From Terriglobales bacterium (GTDB taxonomy: Bacteria > Acidobacteriota > Terriglobia > Terriglobales > Acidobacteriaceae): a stretch of DNA of 64,000 nt. Both the position numbers and the translations under genes were made by a program. The stretch lies in NCBI GenBank assembly GCA_963823845.1, contig CAWGND010000008.1, positions 729,124-793,123 on the forward strand. The letters are read 5' to 3'. Positions 1-64,000 of the stretch are shown piece by piece (position 1 is the stretch's first letter; every line of letters begins with the position of its first letter). The notes under the pieces are model-generated. The model worked only from the letters and a program-made list of their open reading frames with translations, was not told the origin of the DNA and made no database searches.

Positions 1-520
1 TCTACCCAGTCTCTGACCTTCGAAAAACATCGGCTTGCATGACCGATCCGAAAGTAGTTCACCCAGCCCCGGAGGATGGGATTGATTATCTCTATCACCG
101 CCTCCACTGGCTGGCTGATGTGCTGCCGGAAGACGTCTCTGAGCTTGGCAAAGAGCGCCGTTTGCTTCTTCATCTTTGGCACAAATTGCGGTCGCCACTT
201 CCTGTTACGGCCCAGAACGAGGCGATATTCAAAACCCAGGAACGCAAAGCTTTCGCCTTTTGTCAGGTCAATTGTCCGACTCTTTTCTTCGTTGATCTCC
301 ACTCGTAGCTTCGCCAGTTCTTGTCGCAGTCGTTTGTTTACCGCCCTTTTCAACCAGTCATTCCGCGGATGGGAGTCGATTAAGATCACCATGTCATCCG
401 CAAATCGCGCGTATTGCGCATGGTTGTATCTTCCGCGCCTCGTGGTGGCTATCGCCTTCTCCAGCATTTTGTCTACCTCAGTGAGATAGATGTTGCTGAG
501 CAAAGGTGAGAGCACTCCCC
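1..520 (-). pseudogene. Outer intron RT/maturase, C-terminal fragment (RT5-7 and X/maturase domain). It runs off the window.
   Basis: My own minus-strand translation reads GVLSPLLSNIYLTEVDKMLEKA...YARFADDMVILIDS...FLGFEYRL...INPILRGWVNYFRIGHA. It contains the YADD-type catalytic motif and the maturase RGWxNYF motif. No start codon is present, and it continues past position 1. Confidence 0.85.
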
Positions 521-2157
521 TTACGCAAAAGGTAATCTGGCCCGTCCGTCTGGTTCGGCGATGGGCAGCCGCCTTGTGGGAGACTCTGAGGTATCGAAAT
601 GCTATGGCGTATGGTGATCGTGTCGTCCCCAATCAAGACGTCTTTCACAACTAGCCGCACGATCCTCTGTCGTTCTGTAATACTCAGGGTGTCAGCAGCG
701 CCGCGCAGGCGGTCGAGGAACGCAATGAGGGTTTCCGCCAGGCGTAGGAAAACCGCTCGTTCATTAGCTTGATCGGCGATTGCCTGCAACTCGGCACGGA
801 GCGCCTGATCACGCTGGCGTAGCGCAGGCATTCGCACCCGCATCTGCTCGATTGACATGAGTTCTTCCTGGTAGGCGGTGAGAAGTCGTTCGATGCCCTT
901 GCCCACATGCACTAGTTCCCGTTGAAGGCTCTGTACGCGCTTTTGGGCTGGATCGGACGAACGTGCCGCTGACAGCCGACGGTCGAGTTCCATTTGTATG
1001 AGCGTGGGGTCTTCCAGAAGTCGGATTACCTCGCCCCAGACGATCTGGTCAAGCAGATCCTGTCGGACCAAGCGGCCGTTGTCACAAACAGGACCGCCCA
1101 GTTTTCGCCAGCCATCCGAACCAATGCATTTGTAATAGTGGATCTTGCGTGCGGTCGTTTGCGTCGATGTGCGCGCAAATGCATAGCCGCACTTTTGGCA
1201 GCTGACGAGGCCCTGCACGATACTTGGCTCGATGGTGCGACGGCGTGATCGTCTCTTGTTTTCCTGAAGGAGTTCCTGGGCACGGACGAAGCAGTCTTCG
1301 CTTACCAGTGCCGGCACCGGGATCTCGATCCACTCTTCGCGCGGGCGCTCGTGCCCGGCTGTCATGTTGGGCGTAATCACACCTCTCCGGCGCAGTGGAC
1401 GGATAACGCGTGTTCGTGAAGAAGCGCGTGTCTTGCCGAAACATGCGAAGCCACGATATGCAGAGTTGCGCAACACGGCCCAGACAGTCGAGCGTTCCCA
1501 CCGGGCACTTGCTTTCCGAGTTGGAATGCCATCGGCGTTGATCCGGCGGGTGATCTCACCGATGCTGATGCCCTCAACCGTGTACATCTCATAGATGGCC
1601 TGTACGACACGGGCCTCGGCCTCAACCACGGTGTACGAGGCAGGTGCCTCGTTGGTCTTGCGGATGTAGCAATAGCCATATGGGGCGCCGCTCATCACGC
1701 TCACCTCACCCGAGTGGGCCCGGTGTCGTTTGCCGCGACGCGATCGCTCCAGGATCTGCGCTCTCTCATACTCAGCTATCATCCCCTGAAACTGAATCAG
1801 CAACTGATCTTCCGCGCTGGCGCCCTGCGGTGCTTTAACAAAAAGCGTCTCGACTCCATTGCGGGCCAGTTCCTCGATCAGCAAAATCTGATATGCGTAC
1901 TTGCGGCTCAGCCGGTCAGGCGCATACACCAGCACCACCTGAATTTGGCCTTCGGCGGCTAGGTCCCTGACACGCTCAAGTCCTGGACGCTCCAGCAACG
2001 CTCCACTATAGCCGTCATCTTCGAAGACCCACTCCTTTGGCACCTCCAGATCGTGCGCTTGGGCGAATTCGACTAGCAATGCCGTCTGACTTGCTATCGT
2101 GTTCGCCTCGCGCTGCTGATCGGACGAGACCCGCGCGTAGATCGCTGCCATCCTCAT
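478..2157 (-). CDS. Large serine recombinase (resolvase N-terminal domain, recombinase domain, zinc ribbon and coiled coil)
   Basis: 559 aa. The N-terminus is MRMAAIYARVSSDQQ, with the catalytic Ser in YARVSS. Other motifs are GYSGALLERPGLERV, VLVYAPDRLSR, and a Cys cluster CQKCGYAF...YYKCIG...VCDN. A long helical C-terminus follows. The last 14 codons read through the terminal repeat into flanking intron DNA. Confidence 0.9.
   Translation of the reverse strand: MRMAAIYARVSSDQQREANTIASQTALLVEFAQAHDLEVPKEWVFEDDGYSGALLERPGLERVRDLAAEGQIQVVLVYAPDRLSRKYAYQILLIEELARNGVETLFVKAPQGASAEDQLLIQFQGMIAEYERAQILERSRRGKRHRAHSGEVSVMSGAPYGYCYIRKTNEAPASYTVVEAEARVVQAIYEMYTVEGISIGEITRRINADGIPTRKASARWERSTVWAVLRNSAYRGFACFGKTRASSRTRVIRPLRRRGVITPNMTAGHERPREEWIEIPVPALVSEDCFVRAQELLQENKRRSRRRTIEPSIVQGLVSCQKCGYAFARTSTQTTARKIHYYKCIGSDGWRKLGGPVCDNGRLVRQDLLDQIVWGEVIRLLEDPTLIQMELDRRLSAARSSDPAQKRVQSLQRELVHVGKGIERLLTAYQEELMSIEQMRVRMPALRQRDQALRAELQAIADQANERAVFLRLAETLIAFLDRLRGAADTLSITERQRIVRLVVKDVLIGDDTITIRHSISIPQSLPQGGCPSPNQTDGPDYLLRKGSALTFAQQHLSH
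521..536. repeat. Left terminal inverted repeat of the recombinase cassette
   Basis: TTACGCAAAAGGTAAT is a perfect reverse complement of 2717-2732. The outer 16 bp (505-520) match the partner flank at 12/16 positions. Confidence 0.9.
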
Positions 2158-2308
2158 GATCGGACTCCTTTACACTGCACCCGACGGGACGTTCCCGAAC
2201 AGGCACCAGAATGCCATAGGCCTGGGCGAGCTTCGAATCGTGCAGTCGATCAAACACATAGTCAATGTGAACTTGAAGCGGCCCGTGCGGTGTGCGCGGC
2301 TTAGCCAT
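2015..2308 (-). CDS. Small hypothetical ORF in the recombinase cassette (true length uncertain)
   Basis: Its start overlaps the stop of the upstream gene (ATGGCTAA), which suggests translational coupling. The last ~47 codons overlap the recombinase N-terminus in another frame. No family was recognised. Confidence 0.3.
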   Translation of the reverse strand: MAKPRTPHGPLQVHIDYVFDRLHDSKLAQAYGILVPVRERPVGCSVKESDHEDGSDLRAGLVRSAARGEHDSKSDGIASRIRPSARSGGAKGVGLRR

Positions 2309-2630
2309 CTCTTCTCTGAGTACCGAGAAACGTGGCCAACGCGCGAGTCACAATCGCTCCGATGGTCAGCCCACTGCTTCTCGCGTACGCTCGTAGAAGG
2401 CGCGCTGTTCTCGCGGGGAGCTTGAGCGTAATCGCCACAGTAGTCTCGGAGACTTCGACCGGCTGATCCAGATGGGACGCTTCCTCCAGGTACCGATACG
2501 CTTGACGTTCCGAGAGGCCGAACTTTCGCGATAAACGATGCATGGCCTCGGGCAACGCAATATCCCGCTGGAGCATGGAGTATGCGGTATTCAGTTGCCG
2601 AGCCTTGTCCGATTTGGTCGATCGGGACAT
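2301..2630 (-). CDS. Small DNA-binding protein (HTH-like N-terminus, ribbon-helix-helix-like C-terminus), first gene of the cassette
   Basis: 109 aa. LSRKFGLSERQAYRYLEEA looks like an HTH. VAITLKLPARTARLLRAYARSSGLTIGAIVTRAL looks like a CopG/RHH fold. This is a candidate regulator or directionality factor. Confidence 0.5.
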   Translation of the reverse strand: MSRSTKSDKARQLNTAYSMLQRDIALPEAMHRLSRKFGLSERQAYRYLEEASHLDQPVEVSETTVAITLKLPARTARLLRAYARSSGLTIGAIVTRALATFLGTQRRDG

Positions 2631-2716
2631 CTGCCATAAACGTATTACCTCTTAAGACGCAGATCAAGCACCGGGGCACTAGTTCGCCACCCCTTCAGTA
2701 CCCTCTCAAATGTGAA

Positions 2717-2732
2717 ATTACCTTTTGCGTAA
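2717..2732. repeat. Right terminal inverted repeat of the recombinase cassette
   Basis: ATTACCTTTTGCGTAA is a perfect reverse complement of 521-536. An internal partial copy, ATTACCTCTT, lies at 2644-2653. Confidence 0.9.
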
Positions 2733-2999
2733 GAGGAGCGATCACACCGCCTTGCGGAACTCCTTGCTTCCCTGTCGACTTTAGGATCTGGTTGAGTAGT
2801 CTCATCACCATCGGGTCCTGCACACGTCGAGCTACCTTCTCAAGCAGCAGATAATGCTGAACATTGTCGAAGTAGGCTCGCAGATCAAGATCAATGATGT
2901 GGGTCTTTCCCTCCATGATCGCTTTGTCCACTCGAAGCACCGCCTCCTGGGCTGTCTTCTTCGGCCGGTATCCGTAGGACCCCGATTCGAAATCAGCTT
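2733..2999 (-). pseudogene. Outer intron RT, middle fragment (RT2b-RT4)
   Basis: The minus-strand translation reads EADFESGSYGYRPKKTAQEAVLRVDKAIMEGKTHIIDLDLRAYFDNVQHYLLLEKVARRVQDPMVMRLL...GKQGVPQGGVIAPL. The listed ORF 2695-2940 is this fragment plus a read-through into the cassette repeat. Confidence 0.85.
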
Positions 3000-5049
3000 T
3001 CCGAGTAGAGGAGTCCCCGGTGTGCTTTAGGTGTTCTTTGGCTGTGTCCGCCGTTTCCAGCTTCGTGCCCGTTTAAGTTCACCATGGCTCACCGGATTCT
3101 CCCCCCTCACGGACCCCGCCGTGCAGATTTCCCGCAGCGGGTTCTTCAGGCGTGACTCCCCGCCCCGACCCAGGCGTGTGTGATCCGAGGTAACAACAGT
3201 GGATGCTGCCGCAGGATAGCGTTATATCTATCCCACGTCAGCGGCCGCCCGCGTGTTCGACGACCCAGCCACTCGCGCCAGATACGACATACGCGTCGAT
3301 AGAACTGCCAGATGCTGTAATAGTTCGTCGGGCGTCCATAGTACTGGTAGTGGCCGCGGAGTTTGGCGTTCAGGGCTTCCTGTTGCTGGTTCACTGGCGT
3401 GCGCCGATGTTGTTTACACCAGTCGGCTATTGCCTTCAGCCCTCTACGGAGCCGTTGGGCTAACGTCTTCACATGCACTGTGAATCCACCCTTCCGGCTA
3501 CGGGCGCAGAGGTGCTTGAATCCAAGGAAATCGAAGCTCTCGGGTTGTTTCCCCTGCTTCTTCGCATTCCTCGCTGCATGGCGCCCGAATTCAATCCGCC
3601 GCGTCTTCTCCGGGTGCAGGGTCAGACCGTACTTCTCGAATCGCTTCGGTAGGACCCTCATCACCTTTTCCGCGTCCGCCCTGTGCTGGAAACACAGGAT
3701 GGCATCATCAGCAAAACGGATCTCGTAAGCTTCCCCTTTCAGACGGGGCCGCACCACATCCTCGAACCACTCATCGAGTGCATGGTGCAGGTAGATGTTG
3801 GCCAGGAGCGGACTGATCGGCTGCCCCTGTCCTGTCCCCGTTTCGCTCACAAGCAGCTTGCCGTCTTCAATGACCCCGACCTTGATCCATTTCTGAATCA
3901 GACGGAGCACGCTGCCGTCACTTACGCGCTTCTCCACCATCTCGATGAGGATGCCCCTAACAATTTTGTCGAAGTATGAGCTGATGTCTATCTCCAGAAT
4001 CCATCCCGTGGGCCGGGTGCAGATCACCCGTCTCACTTCGTCCAGAGCCTGATGTTGACTGCGTCCGGGCCTAAACCCGTACGAGCAATCGAGAAAATCC
4101 TGCTCGTAGATGGCATTCATCAGATCAACCACCACTTTCTGCCCGATCTTGTCCTCAAGGCTGGGAATCGAGATTGGCCTCTGTTTCCCGTTCTCCTTGG
4201 GGATATAGACTCGGCGCAGCGGTTGTACCTGGTACTTGCCTGTCACGAGCCGCCGATGCAACTGGCGGACGTTCTCCTCGGCGTTGATCTCGTACTCCAG
4301 ATACGTGACCCCGTCGATCCCGGCGCTGGCATTCTTTCGTAGACTTCGAAATGCCTCATACAACTTCTCCACTGTAATCAGGTGAGCGATGGAGTAGAAC
4401 TGTCGCTTCGGATCTTCCTTGGCGAGTTCGGCTATTCTGTCGATGTCTGTGCACATAACGATTCGAGTTCTGAGTCTCGACTATGTCTCCTTTCAACAGA
4501 TTCGTACGCTTGCTCCCCCCTTCCCTCCAGTGGGTCCCGTGGCCGCTCCTTGCGGAAGCCCTGCGGTTCCCCACCTTCACCGGTACTATGGGGTTGTAAG
4601 ACTGCTCAACCATCCTTCCGTGCTTCCTTCGGTCTACCCTTGGTTGCACGTATCTCCCGACCCGATCCAAAGGGCGTTCCTCCTGGTGTGGGAGAGGATG
4701 GGGAGCTCTCTTGGGTTCCCGGCCAACCTCTTTGGAAACATGCCCCGGGCTAAAGACACCGCCGATCCCAGCACAACCTCGCAATAGCGGTTGCTGCTGA
4801 ATGCTGCCTTCCGCCTCTTCGAAAACGTCGGCATCGGAACTGTGAACCGATTTCGGTGTTGAACCCTCACGGCCTGCTTCCTCACTGTGTACGCTTCGCA
4901 CCCACCAGTCACCCAGTGAATGGCAACACTCGCTACTGACCTGTCTTGCTCGACTTTGATCAGACGGGATTTGCACCCGCTAGGCTGGATCAAGAGGTTT
5001 CACTGTCTTATTATCAGTTCCCCCTCCTCCGAGCTTTTCCCAACGCGAC
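3000..5049 (-). mobile_element. Inner group II intron (about 2.05 kb) nested in the outer intron RT ORF. Boundaries are approximate (+/- a few nt).
   Basis: The outer RT sequence ...LKLILEPIF ends at 5050 and resumes in phase as EADFESGSYGYRP at 2999. The interval holds about 590 nt of 5' non-coding RNA, an intact RT ORF (3146-4456) and about 146 nt of 3' non-coding RNA, which is the usual intron layout. Confidence 0.7.
3146..4456 (-). CDS. Group II intron reverse transcriptase/maturase (intact, no endonuclease domain evident)
   Basis: 436 aa. Motifs are SAGIDGVTY, RRVYIPKENGKQRPISIPSLEDKIGQ, SYGFRPGRSQHQAL, GTGQGQPISPLLANIYLH, IRFADDAILCF, FDFLGFKH and LRGHYQYYG (X domain). Confidence 0.93.
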   Translation of the reverse strand: MCTDIDRIAELAKEDPKRQFYSIAHLITVEKLYEAFRSLRKNASAGIDGVTYLEYEINAEENVRQLHRRLVTGKYQVQPLRRVYIPKENGKQRPISIPSLEDKIGQKVVVDLMNAIYEQDFLDCSYGFRPGRSQHQALDEVRRVICTRPTGWILEIDISSYFDKIVRGILIEMVEKRVSDGSVLRLIQKWIKVGVIEDGKLLVSETGTGQGQPISPLLANIYLHHALDEWFEDVVRPRLKGEAYEIRFADDAILCFQHRADAEKVMRVLPKRFEKYGLTLHPEKTRRIEFGRHAARNAKKQGKQPESFDFLGFKHLCARSRKGGFTVHVKTLAQRLRRGLKAIADWCKQHRRTPVNQQQEALNAKLRGHYQYYGRPTNYYSIWQFYRRVCRIWREWLGRRTRGRPLTWDRYNAILRQHPLLLPRITHAWVGAGSHA

Positions 5050-5433
5050 AAAGATAGGCTCCAAGATGAGCTTGAGCGCACCCTGGACCACACGATCACG
5101 AATTGCAGGAATCGAAAGAACGCGTACCTTACTTCCCCCGTCCTTCGGAATCTCCTTCTTTCGTACTCGCATGGGCTGATACGTTTTGTCGACCAGCTCA
5201 TTCTGTATCTGTTTCAGAAAACTCTCCCGTCCGCTTTCCTCGATGGACGCAAACGTAACTCCGTCAATTCCCGGAGCCCCGTCATTACTCTTCGCCATCA
5301 GGTAAGCTTCTTGGAGTGTTTCCGTTTTGCAGACATGAACGTATAGTCCCCAAAAGCGCCAAGCCGATTCAGCTTTCGCCTTGACGTATAGACTCCTTCG
5401 CAGGTCCTGCAAACTGATGGGCGTATTTGTCAT
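5050..5433 (-). pseudogene. Outer intron RT, N-terminal fragment (RT0-RT2a)
   Basis: MTNTPISLQDLRRSLYVKAK...NDGAPGIDGVTFASIEE...VRKKEIPKDGGSKVRVLSIPAIRDRVVQGALKLILEPIF. The listed ORF 5014-5493 adds 12 non-RT codons that read into the inner intron. Confidence 0.85.
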
Positions 5434-6143
5434 TCCACCCTTGCCTTCCTTTTTGTCAGAGTCATTACGAACAGCAGGGCTCCTTGGCTCCACGGCCGTT
5501 ACGCCGCTTCATCGCTACTCCAGGCCCGCCCGCCACCCTCTCGCCGTCCTTCCATTTCCCGGTGTCGCCGGTTATAGGTCGGACCTGCTCCAAAGATTTC
5601 GCTCTGGGACGAGGAGGGCTTCTCCAGTTGCTTAATATGTCCTTGTCATCGTGCTGTCGCTGACACCCCGCCAAAGTGGTTCGACGCTTCAGTCAGTTTG
5701 CGACGTACCATGCTGCCTTCATCCAGCTCCGAAGGATTCGGCCTTTGGGGCGACTATTTTTCGAGGCTACTTTGCGTTTACGATCATTACGGCCCGATGA
5801 CTTGCTCACCACCCTTAAGGTGGCTTTGTCGATAGACTTAAGAGATTCGGTTTCCCTTCTCTCCTCTATCCAAGCTACGAGGTTCCTGACTTTTTCCTCG
5901 ATGGGTTTACCTCCCACTGAACACATCAGCCTTTCTTTCTTCACTGGACATGCCGAAGCTCGATAGCCCGGCCCACCGGTACCTCTGGTCTACGCTTCAC
6001 GAGACACCTCACGATGTCACATGCAAGACTCGAGGCCAGGATGGATTCGCTACTTCCTTTCCTGTAGGGCTCTTGCATCCCCTACAACATGCCGGTTTAT
6101 CCCGGCGCACTCCGTATTGCCGGTAATACGTCCGCGACGCGAT

Positions 6144-7049
6144 CTAAGGGCCTTGATCGTTTCTCGACGAGCGCTCGATTTCCGCGTTGATCACTGCCCC
6201 GATAAGCAACGCTAGCCCGGTCGCATAGAGCCAGACCAAAAGAATCATCAATGCGCCCAATGACCCGTACGAGACGCTGTAATTATTAAAAAAATGCAGG
6301 TAGATACGGAATCCAAACGAAGCCGCCAGCCATATAAACCCACCAAATGCCGCTCCAGGCGTAAACCAATGCCAGCGACGGCGCTCTTTCAAGTCGGGAC
6401 CGTAGCGATAAATCAACGAACACGATAGGGCAACGAAGAAGATAGCAGTCGGCCACTGAATAGCCTTCCAGACGAGGACGACTAACGGATTCAATCGAAG
6501 TCCTGCCCCTAACCAACCCACAAAGTGGCTACCTGCAAGCACCATAAACAAGGCCGTAAGAAGCAGAATTGAGGCTACTAGACTCAATAAGAGTGCTATT
6601 GCGCGAGCTTTGAACCAGGAACGAGTCTCGCGGACATGAAACGCCGCATTCAGGAAGCCAATCATTGAACTTACGCAACTGGAGATACACCATAGGGCTG
6701 AAACTACGCCAAAAGTCAGTTTTCCTTGACTAGCGTGTGCCGCTATCTCGGTGGTTACTCCTCTCAAAAGTTGGAACGCAGTTGGTGGAAGAAACTCTGC
6801 GAAATAAGAAAGGAATTCGTTTTGAAGTTCGACACTGTGTGAGGCGAACAGGCCGAACAACGTCATCATCAAGAATATCAGCGGGAAAAGGGCGAATAAG
6901 AAATTGAAGGCGAGCTCGTCTGCCCGTCCAAAGACGTTATTTGCGTCGATTTCCTCGAAAACGGCTCGACCCAGTTGCCCAGGAGTCAGACCTCCGAGCT
7001 TCCATAAAGACCTGGCGGCGACGGAGGGCGGGCTTGTCTTTGCTTGCAC
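6144..7049 (-). CDS. YihY/virulence factor BrkB family membrane protein
   Basis: 301 aa, polytopic. ...ELAFNFLFALFPLIFL..., GALMILLVWLYATGLALLIGAVINAE is the typical YihY/BrkB C-terminal signature. Confidence 0.85.
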   Translation of the reverse strand: MQAKTSPPSVAARSLWKLGGLTPGQLGRAVFEEIDANNVFGRADELAFNFLFALFPLIFLMMTLFGLFASHSVELQNEFLSYFAEFLPPTAFQLLRGVTTEIAAHASQGKLTFGVVSALWCISSCVSSMIGFLNAAFHVRETRSWFKARAIALLLSLVASILLLTALFMVLAGSHFVGWLGAGLRLNPLVVLVWKAIQWPTAIFFVALSCSLIYRYGPDLKERRRWHWFTPGAAFGGFIWLAASFGFRIYLHFFNNYSVSYGSLGALMILLVWLYATGLALLIGAVINAEIERSSRNDQGP

Positions 7050-7221
7050 CGAACACCATATGCTCTTTTAAAGAGTCAGCTGAGAAATTGTACCTTCTCA
7101 GCTGACGTTCGGGGTGGATTGTTTGAATGCTAAGCATCGAAGAGGAGCACGAGGTGTTACAGAAGGCTGAACTCAGCGCCAAGCTGATTCAGAGAACAAC
7201 CTCGGAGGCTCCTAAGAGACT

Positions 7222-8250
7222 ATGTACTTCATCGGACTGGATGTACACAAGAAGACGATCAGCTATTGCGTGAAGGACGCGGCTGGCCGTGTGCACTAGG
7301 AAGGCAAGATCGGATCAAGCAGGCGCGAGCTGGATGCGTGGATCAGCACACTACCTCAGCCGCGAACGATTGCCATGGAAGCGACCTTCACAGGCTGGAT
7401 CTACGATCACCTGCTTCCGCATGCAGATCAGGTGAAGGTTGCGCACCGCTGATGCTGCGGGCGATCGCCGCGGCCAAGAAAGAAGAACGACAAGATCGAT
7501 GCCGGCAAGATCGCCGACTGCCTGCGATGCGACTTCCTGCCCGAGTGCCACATGGCTTCGACCGAGATCCGGAATCGGCGCCGCACGCTGCGCTACCGTA
7601 GTCTGGTGGTCAAGCAGATGGTGCAGATGAAGAACCGTGTCTCCGGCCTGTTGATGGAGACCGGGGTCAGCTACAACAAGCAGCGGCTGCACAAGGCCGG
7701 CTACTTCGCCGAATTACTCACGACCAACGAAGAGGTAAACGAGAGCATACGGCCGCTGCTGAAGCTGAGCAGGGAGATGATCTGCCGTTCGCAGAAGCTC
7801 GATTATGCGCTGGTCAGTTCGCTCGAGCGCGATCCGCTTCTGAAGGAACGGCTACGGCGGCTTCGGACCGTGCCCGGGGTGGGGCCGATCACGGCCCTGA
7901 CGTGGGCTCTGGAGATCGGAGACGTCACACGTTTCACTTCGATCAAGCAAGCGATCAGCTACTGCGGGCTATGCGGCGATGAGAAGAGCTCGGCCGACAA
8001 GGTGATGCGGATGCCGATTTCGAAGCAGCGCAACAAGCACATCCAGCGAGTGCTGATTGAAGCAGCCAAACTGGCGGTGCGGGAGTGCCATGAACTCGCC
8101 GTGATCCGTGCCAGAGAACTGGAAAGAGGCAACCCCAACCGAGCCACGCTGGCGGTAGCCAGGAAGATGGTCTGCTACATACTCGCGGTGGAGCGCAGGC
8201 ATCAGGACTTCGTGCCTGCCGAGAAGTTCAGCCGAACGCCGGCAGCGTAA
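7222..8250 (+). pseudogene. IS110-family (DEDD) transposase gene, inactivated
   Basis: The N-terminus MYFIGLDVHKKTISYCVKDAAGRVH is followed by an in-frame TAG at 7297-7299. Two frameshifts follow, near GCGCACCGCTGATG at about 7441-7454 and in the A-rich run at about 7477-7492. The C-terminal 232-aa ORF (7552-8250) carries the Transposase_20-type region (LRTVPGVGPITALTWALEIGDVTRFTS...YCGLCGDEKSSADK). Confidence 0.88.
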
Positions 8251-8588
8251 AAGCCTTTCCTAATAAAGAGGGGGCAAAAACATCAGGATTCATCGATGCG
8301 CAGACTGCCAGGTCCCGCCGATTGCCGACTGGGCGAAGGAAGAGATTCCAGGGGCCCCTACGAATTGTTTCGGGACTGGCAGAGAACACAAACTCAATCA
8401 TCTGTGACGGCTCTTCGGAGCCCGAGACAGCAAATGGATGTCCGGTTCTGCATGGGCAGGAACCACCCGCCGAGAGGCACCCGTTGCGCTATGAGGCATC
8501 CTGATCAGATCGAATGCGCGCTCTCCTGAACGCGCCCAGAAATCTCGTGCTTTTCGCTTGACTTTGACTGGGTCGAAAATCGCGTTCG

Positions 8589-8981
8589 TCAGGCCGGATC
8601 TCCTATAGGTTCGACTCGGTAGCCAAGCATTCTGAGTTTCCGGATCATTCTTGCCGTGTGGCGTTGTTGGGACTGTTTCGACACTGCAGGACCGCGTTCT
8701 TCATACGGAACGCCGTTGTGCAGAATTATCCAGATTAAGTGGCAGAGGCGATTCGCAACTACTCCGATTGTTTTGTTATGTCCCAGGCGTGGAACGAGAC
8801 GACGGTACACGATCTCGAAGATGCTCCCCTTGCGTTTGACTGCAGCATTCGCAGCTTGATTGAGAATACGGCGCATCTGGCGGTTGCCCTTCGGCGAGTG
8901 CCGGCTGCGGTTCACACCCGCGCTCTCTTCCTTTCCTGGGCATGCTCCTACCCACGAGGAGAGCTTTTTGGCGGCCGAGCT
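8589..8981 (-). pseudogene. IS110/IS1111-family transposase, C-terminal remnant only
   Basis: The minus-strand translation reads AAKKLSSWVGACPGKEESAGVNRSRHSPKGNRQMRRILNQAANAAVKRKGSIFEIVYRRLVPRLGHNKTIGVVANRLCHLIWIIL, which matches the conserved C-terminal third of IS110-family transposases. No N-terminal DEDD part is present. The similarity begins directly after the ClC gene stop codon. Confidence 0.8.
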
Positions 8982-10469
8982 CTACTTTCTCGCAACCGAA
9001 GCGACCCTGGTCTGGCCGACTGCAGTCGGAGTCGCGGCCTGCTGCTCCAGCATGCGGCGCTTCAGGGTTTCGTAAATAGGTTCGCTCTTAAGCAGCATCG
9101 CAACCACCATGGCCATCAGCGAAGCACCTAGCAAGCTGAGGGTCAGGTCGCCGCGTCCGGTCATTTCAACAGTAAGCACGATCCCCGTCAGCGGCGCGCG
9201 AACACTGGCCGAGAACAGCGCCGCCATCCCAACGACCGCACAGGCGACCGCTGAGAGACCAAGCAGAGGTATGGAGTGATTCAGGACTCCGGCGAAGAGC
9301 GCGCCGGAGGAGGCGCCCAGCACCAAGAGCGGGGCAAAGATACCACCCGGCACACCTGCGGCATAGGACCACGGGCCAAGGAGAAAGCGCACGAGAAATA
9401 CCGTTAGCAGCCCGCCTACTGCATTGGGATCGGCGAGTATGGCTTGCGTCAGCACCTCACCGCCTCCAACTAAAGCCGGCACAAACCATGCGGCGAGTCC
9501 CACCGTGGCCCCTATGATGGCCGCGCGGTGTATCGACGAGAGGTTGGGTAATCGGTCCGCCAAACGAAGCAGGCCGACTGTGCAGGCGTTATAGACAGCG
9601 CCGACAGCGCCCAGCAACGCGCCCAGAACAAGAAACGGCCCAACCCTCCAGACCTGAGTCAGGCTGACGTGCGTGACCGTGAAATCCAGGGCGTTGCCTA
9701 ACATCAATCGCATGATCCAGACAGCGACCAGTGCAGCAGCCAGCGTGGCCACCATGAGCCAGGGCGTAAAACTACTGGTCAGTTCCTCGAAGACAAAGAT
9801 GGACCCCCCGATGGGAGCGTTGAATGCGACAGCGAGTCCTGCGCCCGCACCTGCCGCCTCAATAGCCCTCACGTCTTCGTCGTCTCTTATGAGAAAGTGC
9901 GTGATCAACCAGCTAATCGAGGCGCCCATCTGCACGGTCGGGCCCTCGCGGCCGAGAGCAAGGCCGGAGCCGATAGCGAGCAGGCCGCCGAAGAATTTGA
10001 CGGACACGATAGCGTGGGGAGCGTGCTCCACTTCGCCGCTGAAAATGGCTTCTACCCGTTGTATGCCGCTGCCCTCTGCCGTGGGCGCAATCCGAACCAC
10101 CAGGATGCGCGCCACAGCGGCACCCACAAGCCCCAGCGCGACCGGCGCCAGCCAGCCAATGCGGGGCCACCTGTGTGCCCATGCGATGAGCACGCCACGC
10201 CAGCTATTGGCGGCTATCAGTAAGTAGCGGAATGCGCCGCCGACTAATCCGATAAGGACGCCCGCGAGGATGCTGGCGGTTGAGATGCGGATTACACGCG
10301 AATTCAGGACGTCATGAGAGAAAAGCAGTCGCCAGTCCTCCGTTGTCAATTTCCGCACGAGACGAGCGATCCTCTCCTTTTCTGCGTTCGACTCTAACAT
10401 GAACCCCTTCGCGGCAGTCTGTAATGCGATCTTGATCTGGTGATTCTCCCTCTTCGCCTTTCGCTCCAA
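8982..10469 (-). CDS. ClC-family chloride channel / H+-Cl- exchanger
   Basis: 495 aa, polytopic. The ClC selectivity motifs are present: EGSGIQ, GREGPTVQMGA and GGIFAPLLVLG. Confidence 0.9.
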   Translation of the reverse strand: MERKAKRENHQIKIALQTAAKGFMLESNAEKERIARLVRKLTTEDWRLLFSHDVLNSRVIRISTASILAGVLIGLVGGAFRYLLIAANSWRGVLIAWAHRWPRIGWLAPVALGLVGAAVARILVVRIAPTAEGSGIQRVEAIFSGEVEHAPHAIVSVKFFGGLLAIGSGLALGREGPTVQMGASISWLITHFLIRDDEDVRAIEAAGAGAGLAVAFNAPIGGSIFVFEELTSSFTPWLMVATLAAALVAVWIMRLMLGNALDFTVTHVSLTQVWRVGPFLVLGALLGAVGAVYNACTVGLLRLADRLPNLSSIHRAAIIGATVGLAAWFVPALVGGGEVLTQAILADPNAVGGLLTVFLVRFLLGPWSYAAGVPGGIFAPLLVLGASSGALFAGVLNHSIPLLGLSAVACAVVGMAALFSASVRAPLTGIVLTVEMTGRGDLTLSLLGASLMAMVVAMLLKSEPIYETLKRRMLEQQAATPTAVGQTRVASVARK

Positions 10470-10949
10470 TTAGAAGAACCTTTCCCCAGAATCGTCCAAG
10501 CATGCTGAGCGACTGAATGGAGAGGGCAACCACCGATTGGCCCTTTCGAGCAACTATGCAAATCGCTCCTGGATTGTTGACAAACCGGAAACATGCCGCC
10601 GAACGGCGACCGTGAATTGTGTCGTAGTGCCTGCAAAACGGGATTACTTCCGGTTTGCCGGTGACCTGCCCGGAACCCCGAAAGCGGCTTGAGGGTGGTT
10701 CTCGATTCGCGCTAGAGGCGTACCCTTGCAGGCAATATGAACTCCAAACGAAATAGGCCAATAAGCGTTACGCTGATCGCTCTCGCATTCTTGTCGAACG
10801 GGTACGGCGGCAGGGAGGGCTGGTCTCCGCTCATTCCGTTAGTGCCCTGAATCAGCAGCCAGTCCATGACAGCAAGCATACTGAATGTCGTGCGCACACC
10901 AAGCGACTGATTGCGCAACTTAGGCCAATGAACTACTGTGAACGGCGGG

Positions 10950-12323
10950 TTACTTCGCATCCTTCCGCATCCACGCAGGCGCCCTGCATAACGGATCGCC
11001 AATCACGACATCTTCCCAGCCCACAAATCGCGAAGCCGCATACAAGCTCTCCGCCAGCGTGAACCCCGAGGTGTATCGCTCCATCGTCACCGAAGGTGAC
11101 GCAATTGCCTGCAAAAGCGGTTCGTCCGTATACCCCTTCACGCCAGTAATTCCATGCGCAATCAGATCCGCGATCAGGGACTGTCCTCCCGTCGTCGGTA
11201 GAAACGTCCGCGCACTTGTGGACACCGCAGTATCCCCAATAGATCCCGGCGCAAATCGCAGCGATTCATATGCTTTCTCGTTGTAGTTGGGGTCATTGCT
11301 GCCCCACGAAAAATACCCCAGCAGATTCGAGCGATCGCCGACAAACACATCGCTTCTATCAAGTTCCGTCGGAATCTTTCGTGCAATCAGCAGATCCCCG
11401 GCCTTCACCATATCCGCATTCCAGGAACCATAATCCGACTCGTCCGAAATCGGTCCCGTCACAGCCAAAGGCTGGCCGGCCACATCCGCACTATTGAACT
11501 TGAAAATAGGCTGCACATCGAGCAGCGCCTTGCCACCATGAACATTCCCCATCGTCTCGGTCTCCACGGCCAGCGACCGCGTCACGAGCGCCTCCGCGTC
11601 CGACTGCGTGTAGCCATCGAGGCGCATTACCAGATAACCGCCAAATGCCGCATGACTGAAGGGTACGTCCTGATTCCAGTACCGGTTCAACCACCCAAAT
11701 CCATCCGCGCCCGACCCATGAATGCTGATCTTCACCGCACTCTTGATCAACCCATAATCCATCGCCGCAAGATAGCTATCAACCGAGGGATGAAGATTTC
11801 CAGTCGTGTGCTCATCCCGCGAACCAGTCTCTCCACCATCGATGCGAATCGGCACGCCTTTCGTCAACACAAGGAAGTTGATCTCTTGATGCCGCGAAAG
11901 AAACTCCCAGACCGGGCCGGCAATCTCACGTTCGTAATCCGCCAGCGAAATCGTCTCATGGGTGTTGCTCACTGCAGAGTCTGCGCAATGAATCGCAACT
12001 GCGTTTGTTACCCTGCGCTTACTCGCATATTCCTTCGCAATCGCCGTGGAAACCGGACTGTCAGCGTTATACACGAGCAATACTTCGCCGGCTGTATGGC
12101 GGGCACTCGCTGTCGGCAACGAAGCTCCATAACCATATAAGACAGCAACGAAGACCAATATAACTGTCAGTCTGAAAAAGGGAGTCGCACGAATCAAGAA
12201 AAGCCTCCACCACGTCGTCCTCGCGAATGCGCAGTGGTCAAAATTATAGAGATCACCTTGGGTTTGCGGTAAATCGAGCCCCGAGACTGGGCACGGGCAG
12301 CAGCCCAGACACTGTCTCCGCAC
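10950..12323 (-). CDS. Uncharacterised secreted/anchored protein. It resembles the TIGR03790 family from memory; the start codon is uncertain.
   Basis: 457 aa. It has an N-terminal hydrophobic anchor ending ...LPTASA. Other motifs are LLVYNADSPVSTAIAKEYASKRRV, LLGYFSWGSNDPNY and GVKGYTDEPLLQAI...VVIGDPLCRA. Confidence 0.6.
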   Translation of the reverse strand: MRRQCLGCCPCPVSGLDLPQTQGDLYNFDHCAFARTTWWRLFLIRATPFFRLTVILVFVAVLYGYGASLPTASARHTAGEVLLVYNADSPVSTAIAKEYASKRRVTNAVAIHCADSAVSNTHETISLADYEREIAGPVWEFLSRHQEINFLVLTKGVPIRIDGGETGSRDEHTTGNLHPSVDSYLAAMDYGLIKSAVKISIHGSGADGFGWLNRYWNQDVPFSHAAFGGYLVMRLDGYTQSDAEALVTRSLAVETETMGNVHGGKALLDVQPIFKFNSADVAGQPLAVTGPISDESDYGSWNADMVKAGDLLIARKIPTELDRSDVFVGDRSNLLGYFSWGSNDPNYNEKAYESLRFAPGSIGDTAVSTSARTFLPTTGGQSLIADLIAHGITGVKGYTDEPLLQAIASPSVTMERYTSGFTLAESLYAASRFVGWEDVVIGDPLCRAPAWMRKDAK

Positions 12324-12705
12324 TGTCGGGGCAACATGATGAAGGCCTTGTCGAATCCCGCGAGGAGCTCGGCCTCAACTGAGACCCCGAAAGCGACTCG
12401 CAAGCCGGATTGGTGGAGAGTGCCACGACCTGAGATTGTCTGTTGCAGGCGGATTTGCAATTCCGGGTGGATGGTGGCCAACTCGGACATAACCCCAAGT
12501 CCGGGTTCTGTCCTTGCAGCCGGAGCCGATCAGTGTGGCATACTGTCCAAGCGAAATCGCAAACTAGTTCAACAGGTTGGAACAATCAACGGTTTTCCAA
12601 GATGCTGTAGATAGCGGCTAGAATTCTCCCGGCGATGCACGACTCCGGACAGGACCGCCTTGCTGGTTGAACGGAGCCTTTCTGGATGTTTGGGAAAATA
12701 TCCCA

Positions 12706-15414
12706 ATGAGCGAAGCAGACATCTCCCATTACCGCGGATTAGTGAAGATCGGCGGCGGCGGCATGGGCGTGGTCTATAAGGCCGAAGACACGCTCCTTGG
12801 ACGCTTTGTCGCGCTCAAGTTTCTGCCCGATAATTTCGCTAATGACAGAGCGACCGTAGAGCGCTTCCGTCGCGAGGCGCGTGCCGCTTCAGCCCTGAAT
12901 CATCCCAACATTTGCACCATTCATGAGATCGCCGAAGTCGATGGGCGCCTGTTTATCGCCATGGAATTCCTCGACGGCGAAACCTTGAAGAGCCTGATCC
13001 AAAACGGCCCTCTACCCCCCGAAAAGCTGCTTCAAATTGCCATCGACATTACCGACGCGCTCGACGCCGCGCATGAAAAGGGAATCATTCATCGCGACAT
13101 CAAGCCGGCGAACATCTTCGTGACCAGACGAGGCAGCGCCAAGATCCTTGACTTTGGCCTGGCCAAATTGGTGCCCCGCAAAGAGCTCGCCTACGACTCG
13201 TCCCAATCCGGTGCTGAATCTCTTCAGCTCACTGACGGCCTCGGCGCAGCTCTAGGCACCGCGGCTTACATGTCCCCTGAGCAGGCATTGGGCAAGCCCC
13301 TCGATCAGCGGACCGATCTGTTTTCTTTCGGCATCGTACTCTACGAGATGTGCACCGGCCGGTCGCCCTTTTCCGGAGACACCACCGGAGAGCTCCTGAT
13401 CTCAATCGTGCAGCAGGTTCCGGTCACGCCCGCTCAGCTCAATCCCGATATTCCGGCCACCCTGGCAGGAATCATCGACCTCTGTCTCGAGAAAAACCCC
13501 GAATACCGTTATCAGCACGCCTCGGAAATCCGCGCCGACCTGAAGAGACTACAACTCAATCTCTCGGGAGAACCTCCCGCTCACCGCGTGCCGCCTCGAA
13601 CAATGAAACCGGCTAGCGAACCGTCAAGGTCACCATCAAGATCAAGGATAAGCAGCCAGCCAGAATCCACGCGCTCAATTCTGCGCCGGCGCTGGCCGCT
13701 CACTCTCGCAGCAGTTCTTGTGCTGCTCGCGGGCGTCTTCGTCTACTTCTGGACGCGCCCCCTGCCACCACCGAAAGTCTCGAATTATGTTCAGCTCACC
13801 CAGGACGGTGAGCCGAAGATTCTGGAAGCAACCGACGGGCTGCGCCTTTATCTTGCCATTAGAACCCCTTCCAACTGGAAGATCGCGGAAATATCCGCCT
13901 CAGGTGGGGATCCGATCCCGATCCCCATCCCCTCCGAAGGCCTGACGCCGCTCAGCGTTTCTCCCGATGGATCCAAGCTTCTCGCCATCGACTTGTCGGG
14001 GATCCTCTGGAGTCTGCCGACACTCGGTGGTGCGCCTCAGCGCCTGCCAAATACTTTTTCATTGGTCGCGTCTGAAACGGCTGTCTGGTCTCCAGACGGA
14101 AAGATGCTGGCATACTGCCACGGGAACGACTTGTTTCTGGCAAGAAGCGATGGCACCGAAGCCCGCAAGCTGGTCACCGTCCCAGGTCTGCCTTACGACC
14201 CCCAGTTTTCGCCCGATGAGACGAAGCTACGATTCAGCATAAGTGATCCAAAGTCGGGCGACCGCGCCCTCTGGGAGATCTCCGCGCAAGGAACAAACCC
14301 GCACCCGCTACTTCCAGGTCTGCATACGCCGGCGGACGAGGAACACGGCAAGTGGACTCCGGACGGAAAGTACTTCGTCTTCCATTCAAAGGGACAGATC
14401 TGGGTCTTTCCGGAAAAGACAGGTTTCATTCGCAGATCCATTGGAACGCCGATCAGATTGACTGATAGCCCGCTCAACCTAGATTCGCCACTCCCCAGCA
14501 AAGACGGCAAGAAACTCTTCATGGTGGGCCACAGGCTGTTGGGCGAACTAGTGCGCTATGACGCGAAGTCTGGAGAGTTCCTGCCCGTTCTTTCCGGAAT
14601 CTCGGCGGAATTCGTTTCATTCTCGAAGGACGGCCAATGGGTGGCATACGTCACCTATCCCGACGGCGTCCTCTGGCGAAGCAAGGTGGATGGGAGCGGG
14701 CGTCAACCCCTCAGCAATGCGGGGATGTATGCCAAGCTGCCGCGTTGGTCTCCGGACGGCAAGCGCATCGTCTTCTACGGCTGGGACCTGGAAGGCGAAC
14801 TGCAGGTCGACAATCGGATCAGCACCTCAGGACAACCCTATAAGGTGTACGTAGTTTCTCGCGACGGTGGGGTCCCGGAGCAATTGATCCCCAATGATCC
14901 CGATCCCCAAAGTGACCCTAACTGGTCGCCTGACGGCGACAAGATTGTCTTCGCCGGCAGTGTGGATACGGAGTCCTCAGTGATCCGTGTGCTCGACTTG
15001 GCAAGCCACGAAATCTCCACCCTTCCGGAGTCCCAGGAATATTACTCTCCACGCTGGTCACCCGACGGACAACACATTGCGGCCTTGTCGGCAAAGACCG
15101 ACGGTATCTTTCTCTTCGATCTCCGGACACGAAAGTGGTCAGAGCTGACACAAATGTCAGCCGGCTTCCCTAGCTGGTCAGCAGATGGAAGACATTTATA
15201 TTTCTTTAGTCGAGTACCGAACCGAGCAGTACTCCGGATCGGCATTATCGACCGCAAAGTGGAACTCGTGACCGATCTCAAGGACTTGCCGACTACCGGG
15301 TATTGGAGCACCTCAGTGACCCTGACGCCTGACGACTCCCCACTGCTGCTCCGCAACAAGGGCACCCAGGATATCTATTCCCTCGACTGGGCAACCGCCG
15401 AATCCGCGCAGTGA
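12706..15414 (+). CDS. Ser/Thr protein kinase with a TM segment and a C-terminal TolB-like (PD40/WD40-like) beta-propeller
   Basis: Kinase motifs are [33 protein letters not shown] and AAYMSPEQ. The TM segment is [18 protein letters not shown]. Repeated W/FSPDG(K) motifs lie in the C-terminal half. I prefer the ATG at 12706 over the listed alternative start at 12667. Confidence 0.9.
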
Positions 15415-15498
15415 GGTTCCCCTCAGTTGCGACGCCCACTCGCTTCTGAAACCGTAAACAGCATCTGAGATTCTCCCCGGATTTGCGAGAATACCTCC

Positions 15499-15639
15499 CT
15501 GAGCGAAGCGAGCATCTTTCATTACCGCAACCTGGAAAAGATCGGCGACGGTGGGGTAGGAGTCGTCTGTAAGGCTGAGGACATCTGGATATCCGACAAC
15601 GCAATCGCGATCTGTGTTTTGCCTACCACGTCCCATTTC
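15499..15639 (+). pseudogene. Relic of the N-terminus of a paralogous Ser/Thr kinase gene
   Basis: (L)SEASIFHYRNLEKIGDGGVGVVCKAEDIWISDNAIAICVLPTTSHF aligns with [44 protein letters not shown] of the gene just upstream. The ATG has become CTG. No kinase body follows, and the frame runs into the 3' end of the SulP gene. Confidence 0.6.
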
Positions 15640-15654
15640 GTTGGGCCAATTTGT

Positions 15655-17316
15655 TTAACCCTGTTGGCGGTTCTCGAAAGCGGCCAACGCATCATGCAGT
15701 CTGCTGAAAATCCGCGAGGGAACGATGACCTCGGTCAGGTGATGCCGGGCAAAGTCCGCTTGTAGCTCCCAGGACATCCGGGCAAAGCCTAATTCGATCC
15801 CACCCCTGGACAGGTTCTGCTGCAATTCGCGTAGAATGCGCGCTGCCGAGTAATCCAAACGTGCGATCGCCTCGGCATCGACAATCAACCAGCGGACTTG
15901 CGAAGGGGGTTGTCCCACGAGACAACTCACTTCTTCCGCGAACCTGTTGGTATTTGCGTAGAAGAGCGACGCGCCAAAGCGGTACATGACCAATCCAGGT
16001 TCCGTTATCGCGCCCGGCGCAACGGGATTCAGATTCCAGGTTCCCTTCTCGTTCAGAACCATGACTCCGGTGCTCGGGTGGTAGCTGTGTTGGACGATCC
16101 GGAACAACGAGAGGACCATCGCTAGCAATATCCCCTGCTCGACACCGACTGCGACCACGACTACCGCGGTTATCACAGCCAGGAGAAACTCTCCCGGACT
16201 CTCGCGGCGGATTGCCAGCAGGGTGGGCAACTTGATGAGCCGGATCGCGATCATGAACACCAGAGCGCCAAGCACGCAGTGCGGCAGATACTTGAGAGGG
16301 CCAGTAAGAAAAAGCAGAACAAGCACGACAGTCGCTGCGGTGGCAAGTTGTGCCACCTGGCTTTGGGCGCCAGCGCTTTCGACCATCGCGGTCTGGGTAG
16401 GACTTCCGTTGACCACGAAGGTCCCGCTCAATCCGGCCATGGCATTCGCCGCGCAAAGACCGGCCAGGTCCGCGTTCTCGTCCAGTTTCTGATGATGGCG
16501 TACTGCATAGATCCTGGCGGTTGCAGCACTCTGCGTGACGATCATGATGCAGCACGATGCGGCTATGGAAATCCCCGGCGGAAGATCCCTCCAACGCAAG
16601 TCAGGGAGTCCGAGATGAGGAAGGCCACCTGCGACGGGTCCGATCACGGCTATGCCGTGCCCGCTGAAATCCCATATCCCGCTGGCGGTCACCGCTCCGA
16701 CAACCGCAATGAGCGCGCCGGGCATTCTCGGTGCAAAGCGTTGGAGCAGAAAAAGCACGCCCACAACGACAGCTGAAACGGCCAAGGTCGGCATATGGAC
16801 TTCCGGTAGCCTCCCGCAGACCTCCACCAATTGCATCACTGTCCGGCGAGCGGATACTGACACACCCAGCATCTCTCCAAGCACAGCGATTCCAACCTGG
16901 AACCCAACTCCCGTTAGAAAGCCGACAAGCACCGTCTGCGAGAGAAAGTCGGCTATGAAGCCAAGCTTGAGCAATCGCGCCAGCAGCAGGAAACCAGCGG
17001 TGAGCAGCGCAACGGCACCTGCTAGCGCGACATATCGAGCGCTAGCTGCTGGCGCCAGGCCAGAGACTCCACCGGCAAAGATGGCTGCGGTTGCAGAGTC
17101 GGCGGAAACGACCAAGTAACGCGAGGAGCCAAACGCCGCGAATCCGACTAGTGGCAACAGCAATGTATAAAGACCGGTCACGACGGGCATGCCCGCAATC
17201 TTGGTGTACCCCAAAGCTTGCGGGATATTCATGGCCGCGAGTGTGAATCCGGCAAAGCCATCACGCAAGGCGGCCGCAGGCTTCAATGGAAGTACGCCTT
17301 GAAAGAGTTTCAGCAA
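15655..17316 (-). CDS. SulP-family anion transporter with a C-terminal STAS domain
   Basis: 553 aa. The N-terminus is DGFAGFTLAAMNIPQALGYTKIAGMPVVTGLYTLLLPLVGFAAFGSSRYLVV. It has many TM segments and a soluble, STAS-like C-terminal ~130 aa. Confidence 0.9.
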   Translation of the reverse strand: MLKLFQGVLPLKPAAALRDGFAGFTLAAMNIPQALGYTKIAGMPVVTGLYTLLLPLVGFAAFGSSRYLVVSADSATAAIFAGGVSGLAPAASARYVALAGAVALLTAGFLLLARLLKLGFIADFLSQTVLVGFLTGVGFQVGIAVLGEMLGVSVSARRTVMQLVEVCGRLPEVHMPTLAVSAVVVGVLFLLQRFAPRMPGALIAVVGAVTASGIWDFSGHGIAVIGPVAGGLPHLGLPDLRWRDLPPGISIAASCCIMIVTQSAATARIYAVRHHQKLDENADLAGLCAANAMAGLSGTFVVNGSPTQTAMVESAGAQSQVAQLATAATVVLVLLFLTGPLKYLPHCVLGALVFMIAIRLIKLPTLLAIRRESPGEFLLAVITAVVVVAVGVEQGILLAMVLSLFRIVQHSYHPSTGVMVLNEKGTWNLNPVAPGAITEPGLVMYRFGASLFYANTNRFAEEVSCLVGQPPSQVRWLIVDAEAIARLDYSAARILRELQQNLSRGGIELGFARMSWELQADFARHHLTEVIVPSRIFSRLHDALAAFENRQQG

Positions 17317-17388
17317 GGTCGAGTCTCCGGGAAGGCTAGCTATCGCAAGTGGGAAGTGTACATTCTTCTGTAACCGCTTTGGGATCCC

Positions 17389-18366
17389 TCAGGGAACATA
17401 GACGAGGAACTCTGGCATGTCCGGTAGGTCATCAATGAACGTCCCCTTTTTCTTCCCCTTGGAGGAAAAGCGCCGCACCCGCTGCTTCTTCCGCTCGGCC
17501 ACGTAAAAATCGCCGTCGGGGCCGACGGCGAAACCGGAGGGGGCGTCGAGCTTTCCGTCGATCACCGCGCGCGCCTCGAGATCGCCTTTCGGCGGCGTGC
17601 ACGTCAGATCCAGCGCGAGGATGCTGCCGCTGCCCGAGGCACCGATGTAGAGCGTCTCGCCGTGCAGGATCAGGTGCACGGGCGCCTGAAGCACCCGCCC
17701 CGTGATGCGGGCCATCAACTCCCCGGACCGCACATTGAAGACTTTCACTGCGTCGGCGGCTTCGTCCGCCACGTACAGATGCTTGCGGTGCACGACGATG
17801 CCGCGCACCGAGTGCCGTGGCTTGCCGCGCTTGTCGAGCACCACCTTGAGGCCGAGAGGCGCTGGCACATCGAGCGGCGTGTGGTCACCGTACTCGGGAA
17901 GGCGCCCATGGCTGGACGCGACGAGCGTGCCGGGGAGAAACTTCCCGTGGGGATACTGCTTGCGGAGGTGCGCGGCCACCGGTGCGGGTTTGCGGGTCTT
18001 CGGCACCAGCGACACCACGGTGTTGGTATCTTGGCAGGAGACATAGATGCGACCATCGTCCCCCAGCTCCACGTCGAAGGGGTGCACCATCGCCGCAACC
18101 TGCTCGGTCTTCGCGAGCACCTCCTTGAATCGGAAGGTGTCGTCGTGCCGGTGGTAGAGCGCGATGTGGCTATCCTTGCGCCAAGCGTTCGCGATGTAGA
18201 GGTCGTCGCCCACCAATGCGAAGCCGCGCGCAATGTGCAGTGGGTGTGCGGTCGGCGATGGATCCAGGAGCAGCGGATGCACCTTGCGCGGGGAGCCGTC
18301 GTCCTCGAAGACGCCGATGTTGTCGACGCCGTGCCCCGATTCACCCCGATAGCTGATCCACCACAC
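17389..18366 (-). CDS. Beta-propeller-like protein (NHL/YncE-type repeats), function unknown
   Basis: 325 aa with repeated ...DG.(I/F)YV(A/S)... blades (GDDLYIAN, DGRIYVSCQD, HLYVADEA, ETLYIGAS, DGDFYVAER). No signal peptide is present. The DNA is visibly more GC-rich than its neighbours. Confidence 0.55.
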   Translation of the reverse strand: MWWISYRGESGHGVDNIGVFEDDGSPRKVHPLLLDPSPTAHPLHIARGFALVGDDLYIANAWRKDSHIALYHRHDDTFRFKEVLAKTEQVAAMVHPFDVELGDDGRIYVSCQDTNTVVSLVPKTRKPAPVAAHLRKQYPHGKFLPGTLVASSHGRLPEYGDHTPLDVPAPLGLKVVLDKRGKPRHSVRGIVVHRKHLYVADEAADAVKVFNVRSGELMARITGRVLQAPVHLILHGETLYIGASGSGSILALDLTCTPPKGDLEARAVIDGKLDAPSGFAVGPDGDFYVAERKKQRVRRFSSKGKKKGTFIDDLPDMPEFLVYVP

Positions 18367-18845
18367 AGTTCTGTCCTCCGTACACGACGCTGCATCCTCA
18401 TAACCGGCGCGCGATAATTTGCGGCTTTTCAGCCATAGGCAAGCTGCGGCGAAAATTACGACCCGCGCAACTCGACGGGAATGCCGGCATCATGAGTGTT
18501 TTCGTAACCCTATGACTCTGCATGGAAGCGTAGCTTCTGATCGCGAAACAATCGTACAACAATTAGGTCGAGCTATGGACGGCAAGTGGCATCCTCGTAT
18601 ACAAGACGATTTAATTGACGCTGAACAAAAGTCAAATCCACCTGTCGGGTGAGGCCGGCCTGGAGTAAGTTCGGACACATAACCTCCTTTTTCCTCGCAC
18701 ACGAGTTGCCATTCGAAATCCTTCGGACATCAATGCCACTCGATCGCAGAAAACGGGGGCGGCAGCGTTGTTTATCCTAATCCTCGTGCGGGCGAGCCGC
18801 GTTTTGATCAGCACCTTGAAGGCAGGTTTCTAAGGAGGGACTGGG

Positions 18846-20282
18846 TCATCCACCCGGGTGAAGAACCTTATGCTGACTTACATCATCGCCGTCTCCGCTC
18901 CGCAGACTACGGAAGACAATCGTGGACAGGATCGTCAATATCCCAAGAGCGACGAGCGCCTTTTGGATTCCCTGGATCATTTCAGCCGGATCGGTGCGAG
19001 ACGTGGGAATAAAAAACGCTGTAGCTAATCCTGCCGTCGCGACGCCAAAGCTGATGGACATCTGCTGCATCGTGCTCGCGATGGAACTCGCGCTACTGGT
19101 GTCTTTGTCCGTAATGTCAGCATAGACCAGCGTGTTCATGCTCGAGTACTGCAGTGAGGTGAATGCTCCATACAGGAAAGCCTGCAGCACGATGGCCCAA
19201 ATGGGCGTTCGCAATCCTATCGTCGCAAACACCATCAGAAGAACACCGAGGACGACAGTGTTCGAGACGAGAACGCCACGATACCCGACGCGCCTCAAAA
19301 GCCACGGCATGATCGTCTTCATGCTCATGGCGGCAATCGCCTGCGGCATGACAAGCAGCCCGGATTGAATTGGCGTGAAACCGAGACCGACCTGATAAAG
19401 GAGCGGCAGGAGAAACGGTACACCGCCGATTCCCAGTCGCGTGAAAAAACTGCCGCTCACAGCGGCGCGGAAGGTTCGGATGCTGAACAGCTTGAGCTGC
19501 AGGAGGGGGAATGGAATGCTGTGGGCATGAACTCCGTACCCTGCGAGCAAGGCAAAGGACAATGCCAGAAGCCCGGACATCTCTAGCGCACTCAGAGTGT
19601 GCTCTCCGAATATCTCCAGCACGTACGACAATAATCCGATCCCGGAGCCGAACAGGATCAGTCCTACGATATCGAGGGGATGGGTCTGCTCTTCGCGATA
19701 GTCGGGCAGATGCAGATAAACGAGGATCAAACCTGCCAGGCCGATCGGAATATTGAGGAAGAAGATAAAGCGCCAGTGAAGATACCGGACAATCAGGCCG
19801 CCTGCGATGGGGCCAAGCATGGGAGCGATCAAGGCTGGGATGGAAACAAAGCTCATAGCGCGCAGCAGATCTGACTTGGCGAATGTTCGCACCAGAGTGA
19901 GTCGGCCTACCGGGACCATCATGGCTCCGCCGCAACCTTGCAGGATGCGACACGCGACCAGCAGATGGACGTTGTTCGATATCCCGCAGAGAAGCGAACC
20001 GAGAGTGAACAGGCCGATCGCTGAGGTGAATACACGACGAGTTCCGAAGCGGTCCGCCATCCATCCACTGATGGGGATGAAGACCGCGAGACTCAGCGTA
20101 TAGCTCGCCAGCACCGCCTTCATGCTGAGCGGAGTAATGCCAAGCGCCGAAGAGATCGCAGGAACAGCCGTATTGAGAATCGTCGTATCCAGCGACTCCA
20201 TGAAGAACGCGACCGCAACGAGCCACGGAAGGATCCGCCGGGCCGTGTCTGATGGATTATTCGAAGAGGGTGTGTTGATCAC
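18846..20282 (-). CDS. MFS transporter, DHA2 (EmrB/QacA-like, 14-TMS) family
   Basis: 478 aa. LVAVAFFMESLDTTILNTAVPAIS...GWMADRFGTRRVF...LLACRILQGCGGAMMVP are DHA2 signatures. Confidence 0.88.
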   Translation of the reverse strand: MINTPSSNNPSDTARRILPWLVAVAFFMESLDTTILNTAVPAISSALGITPLSMKAVLASYTLSLAVFIPISGWMADRFGTRRVFTSAIGLFTLGSLLCGISNNVHLLVACRILQGCGGAMMVPVGRLTLVRTFAKSDLLRAMSFVSIPALIAPMLGPIAGGLIVRYLHWRFIFFLNIPIGLAGLILVYLHLPDYREEQTHPLDIVGLILFGSGIGLLSYVLEIFGEHTLSALEMSGLLALSFALLAGYGVHAHSIPFPLLQLKLFSIRTFRAAVSGSFFTRLGIGGVPFLLPLLYQVGLGFTPIQSGLLVMPQAIAAMSMKTIMPWLLRRVGYRGVLVSNTVVLGVLLMVFATIGLRTPIWAIVLQAFLYGAFTSLQYSSMNTLVYADITDKDTSSASSIASTMQQMSISFGVATAGLATAFFIPTSRTDPAEMIQGIQKALVALGILTILSTIVFRSLRSGDGDDVSQHKVLHPGG

Positions 20283-20521
20283 TGGCCGGATGGACTCATG
20301 GGAAGAGATCGAGGTCTGCTTTCTATTCGCATGCTAACCGATCGAACGAAGGGATGATCGCACTCCACGGTCTTTCGATCCAAATAGTCTCGCGAGACTC
20401 CGTTCGCGTGACAATTGCCTGCGTATGTCCAAACGCGAGGAACTCATCAGATAGCTCAATCATCTCAAGCAGCCTGGCGTGTTTGCGTAGTACGCGCACG
20501 GGTGGGGCGCCACCGTTTTCT

Positions 20522-21406
20522 TCACTCCGCCATCACGCGCGGATCAAACAGCAGCGGAAAGAACTGCCCCTCTATCTTCTGCCCCTTCGGAATCACCGAC
20601 ACGCCGGTCAGTAGCGGTTCGTCGCTCGCAGAGCGCACTCCGTCGCGGAACACATTCACCAGCGTCGCCCGCCGCGGCCGGTCCGAAAGGTTCTCATACG
20701 ACCCATGTACCGTCAGGGGATGGCGGAACGAGCACTGCCCGCGCTTCAGCTCGATCGGCACCGGCAGGAACGCCTGCTTCTGCTCCTCATCCAGCACCGT
20801 CATGATTTCGTTCATGTCGCCCGCAAGCCCCGTCATCGGCAGCAGGTTCCACTTGTGGCTCCCAGGGACGTAATACAAGCAGCCATTGTCGCGCGTACTG
20901 TCGTCGAGCGCCATCCAGCACGTCAGGTGCACCATCGGCTGCGTTCGAGTCCAGTACGAGTAGTCCTGGTGCCATGCCACCACGCCGCCGTGATGTGCTG
21001 GCTTACAGAAGAGTTGGTCGTGCCAGAACCGCACCGCCCCGTCCAGCAGTTGCGACGCCGCGACCAGAAACGCCGGACTCCACAGCACGTCGTGAAACGT
21101 CGGCCCGGTCCGCCACGCCCCCACCGCGTGAAACAGGATCGTATCCGGGTTGCTCGACTCGTTCGAGTGATACTCGTGGAACAGCTCGTGCGAGGGATGT
21201 GACGGCTCCATCAGCCCAGCCAACTCTGTGCAGAGCGCCTCCACCTGGTGGTCGTCAAGTACCTGCACGCCGACCAGAAATCCGTCGCGGTGAAACGCCT
21301 CCAGTTGGTTCTGGTTGAGGCGATACTGCTGCCAGTCCTGTTTATGCGCGGGCAGCGATCCCAGCGCGCCAGTGGGTGTATGCAACTCCGAGAAATCCTG
21401 CATCAT
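20522..21406 (-). CDS. Phytanoyl-CoA dioxygenase (PhyH) family Fe(II)/2-oxoglutarate oxygenase
   Basis: 294 aa. Motifs are [34 protein letters not shown] and [12 protein letters not shown]. Confidence 0.8.
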
Positions 21407-21548
21407 GGGACATCATCCGTTGAATCGAGATCGGGCTTGAGCAAGGCGCCCTCGCCCGCTTTTCTACATCACCGCGGCACGGATGACAAACCAATCGCCG
21501 GCCGCCCTGTTCTCACTTCGGAGACCCCGGATTAGCCTGCCAACGACC

Positions 21549-21758
21549 TCACCAATGCGACATCCTCTGCAGGAGTTTTCTTACTTCCCAATTGTTTTGC
21601 GGATCGGCAATATAACCCGCTATGTAGAGGCGTTCCATGGCAGCCCAGTCTTGTCCCTTCCAGGCACGCATACTCGGACCATCTTTGAAAGTGGTCAGGT
21701 ACAAAAGCGCGAGAACGTGGGGAGTTCCAGGTACTGATCCGCCGGAGGGCCGATACAC
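21549..21758 (-). CDS. Small protein resembling DUF6429 (from memory), possibly C-terminally altered
   Basis: 69 aa. The core is LALLYLTTFKDGPSMRAWKGQDWAAMERLYIAGYIADP. The expected downstream KAKSV.LT.EG-type segment is missing. Confidence 0.4.
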   Translation of the reverse strand: MYRPSGGSVPGTPHVLALLYLTTFKDGPSMRAWKGQDWAAMERLYIAGYIADPQNNWEVRKLLQRMSHW

Positions 21759-21772
21759 TAGGGGCCACCTGT

Positions 21773-24298
21773 TCAGTCGTTGCGGAGAGCCAGGAGGGGA
21801 TCGATCGATGCGGCGCGAAATGCGGGGCGGCCGGCGGCGAAGATCGCGACGATCAACACGGCTGCGGCGGCGACGGAGAGCTCCACTGCCCCGTGAGCCG
21901 TAACGCCGTAGAGCATCCCCTGGACAAGATGGATTGCGGCTGCCGCAACCGCGGCGCCGATGAAAATGCCAACGATCGCAAGGGTGAAGGCCTGCCCCAG
22001 AATGGAGCGCAGGACGCGGGCGCGATCTGCGCCGAGAGCCATGCGAATGCCGATGTCATGGGTTCGGCGCGCGATGGATTGCGACAGGAGGCCGTAGAGG
22101 CCAACGAGAGCCAGCGTTAAGGCCAACCCCGCAAACCCCGCCAGAAGAGCGCTGCGGAAGCGTGGTTGCGATAATGCGGCGGCCTGTTCTGCACGCAGAC
22201 CGTCGATGTTACTCAAGACAAGATTGGCATCGATATCGGAGAGTCGCTGCTGCACGTTCGCGACGAGGGCCGTGGGGCTGCCGCTGACTGAAATCATGAG
22301 TGTGAGCGATGGCGGTGCGGATTGGGCGAGGGGCCGGTAGAGAGCGGGCTGTTCGACGTAGCCCATCTCCTGAAAAACGGTGGTGGTCTTGACGTCGGCG
22401 ACAACGCCAACGATGTTCAGCCAGGGATTGGCAGGATCGCCAGAGGGACCAAGCTTGATGGCATGCTGCAACGGATCGGCATCAAGGAAATACTGCCGGG
22501 CAAGAGCTTGATTGACGATAGCTACTGGTTGCGTATCTTTTCGGTCGCGGACGTCGAATATTCTTCCGCGCAGGAGGGAAATGCCAAGAGTCGCGAAGCC
22601 TGAAGTGCCGATGTCCTGGATGGCGACGTTGGAAACCTGATTCTGAGGCTGTCCTGCGACCGACAGCTGATTCATGCCGCGCGGAACATAGTCGGAGCTA
22701 AGGGTTGCGGAGAGGACACCGGGGATCGCCGTGACTTGAGATTGCAGGCGGTCTGCGAATTGACTGCGCGCGGAGGGACTCGCGTAGATGTCTTGAGATA
22801 GATCGATCCGCGCTGTAAAGAGGTGATCAGTGCGATAGCCGAGATTTTCAGAGGTGAGCCTCCAGAGGCTTTCCGAAATCAGCACCGCGCCCGCTAGAAG
22901 CACCATGGATGCGGCGACCTGGATTACGACAAGCGAGGAAGTGACGCGGAGGGACGTGGTAGCCATGCTGGGCGCGCTGGACTTCAGAGCTGTATTGGGA
23001 TCGACGCGGGTTCCGCGCCATGTAGGGAAGAGGGCGAAGACGATTGAGGAGGCGATTCCGGAGGCTGCTGTGAACAGAAGCACGGGCCAGTCGATGGAGA
23101 GGCCGGCGCCGGGAGGCAATTCGATGGGGTTTGCCGCGCGGAACCATTGAACGAGGATGGCGGCGATTGCAAGGCCGGCCACGGATCCCAGGAATCCGAG
23201 CAGGAGGGACTCAGTCAGTGCCTGGAGGGCGATGCGGCGGAAGGTTGCGCCGATGGCGACACGCACGGCCAGTTCTCGACTGCGGGCGGTGGAGCGTCCC
23301 AGAAGGAGGCTGCCCACGTTGAGCGAGGCCATGAAAAGGATGAGGCCCGACGCTGCCAGGAGAAGCCAAAGGCCCTTGCGGAGATTGCGGCCGGCGAGCC
23401 ATGTGAAGTTCGATTGCAGGTCGAGAACGTCGGGAGCCAGAGTGCTCATGATTTTGAGATCGGCGGGTGTCTCAGGCAATACGCCGGCCTGGATTGCGGT
23501 CAATTCGGATTCGGCTGCGGCGCGGGTCACGCCAGGCTTGAGCAATCCAAACACGCCGGTCATGCTGTTCCACGGCTTCTGTGCGAATTCACCAGTGGGA
23601 GTGATGAGACTCCACGCATCGGTGGCTACGGGATAGAAGGAGAAGGTTTTCGGCATGATGCCGGTGACCAGGCAGGAAGTATTTCGGAAGGAGAGATTAT
23701 GACCCACAATGTCGGCGGGAGCGCCCAGTTTGCGAGTCCAGAAGTTGTAGGCGAGGACGACGGTGCAGCCATTCTGGAGGTCGCGTGGGGCGAATGTGCG
23801 ACCGATTTGTGCTGCCTGGCCCAGCATAGAAAAGAAGTCGACGCTGGCGGGAATGGTGAGCACATCGACCGGCTTGCCTTGCCACAGAAGCGTCCTGGGG
23901 CCTGTTGCCCAGGTGAGAGCCGCGAGCTTTTCAAAGCTGCGGTTCTGTTGCCGCCAGACATCGAATTCGCGATAGGTGTTGAAGTATGCGCCTGAATCGC
24001 GGTGGGCGGCGTCCGTCTGCCAGACCACGACAAGCCGTTCAGAATGCCGGTAAGGGAGTGGGCGCAAGAGCACCGCTTCGACGATGCTGAAGATGGCAGA
24101 GTTTGCGCCGATGCCGAAGGCTAGGGTGAGGATGGCCATCAAGGCAAATTCGCGCGACCTGGTTAATTGGCGCATGGCGTGGTAAAGGTCACGTGCAAAG
24201 TTCTCTAGTGGGTGCATGGGGGACGGCTCCGAGGGCTGGCGCGGCCGCGACTCGCAATTGACCCTGGGGATTTGAGTCCCGGAGCGAACTGACCTCAT
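21773..24298 (-). CDS. ADOP-family duplicated permease (MacB/FtsX-like, two MacB_PCD + FtsX modules)
   Basis: 841 aa. LTRSREFALMAILTLAFGIGANSAIFSIVEAVLLRPLPYRHSERLVVVW is the typical ADOP N-terminus. There are two FtsX-like 4-TM modules, and it ends ...ASIDPLLALRND. Confidence 0.9.
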   Translation of the reverse strand: MRSVRSGTQIPRVNCESRPRQPSEPSPMHPLENFARDLYHAMRQLTRSREFALMAILTLAFGIGANSAIFSIVEAVLLRPLPYRHSERLVVVWQTDAAHRDSGAYFNTYREFDVWRQQNRSFEKLAALTWATGPRTLLWQGKPVDVLTIPASVDFFSMLGQAAQIGRTFAPRDLQNGCTVVLAYNFWTRKLGAPADIVGHNLSFRNTSCLVTGIMPKTFSFYPVATDAWSLITPTGEFAQKPWNSMTGVFGLLKPGVTRAAAESELTAIQAGVLPETPADLKIMSTLAPDVLDLQSNFTWLAGRNLRKGLWLLLAASGLILFMASLNVGSLLLGRSTARSRELAVRVAIGATFRRIALQALTESLLLGFLGSVAGLAIAAILVQWFRAANPIELPPGAGLSIDWPVLLFTAASGIASSIVFALFPTWRGTRVDPNTALKSSAPSMATTSLRVTSSLVVIQVAASMVLLAGAVLISESLWRLTSENLGYRTDHLFTARIDLSQDIYASPSARSQFADRLQSQVTAIPGVLSATLSSDYVPRGMNQLSVAGQPQNQVSNVAIQDIGTSGFATLGISLLRGRIFDVRDRKDTQPVAIVNQALARQYFLDADPLQHAIKLGPSGDPANPWLNIVGVVADVKTTTVFQEMGYVEQPALYRPLAQSAPPSLTLMISVSGSPTALVANVQQRLSDIDANLVLSNIDGLRAEQAAALSQPRFRSALLAGFAGLALTLALVGLYGLLSQSIARRTHDIGIRMALGADRARVLRSILGQAFTLAIVGIFIGAAVAAAAIHLVQGMLYGVTAHGAVELSVAAAAVLIVAIFAAGRPAFRAASIDPLLALRND

Positions 24299-24463
24299 AC
24301 CCCGGAGAACCGCGTCGGAGATAGTGTAACCATGGCTGGCCGTTTTCGAGAATCCCTATGGTCCCAGCGCCTCGAATGAGGCGTACAGGAGCACTCATCG
24401 TCGTGAATTATCACTGACGAGAAACCGCACTTGGCAGGACTTATTTTTCGTTGACACCTTGCA

Positions 24464-24494
24464 CTTCTACATATCATGCATGTATATGTAGAAG
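24464..24494. promoter_or_regulatory. 31-bp palindrome (candidate PadR operator) overlapping a sigma70-like promoter
   Basis: CTTCTACATAT-CATGCATGT-ATATGTAGAAG has perfect 11-bp arms and internal ACAT/ATGT cores. TTGACA lies at 24451-24456 and TATCAT 15 nt downstream. The palindrome ends 8 nt before the padR ATG (24503). Confidence 0.5.
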
Positions 24495-24502
24495 AACTAG
24501 GC

Positions 24503-24825
24503 ATGACGACCTCATCCAAATTCGACCTTCCTCAAGGCACCCTTGACCTGCTCATCACGGCTATGCGATTGCGCAGCGCATCCAGATGATCTCCAAAGAG
24601 GCGCTCCAGATCCAGCAAGGCTCGCTGTACCCCGCACTGCATCGCCTGGAAAACAAGAAGTTCCTTGTCGCTGAATGGGGTCCGACCGAGACGGGCCGCG
24701 ACGCAAAGTTTTACCGGCTGACAGCGAAGGGTCGAACTCAACTGAAGATCGAAACCGAGAGCTGGGAGCGTCTGACCGACATCGTAGCTACGATCCTAAA
24801 GCATCCACTGGGAGAACCATCATGA
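24503..24825 (+). pseudogene. PadR-family transcriptional regulator, reading frame broken by an internal deletion
   Basis: Frame 1 reads MTTSSKFDLPQGTLDLLIT... and stops at 24587. Frame 2 reads (H)GYAIAQRIQMISKEALQIQQGSLYPALHRLENKKFLVAEWGPTETGRDAKFYRLTAKGRTQL. The roughly 10 residues normally between LLI and HGY are missing, and the frame shifts. Confidence 0.75.
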
Positions 24826-25241
24826 ACTGGTTTCAGCGGCTTACAAAGACAGGTCGGATGGAAAAGGAACTCGACGCCGTGCTTCGCTTTCATTTCGAAA
24901 CGCTGGTAGCGGACAAGATTCAAGCGGGCTTCAGCGAAGCCGAAGCGCGCCGGGTAACCCGCCTTGAATTCGGAGGTCTCGAGCAGATCAAGGAAGACTG
25001 CCGCGAAAGCCGCGGAACACTCTGGCTTGTGTCCATAGTGCAGGACCTCCGGTTCGGTGCGCGTATCCTGGCTAAATCGCCGGGGTTCTCAGTTACCGCA
25101 ATCGTGGTCCTTTCACTCGGCATCGGCGTCAGCACTCTGGCATTTAGCCTGTACAACATCGCCGCGCTGCAATCCCTTCCCGTGCGCGACCCTTCAACCG
25201 TGGTTCGCGGACTCTTCAAGCTTCAACTCGGGCAGAGATAA
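24822..25241 (+). pseudogene. N-terminal 139-codon fragment of a second ADOP permease gene
   Basis: MNWFQRLTKTGRMEKELDAVLRFHFETLVADKIQAGFSEAEARRVTRLEFGGLEQIKEDCRESRG...AKSPGFSVTAIVVLSLGIGVSTLAFS is the permease-prefix domain plus the first TM only. The ATG overlaps the padR stop (ATGA). Intact family members are about 800 aa or more. Confidence 0.8.
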
Positions 25242-25265
25242 CTCAATAAAGGAGACTCAATAGAG

Positions 25266-25698
25266 ATGGAACGCTATACCTTGATCGCAGCTCGACATCC
25301 TCATCGCAATCATTTTTCTTCTGAACGGTCTTAACGTCATCGGCCAAACCCTCGCGACACACGAAATCGCCGCGCACGGTGTTCCAGTCAGTTTTGTTCC
25401 TGCACTGATTATGGGAGCACGTGCTCTGCAACTTATCGCCGGTACTTGCCTGGTGCTGGGAATCTATCCCCGTGTATCTGCCATCGCCTTGCTGCTGTTC
25501 CTGATACCAGCTACCCTCATGGCCCATGCATTCTGGCAGGTGGCGGACGCATCGCTGTATCCGGTTCAGCTGATCAACTTCTTCAAGAATGTGTGCATGG
25601 CTGGTGGATTGGTTTTCATCGCCGCCGCAAAAGATCAACCTGTTCTCCTTCCACGCTCAGCTCGGTTGACTCCTATGCACACGGCTATTTTGGACTAG
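25266..25698 (+). pseudogene. DoxX-family membrane protein with a probable frameshift near the 5' end (or a sequencing error)
   Basis: MERYTLIA (frame 1) switches at about 25282-25291 to LDILIAIIFLLNGLNVIGQ...ALIMGARALQLIAGTCLVLGIYPRVSAIALLLFLIPATLMAHAFW...FFKNVCMAGGLVFIAA. In the DoxX frame the first ATG leaves only 95 aa (25411-25698). Confidence 0.65.
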
Positions 25699-25880
25699 CT
25701 GGGTGTGAGGTCTCAATTTGCGAGTTGGCCTTTGCCCGGTCATGAGCACAGGGGTTCAGAGCGCAATCAGGATCAATGGACCCAAGGGGCTTTAGCCCCC
25801 TTGAGGTAAGCTTTCCCCCTAAGCCATGCAATCTGACGAATTTACAAAAATATGGGGCTAGGTATGGAAAGCCGTCATCG

Positions 25881-27032
25881 TCAGGAAACATTCGAGAGCC
25901 GGCCATCTTTGAGCGTGAATTTCTTGTCGCGCCATGTAATCGTGTTTCCGGCATAGCTCCACGTCCAGACACCGAGCGCCACCAGGTCACGCGGCAGAAG
26001 GAGCCAGAGATCGCGCAGGACCTGCGTATCGCGCAGAACGCCTGCGCCAATCGCAAGAGCCACCGTTACTCGTGCCGCCAAGACCAGGCTCAGAAGCGCA
26101 AGGCTCGAAAGACTTGCGCCCGCGGCGATCAGGTTCAGCACAGCCCATGGCAATCCGAAGGTGAACACAACACCCAGGTAGCCCAACCTGCGCGCGTCGC
26201 GCATGCCGCGCGCCCAGCGAAGTTGATGCGCAAGAAATTGCCCGAAGCTGTAAGCCGGAATCGTCGTTTCGACAAGTTCGTCGGTCAGTTCCACGCGATA
26301 GCCTTTGGCTGCGATGCGCGCGCCGAGTTCGTAGTCATCGGCGAGATAGTCGGCCAGCGGCGCGAGACCGCCGATCGCATCGAGCGCTTCGCGCGACATG
26401 GCCAGCGTCGAGCCGAGTCCGAAGCGGATGCCGCCTTCGAGCTTGCGCGCCGTGAGCACTCCGGCGGCAAAGTCGGTTGAGATGCCGAGCGCTTCCATCT
26501 TCGAGCCAAGCGTGCCGTGCGAGCGTCCACGATAGAGCGCGGTTACCATGCCGACTTTCGCATCGGCAAACGGAGCCATCACGCGCTCGAGATAGCGCGG
26601 TGAAACTTTAATGTCACTGTCATTGATCAGAATGTGCCCGAAGCGCGCCTGCGGAACCACCTGCGCCAGGTTGCTAACCTTGCCGTTAGCACCGAGCACC
26701 TCGGGGCAGAGAACCAGGTGGATGGCAATTTGCGGGAACTCGGCCTTCAGTTGTCCGACGGCTGCGACCGCCGGATCCTCCATGCTGCTGACGCCGAAGA
26801 GAATTTCGTATTCTCCCGCATATTGCTGGCGGCAGTGGCTGGCAAAACTCGCGTACATTTCATGATCGAAGCCCTTCAACGGCTTGAGAATGCTGACCGG
26901 AGGATGAGACGTTACAGCACTTGGGCCCTTGCGTCGCACGAAATCGCGCACGCTCCAAAGCGCGGCAAAATAGAAGCCCAACCCGCATAGAGCGAGGATG
27001 GTCGTGATGCTTTCAACGATGACTGCGAGCAT
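25881..27032 (-). CDS. Family 21 glycosyltransferase (ceramide glucosyltransferase / HpnI-like)
   Basis: 383 aa. Motifs are PPVSILKPLKG.D, GANGKVSNL, INDSDIKV, DDYELG and QLRWARG(M)R, with TM segments at both ends. Confidence 0.8.
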   Translation of the reverse strand: MLAVIVESITTILALCGLGFYFAALWSVRDFVRRKGPSAVTSHPPVSILKPLKGFDHEMYASFASHCRQQYAGEYEILFGVSSMEDPAVAAVGQLKAEFPQIAIHLVLCPEVLGANGKVSNLAQVVPQARFGHILINDSDIKVSPRYLERVMAPFADAKVGMVTALYRGRSHGTLGSKMEALGISTDFAAGVLTARKLEGGIRFGLGSTLAMSREALDAIGGLAPLADYLADDYELGARIAAKGYRVELTDELVETTIPAYSFGQFLAHQLRWARGMRDARRLGYLGVVFTFGLPWAVLNLIAAGASLSSLALLSLVLAARVTVALAIGAGVLRDTQVLRDLWLLLPRDLVALGVWTWSYAGNTITWRDKKFTLKDGRLSNVS

Positions 27033-27111
27033 GAATGCTCAGTTTACAGGGCACCGAGCTGCAGAGGCTGGCACGAATGGCGCGAAGCGCGTCCGCCTGG
27101 ACGGCCAGTCC

Positions 27112-28377
27112 TCACTCGTAGCGCAGAGCTTCAATGGGGTCGAGATTCGCCGCCTTCCACGCCGGGTAGATGCCGAAGACCAGCCCGATCATGCACGAGA
27201 CGGTAAAGCCGATCATCGCCCACATGCTAGACATGGTCGCGGGCAACGCGCTGAGCAGCAGACGTATCAGCAACGTGATAATACCTCCGACGACAATGCC
27301 GATGACACCTCCGAGCGCGCAGAGCGTAACGGCCTCAATGGTGAACTGCATGAGGATGTTGCGCTTGGTCGCGCCGATGGCTTTGCGCACGCCGATTTCT
27401 TTGGTGCGCTCCGTGACCGAAACAAGCATGATGTTCATCACGCCAACGCCGCCAACCATCAGGCCCACGCTGGAAACGGCAACCATGAAGATCGCGAGGC
27501 CCCCTGTGAGCTGGTTCCAGAGACGCGTCAGCGAATCAGGCGAGAAGATTTCGAAGTCATCCGCGCTTTCGACGCGGACCTTGCGGCGGCGGCGCAGCAG
27601 CTCGCGCACTTCGTCTTCAACCATGCTCCGGAACTGCGGATCGTCATACTTGACGCTGACCCAGACGCCTCCAGTGACTGCGTCCTCGGGATGAAGCTTC
27701 ATGAAGGTGCCGATCGGGAAGAAAGCCGCATTGTCATCCGGATTGCGCCCGCCGCCGAAGGCCTGCTTGCGCTTGTCGAAGACACCGATCACGGTGAAGG
27801 CATTGTTTTCAATGGTGACTTCCTTGCCGATGCCGCTCTCATTGCCGAAAAGCTCCTGTGCCGTGTCGTATCCCAGAATCGTTACATTGGCGCGCCGCTC
27901 GTCCTCCTCCTGGGTAAATATGCGGCCCTCGATGAGCGGAAGGTCGGCAACCTCAGACACCTGAACCGAGTCGCCCTGCAGAAGTGTGCCTTGTGCCTTC
28001 TTTTGGCCGTACTTCACACCGACAATCCCAGCCTGAAAGATCGGATTCACGTGGCGCACGCCGCCATCGGCAGCGACTACATGGGGCAAAGTCCGAATCG
28101 CTGCAACGTCGTCGAAGGTCAGCTTCTTCCGCGCCAGCATCTCCGCCGTCGGACGGACACCGATCACCGGCATGTGGTAGATCCAGAGCACGTTTGTCCC
28201 CAGCGAACTGACCCAGGCTTGCACATTGTTATTCAGTCCGCTGATGATCGATGAGATGGTGATGACCGTGGCCACACCGATCACAATGCCGAGTATGGTC
28301 AGCCCGGAGCGCAGTTTGTTCGTCCGCAGGGTCTCAAGCGCCATGCGAACTGCCTCACGCGAATCAGCAGCTGTCAT
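27112..28377 (-). CDS. ABC transporter permease, MacB/FtsX type (MacB_PCD + FtsX)
   Basis: 421 aa. Motifs are ALETLRTNKLRSGLTILGIVIGVATVI, VSVTERTKEIGVRKAIGATKRNIL and ANLDPIEALRYE. Confidence 0.88.
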   Translation of the reverse strand: MTAADSREAVRMALETLRTNKLRSGLTILGIVIGVATVITISSIISGLNNNVQAWVSSLGTNVLWIYHMPVIGVRPTAEMLARKKLTFDDVAAIRTLPHVVAADGGVRHVNPIFQAGIVGVKYGQKKAQGTLLQGDSVQVSEVADLPLIEGRIFTQEEDERRANVTILGYDTAQELFGNESGIGKEVTIENNAFTVIGVFDKRKQAFGGGRNPDDNAAFFPIGTFMKLHPEDAVTGGVWVSVKYDDPQFRSMVEDEVRELLRRRRKVRVESADDFEIFSPDSLTRLWNQLTGGLAIFMVAVSSVGLMVGGVGVMNIMLVSVTERTKEIGVRKAIGATKRNILMQFTIEAVTLCALGGVIGIVVGGIITLLIRLLLSALPATMSSMWAMIGFTVSCMIGLVFGIYPAWKAANLDPIEALRYE

Positions 28378-28413
28378 CTCAATCGTCCTTTCTCAGTGTC
28401 CCGGTACAGCGCA

Positions 28414-29640
<1,227 letters not shown>

Positions 29641-29797
29641 GAAGTGATGATCCGGTTGTTCCGCAACTGGAGGAGGTGTGACCTAAGCATACGCCACTCC
29701 TTGGCGCACAAGACACACTCTCGCCCTGCCGAGAAAGATACGAGATGAGTGGAAGATTGGTTCCCTTGAGCGGATGCTTCTTCGACGACGCAAGGGT

Positions 29798-30844
29798 CTA
29801 CTGCAGCGGTAGCCCGATCCCGTTCGGAGAGATCGGCTGCGTTGGCCGCTGGGCAAATTCGCGCTCGATGCGCTCGTTGATTCCCGCCTGAGCAAACTCC
29901 GCCGCGACGCGAATACCGTTGTAGATTGCTCGTTCATTCGACGAGCCGTGGCCGATGATGCAGACGCCGCGGACGCCGAGCAGCGGCGCTCCACCGTACT
30001 CGGATGGGTCGAGCCGCTTCTTGAAGGCATTGAAAGCCTTGCGTGAGAGGAGTGCGCCGACCTGAGCCGTCACCGTTGTGTTCAGCGATTGCTTCAGCAT
30101 GTCGCGCACGAGCTTGGTCAGTCCTTCGGAAGTCTTCAGAGCGACGTTTCCGACAAAGCCGTCGCAGATGATCACGTCCGCGTGGCCGTTGTAGATATCG
30201 CGGCCTTCGACGTTCCCGATAAAGTTGATGGGCAGCTGCTTCATCAGAGGCAGGGTTTCCGCGATAAGCTCGTTGCCCTTGCCTTCTTCTTCGCCGATCG
30301 AAAGCAGGCCGACGCGCGGGCGCGAGATCTTCAGCACGCTGCGCGCATACATTTCGCCCATGACGGCGAACTGTTCGAGGTTGTGGGGCTTGCAATCGAC
30401 GTTCGCGCCTACATCCAGCAGGATGCATGGTGTACCTGCCGATGTGGGCACCACCACGGCGAGCGCTGGGCGATCGACTCCCGGCAGGGCACCGAGGACC
30501 ATCTTGGCCGTGGCCATTCCAGCGCCCGTATTGCCGGCGGTAAAGAATCCAGCGACCTTCTTGTCGCGAACCAGACGCAGACCGACACGCATGGAACTGT
30601 CGCGCTTGGAGCGGACTGCACTTGCAGCCTTTTCGTTCATGCCGATGTGTTCGCTGGCGTGAACGACGTGGATAGGCAGACGCTCACCGTCCAGATACTC
30701 GTTGAGCAGCGGGCGTATACGCTCCTGCGGACCCACCAAGTGCATTTGCACAGGCAGCGTGCGGCAGGCAAGAATAGCGCCCCGAATCTCCGGCTCAGGC
30801 GCCTTGTCGGCGCCCATAGCATCGAGAGCGATGTGGGTCAGCAT
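29798..30844 (-). CDS. plsX: Phosphate acyltransferase PlsX
   Basis: 348 aa. Motifs are [43 protein letters not shown] and GAPLLGV.G..IIGHGSS. Confidence 0.93.
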
Positions 30845-30854
30845 CGTGGCTGAA

Positions 30855-31040
30855 CTAGCTGGCTTCCTTCACGTCGAGCACTTCGCGGCCCTTGTACGTA
30901 CCGCACTTGGGGCAGGCACGGTGAGGCAGCTTGCGCTCATGGCAGTTCGGGCACTCAGAGATACCGGTGGCGGTCAGCGCATCATGTGCGCGGCGTTTGG
31001 AGGTGCGGGCCTTGGAGTGGCGCCGCTTTGGATTCGGCAT
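30855..31040 (-). CDS. rpmF: 50S ribosomal protein L32
   Basis: 61 aa: [22 protein letters not shown]...[25 protein letters not shown]. Confidence 0.95.
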
Positions 31041-31111
31041 TACAGATTCCTTTCATACAAACAGCCCGCCGAATCTCATTCCCGAGGCAGGCACGGCTGT
31101 TCCTTGAAACT

Positions 31112-31675
31112 TTACGACTTCATCCGGCTGCCCAGATCCGACAACGCTGCCCAGCGCGGGTCAACGGGCACAGCATTGCAGGTACAGGCTTCGGAGTTCA
31201 GGTTCTGACCGCAGCGCGGGCAAAGTCCTTTACAGTCCTGGCGGCAGAGCGTTCTTGCGGGCAGGGACAAAAGCACCTGCTCCCGTAGTACATCTTCAAG
31301 TACGAGTCCGCTCTTATGATAATAACCGATTTCGGTTTCATCTGTGTTAATCGAGTGCTCAGCAGGGCCTTGATCGACTCCCAAAGGCCGGAAAATGAGG
31401 TCGAAATCGCCTTTTAACGCGTGCTCCACAGGCTCCAGGCAGCGGGCGCAGGCCACTTCCACCTTGCCCTGATACTTCCCCCTCAGCCGGATGTCCGGAA
31501 CGATCTCTCGCGGTCCGCGATGCTCTTCGATCACCTCGGCGCGCCCGACCACTGCAAGCGATCCTACTTGCCGGACATCTTCGCTGTAATCGATTTCGCC
31601 AGAGGAAAGAGAAACGTCAAATGCAAGAGGTTCCCGCTCAAGATCGGGGATGGTAATCAGCATGGCAAGCCTCAC
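31112..31675 (-). CDS. yceD: YceD/DUF177 family protein (upstream partner of rpmF)
   Basis: 187 aa. It contains CARCLEPV and a C-terminal CxxxCxGLCPxCGxNLN Cys cluster, and sits in the conserved position upstream of rpmF-plsX. Confidence 0.85.
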   Translation of the reverse strand: MRLAMLITIPDLEREPLAFDVSLSSGEIDYSEDVRQVGSLAVVGRAEVIEEHRGPREIVPDIRLRGKYQGKVEVACARCLEPVEHALKGDFDLIFRPLGVDQGPAEHSINTDETEIGYYHKSGLVLEDVLREQVLLSLPARTLCRQDCKGLCPRCGQNLNSEACTCNAVPVDPRWAALSDLGSRMKS

Positions 31676-31794
31676 GAATTCGGGAAGTATACTTAAAGGG
31701 TAAGGACGGAAGCCCTGCGGGTCAAATAGCGCCTAGGACGAAATTAAAGCTAGTGTAGAAAGACTCCTGATCTCTGCCCCACCCCCTGGGGTAT

Positions 31795-31869
31795 TCTGTA
31801 CGGAGATCGTTTAGTTTCATGTACTTATGGCAGATCTCTGTACGGAGATCGGTTGTTTTCAATGACTTA
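31795..31869. repeat. Two tandem ~33-bp repeat units, 42 bp apart
   Basis: TCTGTACGGAGATCGTTTAGTTTCATGTACTTA (31795-31827) and TCTGTACGGAGATCGGTTGTTTTCAATGACTTA (31837-31869). The first 15 nt are identical and about 27/33 match overall. Copy 2 is embedded in the palindrome GATCTC-TGTACG-GAGATC (31833-31850). Confidence 0.8.
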
Positions 31870-31899
31870 GGCTCATTCGCTACCTAAATCACCTGAAAT

Positions 31900-31916
31900 C
31901 TGTGCCTTAGGCACAG
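31900..31916. promoter_or_regulatory. Perfect 17-bp palindrome in the divergent intergenic region
   Basis: CTGTGCC-TTA-GGCACAG has 7-bp arms and a 3-nt spacer. It lies between the yceD operon and the 32199 gene. Its function is unknown (operator or small hairpin). Confidence 0.35.
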
Positions 31917-32198
31917 GCAACGCTCCGCCCCCGGAATGATGGCTCCCTATGTCTATTATACGAAATTCACAGACAACATCGGCGAAGGGTAGCGCAGATG
32001 CAAGGTTCCTGAAATGAGCCGCTTAGGTGCAAGGGAACTCGGCTCGGCTTTTGACAAAGAATTTCCACAGGACGCGGAATGAAGTGTATCTGTCACCGAG
32101 ACGCGATCAGGCGCGGCTGAACCTTCCTGAACTCCAGATGATGTCCTTCGAGAAATCTATCCAACTGATCTGCGCTACAGCCCCTCTAACAGGAGGCA

Positions 32199-33263
32199 GT
32201 GAATCGCCCACGCACGATCCTTCTCGTTTCCATCATCGCAATTGCCATCTTTTGCCTCGGTTGGATCTTCTGGCAGATGCGGTCGCCTTCGGCTGCTCCC
32301 ATGCAGGCAGCATCAGCGTCTGGAGCGGTCAGCGCGCCCAACGCGAACGATGACCTCGCACCAACCTCGTTCTACGCACACAACATACTCCTCCGCAAAG
32401 GGCCGAGCTTTCGCGTCTATATCCGCTGGATCAGCGGAGAAATGGAGCGCACCCGCCCGCAGGTCACGCCGTCCTTCGACGACCCCGATTCTTTCGTTCT
32501 GCAAATTCGAAAGGGCGTCATTCGCGCCAATATCGGAGACCTTGCCAATTACCTCACCGTAAGCTCTCCCTCCGACGCCCCGCTCAAAAATATCTCGGTC
32601 CTCCCCGACGGGGATCAGCTCAAAGTGCATGGAACCGCACATAAGGTCATTCCCATTCCGGTCGAGATCGAAGGACAGCTTTCGTGCACCCCGGATGGCC
32701 GCATACAATTCCACCTCGTAAAGATCAGTGCGCTGAAGATTCCGTTGAAGGGTCTCCTTGGCGGTTTCCACATCGAACTTTCTGATCTGGTGCACGCGAC
32801 CAACTTCCCCGGCATTCAGGTCGCGGGAAACGACATCTTTTTCGACACCACAAAAGTGCTTCCTCCACCTCACATCCACGGCCTGCTTACTTCTGTGACG
32901 GTAAAGCCTCCTGACATTGAAGCCATTTACGGCAACGCGCCCAACGATGACGCTGCGTTGGCCAAGTGGCACAACTTTCTGCGCCTCGAAGGGGGCACGC
33001 TCGACTTCGGCAAACTGACCATGCACAACGTCGATCTCACATTGATCGACGCTTCCCAGGATCCGTGGTTCGATCTCGATCTCGTGAACTATCAGGCCCA
33101 GATCGTCGGTAGCACCACCCGCATGACTGCCCAGGCCGGACTTGAGATTTTCATGCCTGACGTGGATGACAAAGCTCCCCCGAAGGTCGCTCAGGGCATT
33201 ACTCTCGAATGGTTGAAAAATCGCAATCGCGCGGTGCCAGCCGATGTGGAAGTCGCGAAGTAG
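32199..33263 (+). CDS. Hypothetical N-terminally anchored protein
   Basis: 354 aa. A strong RBS (AGGAGG) lies upstream of a GTG start. It has a single N-terminal TM (ILLVSIIAIAIFCLGWIFW). No family was recognised. Confidence 0.6.
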   Translation: MNRPRTILLVSIIAIAIFCLGWIFWQMRSPSAAPMQAASASGAVSAPNANDDLAPTSFYAHNILLRKGPSFRVYIRWISGEMERTRPQVTPSFDDPDSFVLQIRKGVIRANIGDLANYLTVSSPSDAPLKNISVLPDGDQLKVHGTAHKVIPIPVEIEGQLSCTPDGRIQFHLVKISALKIPLKGLLGGFHIELSDLVHATNFPGIQVAGNDIFFDTTKVLPPPHIHGLLTSVTVKPPDIEAIYGNAPNDDAALAKWHNFLRLEGGTLDFGKLTMHNVDLTLIDASQDPWFDLDLVNYQAQIVGSTTRMTAQAGLEIFMPDVDDKAPPKVAQGITLEWLKNRNRAVPADVEVAK

Positions 33264-33878
33264 TTAACTTCTATTGCAGAGTGGCCAGTCGCCGGACGCA
33301 AATAGCCGGATGGCCGCTATGCCAGCCGCACCTGCATCCACGCAAGGCTGAGCATTTCTGGCGGTCACCCCGCCCAGCGCGAAGACTGGCACAGATCCGG
33401 CAACTCGACACGCTGCGGCAAGGGCATGCAATCCCTGCCCGGGGTTAATTTCAGTACCTGAGCGTTTCTCGAATACCGGCGCGAAGATGACCAGGGTCGC
33501 ACCCAGGTCGCGAGCCCGTTCGACGTCAGAAAGCGTATGGCTGGAGACGCTGACGACCGGATCGACGACGAGTTTACTGAGAACCACCCTGGCAGCCGCA
33601 ATATCGGAGCCGGACAGGCCTGCCGGCAAGTGGACACCGTCACAGCCGGTCGCGACCGCCGTCTCCGCCGGGCCATTCAAGAGGACGCGCGCATGCCCCC
33701 CGGACGAGCGTACGGCGCTGACAATTCCGGCAGCCAGCGGGAAGAGGTCAGATGGGGCAAGGTCTTTCTCGCGAATCTGGATGTAATCCACGCCGCCTCT
33801 GGCCCACAAAGCCGCCTGCTTTATCAGAGCCTCGTGGCTGGAAAAAAGCCCGCGATCGGTAATAGCGTAAAGTTGCAC
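33264..33878 (-). CDS. thiE: Thiamine-phosphate synthase
   Basis: 204 aa: MQLYAITDR...VDYIQIREKDL...GVHLP...FAPVF...GL...LGGV.... Confidence 0.85.
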   Translation of the reverse strand: MQLYAITDRGLFSSHEALIKQAALWARGGVDYIQIREKDLAPSDLFPLAAGIVSAVRSSGGHARVLLNGPAETAVATGCDGVHLPAGLSGSDIAAARVVLSKLVVDPVVSVSSHTLSDVERARDLGATLVIFAPVFEKRSGTEINPGQGLHALAAACRVAGSVPVFALGGVTARNAQPCVDAGAAGIAAIRLFASGDWPLCNRS

Positions 33879-34050
33879 TGTTCAAAGTGTAGCGGGCAGG
33901 GATTAGAATCATCTTCCGGAACGGTGGCCCAAAAGCGCACCGAATTCACCGAGTCGCAAAACAGATTTGCACAAAGTTGCCAGTCGCAGAGTTACAGTAG
34001 GGTGTTGCATCCGAGAACTTTAACCATATCCTGAACACCGCGGACTCCTC

Positions 34051-35445
34051 ATGGACACATACGATTTGCTCGTCATCGGCTCTGGCCCTTCCGGACAACG
34101 CGCTGCAGTTTCCGCGGTAAAGAAGGGGAAGCGTGTTGCGCTGGTGGAGATGCGCAGCGTAGTAGGCGGCGTCTGTATCAACACAGGCACCATCCCCAGC
34201 AAGACGATGCGCGAGGCTGTGCTGCATCTCTCCGGCTATACATACCGCTCGATCTATGGCATGAACTACCGCGTGAAGGAAAAGATCACGATGTCCGATC
34301 TCGCCTTCCGCGTGCAGCACGTCATCAAGACGGAGATCGACGTAACCGACGCGCAGCTCTCGCGCAATGGCGTTGAGGTGCTGAACGGCGTCGCGAGTTT
34401 TACTGACCCAAACTCCCTTCGCGTGGAAGGCGCGCGCGGCACTCATACTTATCATGCCGAAAAAATCATCATCGCCGTGGGTACCAAGCCGGCAGCCACG
34501 CCGACTGTGCCGATCAATGGGAAGACCATCGTCAACAGCGACCAGGTCCTCGAGATCCCCGAACTGCCGAAGACGCTGATTGTCGTCGGCGGCGGCGTCA
34601 TCGGCGTCGAGTACACCTGCATGTTCGCCGCGCTCGGCGTGCGCGTCACGCTGGTGGAGAAGCGCCCCAAGCTGCTCGAATTTGCCGATCAGGAGATCGT
34701 CGAAGCACTCAGCTACCACCTGCGCGACAGCCGCGTGACCATGCGCCTCGCCGAGGAAGTGGAGAGCGTCGAAGAGGCACCGAACGGCACGGTAGTCGCC
34801 AATCTTGAAAGCAAGAAGCGCATCTCCGGCGACGCACTGCTCTATGCGGTTGGCCGCCAAGGCAATATCGACGAACTGAACCTGTCGGCTGCCGGCATCG
34901 AAGCCGATAAGCGTGGACGCATTCCGGTCGATAAGGACTTCCGCACCAAGGTGCCGCATATCTTCGCCGCCGGCGACGTGATCGGCTTCCCCAGCCTGGC
35001 TTCCGTTTCGATGGAGCAGGGCCGCATTGCCGTGGCGCGCGCTTTCGGGGATGAGACTGAGCAGTCCAACCCCAGCTTCTACCCTTACGGCATCTACACG
35101 ATTCCGGAGATCTCCTTTATCGGCAAGACCGAAGAGCAGCTGACGGAAGAAGACGTTCCCTACGAAGTAGGGGTAGCGTATTATCGCGAGATTGCGCGCG
35201 GACAGATTCGCGGCGACACAACCGGGCGGTTGAAACTGATTTTCCATCGCGAGACGCGGGAGATTCTCGGCGTGCACATTATTGGCGAGGGCGCGGCAGA
35301 GCTGGTGCATATCGGTCAGGCCGTCATGGCTTTGGGCGGCAAGGTAGACTACTTCATCGATACGGTGTTTAACTATCCCACCCTGGCTGAGTGCTACAAG
35401 GCGGCCGCCTTTAACGGCATCAACCGCCTGGCGAAATTTGAATAG
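34051..35445 (+). CDS. sthA: Soluble pyridine nucleotide transhydrogenase (Si-specific NAD(P)+ transhydrogenase)
   Basis: 464 aa. YDLLVIGSGPSGQRAA is the FAD-binding motif. GGVCINTGTIPSK has a single Cys, which is SthA-type rather than the CxxxxC of lipoamide dehydrogenase. IVVGGGVIGVEY is the NAD-binding motif. FNYPTLAECYK is also present. Confidence 0.85.
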   Translation: MDTYDLLVIGSGPSGQRAAVSAVKKGKRVALVEMRSVVGGVCINTGTIPSKTMREAVLHLSGYTYRSIYGMNYRVKEKITMSDLAFRVQHVIKTEIDVTDAQLSRNGVEVLNGVASFTDPNSLRVEGARGTHTYHAEKIIIAVGTKPAATPTVPINGKTIVNSDQVLEIPELPKTLIVVGGGVIGVEYTCMFAALGVRVTLVEKRPKLLEFADQEIVEALSYHLRDSRVTMRLAEEVESVEEAPNGTVVANLESKKRISGDALLYAVGRQGNIDELNLSAAGIEADKRGRIPVDKDFRTKVPHIFAAGDVIGFPSLASVSMEQGRIAVARAFGDETEQSNPSFYPYGIYTIPEISFIGKTEEQLTEEDVPYEVGVAYYREIARGQIRGDTTGRLKLIFHRETREILGVHIIGEGAAELVHIGQAVMALGGKVDYFIDTVFNYPTLAECYKAAAFNGINRLAKFE

Positions 35446-35471
35446 CACACTCCAGAGGTAAAGAGGGCAAC

Positions 35472-36368
35472 ATGGCAAAGACCATCGGCGTTGTGATGAC
35501 AGAGGCGATCCGTTCCGGATTCGTTGAAGATCACAAGATCACAGGCAATGCGCGCAGATTCCCGGAAAACATGGACGAGCACGAAGGGCTCATCGATGTC
35601 CCGGCCGACGCTCTCAGCGAGAGCATATGCGATGAGATCAAGGCCATCATTCCTGACGGAACGAAAATTGACGCCATCGGGGTAGCCATGCCCGGCATCA
35701 TCCGCAACGGCATTGTGGAGGATTCGCCGAACCTTCCGCAGCTGAAAGGCGCACACGTAGCCGACGCGGTGCAAACGGGGTTAAAAGCGCGCGGCATCGA
35801 CTGTCGCGTCAGCGTCTTCAACGATGCCGACGCTGCCGCCGCGGGACTCGCGGCAACCCGGCGCCAGCTCGACCGGCTGATCCGCGTGTGGACGATCGGC
35901 AATGGCATCGGATTTGGGCGCTACCCGTATGCGGAAGGTCCATGGGAGGGCGGCCATACCATCATCTCGCTCGATCCGAAAGAGAACTATTGCGGATGCG
36001 GAGGCCGCGGACACCTCGAAGGCATTATGGGCCATCGCGCCATGCGCCTGCGCTTCCTTGATTTGGAACCGGATGAAGTCTTCGCCGCCGCCAAAAAGGG
36101 CGACAAGCGCTGCCTGGAGTTCGTCGAGCGCTACCATCGCGCACTCGCGGCAGCCACGGCAACCCAGATTCACCTTGAAGGTCCTGGCAAGTTCTACTTC
36201 ACGGGCCGCGACATTTCCCGTCTCGACATCACCCGGCTCAAGCAATATCTCTACGAAATGGTAAAGATGAGCCCGCTGCAGAGCTACACGCTCGAAATCC
36301 TGACTGAAGACCCGGCGATCAGTATCATCGGCGCTGGAACGGCAGCCGAGCAGTCAGCGAAGTCCTAG
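35472..36368 (+). CDS. ROK-family sugar kinase (glucokinase-like)
   Basis: 298 aa. Motifs are GVAMPGII, NDADAAA, and the ROK zinc motif CGCGGRGHLE. Confidence 0.8.
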   Translation: MAKTIGVVMTEAIRSGFVEDHKITGNARRFPENMDEHEGLIDVPADALSESICDEIKAIIPDGTKIDAIGVAMPGIIRNGIVEDSPNLPQLKGAHVADAVQTGLKARGIDCRVSVFNDADAAAAGLAATRRQLDRLIRVWTIGNGIGFGRYPYAEGPWEGGHTIISLDPKENYCGCGGRGHLEGIMGHRAMRLRFLDLEPDEVFAAAKKGDKRCLEFVERYHRALAAATATQIHLEGPGKFYFTGRDISRLDITRLKQYLYEMVKMSPLQSYTLEILTEDPAISIIGAGTAAEQSAKS

Positions 36369-36392
36369 AGACCAGCCCGGAGATAGTCCGGT

Positions 36393-38024
36393 TTGAAACT
36401 GAAACTGACCGCCGTCGTATGCCTCTGCTCGCTGGTTTCGATCCTTTGCTTCGCCATTTACGGATATGCGGGAACCGACTACAGTTACCACCTCTCCTCG
36501 TGGATGGATTACTCTGCAGCATGGAAGAGTGGCGTTCCTTACCCGGCCTGGGCGGCGAGAGCGAATTTTGGATTAGGTGAGCCGCGCTTTTTTTTCTATC
36601 CGCCAATTTCTCTGTGGTTCGGCTCAATTCTCTTTCTCATCCTGCCGCTCAAAATCGTTCCGGCGGCATACACGTGGCTGACTTTCTGTCTGGCTGGCTT
36701 TTCAATGTATCGGCTAAGCAGCCTATTTCTGCCCGAGCAGGACCGGCTGAAGGCGGCGGCGCTCTATTGTTTGAGCTATTTTCCCTTGATCACCGCGTCC
36801 AAGCACTTTGCTATAGCAGAGCTGCTGACCGATGCTTTTCTGCCCATCATCTGTTTCTTCTTTCTTAAGGTGCTGTTCCAGGAGCAGGTCGGCGCATTCG
36901 TGGGATTGACCATCGGTCTCGCGCTGGCCTGCCAGACCGACGTTCCAGCAGCGATCGACATTGCTTACACACTGTTTCTCGGGGCCAGCATTTTTCTTCT
37001 TAAGAAGCGAAAAGCCCGTGCTTTTTTCATGTATGCCGGCGCGCAGGCGCTGGCTCTGCTGTTGAGCGCATGGTATCTGCTGCCGGCTTTTCTGACGAAG
37101 CGGGAGATTGGCGCGGATTCGTATCTCGCTTATGACTTCCGCTACCTTTTTGCGAGGACTACCTCGGCGCTCCTCGACGAAACGCTGTCAGTCCTGGCAA
37201 CGATCTCATTGCTGATTCTGATTTTTTGCCTGTACCGCCTGCGGCAAAGCCCCAGGCGAGCGGACGGCCTCCGTCTCCTGATTTATCTCGGCTTCATCGC
37301 TTTCTTTTTTCAGCTTCCTTTTACCCGCCGGCTTTGGGACCATCTTCCGGAGCTGCGAATTGTTGGCTTTCCCTTCCGCTTCCAGATTTTTCTGGCTATC
37401 GCTTTGCCGCTGGCGGTACTCGCGCTTCGTCCGGTTATGAAGCTGCGCACGTGGGTGTTTCTGCTGTATGCAATTTTCGCTGTGCTTCCGTTGTTGTCCT
37501 ACTGGATATGGGTCCGTGCGCACGGCGCTTTCCCGCCAATCCGCGAATACGCACGCTCACTAGACGGCGGTTCGATTGGCATGCTGGAATACGCGCCTGC
37601 AGGCACGGGAGGGATTGCCCTACTAGACGCTGAACAGCAGCCTCGCATTGGACTCGTCTCATCTACCGAAATTGGCTGTTTGGCCAGCGTGGAAAAATGG
37701 CTACCCGAGAGCAAACAGATCGAGGTAACCGCGCCGGCTCCGTGCACCTATCACCTTCGTCTCTACTACTTTCCGTTCTGGCATCTCTTCATGGATGGGA
37801 AGACGCTGCCGGCATCCTTTGACAACACCGGGCTGATCGTCTTCAGTTTGCCGCCCGGGAAGCATCGTATCGAAGCCCGTTTTGATCGACCGAGTGGACC
37901 TCTGCTTGCTGGCACAGCTGTCGCTTGTGTCGTATTGCTGCTCCTGGCAGGTCTGCTGTTACGGGAAAGACGCAGGTCGCTGGCCTCTGATCTAACGACT
38001 GGTGGGCTTTGCGCAGGTGCGTAA
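36393..38024 (+). CDS. Polytopic membrane protein, GT-C-like putative glycosyltransferase (family uncertain)
   Basis: 543 aa with a TTG start. It has about 11 or more TM segments followed by a soluble C-terminal domain. The N-terminus is DYSYHLSSWMDYSAAWKSGVPYPAWAARANFGLGEPRFFFYPPIS. Confidence 0.6.
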   Translation: MKLKLTAVVCLCSLVSILCFAIYGYAGTDYSYHLSSWMDYSAAWKSGVPYPAWAARANFGLGEPRFFFYPPISLWFGSILFLILPLKIVPAAYTWLTFCLAGFSMYRLSSLFLPEQDRLKAAALYCLSYFPLITASKHFAIAELLTDAFLPIICFFFLKVLFQEQVGAFVGLTIGLALACQTDVPAAIDIAYTLFLGASIFLLKKRKARAFFMYAGAQALALLLSAWYLLPAFLTKREIGADSYLAYDFRYLFARTTSALLDETLSVLATISLLILIFCLYRLRQSPRRADGLRLLIYLGFIAFFFQLPFTRRLWDHLPELRIVGFPFRFQIFLAIALPLAVLALRPVMKLRTWVFLLYAIFAVLPLLSYWIWVRAHGAFPPIREYARSLDGGSIGMLEYAPAGTGGIALLDAEQQPRIGLVSSTEIGCLASVEKWLPESKQIEVTAPAPCTYHLRLYYFPFWHLFMDGKTLPASFDNTGLIVFSLPPGKHRIEARFDRPSGPLLAGTAVACVVLLLLAGLLLRERRRSLASDLTTGGLCAGA

Positions 38025-38043
38025 AATTTCAGCCGGTCTGAGA

Positions 38044-39399
38044 CTAGCGGTAGCTCCGCTGGTAGGTGCGCGTAATACGGTCGTGCCAGCCCATGTGGTC
38101 TTCATCAAAGAACGCCCACAGAAACCCCAGGCCCAGAGGCATGGCTGACAGGAGCAGTGCGCCGACGCGAAAGCGCATGGCTTTGCGCGTGGGATTTTCG
38201 TCGTCGAAGGTGCAGAGCGCGATCCTGGCATAGCGCATGCCAGGCGTCGCATCCAGATACGAAAAAAACAGCCACTCGTAGAGGACACTTAATCCGAATA
38301 AAACGCTTCCCGTCCCGGCTAGTGCCACCTTTCCTGTTGGAGGGTGCGCTGTGGAGGCGACGAAGACCAGTACAAAGAGCAAAAAGGCCGCTATCACCAA
38401 GGAGGCGTCCACAATGGCGGCCATCAGACGATCTCCGATCGAGGCTGTCTGCAGGGGCAGCTCGAAAACCGGCGCCAGAGCCCTGTGGTCTTCACTCGCA
38501 GCTTCTTCCGGCGCATAAAATTCTTCCCGCGGCTTGGCATCAAGGCGGATCGAATGCCACTCCGGCAGCACGGCATGGGACACCGGCTCTTTGGAAATCG
38601 TCTCCGGCTCAACCTCAAAGATGCGCAGCTGCGACCCGTCGGGTGCGGTCGCGTCCTCGCGCAGCGGCCCTTCGGCCAGTCGCGGACGAGCTTTGCGCGT
38701 GGCAATCAACTCGCGCGGAAACTCAATCAGCTTGGCGGGCAGTGGCTGCGCGGGAGTGACGGTCGCCTCTTCAAACGGATCGACTATTTCGGTGATTAAG
38801 GGACGGCGCGCTTCAGCAGCTCTTCCGATTCTGGCAGGCTCCAGCGCAACATGATCGACCGCTGTGAGCGTCGGAATCTCCTCATCCAGTTCCAAGCCCG
38901 CGAGAACAGCCTGCGTGGCGGCGTGCGCCTGAGCAGCGGCTTCCGCTGCCGCCTCGGCGGCACGTGTGGCAGCTGCCTGCGCCGCCAGCATTTCGCTGTA
39001 TGTCGGCGCTTTGGCGTAGCGCTCGGCAACACGTGCGGCCACGCTCGTCGCCGGCGACTCTTTCCGCCCCGCGTCGTTGTCAGCGCCGGAGTCGAAGCCG
39101 GGCAGCGAGGACTGGCCATCCGGCGTGCGCGTGCGGCGGGTGCGGTGCGCGGCCAAGCGGGCGTTGACTTCGTCTTTCCATGTAGCGTATGCGCTGTCGG
39201 CAGAATCTAATTGCAGGCTCGAGGTCGATGTGCTCAATGGAGTTCCCCGTATTTCTGTGGATGCTTGCCCGTCCTTGCCGGCGCGGGCGCATCCTGTCTG
39301 CTTTCCCAAATCTCTTCGAAAACCGGAGGCAGCGGAGACACGCACAGCCCGCCCGTTGGAAAATCTCCAACGCTGGCGAGCCATCGAGTTGTCATACAC
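38044..39399 (-). CDS. RDD-family membrane protein with a long Ala/Arg-rich N-terminal region
   Basis: 451 aa. The C-terminal RDD domain is DRLMAAIVDASLVIAAFLL...GMRYARIAL...FFDEDHMGWHDRITRTY. Confidence 0.8.
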   Translation of the reverse strand: MYDNSMARQRWRFSNGRAVRVSAASGFRRDLGKQTGCARAGKDGQASTEIRGTPLSTSTSSLQLDSADSAYATWKDEVNARLAAHRTRRTRTPDGQSSLPGFDSGADNDAGRKESPATSVAARVAERYAKAPTYSEMLAAQAAATRAAEAAAEAAAQAHAATQAVLAGLELDEEIPTLTAVDHVALEPARIGRAAEARRPLITEIVDPFEEATVTPAQPLPAKLIEFPRELIATRKARPRLAEGPLREDATAPDGSQLRIFEVEPETISKEPVSHAVLPEWHSIRLDAKPREEFYAPEEAASEDHRALAPVFELPLQTASIGDRLMAAIVDASLVIAAFLLFVLVFVASTAHPPTGKVALAGTGSVLFGLSVLYEWLFFSYLDATPGMRYARIALCTFDDENPTRKAMRFRVGALLLSAMPLGLGFLWAFFDEDHMGWHDRITRTYQRSYR

Positions 39400-39494
39400 C
39401 AGAGCAGCGGCGCTCTCTCTCGTAAGGCGGCTCCCAAAATTATGTGCTGGAGCTTTGCTATGCTGAGATTTCCACCCGGATATTGCCCCTCGTG

Positions 39495-41963
39495 ATGAGA
39501 GCCCGCATCTTTTTATGTATCACGCTGCTCTACCTCTGTCATCCGCAGCTTTGGCCGCAGGCAGTAACGAAGCAGTTTCCTCCAGCCGCAGGGGCGCCGA
39601 GGGCCAATGAGGAAGTGCTTCCCGACGATCCCAGCACATCCTCCGGAATCCCTGTAGCGAAGGTCATTCCCGCCCCGCCTACCGGCGTCCCAGTTGAGAT
39701 TCACGCTGATACGCAGCGCGAGCAGAACAACGTGTATACGCTGACCGGCAATGTGCTCATCTATTACCGGGACTACGCCGTGCAGGCAGACAGGGTCACT
39801 TACAACCGTGATACGGGCGAGGTAGTCGCTGAAGGGCACCTGATCGTCGACGGCAGCGCCGACAACGAGCACATCACGGCGGCGCACGGCGAAATGAATC
39901 TCGACCAGGACACGGCCCATTTCTACGATGTCGTCGGAACGCTCGGCGTCTCTGCCGGGCCGCACAACCGGATGGTTTTCACCTCGCCGAATCCCTTCGC
40001 CATCACCGGGCGCGAGGTGATCAAGCTCGGCACAGGCCGTTATCAGATCATTGACGGGAGCATGACCTCATGTCGCCTGCCGAAACCGGACTGGCGATTG
40101 CTCTCCAAGCAAATCAACCTCGCAAACGGAACGGCCAGCGCCCGCAACACCTGGTTCGAGTTGCTCAAGGTGCCATTGTTTTATCTGCCCTATGCCACAC
40201 ATCCGGTGAACGACGAAACTCGCACTCCCGGTTTCCTGCTGCCCATTGCAGGCAACAGCACGACCAAGGGTCTGATCCTGGGTGAAGAGATCTATTTTCC
40301 TTTCGCCCGAAACTCCGATCTCACCGTCGGCGCGGAATATTTTTCAAAGCGCGGCTTCTCACCTATGGGCATGTTTCGCTATCGCGGCTTTGGCGAGGAT
40401 TTCTTCAACGTGCGCTATCACGCTCTGTTCGATCGATTGCCGGGAACTGAAAATCAGGGAGGCACAGACCTGCTGGTCGATGGCCGACGCGATTGGGGCA
40501 TGCACACGCGCGCCGTCGTCGATGCCGAATATCTCAGCTCCTATGCCTACCGCCAGGCCTTTGAGGAGAGCTACGCACTTGCCATCAACTCTGAAGTCAA
40601 ATCGCAGATCTTCGGCGCACACGCACTCAACGGCTTCGCGGAAAACCTCCGGGTCGATCGCTACCAGAGCTTTCAGAACAGCACGACCAACGCTGAAATC
40701 CGCATCCTGCATTTGCCCGCGTTGCAACTCGAAGGCGAAGACCACTATCTCCAGGGAACACCCTTTATGTGGGGTGGAATCGCATCCGTTGCAGCCCTGT
40801 CTCGCTCCGAGCCTGCGACTGACCTGAATCTGACATCATTCAAAGTTCGTGGGGTCCCGCGCGTCGACTTCTACCCTCACCTTGCACTGCCATTTTCACT
40901 GGGGGGATGGACTTTTCGCCCAGAAATTGCCGTGCGCGATACGTTCTACGGCAAGAGCCAGAACCCGGCGTCGCTCGGAGTTGTCCCCAGCGAGCGCGAC
41001 GCCAGCGTGAACCGCAAGGACTTTGAAGCAGGCATCGATCTCCGTCCGCCCGCCGTGGAGCGCGACTTTACCGCGCCCTGGCTTGTGCGTCTGCTGGGCG
41101 GCGACGTGCGCCACGCCATCGAGCCGGACATCCAGTATCACTACGTCACGGGCATCGACAACTTCGACTCGATCCTGCGTTTCGATGACGTGGATATTGC
41201 CAGCGATACCAGCGAGTTCGACTATTCGCTGACGCAGCGCCTCTTCGTGCGCCATCTCCATCCGCACCCCTGCAAGGGCGACGAGGCGCTCGGCCCGGAC
41301 GATCTCTGCGGTGGCGGCACCGTCGACTGGATTTCCTGGCTGGTGAAGCAGAAATACTTCTTCAACACCAACTTCGGCGGAGCCATCACCCCCGGCACAC
41401 GCAATGTGCTGACCACAACGCTTGACCTGAGTGGTGTAGCCTTCCTCACCCGCCCGCGCACTTTCTCACCCGTGATTTCGCGCTTGGACATGCGGACTTC
41501 TTCCGCCACCAATGTGGAATGGGATCTGGACTATGACCCGCGATTGGGGCGCATCCTCTCAAGCAATGTGTATGCGGAGTACAAGAAGGGCGACTACGCC
41601 TTCTCGGTGGGCGATTTCCACCTCAATGCACCCGAGGCGCCACCAACACCTCAGCCGACGCAGACAACCGTCATCACCAATCCCATATCGAATTACAACC
41701 AGCTGCGCTTCTCCATCAACTATGGCGCTTCCACGAAGGCCGGGCTGAGCGCCGGTACCAGCATCGGCTACGATTTCTCTCAGAACCAGCTGCAATATGG
41801 CGCGGGACAGGCGGCCTATAACTGGAATTGCTGCGGATTAAGCTTCGAGGTACGCCGCTACTCGCTCGGTACTGTTCGCGATGACACGCAGTATCTCTAC
41901 AGCTTCACGCTGGCCGGCGTGGGCTCCGCCGGCAGCCTGCGCCGCGCGGCGCGGCTCTTCTAG
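39495..41963 (+). CDS. lptD: LPS-assembly outer-membrane protein LptD
   Basis: It has a signal peptide (MRARIFLCITLLYL...), an OstA-like N-terminal domain (IHADTQREQNNVYTLTGNVLIYYRDYAVQADRVTYNRDTGEVVAEGHLIVDG) and a large beta-barrel body. The listed ORF starts at 39444; I prefer the ATG at 39495. Confidence 0.88.
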   Translation: MRARIFLCITLLYLCHPQLWPQAVTKQFPPAAGAPRANEEVLPDDPSTSSGIPVAKVIPAPPTGVPVEIHADTQREQNNVYTLTGNVLIYYRDYAVQADRVTYNRDTGEVVAEGHLIVDGSADNEHITAAHGEMNLDQDTAHFYDVVGTLGVSAGPHNRMVFTSPNPFAITGREVIKLGTGRYQIIDGSMTSCRLPKPDWRLLSKQINLANGTASARNTWFELLKVPLFYLPYATHPVNDETRTPGFLLPIAGNSTTKGLILGEEIYFPFARNSDLTVGAEYFSKRGFSPMGMFRYRGFGEDFFNVRYHALFDRLPGTENQGGTDLLVDGRRDWGMHTRAVVDAEYLSSYAYRQAFEESYALAINSEVKSQIFGAHALNGFAENLRVDRYQSFQNSTTNAEIRILHLPALQLEGEDHYLQGTPFMWGGIASVAALSRSEPATDLNLTSFKVRGVPRVDFYPHLALPFSLGGWTFRPEIAVRDTFYGKSQNPASLGVVPSERDASVNRKDFEAGIDLRPPAVERDFTAPWLVRLLGGDVRHAIEPDIQYHYVTGIDNFDSILRFDDVDIASDTSEFDYSLTQRLFVRHLHPHPCKGDEALGPDDLCGGGTVDWISWLVKQKYFFNTNFGGAITPGTRNVLTTTLDLSGVAFLTRPRTFSPVISRLDMRTSSATNVEWDLDYDPRLGRILSSNVYAEYKKGDYAFSVGDFHLNAPEAPPTPQPTQTTVITNPISNYNQLRFSINYGASTKAGLSAGTSIGYDFSQNQLQYGAGQAAYNWNCCGLSFEVRRYSLGTVRDDTQYLYSFTLAGVGSAGSLRRAARLF

Positions 41964-42174
41964 GTGCGTGCCTGGAATGGACACGAAGGTACATTGGGAA
42001 AAGGTCTACGCCGCAAAGGCTCGAAAGCACGGAAACCCTGCACCGGCCACACCCTCCGGCTCCGGGCAGCCATTCTCGTACTGCCGCTTTCAGGTCTCCT
42101 GAAAAAGGCCGCCCCGGGCGACAGAATGAGATAATCAAGAGATAGATTTCTCCCACCGGAGAAAGGCGGTTTTC

Positions 42175-43128
42175 TTGTTTCTAACCCGGTTTTTTTTCGG
42201 CTGCCTGATTACACTTTTAGCAGCCGGGTGCAAGGCGCAGGACACCCCAATCAGCCCAAGAGTCGACCGACGCATCGAGATTCTCGTGCGCGCGCAGCTG
42301 AATGTTCCGCAGGATTGGACGGTTGACGTAGGCGCTCGCGGCAAAAGCGATATCTCTGGATTTGATACTGTGCCGATTACATTCACCTCGGCGTCGGATC
42401 CCACCAAAAAGCAGACGCTGAGTTTCCTCATCTCCAAGGACGGCAACACGCTCGCGCGCCTCTCGAAGTGGGACATCAGCAAAGACCCCTCCGAGGTTGT
42501 CTCCACCGACAGCCGGCCGGTGCGCGGCAATCCGCAGGCCAAGGTAAGCATCATTAACTTCGACGACCTTGAGTGCCCCTACTGCGCCCGCATGCACGCC
42601 CAGCTCTTTCCTGACACGCTTGATCGTTACAAGGACCAGATTAAGGTGGTCTACAAGGACTATCCGCTCATCGAGATTCATCCGTGGGCGTTGCGCGCTT
42701 CGATCGACGCCAACTGTCTCGCCGCACAAAACCCCACCGCATACTGGAATTACGTCGACTACCTGCATATGCATGGCGAAGACATAACCGGCCCGGAGCG
42801 CGATGCGTCAAAGTCTGCGGCGACGCTCGACAAGCTCGCGCGTGACGAAGGCCAGCGCAGCAAGCTCGATTCCGGCAAGCTCGATGCCTGCCTCGCCAAG
42901 CAGGATGAGTCCGCCGTGCGCGCATCCATCAAGGAGGGTGACGCACTCGGCGTCGATGGAACGCCGACACTATTCATCAATGGCGAGCGGCTGTCCGGAG
43001 CGCTTCCCGAATCGCAGGTCTGGCTGGCAATCGACCGCGCGCTGAAGGCCGAAGGCATCACGCCGCCTGCCCAGCCGCATCCGCTATCACAGCCCAGCAC
43101 CCCGGCAAAGAACCCGGGCGGGAGATAA
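42175..43128 (+). CDS. DsbA-family thioredoxin-fold lipoprotein
   Basis: 317 aa. It has a lipobox (LLAAGC), the CxxC motif FDDLECPYCARMH, and VDGTPTLFINGERL. Confidence 0.82.
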   Translation: MFLTRFFFGCLITLLAAGCKAQDTPISPRVDRRIEILVRAQLNVPQDWTVDVGARGKSDISGFDTVPITFTSASDPTKKQTLSFLISKDGNTLARLSKWDISKDPSEVVSTDSRPVRGNPQAKVSIINFDDLECPYCARMHAQLFPDTLDRYKDQIKVVYKDYPLIEIHPWALRASIDANCLAAQNPTAYWNYVDYLHMHGEDITGPERDASKSAATLDKLARDEGQRSKLDSGKLDACLAKQDESAVRASIKEGDALGVDGTPTLFINGERLSGALPESQVWLAIDRALKAEGITPPAQPHPLSQPSTPAKNPGGR

Positions 43129-43145
43129 GTGGCGGCTTTTCAACC

Positions 43146-44306
43146 ATGAACGCGAAGATTATTCTGAACGAACTGGAGAGCGCGACCGCCGCGCTCCCAA
43201 GGAGACAAGTGTTGCAACCTTTATTGAACGGCAGCTCCCTTTACCAGGCTTTGAAATTTCCCCACAAAATGGCTTTCATCGGAGTAGCTGCACTCTGTTT
43301 TGTCGGTATTGCCGGCTGCCGCCGCACCCACGGGCCGGACGTCGTGGCAACGGTCAACGGCAAGCCCATCATGCGTTCCGAAGTGGAGCAGCTTTACCAG
43401 AACAATCTCGGCGACTCGCAGCAGCAGCCCTCAAAAGAGCAGGCCGAAATCGTGCGCCTGAATGTGCTCCGCAATCTTATCGACGAAGAAATTCTGATGG
43501 AGCGTGCTGCGAAGCTGAACCTGGCGGCGACCGATGAAGATGTGGACAACCAGATCAACGAGCTCAAAGCGCCGTACACGCAGGAAGAATTCAATAAGCG
43601 TATGGCAGATAAGCATCTTACGCTCGACGACTTGAAGCGCCAGATTCGCCGCTCGAAGACCGAGGACAAGCTGCTCAACAAAGAGATCAACTCAAAGATC
43701 AATATCACCGACGGGGACATCTCTGCCTACTACAACGCGCACAAATCCGAGTTCAATCTGATTGAACCGATGTATCACCTCGCACAGATCATGGTGACTT
43801 CGATTCCGCTTTCGCCGCAGCAGCAGAGCGTCAACCTGCAGAACAGCAAGGCCACCACGGACGCAGAGGCGAAGAAGAAGATTGAAACGCTGCACAATCG
43901 CCTTGAGAGCGGCGAGGATTTCGGCCTGCTGGCGCAGAACTTCTCCGAGCGCCCTGACACGGCCTCGAATGGCGGAGACATGGGCTTCGTGCCCGAATCA
44001 CAGCTGCATGCGAGTCCCGATATCTACAACGCCATCGCTAAAGTTCAGCCGGGACAGATCACCGACATTATGCCCGTCTACGACAATCAGCATAGACCAG
44101 TCGGCTACGCCATCTTCAAACTCATCGATAAGCAGGCCGCGGGGCAACGCGAGTTGAATGACCCACGCGTGCAGCAGACCATTCGCGGCCAGTTGCGCGA
44201 TGCCCGATCGCAGCTGCTCAGGAATGCTTACCTTGAAATGCTGCGCGATGAGGCCCACGTGGAAAACTTCTTCGCGGAAGACATCTTCAAGAACGGCGCG
44301 CAGTAA
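43146..44306 (+). CDS. SurA/PpiD-like peptidyl-prolyl isomerase (PpiC-type rotamase domain)
   Basis: 386 aa. It has a SurA_N-like helical region, the rotamase motifs H.AQI.V and GGDMGFV, and sits immediately downstream of lptD and the DsbA-like gene. Confidence 0.8.
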   Translation: MNAKIILNELESATAALPRRQVLQPLLNGSSLYQALKFPHKMAFIGVAALCFVGIAGCRRTHGPDVVATVNGKPIMRSEVEQLYQNNLGDSQQQPSKEQAEIVRLNVLRNLIDEEILMERAAKLNLAATDEDVDNQINELKAPYTQEEFNKRMADKHLTLDDLKRQIRRSKTEDKLLNKEINSKINITDGDISAYYNAHKSEFNLIEPMYHLAQIMVTSIPLSPQQQSVNLQNSKATTDAEAKKKIETLHNRLESGEDFGLLAQNFSERPDTASNGGDMGFVPESQLHASPDIYNAIAKVQPGQITDIMPVYDNQHRPVGYAIFKLIDKQAAGQRELNDPRVQQTIRGQLRDARSQLLRNAYLEMLRDEAHVENFFAEDIFKNGAQ

Positions 44307-44335
44307 ACTATGTCTGACCGCTAGACAATGGCGAT

Positions 44336-44746
44336 ATGTCAGTTTCTCCCTTATCGGTAGGGCAGGCTTTTGTCCGGGCGATCAACGCGCATGATGTCCA
44401 TGCTGTCGCGGATTTGATGTCTGAAGACCATGTCTTCATCGACTCCCTGGGTGCGACCGTCCGCGGTAAAGAAACTATGCGCAAAGGATGGGAGGGCTAC
44501 TTCCGTATGGTTCCAAACTATACGCTGACGATCGAGGAAACCTGCTTATTGGAAGATGGAGTGGTCATGCTTGGTGTCGCGCATGGCACATATAGCCCGG
44601 ATGGTCACCTGTCTCTAGAAAATGATTGGAAGACACCCGCAGCTTTCAGGGCAGTGATTGAAGACGGCAAGGTGAAAGAATGGCGTGTTTATGCCGACAA
44701 TGAGCCGATCCGTCAGCTGATATCGAAAAACCGGGAGAAGCAATGA
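44336..44746 (+). CDS. SnoaL-like / NTF2-family protein
   Basis: 136 aa. Its size and motifs (FVRAINAHDVHAVADLMSEDHVFIDSLG) are typical of the SnoaL_2 fold. Confidence 0.6.
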   Translation: MSVSPLSVGQAFVRAINAHDVHAVADLMSEDHVFIDSLGATVRGKETMRKGWEGYFRMVPNYTLTIEETCLLEDGVVMLGVAHGTYSPDGHLSLENDWKTPAAFRAVIEDGKVKEWRVYADNEPIRQLISKNREKQ

Positions 44747-45726
44747 CTCGATACGGGATTCTCGGCTTCGGCCACCACGCCGGCAAACGCCTGATGCCCG
44801 CTTTTGCCGGAGGGCAGGTGACGGGCATGTGGCGTCGCGACCCTGCTAAGGCCCAGGCCGATGCGCGCGAATACCATATCCCTCATGTCTTTGACTCTGC
44901 CGAGGATCTTTGCGCCTCTCCGGATATTGACGCGGTCTTCATCGTCTCGCCCGATGCGCTGCACCCGCCGCATGTCCTGCTTGCGGCGCAGCACGGCAAG
45001 CATGTGCTTTGCGAGAAGCCGCTGGCGTTGAATGCCAGGGAAGTCGAAAAGATGCTGTTTGCGACGCGCGCGGCAGGCGTCGTCTTCGGAGTGGCGCAGA
45101 ACATGCGCTATAACGCCAGCGTGCAGCTCATCCATGAATGGATCGCCGAAGGCCGCATCGGCCAGCCGCTGCTTGCGCACTCGCAATTCTGTTACAACGC
45201 CGAGAAGAGTCCGCGTGCATGGATCTATGATCCATCGCTCGCCACGGGCGGTCCCATCGGCGACGTAGCCATCCATTGCCTCGATGGTTTGCGCTATGTG
45301 CTTGCCACGGACATCACCGAGGTCAGCACGCTGGCGCACAAGGATGCGCAATCTGGAGCGGTGGAATCGCACGCTGTCGTCAATATGGCGTTCGGCAACG
45401 GCGCGATGGGCGCGGTTACAGTGACTACGCGTGGCTCTTACCGCTCGCTCATCGAGATCACGGGCGAAACCGGTGTCATCCTCTGCGAAAATGGCCTCAC
45501 CGTTGATCATCCGGTCGATGTTGTTTTATATCGGCAAGACAAAGTCGCCGCGCACCAGCGCGTCTCGAACGGTAACGCCTACACCCGCATGATCGATGCA
45601 TTCTCCGCTGCGGTAGAGGGACGCGGCACATTTCTTGCGACAGGCGAAGACGGCCTGCACAATCAACGAGTGCTCGACGCGGCTTACAAAAGCTGGCATA
45701 CCGGTGCAAAGCAAATCGTGGAATAA
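44743..45726 (+). CDS. Gfo/Idh/MocA-family oxidoreductase
   Basis: 327 aa: YGILGFGHHAGKRLMPAF...AVFIVSPDALHPPHVLLAAQHGKHVLCEKPLA. Confidence 0.85.
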   Translation: MTRYGILGFGHHAGKRLMPAFAGGQVTGMWRRDPAKAQADAREYHIPHVFDSAEDLCASPDIDAVFIVSPDALHPPHVLLAAQHGKHVLCEKPLALNAREVEKMLFATRAAGVVFGVAQNMRYNASVQLIHEWIAEGRIGQPLLAHSQFCYNAEKSPRAWIYDPSLATGGPIGDVAIHCLDGLRYVLATDITEVSTLAHKDAQSGAVESHAVVNMAFGNGAMGAVTVTTRGSYRSLIEITGETGVILCENGLTVDHPVDVVLYRQDKVAAHQRVSNGNAYTRMIDAFSAAVEGRGTFLATGEDGLHNQRVLDAAYKSWHTGAKQIVE

Positions 45727-45837
45727 GAAGATCTAAATTGGCGAACCGCAGAAACTCTGCCCACAAGTCGTTCGACCGCCATTGGTCATTCGCACTTCTG
45801 GTTCGCAGCGTCATGGTCTGATCCAGCTAAAAAGAGC

Positions 45838-45869
45838 GAGGCTGAGCAAGAGATATCCCGCTCAGCCTC
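45838..45869. terminator. Bidirectional intrinsic terminator-like hairpin between convergent genes
   Basis: GAGGCTGAGC-(12 nt)-GCTCAGCCTC forms a perfect 10-bp stem. It is flanked by AAAAAGAGC on the left and TCTTTCC on the right. Confidence 0.65.
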
Positions 45870-45875
45870 TCTTTC

Positions 45876-48645
45876 CTAAAACGAGAAGCTGATCTGCCCC
45901 GTGATTGACCGCGGCGTGACATAGTGCGTGCCGCTGAAGGTTGAGAGAAAGTTATAGAGCGCGTACTTATCCGTCACGTTGATGGCTGTGACGCGCGCCC
46001 CCCATCTATATCGATCGCCACTAAATAAGTTGTCATCGCCGACCGCCATATCGAACAGGCTGCGGGGCTGGATGCGCGGCGGGTTTTTGTCGTCGTTCTC
46101 TGTGCCGGGAGCGGGAACCTTTACCAGGGTCGAGGTAAGGCCTGCAGCGTCGCACGAGGAGAATCCTGATTCCGGAGTGGCTCGCACGCCATCGCAAGCG
46201 AGCCCAGCCTGTGCCTGCTGGTCTGGCGTCAGACCGCTGAGATCGATTCCCGGCTGCCCGTTGGGCAGTGTGATCGAAGTCCCGCCGCAGCCACTGTTTG
46301 GATCAGTCACGTTGTAGCAAGGAACTGATCCGGCTACCAGTCCGCTGTCGTATCTCCAATTGAAGCTATACCAAGTGCTTTTCCGCCACGGTAATTGGTA
46401 TTGGATATGCGTCGTCTGGTTGTAGCGTTCGTCATGGTCAATGCGAAAGGGATAGCCGCTCTGGCCCACTGTCGCGCCGGCACCTGCACTCTGAGGCGGG
46501 AAGAATCGGGCCGAAACGGAGGACATGACGACGAAGGGCTGAAAGATTATGGAAGTTGGGAACATCGGCACGCAGCGCGTAACCAGGAATCTTCGAGTTG
46601 TGCCAGTCAATCGGGAAGGTGATCGGGGTATTGCCGAGCACGCTGAAGTCGAAGGCGTTGTGGGTGTACTTCCAGATGTAATCACCGCTCACGACCAGAA
46701 AGCGGCCGAACGCCTGCTGAAAGCCCGCATGAAACTCGTTGCGGTATCCCGGCTGCAAGATACCCGATACCCCGGGACTACAAAGAAGGAGCGGGGACAG
46801 GATTGCATTCCCACATCCTTGACTGGACAAGACAAGGTTTTCGTTAAATGGTGTTTCCAAAGTACGGGCATACGAGACGCGCAGCACCGTATTCGTCGGC
46901 TTAATGCTATACGCGATGCCCACGCGAGGCTCCGCCTGACGGACGACCGTCAAGCCGTTGTAGAGATCGCCGCGAATTCCAAGGTTGAAAAGCCAATTCC
47001 CGGCCTTGATCTGGTCCTCGATGTACAGGGCCAGTTCCTTCACGTCGGTATGGCCAAAGTAGTTGTAATTACCTCCGCCGCGAGTAAGGTCGTAGGGCAG
47101 CAAAAGAGAATTGAACGTGCCGCGATTGCCGTTGCCCTCAATCACCGATGGGTCGTTCGAATAGTATCCGTACGCGGCACACTGCGTGGGATCGGTAAAT
47201 CCAGGCACTGGAGTCGGATCTGTGGCGCTGGTAACGCAAGGCGAGTTGAAGGTCGGCGCAACGATACTCAGATTGTCGTGCTCACTGAGAAAGGTCTGCT
47301 CATAGACGGCGCCGGCTTTCATGGTGTGGATGCCTTTGTTATAGGTAAAGTCTGTGTGCAGCCCGGTATTGAAGAGCGTCCGATACTGGCCGATGGTCTG
47401 GTTCTGCAGGTTGGGCGGGCCAAGGTCGGCAAACGGATTGCCGCTGGGATCGTAGCTATAGAAATCTTTGCGGGCGTAGGCGCCGAGATTCCATACCGCG
47501 CTCTGATTCACGATGCGGGTATAGGTAGGCGCAATGTTAAAGGTCTGGATCTTTGACTTCTGGTCAGTATTGCCAACGTTGCCGAAGACAGGATTGGGTC
47601 GGGACCCGCCGCTGATCACGTTCATCACATTCAGATTGTCGTAAGCGTTCGGCGTCTGGAACCAGGAGCGGCTGTAGTTCAGACTCGTATGAATCGAGTC
47701 TGTCTGCGTGAACTGATAATCCACGCGGTCGAAGATATTCTGCTCGTTTCCTTTGTCGTGGAAGACCACAAACTCCGGAGGATCAAGGAATCGGCCGGTA
47801 TTCAGTCCGTCACCTTCGAAGAAATTTCCCCAATTCTCACCGCCGTAGCCGAGGTCAATTCCACCCGTCGCCGACCCGAAAGACCCATAGGATGACGTGA
47901 TGCTGCCGGTCGGTTTCGTGACACCCTGTCCTGACCGCGTGGTCACGTTGATGACGAGACTCGTCTTGCCGCCGTACTCTGCCGGCGGCGCGCCGGAGAT
48001 CACCTCAAGTGACTGAATTGAGTTCGATGGAATCTGGTTGGAGAAGACCTTGCTTTGTTGGTCGGTGATCGGCTGACCATCGACGGAAAATGAATTCGAG
48101 GCGTGATCACCAAGTCCGTGAAAGAGACCATTCGAGTCCGCAGCAACGCCAGGCGATGCGAGCGTCACCAGAGAGCTTACGGACGAAGACTCGCTCTCCA
48201 GCGGGAGTTTCTGAAAAAGACTTCTGTCTATGTCGGTGTGCAGGCTCGAATCGTTCTCGACCAGGTCTTCACCCGTAACGACCACTGTATTCGTCGCCTC
48301 GCCAACTGTCAGGACGACATTCGCGCTAACCGGTACAGCCGAGGCAACATCCACATCCTGCGCCGCACTGCTGAAGCCGCTCATCGTGACCGTCAGATGA
48401 TAGGGGTTGAAGGGAATGTTCGAGAACTGGAAGTGTCCTGCCTTGTCTGTCGTTGCTGTGCGCTCGTACTGGCTTACAGGGTTGTGGATGGAGACCGCGG
48501 CTCCGGGGACAACAGCGCCTGACGGGTCAGTAACCGTGCCGGTGACCGTACCCGAGCTTGACTGCCCAAAAAGCGCGGCAGAGAAAAACGTAATGCCGCA
48601 AATCGAAAGAAAAGCGGAAACGATGCCACGTGAAAACGTGCGCAT
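45876..48645 (-). pseudogene. TonB-dependent receptor with an N-terminal CarboxypepD_reg domain, split by a 1-nt frameshift (or a sequencing error)
   Basis: ORFs 46438-48645 and 45876-46685 overlap in different frames. The N-terminus is GTVTGTVTDPSGAVVPGAAVSI...DKAGHFQFSNIPFNPYHLTV. The frame switches at the GGG run 46536-46538 (...ADVPNFHNLSA / FVVMSSVSARFFPP...FRIDHDERYNQTTHIQYQ). The protein ends in the barrel-terminal ...GQISFSF. Confidence 0.85.
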
Positions 48646-48694
48646 AAAGAGACCTCCGGGAAATCCTGTTGTATGGCCCTAATCGAAAGCAGAA

Positions 48695-49012
48695 TTAGGC
48701 TGCGATCTGGGACACAGGCGGAGGCCGATTAGCGAGTTTGTGAAGGAATCTTTGGCGAGGCCGCTCGATCGTTTTTTGCGGAACGATTCGCCATACGGGC
48801 TGGATCGAGATGGCTACGCTGACCAGCGCAACCGTCTGCACCACATGGTGCGCCGTGTTGCAAAGCGAGCAGCCCTCGTGATCTACCTGCCCGGTGGGAT
48901 GCGTGTGCGCGACCTGAACAAATCCGGCCAGCAGGACAAGCGCAACGCAGAAGATCCCGAGCCACCCGGCCCAGGTTCCCTGAAAACGCTTTTTGTCCAT
49001 AAAAACACGCAT
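48695..49012 (-). CDS. Small membrane-anchored His/Cys-rich protein upstream of the TonB-dependent receptor (DUF2946-like, from memory)
   Basis: 105 aa. One TM segment (WLGIFCVALVLLAGFV) is followed by HTHPTGQVDHEGCSLCNTAHH. It lies 49 nt upstream of, and co-oriented with, the receptor gene. Confidence 0.55.
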   Translation of the reverse strand: MRVFMDKKRFQGTWAGWLGIFCVALVLLAGFVQVAHTHPTGQVDHEGCSLCNTAHHVVQTVALVSVAISIQPVWRIVPQKTIERPRQRFLHKLANRPPPVSQIAA

Positions 49013-49189
49013 ATTTATTGACTATAAGGTATAAGGACCCCATTCACAAAACGGTTGAGGCTGGTTTGACATGAAAAATTTCCGCGCAGGAGAACAGTAA
49101 TCAGCAGATAATGCAAGCCTTCCGGCAATTCCGGTGGATCTTTGAGCTGTAACGAATTTTGATGGCCGCGAAAGAGATCAGTCGTGCGC

Positions 49190-49729
49190 TTATTCGACCA
49201 CGGCCAGTACATCGCCAGCGGCAACCGTGCCGCCCGCCTCAACGCGGAGCTGAATCACTTTGCCGGCTTTTGGTGATTTCAATTCGTTCTGCATCTTCAT
49301 TGCTTCGATGACGACAATCCCCTGATGGGCTTCTACCGCATCTCCAATGCTGGCTAGTACGCGCACAACGCGCCCGGGCATGGGAGCGAGCACAGGCTTT
49401 GGTCCCTCTGTGCCGCCATGCCGGCTACGGCGCGACTTCAATGAGCGCGGATCGTCGACGCGATAGAGAAGCCGCTTGCCAACGAGATGAATTGCCGTCC
49501 CCTCAGCGCTTTCTTCAAGTACGCATCGATATGACTTTCCCGCAATGTGCAGCGAGAGCACCCCAGGCCGAAGGGCCTGCGCCTCGACATCGACTGCCGG
49601 CTCGCCATCAATACTTATTCGATATTGCCCGCCCTCGCACAGCGTCAGTTCGACCTGCCGCAGTGCGCCGTTCATCTCGAGCTGGATCATCATGCGCGCA
49701 GGCCCTCGCGCCGCGCTACCTGCTTCCAT
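49190..49729 (-). CDS. Biotin carboxyl carrier (biotinyl/lipoyl domain) protein
   Basis: 179 aa. The C-terminus, GIVVIEAMKMQNELKSPKAGKV...GDVLAVVE, contains the AMKM biotinylation motif. Confidence 0.85.
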   Translation of the reverse strand: MEAGSAARGPARMMIQLEMNGALRQVELTLCEGGQYRISIDGEPAVDVEAQALRPGVLSLHIAGKSYRCVLEESAEGTAIHLVGKRLLYRVDDPRSLKSRRSRHGGTEGPKPVLAPMPGRVVRVLASIGDAVEAHQGIVVIEAMKMQNELKSPKAGKVIQLRVEAGGTVAAGDVLAVVE

Positions 49730-51234
49730 CCGCTAATGTCGGACTTTGGCCCGTTCTCGCTGGAATCGATCCCGTTGCGCCCTTGGCCATTCGCCAAGCG
49801 TTGGCTTTCAAAGAGCGCAGCCGCAATGAGTGCGGCTGTCTCTGCATCTTCGGTTGGCCCAGGCAGTGCGCTGTTCGCAGCCAGCAACCGGTCGAGATAG
49901 CCGGTATCGATGCGCGCCGCACCGAAGTCGGAGTCGCTCAGGATGCGGCGAAAGAGCCCGAGGTTCGTCCGGATGCCGCCGATGACATACTCGTCGAGCG
50001 CACGCAGCAGACGCGCAATGGCGAGGTCGCGCGTCGGTGCAAACGCGATCAGCTTCGAGAGCATGGGATCGTATTCCAGCGGCACGATCCAGCCCTCGTA
50101 GATGCCCGAGTCCTCACGGATTCCCGGCCCTCCGGGCTGCAGCAGGCGTGTGATCTTTCCCGGCGAGGGAAAGAACCCGTTGTCCGGATCTTCAGCGTAG
50201 ACGCGACACTCCATAGCATGACCGCGCAGATGAATGTCTTCTTGTTTGAAAGGCAGCGGCTCGCCCTGAGCTATGCGGATCTGCAAATGAACGAGATCCA
50301 ATCCCGTCACCAGCTCCGTGACAGGATGCTCCACCTGCAGGCGCGTGTTCATTTCAAGGAAATAGAAATTGCGGGCTTCATCGACAAGAAACTCGACCGT
50401 TCCGGCGTTTGTGTATCCCGCCGATTTCGCCAGGCACACTGCCGCGTCACCCATGCGCTTTCGCAGATCCTCGTCAACCACTGCCGAAGGCGCTTCTTCG
50501 ATGACTTTTTGATGGCGCCGCTGGACTGAGCACTCGCGCTCGCCCAGCGAGACACAGTTGCCATGCTCGTCGGCCAATATTTGAATCTCGATGTGCCGCG
50601 GCTGCTCGATCAGCTTTTCGAGATACACCTCGCCCGACCCGAAGGCCCTTTCAGCTTCGCTGGCTGCCGAGCTAAACGCGACACCCAGGTCGTCTCTGGA
50701 AAAAACCGCGCGCATGCCCTTGCCGCCGCCACCAGACGCCGCCTTGAGCATCACTGGATAGCCGATCTCTTCGGCAACCGCGTACGTCTCTTCTAGGGAA
50801 GCCAATCCCTTCACCGAGCCTGGCGTTCGGCGCATGCCTGCAGCATCAGCCGCCTGGCGCGCACGGGTCTTCGATCCGAGCGCCCGCATCGCGGTCGCCG
50901 GGGGCCCGATAAACTTGATGCCGGCATTTTCGCAGGTCTCGGCGAAACTCGCATTTTCGGAGAGAAATCCATAGCCCGGATGAATCGCCTGAGCGCCTGA
51001 GCGCTGGGCAATTTCGAGAATCAACGCGCCGCGCAGGTACGACTCGGTGGCGGGCGCTGGTCCCAGGCGATATGCTTCGTCAGCCTCAAGCACGTGCAGA
51101 GCAGCACGGTCAGCGTCCGAGTAGACAGCAACTGTCGCGATTCCGAGTTCGCGACAGGCGCGCAGAATACGGAGCGCGATCTCGCCACGATTGGCAATCA
51201 GAACTTTACGAATGGATGGTTGAGCGTTCGTCAC
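49690..51234 (-). CDS. Biotin carboxylase (acetyl/acyl-CoA carboxylase biotin carboxylase subunit)
   Basis: 514 aa. Motifs are KVLIANRGEIALRILRACRELGI, GYPVMLKAASGGGGKGMR, RDCSVQRRHQK-type ERECSVQRRHQKVIEE, and EMNTRLQVEHPVTE. It overlaps the downstream carrier gene by 40 nt. Confidence 0.9.
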   Translation of the reverse strand: MTNAQPSIRKVLIANRGEIALRILRACRELGIATVAVYSDADRAALHVLEADEAYRLGPAPATESYLRGALILEIAQRSGAQAIHPGYGFLSENASFAETCENAGIKFIGPPATAMRALGSKTRARQAADAAGMRRTPGSVKGLASLEETYAVAEEIGYPVMLKAASGGGGKGMRAVFSRDDLGVAFSSAASEAERAFGSGEVYLEKLIEQPRHIEIQILADEHGNCVSLGERECSVQRRHQKVIEEAPSAVVDEDLRKRMGDAAVCLAKSAGYTNAGTVEFLVDEARNFYFLEMNTRLQVEHPVTELVTGLDLVHLQIRIAQGEPLPFKQEDIHLRGHAMECRVYAEDPDNGFFPSPGKITRLLQPGGPGIREDSGIYEGWIVPLEYDPMLSKLIAFAPTRDLAIARLLRALDEYVIGGIRTNLGLFRRILSDSDFGAARIDTGYLDRLLAANSALPGPTEDAETAALIAAALFESQRLANGQGRNGIDSSENGPKSDISGWKQVARREGLRA

Positions 51235-51303
51235 AACAAGAGAGGATTCTAAATGGAAAAGCCTCCGATCGCTCGGAGGCTCTCCAATGGACAGCGACTA
51301 CGG

Positions 51304-52173
51304 TTACTTTGAATTGTCCATAACGACTCCGCCTGGCGTCGCGTTGTTCTTCTTCTCTTCATTGGCCTTGCGCGTACCCATGGCCTTGTCGCGCCACTGG
51401 CCGGCCTGATCGAGGTCTTCCTTGCGAGCCTGATCGTTTCCGCATTCAAGGGTCGCCTTTTGGCGATACATCAGGTTCATATAGGCCATGGCGTCATCGT
51501 AGTTAGGACGAATATCCAACGCCTTCTGCAGATACTGCAAGCCTTCGGCCACGATCCCTGCGTTCTGCGTTACGAGATTCTGGCAAACCGGCTTCGGCAT
51601 CTTCGGATTGCCGTCACCAGCGTCCTGCAAACCCGCGCCGGAGAGGGCCGCGACAGCATTCTTGTGAGCCACGCCCCAGTCGATGACACCGATGGTGTAG
51701 GCCGCCTCCGCATCCTGCGGATCTACGGCAAGCACCTTCTGCTGCCACTCCTTGGCTTTATCGAACTGGTCAGTCTGGAAGTAGAGACCGGCGATGCCCT
51801 TGAGGCTGCCGATGTCCTTGGGATCTTTGTCGAGCACGTCCTGGAAACCCTGAATCGCCAAATTCGCGTTCTTCATGTTTTCAGGAGTAGTCAGATCGGG
51901 AACAACCTGCTGCGCATAGGCAGTCGCGAGATATAGGCGCGCCATGGGCAGCGTGGGATCGAGATTCACCGCAGTTTGGAAATGGCCAATTGCTTCTTCG
52001 TACTTGGCATTCTTGTAGGCCGCCACGCCTTTGTTCAACTGGTCGCGGGCCTTGAGGCGGTTGCACCCGGTCATCATGGTCAGCATCGCCAGGAACGCGG
52101 CTGCCAATACCGGAAAACGTGCGATTCGGTTCATTCTCTTTCTTATCTCCTTTGATCGCATGATCGCCAGCAT
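51304..52173 (-). CDS. TPR-repeat lipoprotein
   Basis: 289 aa. It has a lipobox (LTMMTGC) and several TPR-like repeats (AYKNAKYEEAIGHFQTAVNLDP...). Confidence 0.75.
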   Translation of the reverse strand: MLAIMRSKEIRKRMNRIARFPVLAAAFLAMLTMMTGCNRLKARDQLNKGVAAYKNAKYEEAIGHFQTAVNLDPTLPMARLYLATAYAQQVVPDLTTPENMKNANLAIQGFQDVLDKDPKDIGSLKGIAGLYFQTDQFDKAKEWQQKVLAVDPQDAEAAYTIGVIDWGVAHKNAVAALSGAGLQDAGDGNPKMPKPVCQNLVTQNAGIVAEGLQYLQKALDIRPNYDDAMAYMNLMYRQKATLECGNDQARKEDLDQAGQWRDKAMGTRKANEEKKNNATPGGVVMDNSK

Positions 52174-52416
52174 ACGCCACAGACAGCAAAAGCAGAAGTG
52201 CGGATTCTTGTGAATCTACTCCAGAACAGTTTTCTCAAAAAGCCCTATTCTGCAAAGGCCATCCACAGGCACATGAATTCTACTACTGCTCCAACCCGCG
52301 TATAGCATTGGGATGCATCAATTTTAAAAATCTCTGCGCAGTGATTGTAATTAGTTTCTGCCGTATGGCAAGTTTCTGTTTGGTAAGCCCAGATACCGGG
52401 ACGGGGAACCAGCGAG

Positions 52417-52438
52417 AAAAAACGGGCCTATTGGCCCG
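52417..52438 (-). terminator. Intrinsic terminator overlapping the exbD stop codon
   Basis: The minus strand reads CGGGCC-AAUA-GGCCCG followed by UUUUUUC. The TAG stop lies in the loop. Confidence 0.7.
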
Positions 52439-52865
52439 CTTCAATCTTCGGCGTAATCAGGCCGATATGGTCCACACCCACGCCGTGCGCCAGGTCCACG
52501 ACCTCCGCGACCGACGTGAAGTTCAGGTCAGGATCGCCCTTGATGAACATCACCTTTTCGGCCCGCGCGGCATAAATTGCGTCGAGCCGGTTGCGAAGAT
52601 CGACCTTCGCTACATCGTCCTGATTGATCTTGTAGGACGGCGTGCCGCCAGGGCTGGACAATATCTGCACGACGATGGTGCGGTCATTCGGCTGCTGCTG
52701 ATTAGGATTCTTCGGCGGCTGCGGAACGAGCGCATCCAAGCCCCTTGGCGTAACCGGCACGATGACCATGAAAATGATCAACAGCACCAGCAGCACGTCG
52801 ATCAGAGGGGTAACGTTGATATTCGCATTCAGTCCACCCGGACCGCTGCCACCTGACATACCCAT
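52428..52865 (-). CDS. exbD: ExbD/TolR-family biopolymer transport protein
   Basis: 145 aa: NVTPLIDVLLVLLIIFMV. Confidence 0.88.
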   Translation of the reverse strand: MGMSGGSGPGGLNANINVTPLIDVLLVLLIIFMVIVPVTPRGLDALVPQPPKNPNQQQPNDRTIVVQILSSPGGTPSYKINQDDVAKVDLRNRLDAIYAARAEKVMFIKGDPDLNFTSVAEVVDLAHGVGVDHIGLITPKIEAGQ

Positions 52866-52912
52866 AAGTTATTTCCTCGTTTCTCCGGTGCGTTGCGACG
52901 ATTCCATTGGTA

Positions 52913-53368
52913 TCACTCTCCGCCAGCGGCGGGCGGATTAGGATGTGAGCCCTCACGCTGTTCCGTGAGCAAGCCAACTTCTTCCACGCCAGTTGTTCGC
53001 ACGGCATCGATGGCATCCATCAGCGTGCCATAGTGCGCCCGCGCGTCAGACCGGAAATAGACCATTTTGTTCGTCTTGTTCTGCAGCATATCGCTGACTT
53101 TGGGGCCAAGGTCCGCAAGTGAAACCTGATCCTGTCCCAGAAAGATCTTGCCGTCGCGAGTCACTGCCACAACCACAGCATCTTCGTGGTCGGCGTCGGG
53201 CATCGCTGTCGGGTTATCCGTCTGCGCCAGCTGTACGTTCACCTTGTTCTGGAGCATGGGCGTGATGACCATGAAAATGATCAGCAACACCAGCATGACG
53301 TCCACCATCGGCGTAACGTTGATGTTCGCGTTGACCTTGCTACCTTCGTCTCTCTTAGCTTGTGCCAT
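52913..53368 (-). CDS. exbD: ExbD/TolR-family biopolymer transport protein (second copy)
   Basis: 151 aa: NVTPMVDVMLVLLIIFMV. Confidence 0.88.
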   Translation of the reverse strand: MAQAKRDEGSKVNANINVTPMVDVMLVLLIIFMVITPMLQNKVNVQLAQTDNPTAMPDADHEDAVVVAVTRDGKIFLGQDQVSLADLGPKVSDMLQNKTNKMVYFRSDARAHYGTLMDAIDAVRTTGVEEVGLLTEQREGSHPNPPAAGGE

Positions 53369-53523
53369 TCCAATGCTCCCCCCGATCGGATCTTAGACCG
53401 GGCTGCCAATCGGGCTTCCTCAAATGTTGCGGGCTCGGCCTGGAAAAACCGCCGGAGTGGGGCGTTTCAAGTTTCCCCCCACTCCAAACGCAGGATTCCC
53501 GCTGGTGAGTGCGCAAGCGCCGT

Positions 53524-54261
53524 CTAGCGGCGGGCACCCTGCTTGAGGAAGTAGTCGATCAGTTCACTCGAGGAGTTATCCATCTCGACGTCGAAGGCTT
53601 CCACCTTATTGGTGAAGTAGTTGAACGTCATAACGGCCGGGATGGCGACCAGCAGACCGAACGCGGTGGTTACGAGCGCTTCCGAAATACCACCGGCGAC
53701 TGCGCCGATACCCGAGGTCTTCTGCGTTGCGATCTGGCGGAACGCGTTCAAGATACCGACAACCGTTCCGAACAGTCCGATAAACGGAGCCGTCGAGCCG
53801 ATCGTGGCCAGACCGCCAAGACCGCGCTTCAGCTTCGCGTGAACGATGGCTTCGGAGCGCTCAAGGGCGCGCTTCGAGGACTCGATCTGGTCTTCGGTGA
53901 CTGCGCCGCCGCTGCCATAGTTGCGGAATTCCTGCAGCCCGGCAGTGACGACCTCAGCCAGGTGGGACTTCTTGTTGCGATCGGCGACCTTGATGGCCTC
54001 GTCCAGCTTGCCCTCTTTCAGGGCGCCTGCAACGCGCGGAGCGAACTCGCGCGACTGCTTGCGGGCTGCGCTGAAATAGAGCCAGCGGTCGATGATCACA
54101 GCCAGGGACCAGATCGACATGATGAAGAGGATGATGACGACGCCCTTGGCCAGCGAGCCCATGTTGTTCCACAGATCGAGCGGGCTGAAGCCGACTGTCT
54201 GCTCCTGGAAAAAGGCTAGCGAAGTTGGGTGAATTGCTTGTGTTAGATGAGCGAGAATCAC
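53524..54261 (-). CDS. exbB: MotA/TolQ/ExbB proton-channel protein
   Basis: 245 aa: LATIGSTAPFIGLFGTVVGILNAF...GGISEALVTTAFGLLVAIPA. Confidence 0.9.
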   Translation of the reverse strand: MILAHLTQAIHPTSLAFFQEQTVGFSPLDLWNNMGSLAKGVVIILFIMSIWSLAVIIDRWLYFSAARKQSREFAPRVAGALKEGKLDEAIKVADRNKKSHLAEVVTAGLQEFRNYGSGGAVTEDQIESSKRALERSEAIVHAKLKRGLGGLATIGSTAPFIGLFGTVVGILNAFRQIATQKTSGIGAVAGGISEALVTTAFGLLVAIPAVMTFNYFTNKVEAFDVEMDNSSSELIDYFLKQGARR

Positions 54262-54387
54262 TTGAATCTTTCCTCCTGAGGAGTTTTCTTCTTTAGAAAA
54301 AACCTGCGCAAAATACCTGCGTGGCTGCCTGCGGTTTACCTCTCCGGCTTATGTCCTGCCGACGAGGCCGGATGATGATACGCGCCA

Positions 54388-55119
54388 TCAACCGCCGAGG
54401 TTGAAGACCACGTTGACCTGCGTTTCCACCTCTACCGGATCGCCATTGAGCAGGTAGGGCTTATACCGCCAGGACCTCACCGCATCCATGGCCGCCTGCT
54501 GCAACATTGGCGGGCCACTGACTACGTGAAGATTTTCGATTGTGCCGGCCTTGGAAATCGTCGCCTGCAAAATCACCGTTCCCTGAATGCGGGCCGCCTT
54601 GGCGATGGCCGGATACTGCGGCATCGTCTTCACCAGCAGGTTGCCCTGCATCACGCCCGAGGACACGGCGATCTTCTTCGGCGCAGCAGCCTTCACGACT
54701 GGAGCCGGTCCGTTGCCGATACCGCCGAGCACTCCGCCAAGTACGCCGCCTGCGGCGCCGCCGCCCATGCCTTCCATTCCGGCGACGCCGGCGGCACTGG
54801 GTGCGGCTTCTTCTTTAACCATCTTGATGTCTTTGGGAATCTTTGTCGGGGCAGTCAGCTGGTTGTTCAGCATCTCGGAAACAACCTTCTGCACATGGAC
54901 AGGCGCTTGTGGCGGTGGAGGTGGAGGGGGCGGGGGCGGCGGGGGTGGAGCAACCAGCAGAGTTGCCATCGCCGCTTTCGGCAGCGCCTCCGGATAAATC
55001 AGCGGGACCAAAATCATTGCAGCGAGAATCGAACCGTTGAGCACGAAACCGATAATCGTAAAATATTTGCTCTTGGTCTTGATCTGGCCGCCTGACTCCA
55101 TTAAGGCATCTTCAAACAT
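54388..55119 (-). CDS. tonB: Energy transducer TonB
   Basis: 243 aa. It has an N-terminal TM segment, a run of 14 consecutive Pro residues, and a C-terminal TonB_C domain (YPAIAKAARIQGTVILQATISKAGTIENLHVVSG...AAMDAVRSWRYKPYLLNG.PVEV). Confidence 0.88.
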   Translation of the reverse strand: MFEDALMESGGQIKTKSKYFTIIGFVLNGSILAAMILVPLIYPEALPKAAMATLLVAPPPPPPPPPPPPPQAPVHVQKVVSEMLNNQLTAPTKIPKDIKMVKEEAAPSAAGVAGMEGMGGGAAGGVLGGVLGGIGNGPAPVVKAAAPKKIAVSSGVMQGNLLVKTMPQYPAIAKAARIQGTVILQATISKAGTIENLHVVSGPPMLQQAAMDAVRSWRYKPYLLNGDPVEVETQVNVVFNLGG

Positions 55120-55224
55120 ACCCTACCTCTTCCAAGCAGAACTTGTTACCACCTATAGACACCACCTGGGTGTTCGTTTGTTCCCGGTTGCCCGGCCTTT
55201 TTTTAGAGCAGGTCAGAAGGGCTG

Positions 55225-55260
55225 AAAAAAGCCGAGTGGAAAAGCTATATCACACTCGGC
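55225..55260 (-). terminator. Intrinsic terminator after secF
   Basis: The minus strand reads GCCGAGUG-(14 nt)-CACUCGGC followed by UUUUUUC. It lies 16 nt downstream of the restored secF stop at 55276. Confidence 0.7.
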
Positions 55261-55423
55261 CTAGTTCTGGAAACGCTACACTCGCGCTTTTTTCGCTGCG
55301 GGCAAAGTCGCCGCTTTGCCCCGGCCCTGCCGCCATTCCTGATAAGCCACTAGCATCGGCGCCGCCACGGCGATCGACGAGTAGGTGCCGATCAAAATGC
55401 CGACTACCAGCGCAAACGAGAAG

Positions 55424-56479
55424 TCATGAAGCACTTCGCCGCCGAAGACGATAGAGCGAAAGCACAGTCAGGAAGGTCAGGCCAGAGGTCAGGACCGTCC
55501 GGCTCAGCGTCTGGTTAATGCTGCGATTGACGATATCGGCCATCGGTTCACGCCGCGTCAGCCGCAGATTTTCGCGGATTCGGTCAAAAACGACGATTGT
55601 GTCGTTCATCGAATAGCCGACCAGCGTCAAGATGGCCGCAATCACCGTCAGCGATATTTCCTTATTGGTGAGGCTGAACGCCCCAACAGTAATCAGCGTA
55701 TCGTGAAAAACGGCAACCACCGCCGCTACTCCATATATCAGCTCAAAGCGGAACCAGAGATACACCAGCATCCCAGCCAGTGAATACAGGGTTGCCAGCA
55801 ATGCCTGCTTCTTCAGCTGCGCTCCCACTTGCGGGCCAACGATTTCGACGTTGCGAATGGCAAAGCCGGAGAGATACGTATTCTGCTTCAGCTCAGCCAG
55901 CACTGCCGGCGTTGTCACACCGCGAAGATTGTCGATGGAATCAATCAGTCCACTGCGCGTATTGCGATAACCCAGAATCGCCTCTGCCTGCTGGTCATAG
56001 TGCTGCTGCGACGTGTCGCTCGAACCAAGGCGCTCCGGGTCCTTCTGCGCCAGCCAACCAGCCAGCGTCCCCTGGCCCACGTTGTCGAGATCGAGCTTGC
56101 CCTGGTTCGCTCCGCCGTCGGGCGCATAGTTGGTCTCGAGCGTCTGCAGGATGGCCGCGCGTCCCTGATCGAGCGACGCCTCGCTCGTCTGGCTCTGCGC
56201 CAGCGAAACGATCACCTCATGATTCGCTGCCGGCCCGAAGGTTTGGATCCGAGCATCTTTGAGACCCGCCTTATCGGCCGCGGAACGGATCCGGTCCGCA
56301 TCCGGCTGCTGGTCAAACTTGACCCGCACCACCGTGCCGCCGCGGAAGTCTACATCCTGCGGCAACCCGTGCCAGAAAAGCAGCGAGAGCACGCCCGCCA
56401 CACTGAAAATCAGCGAAAATCCGAGGAAATACCACTTCTTCCCCAGCCAGTCGATTTTTACCTCACGAAACAGTTCCAC
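55424..56479 (-). CDS. secF: Protein translocase subunit SecF. The annotated ORF is truncated; the conserved C-terminus continues in another frame to 55276.
   Basis: 351 aa: IDWLGKKWYFLGFSLIF..., VYLWFRFE..., DTIVVFDRIREN. After ...LTVLSLY the frame shifts. The next frame reads VFGGEVLHDFSFALVVGILIGTYSSIAVAAPMLVAYQEW..., which is the normal last TM segment of SecF. Confidence 0.9.
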   Translation of the reverse strand: MELFREVKIDWLGKKWYFLGFSLIFSVAGVLSLLFWHGLPQDVDFRGGTVVRVKFDQQPDADRIRSAADKAGLKDARIQTFGPAANHEVIVSLAQSQTSEASLDQGRAAILQTLETNYAPDGGANQGKLDLDNVGQGTLAGWLAQKDPERLGSSDTSQQHYDQQAEAILGYRNTRSGLIDSIDNLRGVTTPAVLAELKQNTYLSGFAIRNVEIVGPQVGAQLKKQALLATLYSLAGMLVYLWFRFELIYGVAAVVAVFHDTLITVGAFSLTNKEISLTVIAAILTLVGYSMNDTIVVFDRIRENLRLTRREPMADIVNRSINQTLSRTVLTSGLTFLTVLSLYRLRRRSAS

Positions 56480-56524
56480 GGATTCCGCCTGCTCCTAAAT
56501 TTCTTTTTGCTATCCCCTCAGAAT

Positions 56525-56577
56525 TGTCATCCTGAGCGGAGCGCCGAAGGCGCGTAGTCGAAGAACCTGCAGTTTGC
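56525..56577. repeat. REP-like intergenic element between secD and secF
   Basis: TGTCATCCTGAGCGGAGCGCCGAAGGCGCGTAGTCGAAGAACCTGCAGTTTGC contains the hairpin GCGCC-GAA-GGCGC (56541-56553). From memory, the GTCATCCTGAGCG(A/G)AGCG... core resembles a dispersed repeat of acidobacterial genomes. Copy number cannot be verified here. Confidence 0.4.
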
Positions 56578-56604
56578 TCGCGCCACCGCAGCTCTCGACA
56601 AAAC

Positions 56605-58221
56605 CTAAATCGACAACGCTTCGCCGCGCTGCTTCTTGTTCAAATGCGACTCGAAGATCACGCGCGACACAAACACAGCCGTAAACAAATTTGCCAACAG
56701 ACCGAAAGTCAGCGTCACGGCAAAGCCGCGCACCGGTCCAGTCCCGAAAATAAACAGGATTGCCGCCGACACGATCGTCGTCACGTGCGTATCGATGATC
56801 GTCGTCCACGCATGCGCGAATCCCTGATCGACCGCAGCCGCAGGCGACTTGCCCGCGCGCAACTCTTCGCGGATGCGTTCAAAGATCAGCACGTTCGAGT
56901 CGACGCCCATACCAATCGTCAGAATCACGCCGGCAATACCCGGCAGCGTCAGGACCGATCCCGTGAAGCCCATGAATCCGAGCAGAATCACCAGGTTCAA
57001 GAAGAGGGCCAGATCGGCGTTGATGCCAGCGCCGCGATAGTAGAAGAGCATGAAGATCATCACCGCCAGCATGCCGACAACCGATGCGAGCACGCCTTGC
57101 CGGATCGAATCCGCGCCGAGCGATGGCCCCACGGTGCTTTCCTGCAAGTAGTGAATCGAGGCGGGCAGAGCGCCCGTGCGCAGCAGCATCGAGAGATCTT
57201 TTGCCTGCTGCTCGTTGATGCCGCCGCCGGAGATCGTACCGGTATCGCGAATCTGGTCGCGAATCGTCGCCACTTCCTGAATCTTGTTATCGAGCACGAT
57301 GCAAAGCGACTTGCCCTTGTTCGCAGCCGTGAAGTCGGCAAAATGATTGCCCGCCGCGGTCGTCAGGTAGAAAACAACTTCCGGCTCGTTGGTGTTCTGG
57401 TTGCGGTTCGCCTGCGCATCGCGGATGTCCGTCCCGGCAACTTCCGCCGCACGCTTGATCTGGTAAAGCTGGTTGCCGCTGCCCGGCGCAGATGCGCCCG
57501 GAGCGGTATGCAGCAGCAGAGAGTCATAGGGAACCGCCCCGCCCAACGCCTGCAACGCTGCCTGCTCATCAGGCCATGGACCACCCTGAACCTCGTGAAT
57601 TTCGAGACGCGCCGTCGACTGGATCACATCCTTCACGCGTCCCGGATCATCCACGCCCGGAAGTTCCACCAGGATCTGGTCGCTGCCCAGGTTGTACTCC
57701 TGAATGACCGGCTCGCTCACACCCAGCGAATCCACGCGTTGGCGGATGACCTCAATGGAATGCTCCATCGTGCTCTTCTTCAGGTCGGCCACCGTACTCG
57801 GTTTCATCGTCAGCGAAAACGTATTGTTCGCGCCCGAGGTGATGTCGTACTGGTTGCCATAGCGCTGGTTCAGCACGGTCCGAATGTCGCCGGCGCGGTC
57901 AGCCGGAGCGCCCGCAATCAGGATCGTCTCCGGGTGCGCGGAATCGGGAATTACCGAACCGACCGTGATGCCGTTCTGCTGGAGATCCGTCTGAATATGA
58001 GCGGCGTCGTTGGTGGTCTGCGCACCGACGGCTTCGTCCACCATCACCTGCAGAATCAGGTGCGTGCCGCCCTTAAGGTCCAGGCCAAGGTGAATGTTGT
58101 CAAGGACTGCCTGCTTGAACGCTGTTCCGCTCAGACCTTTGGGAATGCGGAAGATGCCGAAGATGAAGACGATCAGCACCGCGATAATCAGAATGGTTTT
58201 TTGAGTGAGGTTCTTACGCAT
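56605..58221 (-). CDS. secD: Protein translocase subunit SecD
   Basis: 538 aa. Motifs are LGLDLKGGTHLILQV, the periplasmic P1 domain, GIAGVILTIGMGVDSNVLIFERIREEL and GFAVTLTFGLLANLFTAVFVSR. Confidence 0.93.
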   Translation of the reverse strand: MRKNLTQKTILIIAVLIVFIFGIFRIPKGLSGTAFKQAVLDNIHLGLDLKGGTHLILQVMVDEAVGAQTTNDAAHIQTDLQQNGITVGSVIPDSAHPETILIAGAPADRAGDIRTVLNQRYGNQYDITSGANNTFSLTMKPSTVADLKKSTMEHSIEVIRQRVDSLGVSEPVIQEYNLGSDQILVELPGVDDPGRVKDVIQSTARLEIHEVQGGPWPDEQAALQALGGAVPYDSLLLHTAPGASAPGSGNQLYQIKRAAEVAGTDIRDAQANRNQNTNEPEVVFYLTTAAGNHFADFTAANKGKSLCIVLDNKIQEVATIRDQIRDTGTISGGGINEQQAKDLSMLLRTGALPASIHYLQESTVGPSLGADSIRQGVLASVVGMLAVMIFMLFYYRGAGINADLALFLNLVILLGFMGFTGSVLTLPGIAGVILTIGMGVDSNVLIFERIREELRAGKSPAAAVDQGFAHAWTTIIDTHVTTIVSAAILFIFGTGPVRGFAVTLTFGLLANLFTAVFVSRVIFESHLNKKQRGEALSI

Positions 58222-58245
58222 GGGAATTCAAATCGTGAGCAGGCG

Positions 58246-58554
58246 CTACTTTGCGGCCTCGTCTGTAGTTACGGAAGCGATGGCGCTCTTTACCACTTCC
58301 AGCTTGATGTTGTCCGGCGGCACGCGCAACTGAATCGCATCTTCCTTAATCGACATGATGACGCCGCGAATTCCGCCCGTCGTCGTGACCTTGTCGCCCG
58401 GCTTCAGATCACTGAGCATCTGCTGCCACTGCTTCTGCTTGTTCTGGTTGGGCCGGATCAGCAGCAGATAGAAAACCGCAATAATGACCACGAAGGGCAG
58501 AAATGAAACCAGGCCCGGAGGAAGCGTGCCGGCGAGCAGTAATGTTGCGTTCAA
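58246..58554 (-). CDS. yajC: Preprotein translocase subunit YajC
   Basis: 102 aa: FLPFVVIIAVFYLLLIRPNQNKQKQWQQMLSDLKPGDKVTTTGGIRGVI. Confidence 0.9.
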   Translation of the reverse strand: MNATLLLAGTLPPGLVSFLPFVVIIAVFYLLLIRPNQNKQKQWQQMLSDLKPGDKVTTTGGIRGVIMSIKEDAIQLRVPPDNIKLEVVKSAIASVTTDEAAK

Positions 58555-58890
58555 CGTGCAGTCCTTTTCCTTGCGCAGCTTTACGCGCCTCGCGCAAGGA
58601 GCAAATAGTTTGTATCCGCGGAAGGGATTTGGACAGCGCCAACGTCCTCATTTAGAGGACGGCTGCGATTTCCTTCAGGAACACAGTCCCGACTTCTGTC
58701 TCAGCTTGTCGCCGCAGCCATTTTTCAGGCACACAAAAGACAGGTCAGCCGTGGCAGAAGGGTCCTAGCTTCTTAGCTTTTCAGCAGCGGATGGATTATG
58801 TCAAGGTTGGGGACTGTCACATTCAGGCCTGGGACTCAAATTACTTGAGAATTCGTCGGCTTTGCGCCAGGCGGTGATATGCTTCCGCGC

Positions 58891-59396
58891 ATGGCTGAAT
58901 TCCCCGTGAATCCGACGCGTTTCGATCCCTATAAGAATTTCAAGTTTCGCCTGAAATTGGACGGCAAATACGTTGCCGGTGTCTCCAAGGTCAGCGGACT
59001 TAGGCGCACGACCGAAGTAGTCGAGCACCGCGAAGGCGGCGACCCCAGCAGCAGCCGGAAATCGCCCGGACTCACCGAGTTCGCGCCCATCGTGCTTGAA
59101 CGCGGCCTCATCCAGGACCACGCATTCGAGCAATGAGCGAACCTAGTATGGCAGTTGGGCGCCGGACTCGGCTCCGAAGTCGCGCTCAAAGAATTCCGCA
59201 AAGACATAATCCTTGAGCTCTACAACGAAGCTGGCCAGCTCGTTTACGCCTCAAAGTCTTCCGCTGCTGACCCTCTGAATACCAGGCGCTGCCCGATCTC
59301 GATTCCGACGCAAACGCGGTCGCCATTGAGCACCTGAAACTAGAAAACGAGGGATGGGAACGCGATACCTCTGTCGTTGAGCCGGTGGAACCATAA
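58891..59396 (+). pseudogene. Phage-tail-tube / eCIS-type 'phage tail protein' (T4 gp19-like, TIGR02241-like) gene, inactivated
   Basis: MAEFPVNPTRFDPYKNFKFRLKLDGKYVAGVSKVSGLRRTTEVVEHREGGDPSSSRKSPGLTEFAPIVLERGLIQDHAFEQ is followed by TGA (59134). It continues ANLVWQLGAGLGSEVALKEFRKDIILELYNEAGQLV. A -1 shift in the T-run at 59243-59245 gives LRLKVFRC, then TGA (59268). The final segment is PSEYQALPDLDSDANAVAIEHLKLENEGWERD. Both TGA codons sit where a Trp is expected. Confidence 0.8.
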
Positions 59397-59431
59397 GATT
59401 ATCGGCTTGTCAGTCGATTACCTCAACTTAC

Positions 59432-59731
59432 TTACGACGGGCAAGTCAAGATTATCCCCGGCCACTGCGTCCATTCGCCGAACCAGACCGTCCTACTAGC
59501 AAGTGAGCGGATGCGCTCCGGGTTCGCCTTGGTTCTCCATTCTGCTGAAGCAAATCCGGAGCGCAGCTTACTCCATGTATCCTGTTTCAAACCTACAGTC
59601 CGGCGGTTCCCATACTCAATCTGCTTGTAAACGAAAGGGTCTCCCGCGCCACCGTTTCCACGCTCGATGTGTACCTGCCTGTTGTTCGCGATCAGCTTGG
59701 AATAGAATTCCAGAGCAGGTTCCCCTGTCAC
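59432..59731 (-). CDS. Hypothetical ORF (weak support)
   Basis: 99 aa with a GTG start. No family was recognised. It lies between two pseudogenes and may itself be a relic or be spurious. Confidence 0.25.
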   Translation of the reverse strand: MTGEPALEFYSKLIANNRQVHIERGNGGAGDPFVYKQIEYGNRRTVGLKQDTWSKLRSGFASAEWRTKANPERIRSLASRTVWFGEWTQWPGIILTCPS

Positions 59732-59867
59732 GACGGCGACAAGCGCCTCTCACGGATCTTCCCCCGGTAAGTTAAAGGAACACCGAAGGGTTTCGGAGGA
59801 TTTCAATCTATGAATGCACCTTCTTTGACATGGACTGATACTGGCCTCGAAGTCACCGACATCGATC

Positions 59868-60519
59868 GTGATGCAGTATTTGCGACAAGGCGTGTCTATG
59901 ACCGCGACGTCGCCGCCCAGATGGAAAGGGCTGCAGCGTATCGCCCATGCCTTTGTCGAAGATCCCGAGACAATCCTGCAGGAATTGGTGAAGGCCGCCG
60001 TCGAGCTCTGCGGCGCGGACAGCGCTGGCATCAGCATCGAGAAAGAAGATGGGAGCGACAAGGATTTCTACCACTGGGTCGCGTCGGGCAGCGTTTTTTG
60101 GTCTGATGGGCATTGAGGCTCCTCTCGTGACCGACGGCATTCTGCTTCCATGGCAGGTGGATTAGACGCGGGGAACCATCTTCATCATGGCCCACGGCCG
60201 AACAAAGCGTTCGACCAGGACGACTGCCGCATGATGCGGATGCTCGCCGATTTTGCTGCCATGGGCGTAAGACAACAAAGACAGCAAAAAATGCTGGTGG
60301 AGCACGCGAGCGCAGCCGCCGCTGCCGACATGGCAAACGATCTGGCGCACAAGATCAATAATCCCCTGCAGAGCCTGACCAACATCCTATTATTTGGCGG
60401 CTGAAGGTCACAGCGGCAAGGACGCGATGGCCGTGGGACGGCAAGCGTTCGCTGATCTGGAAAAGTTATCGGCTCTGGTAAAGAAACTGCTGGGCCTGCG
60501 CTATTCAAAGACCGAATAA
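59868..60519 (+). pseudogene. GAF-domain / HisKA-like sensor protein gene, heavily decayed
   Basis: The fragments lie in three frames: ...DPETILQELVKAAVELCGADSAGISIEKEDGSDKDFYHWVASG...; ...GTIFIMAHGRTKR(F)DQDDCRMMRMLADFAAMGV...MANDLAHKINNPLQSLTNIL; and ...YLAAEGHSGKDAMAVGRQAFADLEKLSALVKKLLGL. Stops and frameshifts separate them, and the middle of the GAF domain appears to be deleted. Confidence 0.7.
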
Positions 60520-60529
60520 CTGACTGCTT

Positions 60530-60736
60530 TCACGAGTGCACCGCTGGAGCGCCTTGTTTCTTATGACGGCTAATGCGAATGCAGCATTGCACCACCCACA
60601 CTAGCACCATCGCAATCACGGCAAGCAGGCACGTCATTTCCTCTGACGGCGACCCCGGCACCATGTAGTCAGCGATCTCATACAAGACCAGGGTAAGAGC
60701 GATACTGCACACAAGGAAAATGGCTACATTCTTCAT
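60530..60736 (-). CDS. Small two-TM membrane protein, hypothetical
   Basis: 68 aa with two hydrophobic helices (VAIFLVCSIALTLVLY; CLLAVIAMVLVWVV). Confidence 0.4.
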   Translation of the reverse strand: MKNVAIFLVCSIALTLVLYEIADYMVPGSPSEEMTCLLAVIAMVLVWVVQCCIRISRHKKQGAPAVHS

Positions 60737-60915
60737 CGCCCGCTCCAGGCTGCTTCGCGAAAACGAAAGAATCAGGACTCACCAAGAGTAGACGGCAGCA
60801 TACGCCCGCAAGACGCGGATTGGGAAGCGTTCTCTCTAAATCCACGAAAAATTCATCTGTGTGGGATGGCTTGAGGCCGGGTCACTGATACTGGAAGCGT
60901 GGGCGTCGGCTGCCG

Positions 60916-61521
60916 TCAATATGGGTTCGCATACGGACGCAGCTGATCGACAACGACTTCAAGCGGCGCCGCCTCGCCCGCCTGCACCTTCAGCTGCGGA
61001 TTGTTCACAATCGGCACCAGCACCACGCGCGTTTCCATATGCCGCCCGACAAAATACATGTTGAACGCCGGAATCCGTACCGCGAATTCTGCTGCACTCC
61101 GCCGGTATTGGGCAAGCCGCTTCACAATGTCGGCATGGCCGAAGCTCGAAGACTCGTAACCCTGCTCTTTGCGAACAATCGTCACTCCGGTGCGGACGCT
61201 GCCGCCTACGATCACGGGGTAAATCGTCTCGGCGCTGGGGGTCAGCAGGCTCTTCGGGTCCTGGCCCGTCTGGTAGCTCTTCAACTTTTCCAGACTTATG
61301 TTGTAGACCTCGATCGGCTGCCCAAGCTGCGCCTGCCGCACTTCGTCGATGGACTGAAATCCCAGGCTCTTGTAATTCTGTCCGTCGACCAGCTTTTGCA
61401 ACATGCTTATGGCACTGGTTGCCGCCTCCTGCCGCTGCTGGGCGGGAAGCTTCGACTCGTTCTTCGGCCGCGAACATCCGATCATCAGGAAGACGCAGAA
61501 CGACAAGAAAATTGATCGCAT
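60916..61521 (-). CDS. Hypothetical lipoprotein
   Basis: I prefer the internal start MRSIFLSFCVFLMIGC (signal peptide plus lipobox) at 61521 over the listed start at 61626. No family was recognised. Confidence 0.6.
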   Translation of the reverse strand: MRSIFLSFCVFLMIGCSRPKNESKLPAQQRQEAATSAISMLQKLVDGQNYKSLGFQSIDEVRQAQLGQPIEVYNISLEKLKSYQTGQDPKSLLTPSAETIYPVIVGGSVRTGVTIVRKEQGYESSSFGHADIVKRLAQYRRSAAEFAVRIPAFNMYFVGRHMETRVVLVPIVNNPQLKVQAGEAAPLEVVVDQLRPYANPY

Positions 61522-61940
61522 ACTACGTCGAATCGGCTGGAAAATGGCCCTCGTCCCGGCGCGTGCGGACAGACCTCTTTCCGCTTTGCGCAAATTTGCT
61601 GAGCAATGGTGACGGCGCGGGCGCAAACGTTTCAGATGAAGCAGCGAGCAGGCGAGAGAGTCGGAAGCGATCTTTCAGGTTCCCGATCGTGCGTGATACG
61701 CTGGTCGCCAGAGTCCGGAGAATCTGTATCACATCATTTCCATTCGCTATCTCATCGCGCTTCACTTTCATCCCACCAACGGTTATCCCAAAGTCAAGGT
61801 GACCCATGGCGCGTTCTGGGATCCGTTCCCACTGAACGACCGCTGACACCGGCTCAACCGCGAAGCCATGCGCCGTAGTCGCATTCCGTCCGGTTAAAAT
61901 CGACCACCAGCTCTTCGCGACAGGCTACTATCGGGTCAGC

Positions 61941-64000
61941 GATGTCTTTTCTACGCTCAATGCGGCGCCTGTTGCGAAGGAGGCGGTGGAAGAAGAATCC
62001 CGTCTTTGGCAAAGCAGACATCGGGCTGCACGAGCACACTGAAGCCTTCAGCGACGCGACGACGCTGAACACGCGCACCCGCCACGCCGCCGCCCTCTTC
62101 GGCTACATATGGATGCGGCCCACGGATCGCGGCTTCATCACGTCCATGCTGCGCTGGATCAGACTCCTCGAACAGAACAAACCGTTGCGCGCACGCTTCG
62201 ATATCTCATGGCAGGCGATGCTCGCCGAGCTCGATTCGGTTCCGCTCTTTGCCGACGCCGGCCTCCCCGCGCGGTACGCGCTTCTTCCCGAAGCCTCCCG
62301 CCGCCTATTCCAGCGCCTGCTGCCCACGGCGCGCGAAGAGTCCGACACAGCACGCCTCTTTACGGCAGTCTTCTCTTCGCCAAAAGCCGTCGAGCGCTTC
62401 CTCACCCTCGACAACGCCACCTTCGGCCGCCTCGCCCGCATTCTCTGGCCGAGCGGCGGTCTCGCTGCCGTCCCGCACGTAGCCGACGACATTCGCCAGT
62501 CGTTGAGCCTACTCGCCACGCGCGTCGCCGGACGCGGCGTCACGCCAGCCGTACGTCAGCGCGGCTCGACGCGCGACGTGGAAGCATCGCCCTTCTATCA
62601 GGTCGTCTTCACCACCCAGGCATTCCTGCAGTCGACGGAAGAGACCGGCGAGAACTCAGCTGCTCTGCGCATCTGGCTCGACTCGGTCCACGCCTGTCGC
62701 CGCGAGCTGATTCAGGTGCACCTGCACATGGAAGATGCCGGGGTGAGCACCGCCCTTGTCTTCGACCTCAGCAGCATGGACGCCGCGCTCGACCGCATGC
62801 AGCTGCTCGCCTCGACCATCGCAGGAGACGCGCAGCAGTCACTGCAGCCCGCGCGCCAGCTGCTCAACATCCTCGTTGCCGAGCGCCTCGAAGACTCGCA
62901 ACTCGGCCCGCTCATCCGCCAGAACCTCAACCTGCTGGCCCGCAAGACGGTTGAACGCACTGGCCACAGCGGCGAGCACTACATCGCCAACAACCGTCGC
63001 GAATACTGGCAGATGTGGCTGGCAGCGCTGGGCGGTGGCCTGCTCACCGTCTTTACCGCGGCCATCAAACTACGAATCATGGAAGGCGGATGGCCGCTCT
63101 TCGTCGAAGGCTTCTTCATCGGCACCGACTACGCCATCAGCTTCCTACTGCTGCAGATCTTCGGCCTCGCTCTCGCCACCAAGCAGCCGTCCATGACCGG
63201 AGCTGCGTTCGCTGGTATCGTGCGCGAAAACCGCGGCGTGTCCCGCTGGAGCAAGATCGCCGACTTCGCCGCCCGCATCAGCCGCACGCAGCTCGCCGCG
63301 GCTCTTGGCAACATCATCGCCGTCTGCTTCGGCGCCATCGCATTCGAGCAGCTCTGGCACAAGGTCTTTCTTGAGTCCTACCTGCCCTCATCGATGGCAA
63401 AGCGCGTCTATGAGACGCTCCATCCCTTCACCTCTGGAACCAGCATCGACGCGGCGATCACCGGCGTCATCCTGTGGGCCGCAGCCGTCATCGGCGGATG
63501 GTGCGAGAACTTCGCCGTTTACAACCGCATCCCTGCCGCCATCGCGCAGCATCCGCTTGGCCAGAGGATCGGAGTGCGCCGCATGCAGCGCCTCGCCCAC
63601 TGGTTTGAGAACAACATCGCCTCCTGGAGCACGAGCATCGTGCTCGGCTACATGATGGGCTTCTTTCCCGAGATCTGCCATTTCTTCGGCCTGCCGCTCG
63701 ACGTGCGCCATGTCACCCTGAACACCGGCATGCTGGCCCTGTCGGCCGCCCGCTACGGCGTCAGCTCCTTTGGTCATCACTGGTTCTACTTCGCAGTTTC
63801 AGGAATCGGCATGACTTTTGTGCTGAATCTGGGAGTAAGCTTCGCCATTGCTTCCGTCACCGCACTGCGCGCCTACAACGTCCCACACGACGAGCGCGTA
63901 AAGATTTTGAAATACCTGGTGAAGCAGGCCTTCCGCAATCCACTGCGCTTCATTCTGCCGATCGAAAAGGACAAGTCACCCGCCGTATCGGCATCCTCTC
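61941..64000 (+). CDS. Gcr-type 'site-specific recombinase' family (PF10136-like) polytopic membrane protein, 3'-partial
   Basis: This frame runs off the window, so it is absent from the ORF track. My own translation reads MSFLRSMRRLLRRRRW...LRWIRLLEQNKPLRARFDISWQAMLAELDSVPLFADAGLP...EHYIANNRREYWQMWLAALGGGLLTVFTAAIKL...LGYMMGFFPEICHFFGLPLDVRHVTLNTGMLAL...FRNPLRFILP. The start is at 61941 or 61959. Confidence 0.75.

What the first reader, a model, noticed from the sequence alone, without database searches (positions are those of the whole stretch)
1..6110. Three-deep nesting: an intron inside an intron, plus a recombinase cassette, all within one RT gene
Reading the minus strand from 6110:
- The intron starts with GTGCG, followed by about 680 nt of non-coding RNA.
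- The RT N-terminus (MTNTPISLQDL...GAPGIDGVTF...VVQGALKLILEPIF) stops being RT-like at 5050.
- The same RT resumes in phase at 2999 (EADFESGSYGYRP...IIDLDLRAYFDNVQH...GVPQGGVIAPL) and breaks again at 2733.
- It resumes at 520 (GVLSPLLSNIYL...YARFADDMVILI...INPILRGWVNYFRIGH) and leaves the window.
- Gap 1 holds a complete second intron with an intact 436-aa RT. That RT looks like a different lineage (IRFADDAILCF; X-domain LRGHYQYYG versus LRGWVNYF).
- Gap 2 holds the serine-recombinase cassette.

Twintrons are known, but a twintron additionally hit by a DNA recombinase element is an unusual record of successive invasions. It implies the outer intron is now immobile unless the inner intron splices. 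Even then the cassette keeps the RT broken.
Basis: partly seen in the sequence, partly recalled or inferred. Interest (0 to 1): 0.65.

Follow-up and report, generated by a model that had tools for sequence, protein, structure and literature searches.

The report
Four nested selfish elements, each targeted
The stretch holds four mobile elements nested inside one another: three group II introns and a small serine-recombinase jumping gene that lands in one conserved spot of intron reverse-transcriptase genes, and each one specialises in inserting into other mobile elements.

Summary
One reverse-transcriptase (RT) gene on the minus strand is split into 5433-5049, 2999-2741 and 512-1. Joined, the pieces match an intact 438-aa RT at 374/384 residues with no gaps.

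Gap 1 (5048-3000) is a complete 2,049-nt group II intron, here called C. Gap 2 (2739-510) is a 2,230-nt element carrying a large serine recombinase (LSR).

The reading needs three corrections:
- **Four layers, not three.** The GTGCG at 6110 starts a different intron (A, 6110-5953). The RT-owning intron (B) starts at 5952 inside A.
- **The insertions are targeted, not accidental.**
  - B sits at one fixed place in domain 1 of A-type introns in at least five hosts.
  - C homes into the LEPIF|E codons of intron RTs, and its EBS1 loop covaries with its targets.
  - The LSR element belongs to a large family with more than 8,000 close homologues. 67 of 76 copies examined have an RT gene on at least one flank, broken at motif PQGGxxSPLL, in either orientation.
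- **The RT is not permanently broken.** Soil metagenome contigs carry this same B copy, with C, but precisely lacking the LSR element.

Nested introns are known. I found no description of RT-targeting LSR elements in the papers I could search.

The parts
6144..7049 (-). Host gene of the YihY/BrkB family. The nest lies downstream of its stop codon.
   Evidence: Pfam Virul_fac_BrkB, E 1.3e-57.
6113..6130 (-). Hairpin CGTATT-ACCGGC-AATACG, ending 2 nt before the start of intron A.
   Evidence: Read directly from the sequence. Other A-type introns also follow small hairpins.
5953..6110 (-). Intron A, the outermost layer. Only its 5' 158 nt are present (GTGCGCCGGGATAAACC...). It is cut in domain 1 by intron B, and its remainder should lie beyond the window start.
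   Evidence: Truncated RF02005 match covering model positions 1 to about 120, 82.8 bits, E 4e-24. It is 82-89% identical to the 5' ends of introns in L027, L024, L029, L043, L049 and L037, and that homology stops at GAGCTTCG|.
1..5952 (-). Intron B, which owns the split RT. It starts with the non-canonical GCATGTCCAG and continues past the window start by an estimated 340 nt (inferred from relatives). Uninterrupted relatives are 2,009-2,012 nt long and end in ...GACCCTAC.
   Evidence: L168 and L169 are 96% identical in DNA and carry neither insert. B has the same 5' and 3' flanks inside D1D4-6-type host introns in at least 5 different hosts.
5782..5919 (-). Ribozyme domains D1-D4 of intron B.
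   Evidence: RF02003 group-II-D1D4-4, 112 bits, E 4e-25.
5049..5433 (-). B RT piece 1 (MTNTP...LILEPIF + G).
3000..5048 (-). It is 2,049 nt with non-canonical ends UCGCG...CUCGGA. Joining its exons gives ATCTTTG|AAGCTGAT, which reads IFEAD.
   Evidence: The empty site in L168 is identical: GAGCCTATCTTTG|AAGCTGATTTCG. Family members are 2,020-2,050 nt with the same ends. Copies 100% identical sit in other hosts, L162 and L163.
4747..4973 (-). Ribozyme domains D1-D4 of intron C.
   Evidence: RF02005, 116 bits, E 4e-33.
4816..4821 (-). EBS1 of intron C (CGAAGA), which pairs with the last six exon bases TCTTTG.
   Evidence: The loop changes in step with the exon across more than 10 different targets, for example TCATGA/TCATGA, AGGCTA/TAGCCT and ATTCTG/CAGAAT.
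3146..4456 (-). Intact 436-aa RT/maturase of intron C. It contains an unoccupied copy of the LSR target (GQPISPLL, about 3805-3835).
   Evidence: TIGR04416 at 340 bits against a cut-off of 300. The homologous intron in L006 carries an LSR element at this motif.
3111..3144 (-). D5-like hairpin of intron C. It is 34 nt, with 12 base pairs and an AC bulge on the 3' strand, and has AAC where AGC is usual.
   Evidence: Fold. Three pairs show changes on both sides and pairing is kept in at least 18 of 19 distinct sequences at every pair. RF00029 does not detect it.
3001..3110 (-). D6-like long hairpin of intron C. It has a bulged A at 3006 and an insertion of about 75 nt at its tip.
   Evidence: Fold with z-score -3.3. 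Short variants L135 and L141 lack the insertion.
2741..2999 (-). B RT piece 2 (AA-GCT... EADFESGSYGYRP...GVPQGGV).
   Evidence: Pfam RVT_1 profile positions 37-127.
510..2739 (-). LSR mobile element, 2,230 nt counting one copy of the 2-nt overlap. It is inserted in the codons for PQGGV|ISPLL.
   Evidence: Soil contigs in runs X1, X4, X5 and X6 join 509 to 2740 exactly, skipping 2,230 nt with a 2-nt overlap (GA on the + strand).
2717..2740 (-). Left terminal arm, CGCTCCTCTTACGCAAAAGGTAAT. It differs at 2 bases from the family consensus CACTCCCC....
   Evidence: The same arm variant is attached to other flanks in soil contigs.
513..536 (-). Right terminal arm, ATTACCTTTTGCGTAAGGGGAGTG.
2301..2630 (-). 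109-aa ORF of the element. It may be a helix-turn-helix / Arc-like DNA-binding protein, but the hits are weak.
   Evidence: Gene calls of the same size and position in L001 and L002. PHROG Arc-like repressor E 0.002 and Pfam ANTAR E 3e-4, both below cut-off.
478..2157 (-). Large serine recombinase, 559 aa. The frame runs 35 nt past the element's end into intron B.
   Evidence: Pfam Resolvase, Recombinase and Zn_ribbon_recom. With the ends joined, the frame continues into a conserved 31-codon tail.
1..512 (-). B RT piece 3 (ISPLLSNIYL...YARFADD...LRGWVNYF...). It leaves the window 54 codons before the end of the RT.
   Evidence: Pfam RVT_1 positions 124-204 plus GIIM.

Best explanation
The region is a four-layer nest of selfish elements, all on the minus strand, built by target-specific insertion.

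1. **Intron A** is a group II intron of the D1D4-6 RNA type. It inserted just after a small hairpin downstream of a yihY-like gene.
2. **Intron B** has D1D4-4 type RNA, and among solved structures its RT is closest to the class C enzyme GsI-IIC RT. It retrohomed into its family's fixed site in the DNA for domain 1 of A-type introns (...ATCGAGCTNCG|AAAA...).
3. **Intron C** is a D1D4-6 type intron with odd ends (UCGCG...GGA). It retrohomed into the LEPIF|E codons of B's RT gene, guided by EBS1 CGAAGA pairing with the exon bases TCTT(C/T)G.
4. **The LSR element** came last. It is 2.2 kb and carries only a large serine recombinase and a 109-aa ORF. It integrated by conservative site-specific recombination, with no target duplication, into the codons for RT motif 4 (PQGGV|ISPLL).

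**How the LSR element targets RT genes (inferred).** Its joined ends form a near-perfect palindrome, ...AAGGGGAGTG-NN-CACTCCCCTT.... This resembles the partly palindromic GGNGTGATC(T/A)CNCC found in almost every group II RT gene. That resemblance would explain two things:
- the family hits RT genes of many intron lineages;
- it inserts in both orientations.

**Shown**
- The anatomy and the exact boundaries.
- The empty sites for C and for the LSR element.
- The family-wide target preferences.
- The EBS1-IBS1 covariation in the C family.
- The presence/absence polymorphism of the LSR element.

**Inferred**
- The order A > B > C > LSR.
- A circular intermediate of the LSR element.
- A full-length recombinase made only from that circle.
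- That B and C can still splice.
For: **One RT, restored by joining the pieces**
- 374/384 identical with 0 gaps to the intact RT P0122.
- A single ungapped-at-junction alignment to 6ar1_A.

**A and B are separate introns**
- A truncated RF02005 match at 6073 to about 5953.
- Homology with six A-type introns ends at GAGCTTCG|.
- B relatives always have the 5' flank ...ATCGAGCT(N)CG| and the 3' flank |AAAA..GCCGaCG..GGAAGG in at least 5 different hosts.

**Intron C**
- L168, 96% identical to B, has the empty site ATCTTTG|AAGCTGAT.
- Its nearest relatives sit at the same LEPIF|E site in other RT genes.
- EBS1 covaries with IBS1.
- The D5-like hairpin shows compensatory changes.
- Copies 100% identical occur in other hosts.

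**The LSR element**
- The protein search scored 8,000 candidates and 7,999 matched; the 120 listed are 86-98% identical.
- Of 76 copies, 59 have RT homology on both flanks, ending and starting at RT residues 211-215. Another 8 have it on one flank.
- 32 copies are antisense to the RT and 23 are sense.
- Soil contigs carry this B copy, with 0 mismatches over 509 + 289 nt and still linked to C's 3' end, precisely lacking the element with a 2-nt overlap.
- With the ends joined, the recombinase frame continues into a conserved 31-codon tail. The stop falls in the same place (30-31 codons) in 69 of 74 copies. Third-codon-position variability is 1.11 bits against 0.59 and 0.46 at positions 1 and 2.
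Against: - 'B nested in A' therefore rests on the 5' junction and on relatives such as L169, where the host intron resumes after B.
- C and B have non-canonical 5' ends, and RF00029 does not detect C's D5/D6.
- No spliced-exon joint was seen in metatranscriptome contigs.
- The window's occupied left junction (attL) is not present in Logan contigs of 7 soil runs. The occupied right junction appears only as one 55-nt contig.
- Across the family, the two bases at the dyad centre differ between the two junctions in 43 of 74 copies, and no single 2-nt register fits all copies. Textbook serine recombination does not predict this.
Confidence: 0.82

Rival explanations
1. There is one outer intron that starts at 6110 and has a 680-nt leader, and it was hit by two unrelated chance insertions, giving three layers.
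For: GTGCG at 6110 is a canonical intron start. No ORF lies between 6110 and 5433.
Against: - Two different ribozyme families occupy 6110-5433: RF02005 (truncated) and then RF02003.
- Intact relatives of the RT-owning intron start at GCATGTCCAG, which corresponds to window 5952.
- Both inserts sit at their families' usual targets.
Confidence: 0.04
2. The recombinase segment is an invertible DNA switch, in which an invertase flips the DNA between inverted repeats. On this view it is not an inserted mobile element.
For: - The segment is bounded by inverted repeats.
- A PHROG 'DNA invertase' family matches the N-terminal part of the protein.
- Both orientations relative to the RT occur in the family.
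- A 57-nt soil contig joins the window-type left arm, inverted, to B3-like sequence.
Against: - A precise empty site exists for this very locus.
- The element occurs in many unrelated RT genes and in several phyla.
- It carries no gene or promoter that a flip would obviously regulate.
- In-place inversion may still happen as a side reaction of a palindromic site. That would add to mobility, not replace it.
Confidence: 0.05
3. The LSR element's placement inside this B copy is an assembly chimera, created because B, C and the LSR element are all multi-copy repeats.
For: Public soil runs show only the empty form at the attL side of this B copy. The LSR left arm is attached to other flanks there.
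Against: - The two flanks in the window are the exact, collinear halves of one RT codon string.
- A 55-nt contig in X4 spans the attR junction at 486-540.
- The same arrangement, a B-type host carrying C with the LSR left end 246 nt downstream, occurs in L101 and L102.
- The public runs hold at most 94% of the window's words, so they may not be the source sample.
Confidence: 0.08

Closest known systems
Nested group II introns of Methanosarcina acetivorans, which home into other group II introns. Described in the review PMC4424553, which cites the original study as its reference 123.
   Same: - Several introns are nested, up to five in Methanosarcina.
[quoted passage not shown]
- They lie outside housekeeping genes.
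- The nest gives the introns a permanent homing site.
   Different: - Here two intron families parasitise each other. B targets the ribozyme DNA of D1D4-6-type introns, and C, itself of D1D4-6 type, targets the RT codons LEPIF|E of B-type introns.
- The hosts are Acidobacteriota-type soil bacteria.
- B and C have non-canonical 5' ends, GCAUG and UCGCG.
- A DNA recombinase element is part of the nest.
The large-serine-recombinase transposons Tn4451/Tn4453 (TnpX) and Tn5397 (TndX) of clostridia.
   Same: - A large serine recombinase appears to be the only enzyme for movement.
- There is no target duplication.
- TnpX and TndX both integrate and excise without accessory factors (PMC2475636).
- The 2-nt overlap at this locus is GA. 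From my own knowledge, GA is also the crossover dinucleotide of TnpX and TndX.
   Different: - This element is 2.2 kb with no cargo, while Tn4451 carries catP and mobilisation genes.
- Its ends form a long palindrome.
- Its target is one conserved coding motif of another mobile element.
- It inserts in both orientations.
- Its recombinase frame is completed across the joined ends.
- Pfam, NCBIfam and PHROGs matched only generic large-serine-recombinase domains and families.
Phage-type serine integrases (phiC31, Bxb1) and gene-interrupting elements excised by large serine recombinases (skin/SpoIVCA, the fdxN element/XisF).
   Same: - The domain architecture is the same: Resolvase, Recombinase and zinc ribbon.
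- The sites are att-like with dyad symmetry.
- The element interrupts a gene, which precise excision restores.
- NCBIfam XisF and CcrB models match, but below their cut-offs.
   Different: - There is no phage or developmental programme.
- The element is multi-copy within genomes.
- The central bases often differ between the two junctions, which phiC31-type enzymes do not tolerate (PMC2475636).
- The target is itself a selfish element.
IS607-family insertion sequences, which use a small serine recombinase as transposase.
   Same: A minimal transposable element moved by a serine recombinase.
   Different: IS607 transposases are about 200 aa with an N-terminal MerR-like domain. The NCBIfam IS607 model scores only 35.6 bits against a cut-off of 110.

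Membership tests
Group II intron (intron C, 5048-3000) | Intron-encoded RT/maturase of the group II type | tested here: met
   TIGR04416 at 340 bits against a cut-off of 300; Pfam RVT_1.
Group II intron (intron C, 5048-3000) | Ribozyme domains D1-D4 upstream of the ORF | tested here: met
   RF02005 full-length match, 116 bits against a gathering score of 49.
Group II intron (intron C, 5048-3000) | EBS1-IBS1 pairing that ends at the 5' splice site | tested here: met
   The loop CGAAGA pairs with TCTT(C/T)G. Loop and exon covary across more than 10 targets.
Group II intron (intron C, 5048-3000) | Domain V (34-nt hairpin, 2-nt bulge, AGC triad) and domain VI with a bulged A | tested here: inconclusive
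   RF00029 gives no match, even at E up to 10. A 34-nt hairpin with an AC bulge and compensatory changes is present, but it has AAC instead of AGC. A long hairpin follows, with a bulged A 6 nt before the 3' end.
Group II intron (intron C, 5048-3000) | Boundary sequences 5'-GUGYG ... AY-3' | tested here: not met
   The ends are UCGCG...CUCGGA. They are fixed by the empty site in L168 and by the covariation of exon position -1 with EBS1. Altered termini are known in a minority of group II introns (PMC4424553).
Group II intron (intron C, 5048-3000) | Splicing in vivo | tested here: inconclusive
   Metatranscriptome contigs cover the C family, but none shows the exon-exon joint. Contigs cannot show absence.
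Group II intron (intron B, 5952 to beyond the window start) | RT with X/maturase domain, plus D1-D4 and D5-D6 RNA | tested here: met
   - RVT_1 and GIIM domains.
- 97% identity to the intact RT P0122.
- RF02003 at 112 bits.
- D5-D6 lies outside the window. In the 96%-identical L168 and L169, RF00029 scores 34.9 bits, below the gathering score of 40.
- The 3' end ...CUAC is canonical, while the 5' end GCAUG is not.
Twintron / nested introns | One intron lies inside another, and an uninterrupted form of the outer intron exists | tested here: met
   - C in B: the empty site is in L168, L169 and L021.
- B in A-type introns: the host resumes after B in L169 and L170-L185.
- For the window itself, A's 3' part is off-window.
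Large serine recombinase element | Resolvase catalytic domain with the serine nucleophile, plus Recombinase and zinc-ribbon domains | tested here: met
   Pfam PF00239, PF07508 and PF13408 all above cut-off. The N-terminus reads AAIYARVSSDQQ.
Large serine recombinase element | Conservative exchange at a 2-nt overlap, with no target duplication | tested here: met
   The empty allele joins 509 to 2740 with a 2-nt overlap. The empty sites in L163 and L168 have the same length as the joined flanks.
Large serine recombinase element | Identical crossover dinucleotide at both junctions | tested here: inconclusive
   It is met in the window at register +1 (TC on the minus strand). Across the family, the central pair is identical in only 31 of 74 copies, and no single register fits 26 of 73 copies.
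TnpX/TndX-type serine transposons | Excised circular intermediate; the recombinase alone both excises and inserts | not testable with these tools
   No circle-junction contig was seen. The only indirect support is the coding signature across the joined ends.
IS607 family | Small serine recombinase that passes the family model | tested here: not met
   NF033518 at 35.6 bits against a cut-off of 110. The protein is 559 aa.

The most novel reading that the evidence does not exclude
The LSR elements may be true hyperparasites of group II introns with an unusual recombination chemistry.

- They would tolerate, or exploit, non-identical crossover bases.
- They would set the direction of recombination by their own topology. 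The full-length recombinase, with its conserved 31-aa tail, would be made only from the excised circle, while integrated copies make a tail-less enzyme.
- Because they sit in domain 4 of an intron that can still fold, they could also be carried to new sites and hosts as cargo. This would happen when the host intron retrohomes using RT supplied in trans.
Probability: 0.15. Interest if true: 0.85.

Novelty: new variant of a known kind. Interest (0 to 1): 0.66.

Why it matters
- **A food chain of selfish elements.** Mobile elements here live on each other rather than on host genes.
  - Two intron families use each other as homing sites.
  - A DNA transposon uses the most conserved RT motif as a landing pad that is harmless to the host and present in many phyla.
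- **Why the LSR family is so abundant.** That landing pad would explain its abundance in soil Acidobacteriota and its presence in Proteobacteria bins.
- **Consequence for intron surveys.** Many 'fragmented RT' annotations in such genomes may be occupied sites rather than decay.
- **Possible tools.** A compact large serine recombinase that is naturally multi-copy and inserts in either orientation, with a 30-40-bp palindromic site, is worth testing as an integration tool. The retargetable C intron with non-canonical ends is also worth testing.
- **Intron biology.** Functional-looking group II introns that begin UCGCG or GCAUG, and whose domain V the Rfam model misses, widen the known sequence space.

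Tried and rejected

I could not read beyond the window start or count copies in the window's own genome.
- An exact look-up of the LSR protein found nothing on record.

**RNA and splicing searches that came back negative**
- RF00029 (domains V/VI) gave no match in three places:
  - at C's 3' end;
  - in short relatives of C;
  - at gathering level in L021.
- I therefore tested a D5-like hairpin by covariation instead.
- Metatranscriptome contigs gave no spliced joint.

**Models of the LSR junction**
- I first took the repeated GGVIAPL / RGVLSPL as a target duplication. I rejected this because the empty sites show no duplication. The apparent repeat is the element's arms mimicking the target.
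- I tested a single crossover register for the whole LSR family (-1, 0 or +1). None fits all copies.
- Simple decay cannot explain the central mismatches, which run at 0.35 per base against 0.047 in the arms.

**Other readings dropped**
- I considered B to be a class C intron that inserts after terminators. I dropped this because B's flanks are one fixed site in other introns.
- I looked for the window's occupied LSR junctions in 7 soil runs. Only the empty form and one 55-nt attR contig were found.
- Literature searches for serine recombinases targeting group II introns found nothing relevant.

Full report
**1. Checking the observation**

On the minus strand, Rfam finds two different group II ribozyme segments:
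- RF02003 (D1D4-4) at 5919-5782.
- RF02005 (D1D4-6) at 4973-4747.

Pfam gives the protein content:
- The ORF at 2157-478 has Resolvase, Recombinase and Zn_ribbon_recom domains, so it is a large serine recombinase (LSR).
- The 436-aa ORF at 4456-3146 is an RVT_1 protein.
- The RT fragment at 3000-2734 covers RVT_1 profile positions 37-127.
- The RT fragment at 521-3 covers profile positions 124-204, followed by GIIM.

I joined the three fragments at the exact junctions found later. The joined protein behaves as one RT:
- It aligns as a single stretch to the GsI-IIC RT (6ar1_A residues 11-342, E 1e-50), with no gap at either junction.
- It is 374/384 identical, with no gaps, to an intact 438-aa RT from metagenomes, P0122.
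- The inner RT is only 30% identical to it and passes the NCBIfam group II RT/maturase model at 340 bits against a cut-off of 300.

**2. A fourth layer**

The first 158 nt after the GTGCG at 6110 do not belong to the RT-owning intron.
- They are 82-89% identical to the 5' ends of a different intron family in L027, L024, L029, L043, L049 and L037. That homology stops at GAGCTTCG| (about 5953).
- Scanned alone, 6073-5953 matches the first 120 or so positions of RF02005 and then breaks off (82.8 bits, E 4e-24).
- Intact relatives of the RT-owning intron (L168 and L169, 96% identical in DNA) start with GCATGTCCAG, which is window position 5952. They are 2,009 nt long and end in ...GACCCTAC.
- In at least five different hosts, this intron family (B) has the same flanks. 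These are ...ATCGAGCT(N)CG| on the 5' side and |AAAA..GCCGaCG..GGAAGG on the 3' side, which is one fixed position in domain 1 of D1D4-6-type introns.
- In L169 the host intron visibly resumes after B.

The window therefore holds intron A (6110-5953, 5' part only) containing intron B (5952 to beyond the window start). The rest of A should lie about 340 nt beyond the window start.

**3. The inner intron (C, 5048-3000)**

*Exact boundaries*
- L168 gives the empty site, GAGCCTATCTTTG|AAGCTGATTTCG.
- The window has the same bases with 2,049 nt between them.
- The intron therefore begins UCGCG and ends CUCGGA, and splicing would restore ...LEPIF-E-ADF....

*Eighty relatives from metagenomes*
- They share these ends and this length.
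- The closest ones (94-98% RT identity) sit at the same LEPIF|E site of other RT genes.
- More distant ones sit elsewhere.

*EBS1-IBS1 covariation*
- A loop in domain 1 (CGAAGA at 4821-4816) is complementary to the last six exon bases.
- It changes in step with the exon in more than ten different targets.
- This fixes the 5' splice site and shows the family is retargetable in the normal group II way.

*Domains V and VI*
- RF00029 does not find D5/D6.
- A 34-nt hairpin directly after the RT stop has the D5 layout: 12 pairs and an AC bulge on the 3' strand.
- Three of its pairs change on both sides, and pairing is kept in at least 18 of 19 distinct sequences at every pair.
- It is followed by a long D6-like hairpin with a bulged A six bases from the end.

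*Signs of recent activity*
- Copies 100% identical to C occur in other host introns, L162 and L163.
- Metatranscriptomes contain C-family RNA.
- No spliced joint was seen, so splicing remains inferred.

**4. The recombinase element (2739-510)**

*Abundance*
- The protein search scored 8,000 candidates and 7,999 matched. The 120 listed are 86-98% identical.
- Most are on short repeat-limited contigs, and protein lengths range from 551 to 931 aa.

*Structure*
- In 79 loci from species-representative genomes plus two others, the element is about 2.19-2.25 kb.
- The loci come mainly from Acidobacteriota, with some Proteobacteria bins.
- The terminal arms are conserved: CAC(T/G)CCCCTTACACAAAAGGTAAT ... 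ATTACCTTTTGTGTAAGGGG(A/C)GTG.

*Target preference, 76 copies examined*

| Flank pattern | Copies |
|---|---|
| RT on both flanks, element antisense to the RT | 32 |
| RT on both flanks, element sense to the RT | 23 |
| RT on both flanks, but the same RT half on each side, as after inversions between copies | 4 |
| RT on one flank only | 8 |
| No RT match on either flank (with the two RT queries used) | 7 |
| Flanks too short to score | 2 |

- In the 59 copies with RT on both flanks, the homology ends and restarts at RT residues 211-215. This is the PQGGxxSPLL motif.
- Several of the seven unmatched copies still show CCGCA(A/G)GG-like flanks.

*Insertion without duplication*
- The empty sites in L163 and L168 read ...CAAGGCGGTGTGATTTCACC....
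- The window's own flanks have the same length when joined, so there is no target duplication.

*An empty allele of this same B copy*
- Contigs from four soil metagenome runs join window 509 to 2740. They skip 2,230 nt with a 2-nt overlap (GA on the + strand).
- In X5 the joined contig has 0 mismatches over 509 + 289 nt and runs on into C's 3' end.
- The same empty form is seen in all seven runs examined.
- So C was already there when the LSR element arrived, or the element has left some genomes. Either way, the RT frame is exactly restorable to GVPQGGVISPLL.

*A caveat on the occupied allele*
- Logan contigs of these runs show the occupied junctions of the window only as one 55-nt contig at the attR side.
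- I give about 8% to an assembly error. Against it:
  - The flanks are collinear.
  - L101 and L102 show the same trio of elements.

**5. How the LSR element probably works**

*Target recognition (inferred)*
- The joined ends would form a palindrome, ...AAGGGGAGTG-NN-CACTCCCCTT....
- The target GGNGTGATC(T/A)CNCC is a weaker palindrome around GATC.
- A serine recombinase dimer could therefore bind either way round, and a symmetric core allows both orientations.
- In phiC31-type integrases, polarity depends on a non-palindromic central dinucleotide, and mismatched overhangs block joining (PMC2475636).

*An ORF completed across the joined ends*
- The recombinase ORF runs through the right arm. 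In the window it ends 35 nt into intron B.
- With the ends joined it continues into a 31-codon tail, HSPY(T/A)KGNFxFER..GWR..LDLRLKR.
- The stop falls in the same place (30-31 codons) in 69 of 74 copies.
- Variability at third codon positions (1.11 bits) is about double that at first and second positions (0.59 and 0.46).
- This coding signature suggests the full-length enzyme is made only from an excised circle. The consequence for direction of recombination is speculation.

*An unexplained feature*
- The two central bases differ between the left and right junction in 43 of 74 copies. That is 0.35 per base, against 0.047 in the arms.
- No single 2-nt register fits all copies.
- Possible causes:
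  - a crossover at GA/TC one base off centre, on either side;
  - mismatch-tolerant exchange followed by segregation of the two strands;
  - gene conversion among copies.

**6. Comparison with what is known**

- **Nested introns.** Nested group II introns formed by homing into other introns are described, with up to five layers in Methanosarcina acetivorans (review PMC4424553). The intron part of this finding is a new instance, and it differs in two ways:
  - The two intron families target each other.
  - Both have non-canonical termini.
- **LSR elements.** The element works like the TnpX/TndX serine transposons, which integrate and excise without accessory factors (PMC2475636). It differs in four ways:
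  - It is minimal.
  - Its ends are palindromic.
  - It inserts in either orientation.
  - It is aimed at a coding motif of another mobile element.
- **Literature.** Two searches found no description of such elements.
- **Earlier notes in this scan.** Four earlier notes report the same kind of element in other genomes. I treated them as leads and re-tested their two main claims here: the RT-motif target, and the ORF completed across the joined ends.

**7. Verdict**

- Every layer is a specialist parasite of other mobile elements.
- The last insertion is polymorphic in nature.

Noticed in passing
window 5048-3000; L082-L161: The C intron family has ends UCGCG...CUCGGA and a D5-like hairpin with AAC in place of AGC. 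Most members also have an insertion of about 75 nt in the tip of D6, which the short variants L135 and L141 lack. The Rfam model RF00029 misses all of them.
   Followed up: partly
window 5952; L168-L179; L021: The B intron family starts with GCAUG in the window and in all close relatives. A relative in L021 that is 75-80% identical starts with the canonical GUGUG.
   Followed up: partly
L001-L081 and window 510-513 / 2739-2742: The two bases at the centre of the LSR site differ between the left and right junction in 43 of 74 copies, and 25 of those 43 have AT on one side. No single crossover register fits all copies.
   Followed up: partly
L008, L020, L040, L054: Some LSR copies are flanked by two downstream RT halves or by two upstream RT halves. 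This looks like the result of inversions or exchanges between element copies in different introns.
   Followed up: no
window 5976-6110 (metatranscriptome runs X25-X28): The first 130 nt or so of A-type introns reach contig depths of 150-700 in soil, peat and wetland metatranscriptomes. That is far above the rest of the region. B's RT exons are almost absent.
   Followed up: no
run X2, contig laid at window 2713-2748: A 57-nt soil contig joins the window-type left arm, in inverted orientation, to TTTGCTCAGCAACATCTATCT (B's downstream RT half). The element therefore also occurs in the opposite orientation at this site in some B copy. That could come from in-place inversion or from a separate insertion.
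   Followed up: no
L059 2899-5132 and 6389-8622; L019: One locus (L059) has two LSR copies 3.5 kb apart in neighbouring RT genes. Another copy (L019) is 2,705 nt long and carries about 480 extra bases.
   Followed up: no
window 3805-3835: Intron C's own RT gene contains an unoccupied LSR target (GQPISPLL, with a GATC core). The homologous intron in L006 is occupied at this exact place.
   Followed up: partly
window 7222-8250: A fragmented transposase-like ORF lies upstream of the yihY-like gene. An earlier first-reader note calls it an IS110-family relic. I ran no search on it here.
   Followed up: no
window 2640-2716: Between the left arm and the 109-aa ORF lies a conserved stretch, CTTGAT-N17-TAATAC. 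It looks like a sigma-70 promoter and overlaps the last codons (LDLRLKR*) of the recombinase tail that is completed across the joined ends.
   Followed up: no
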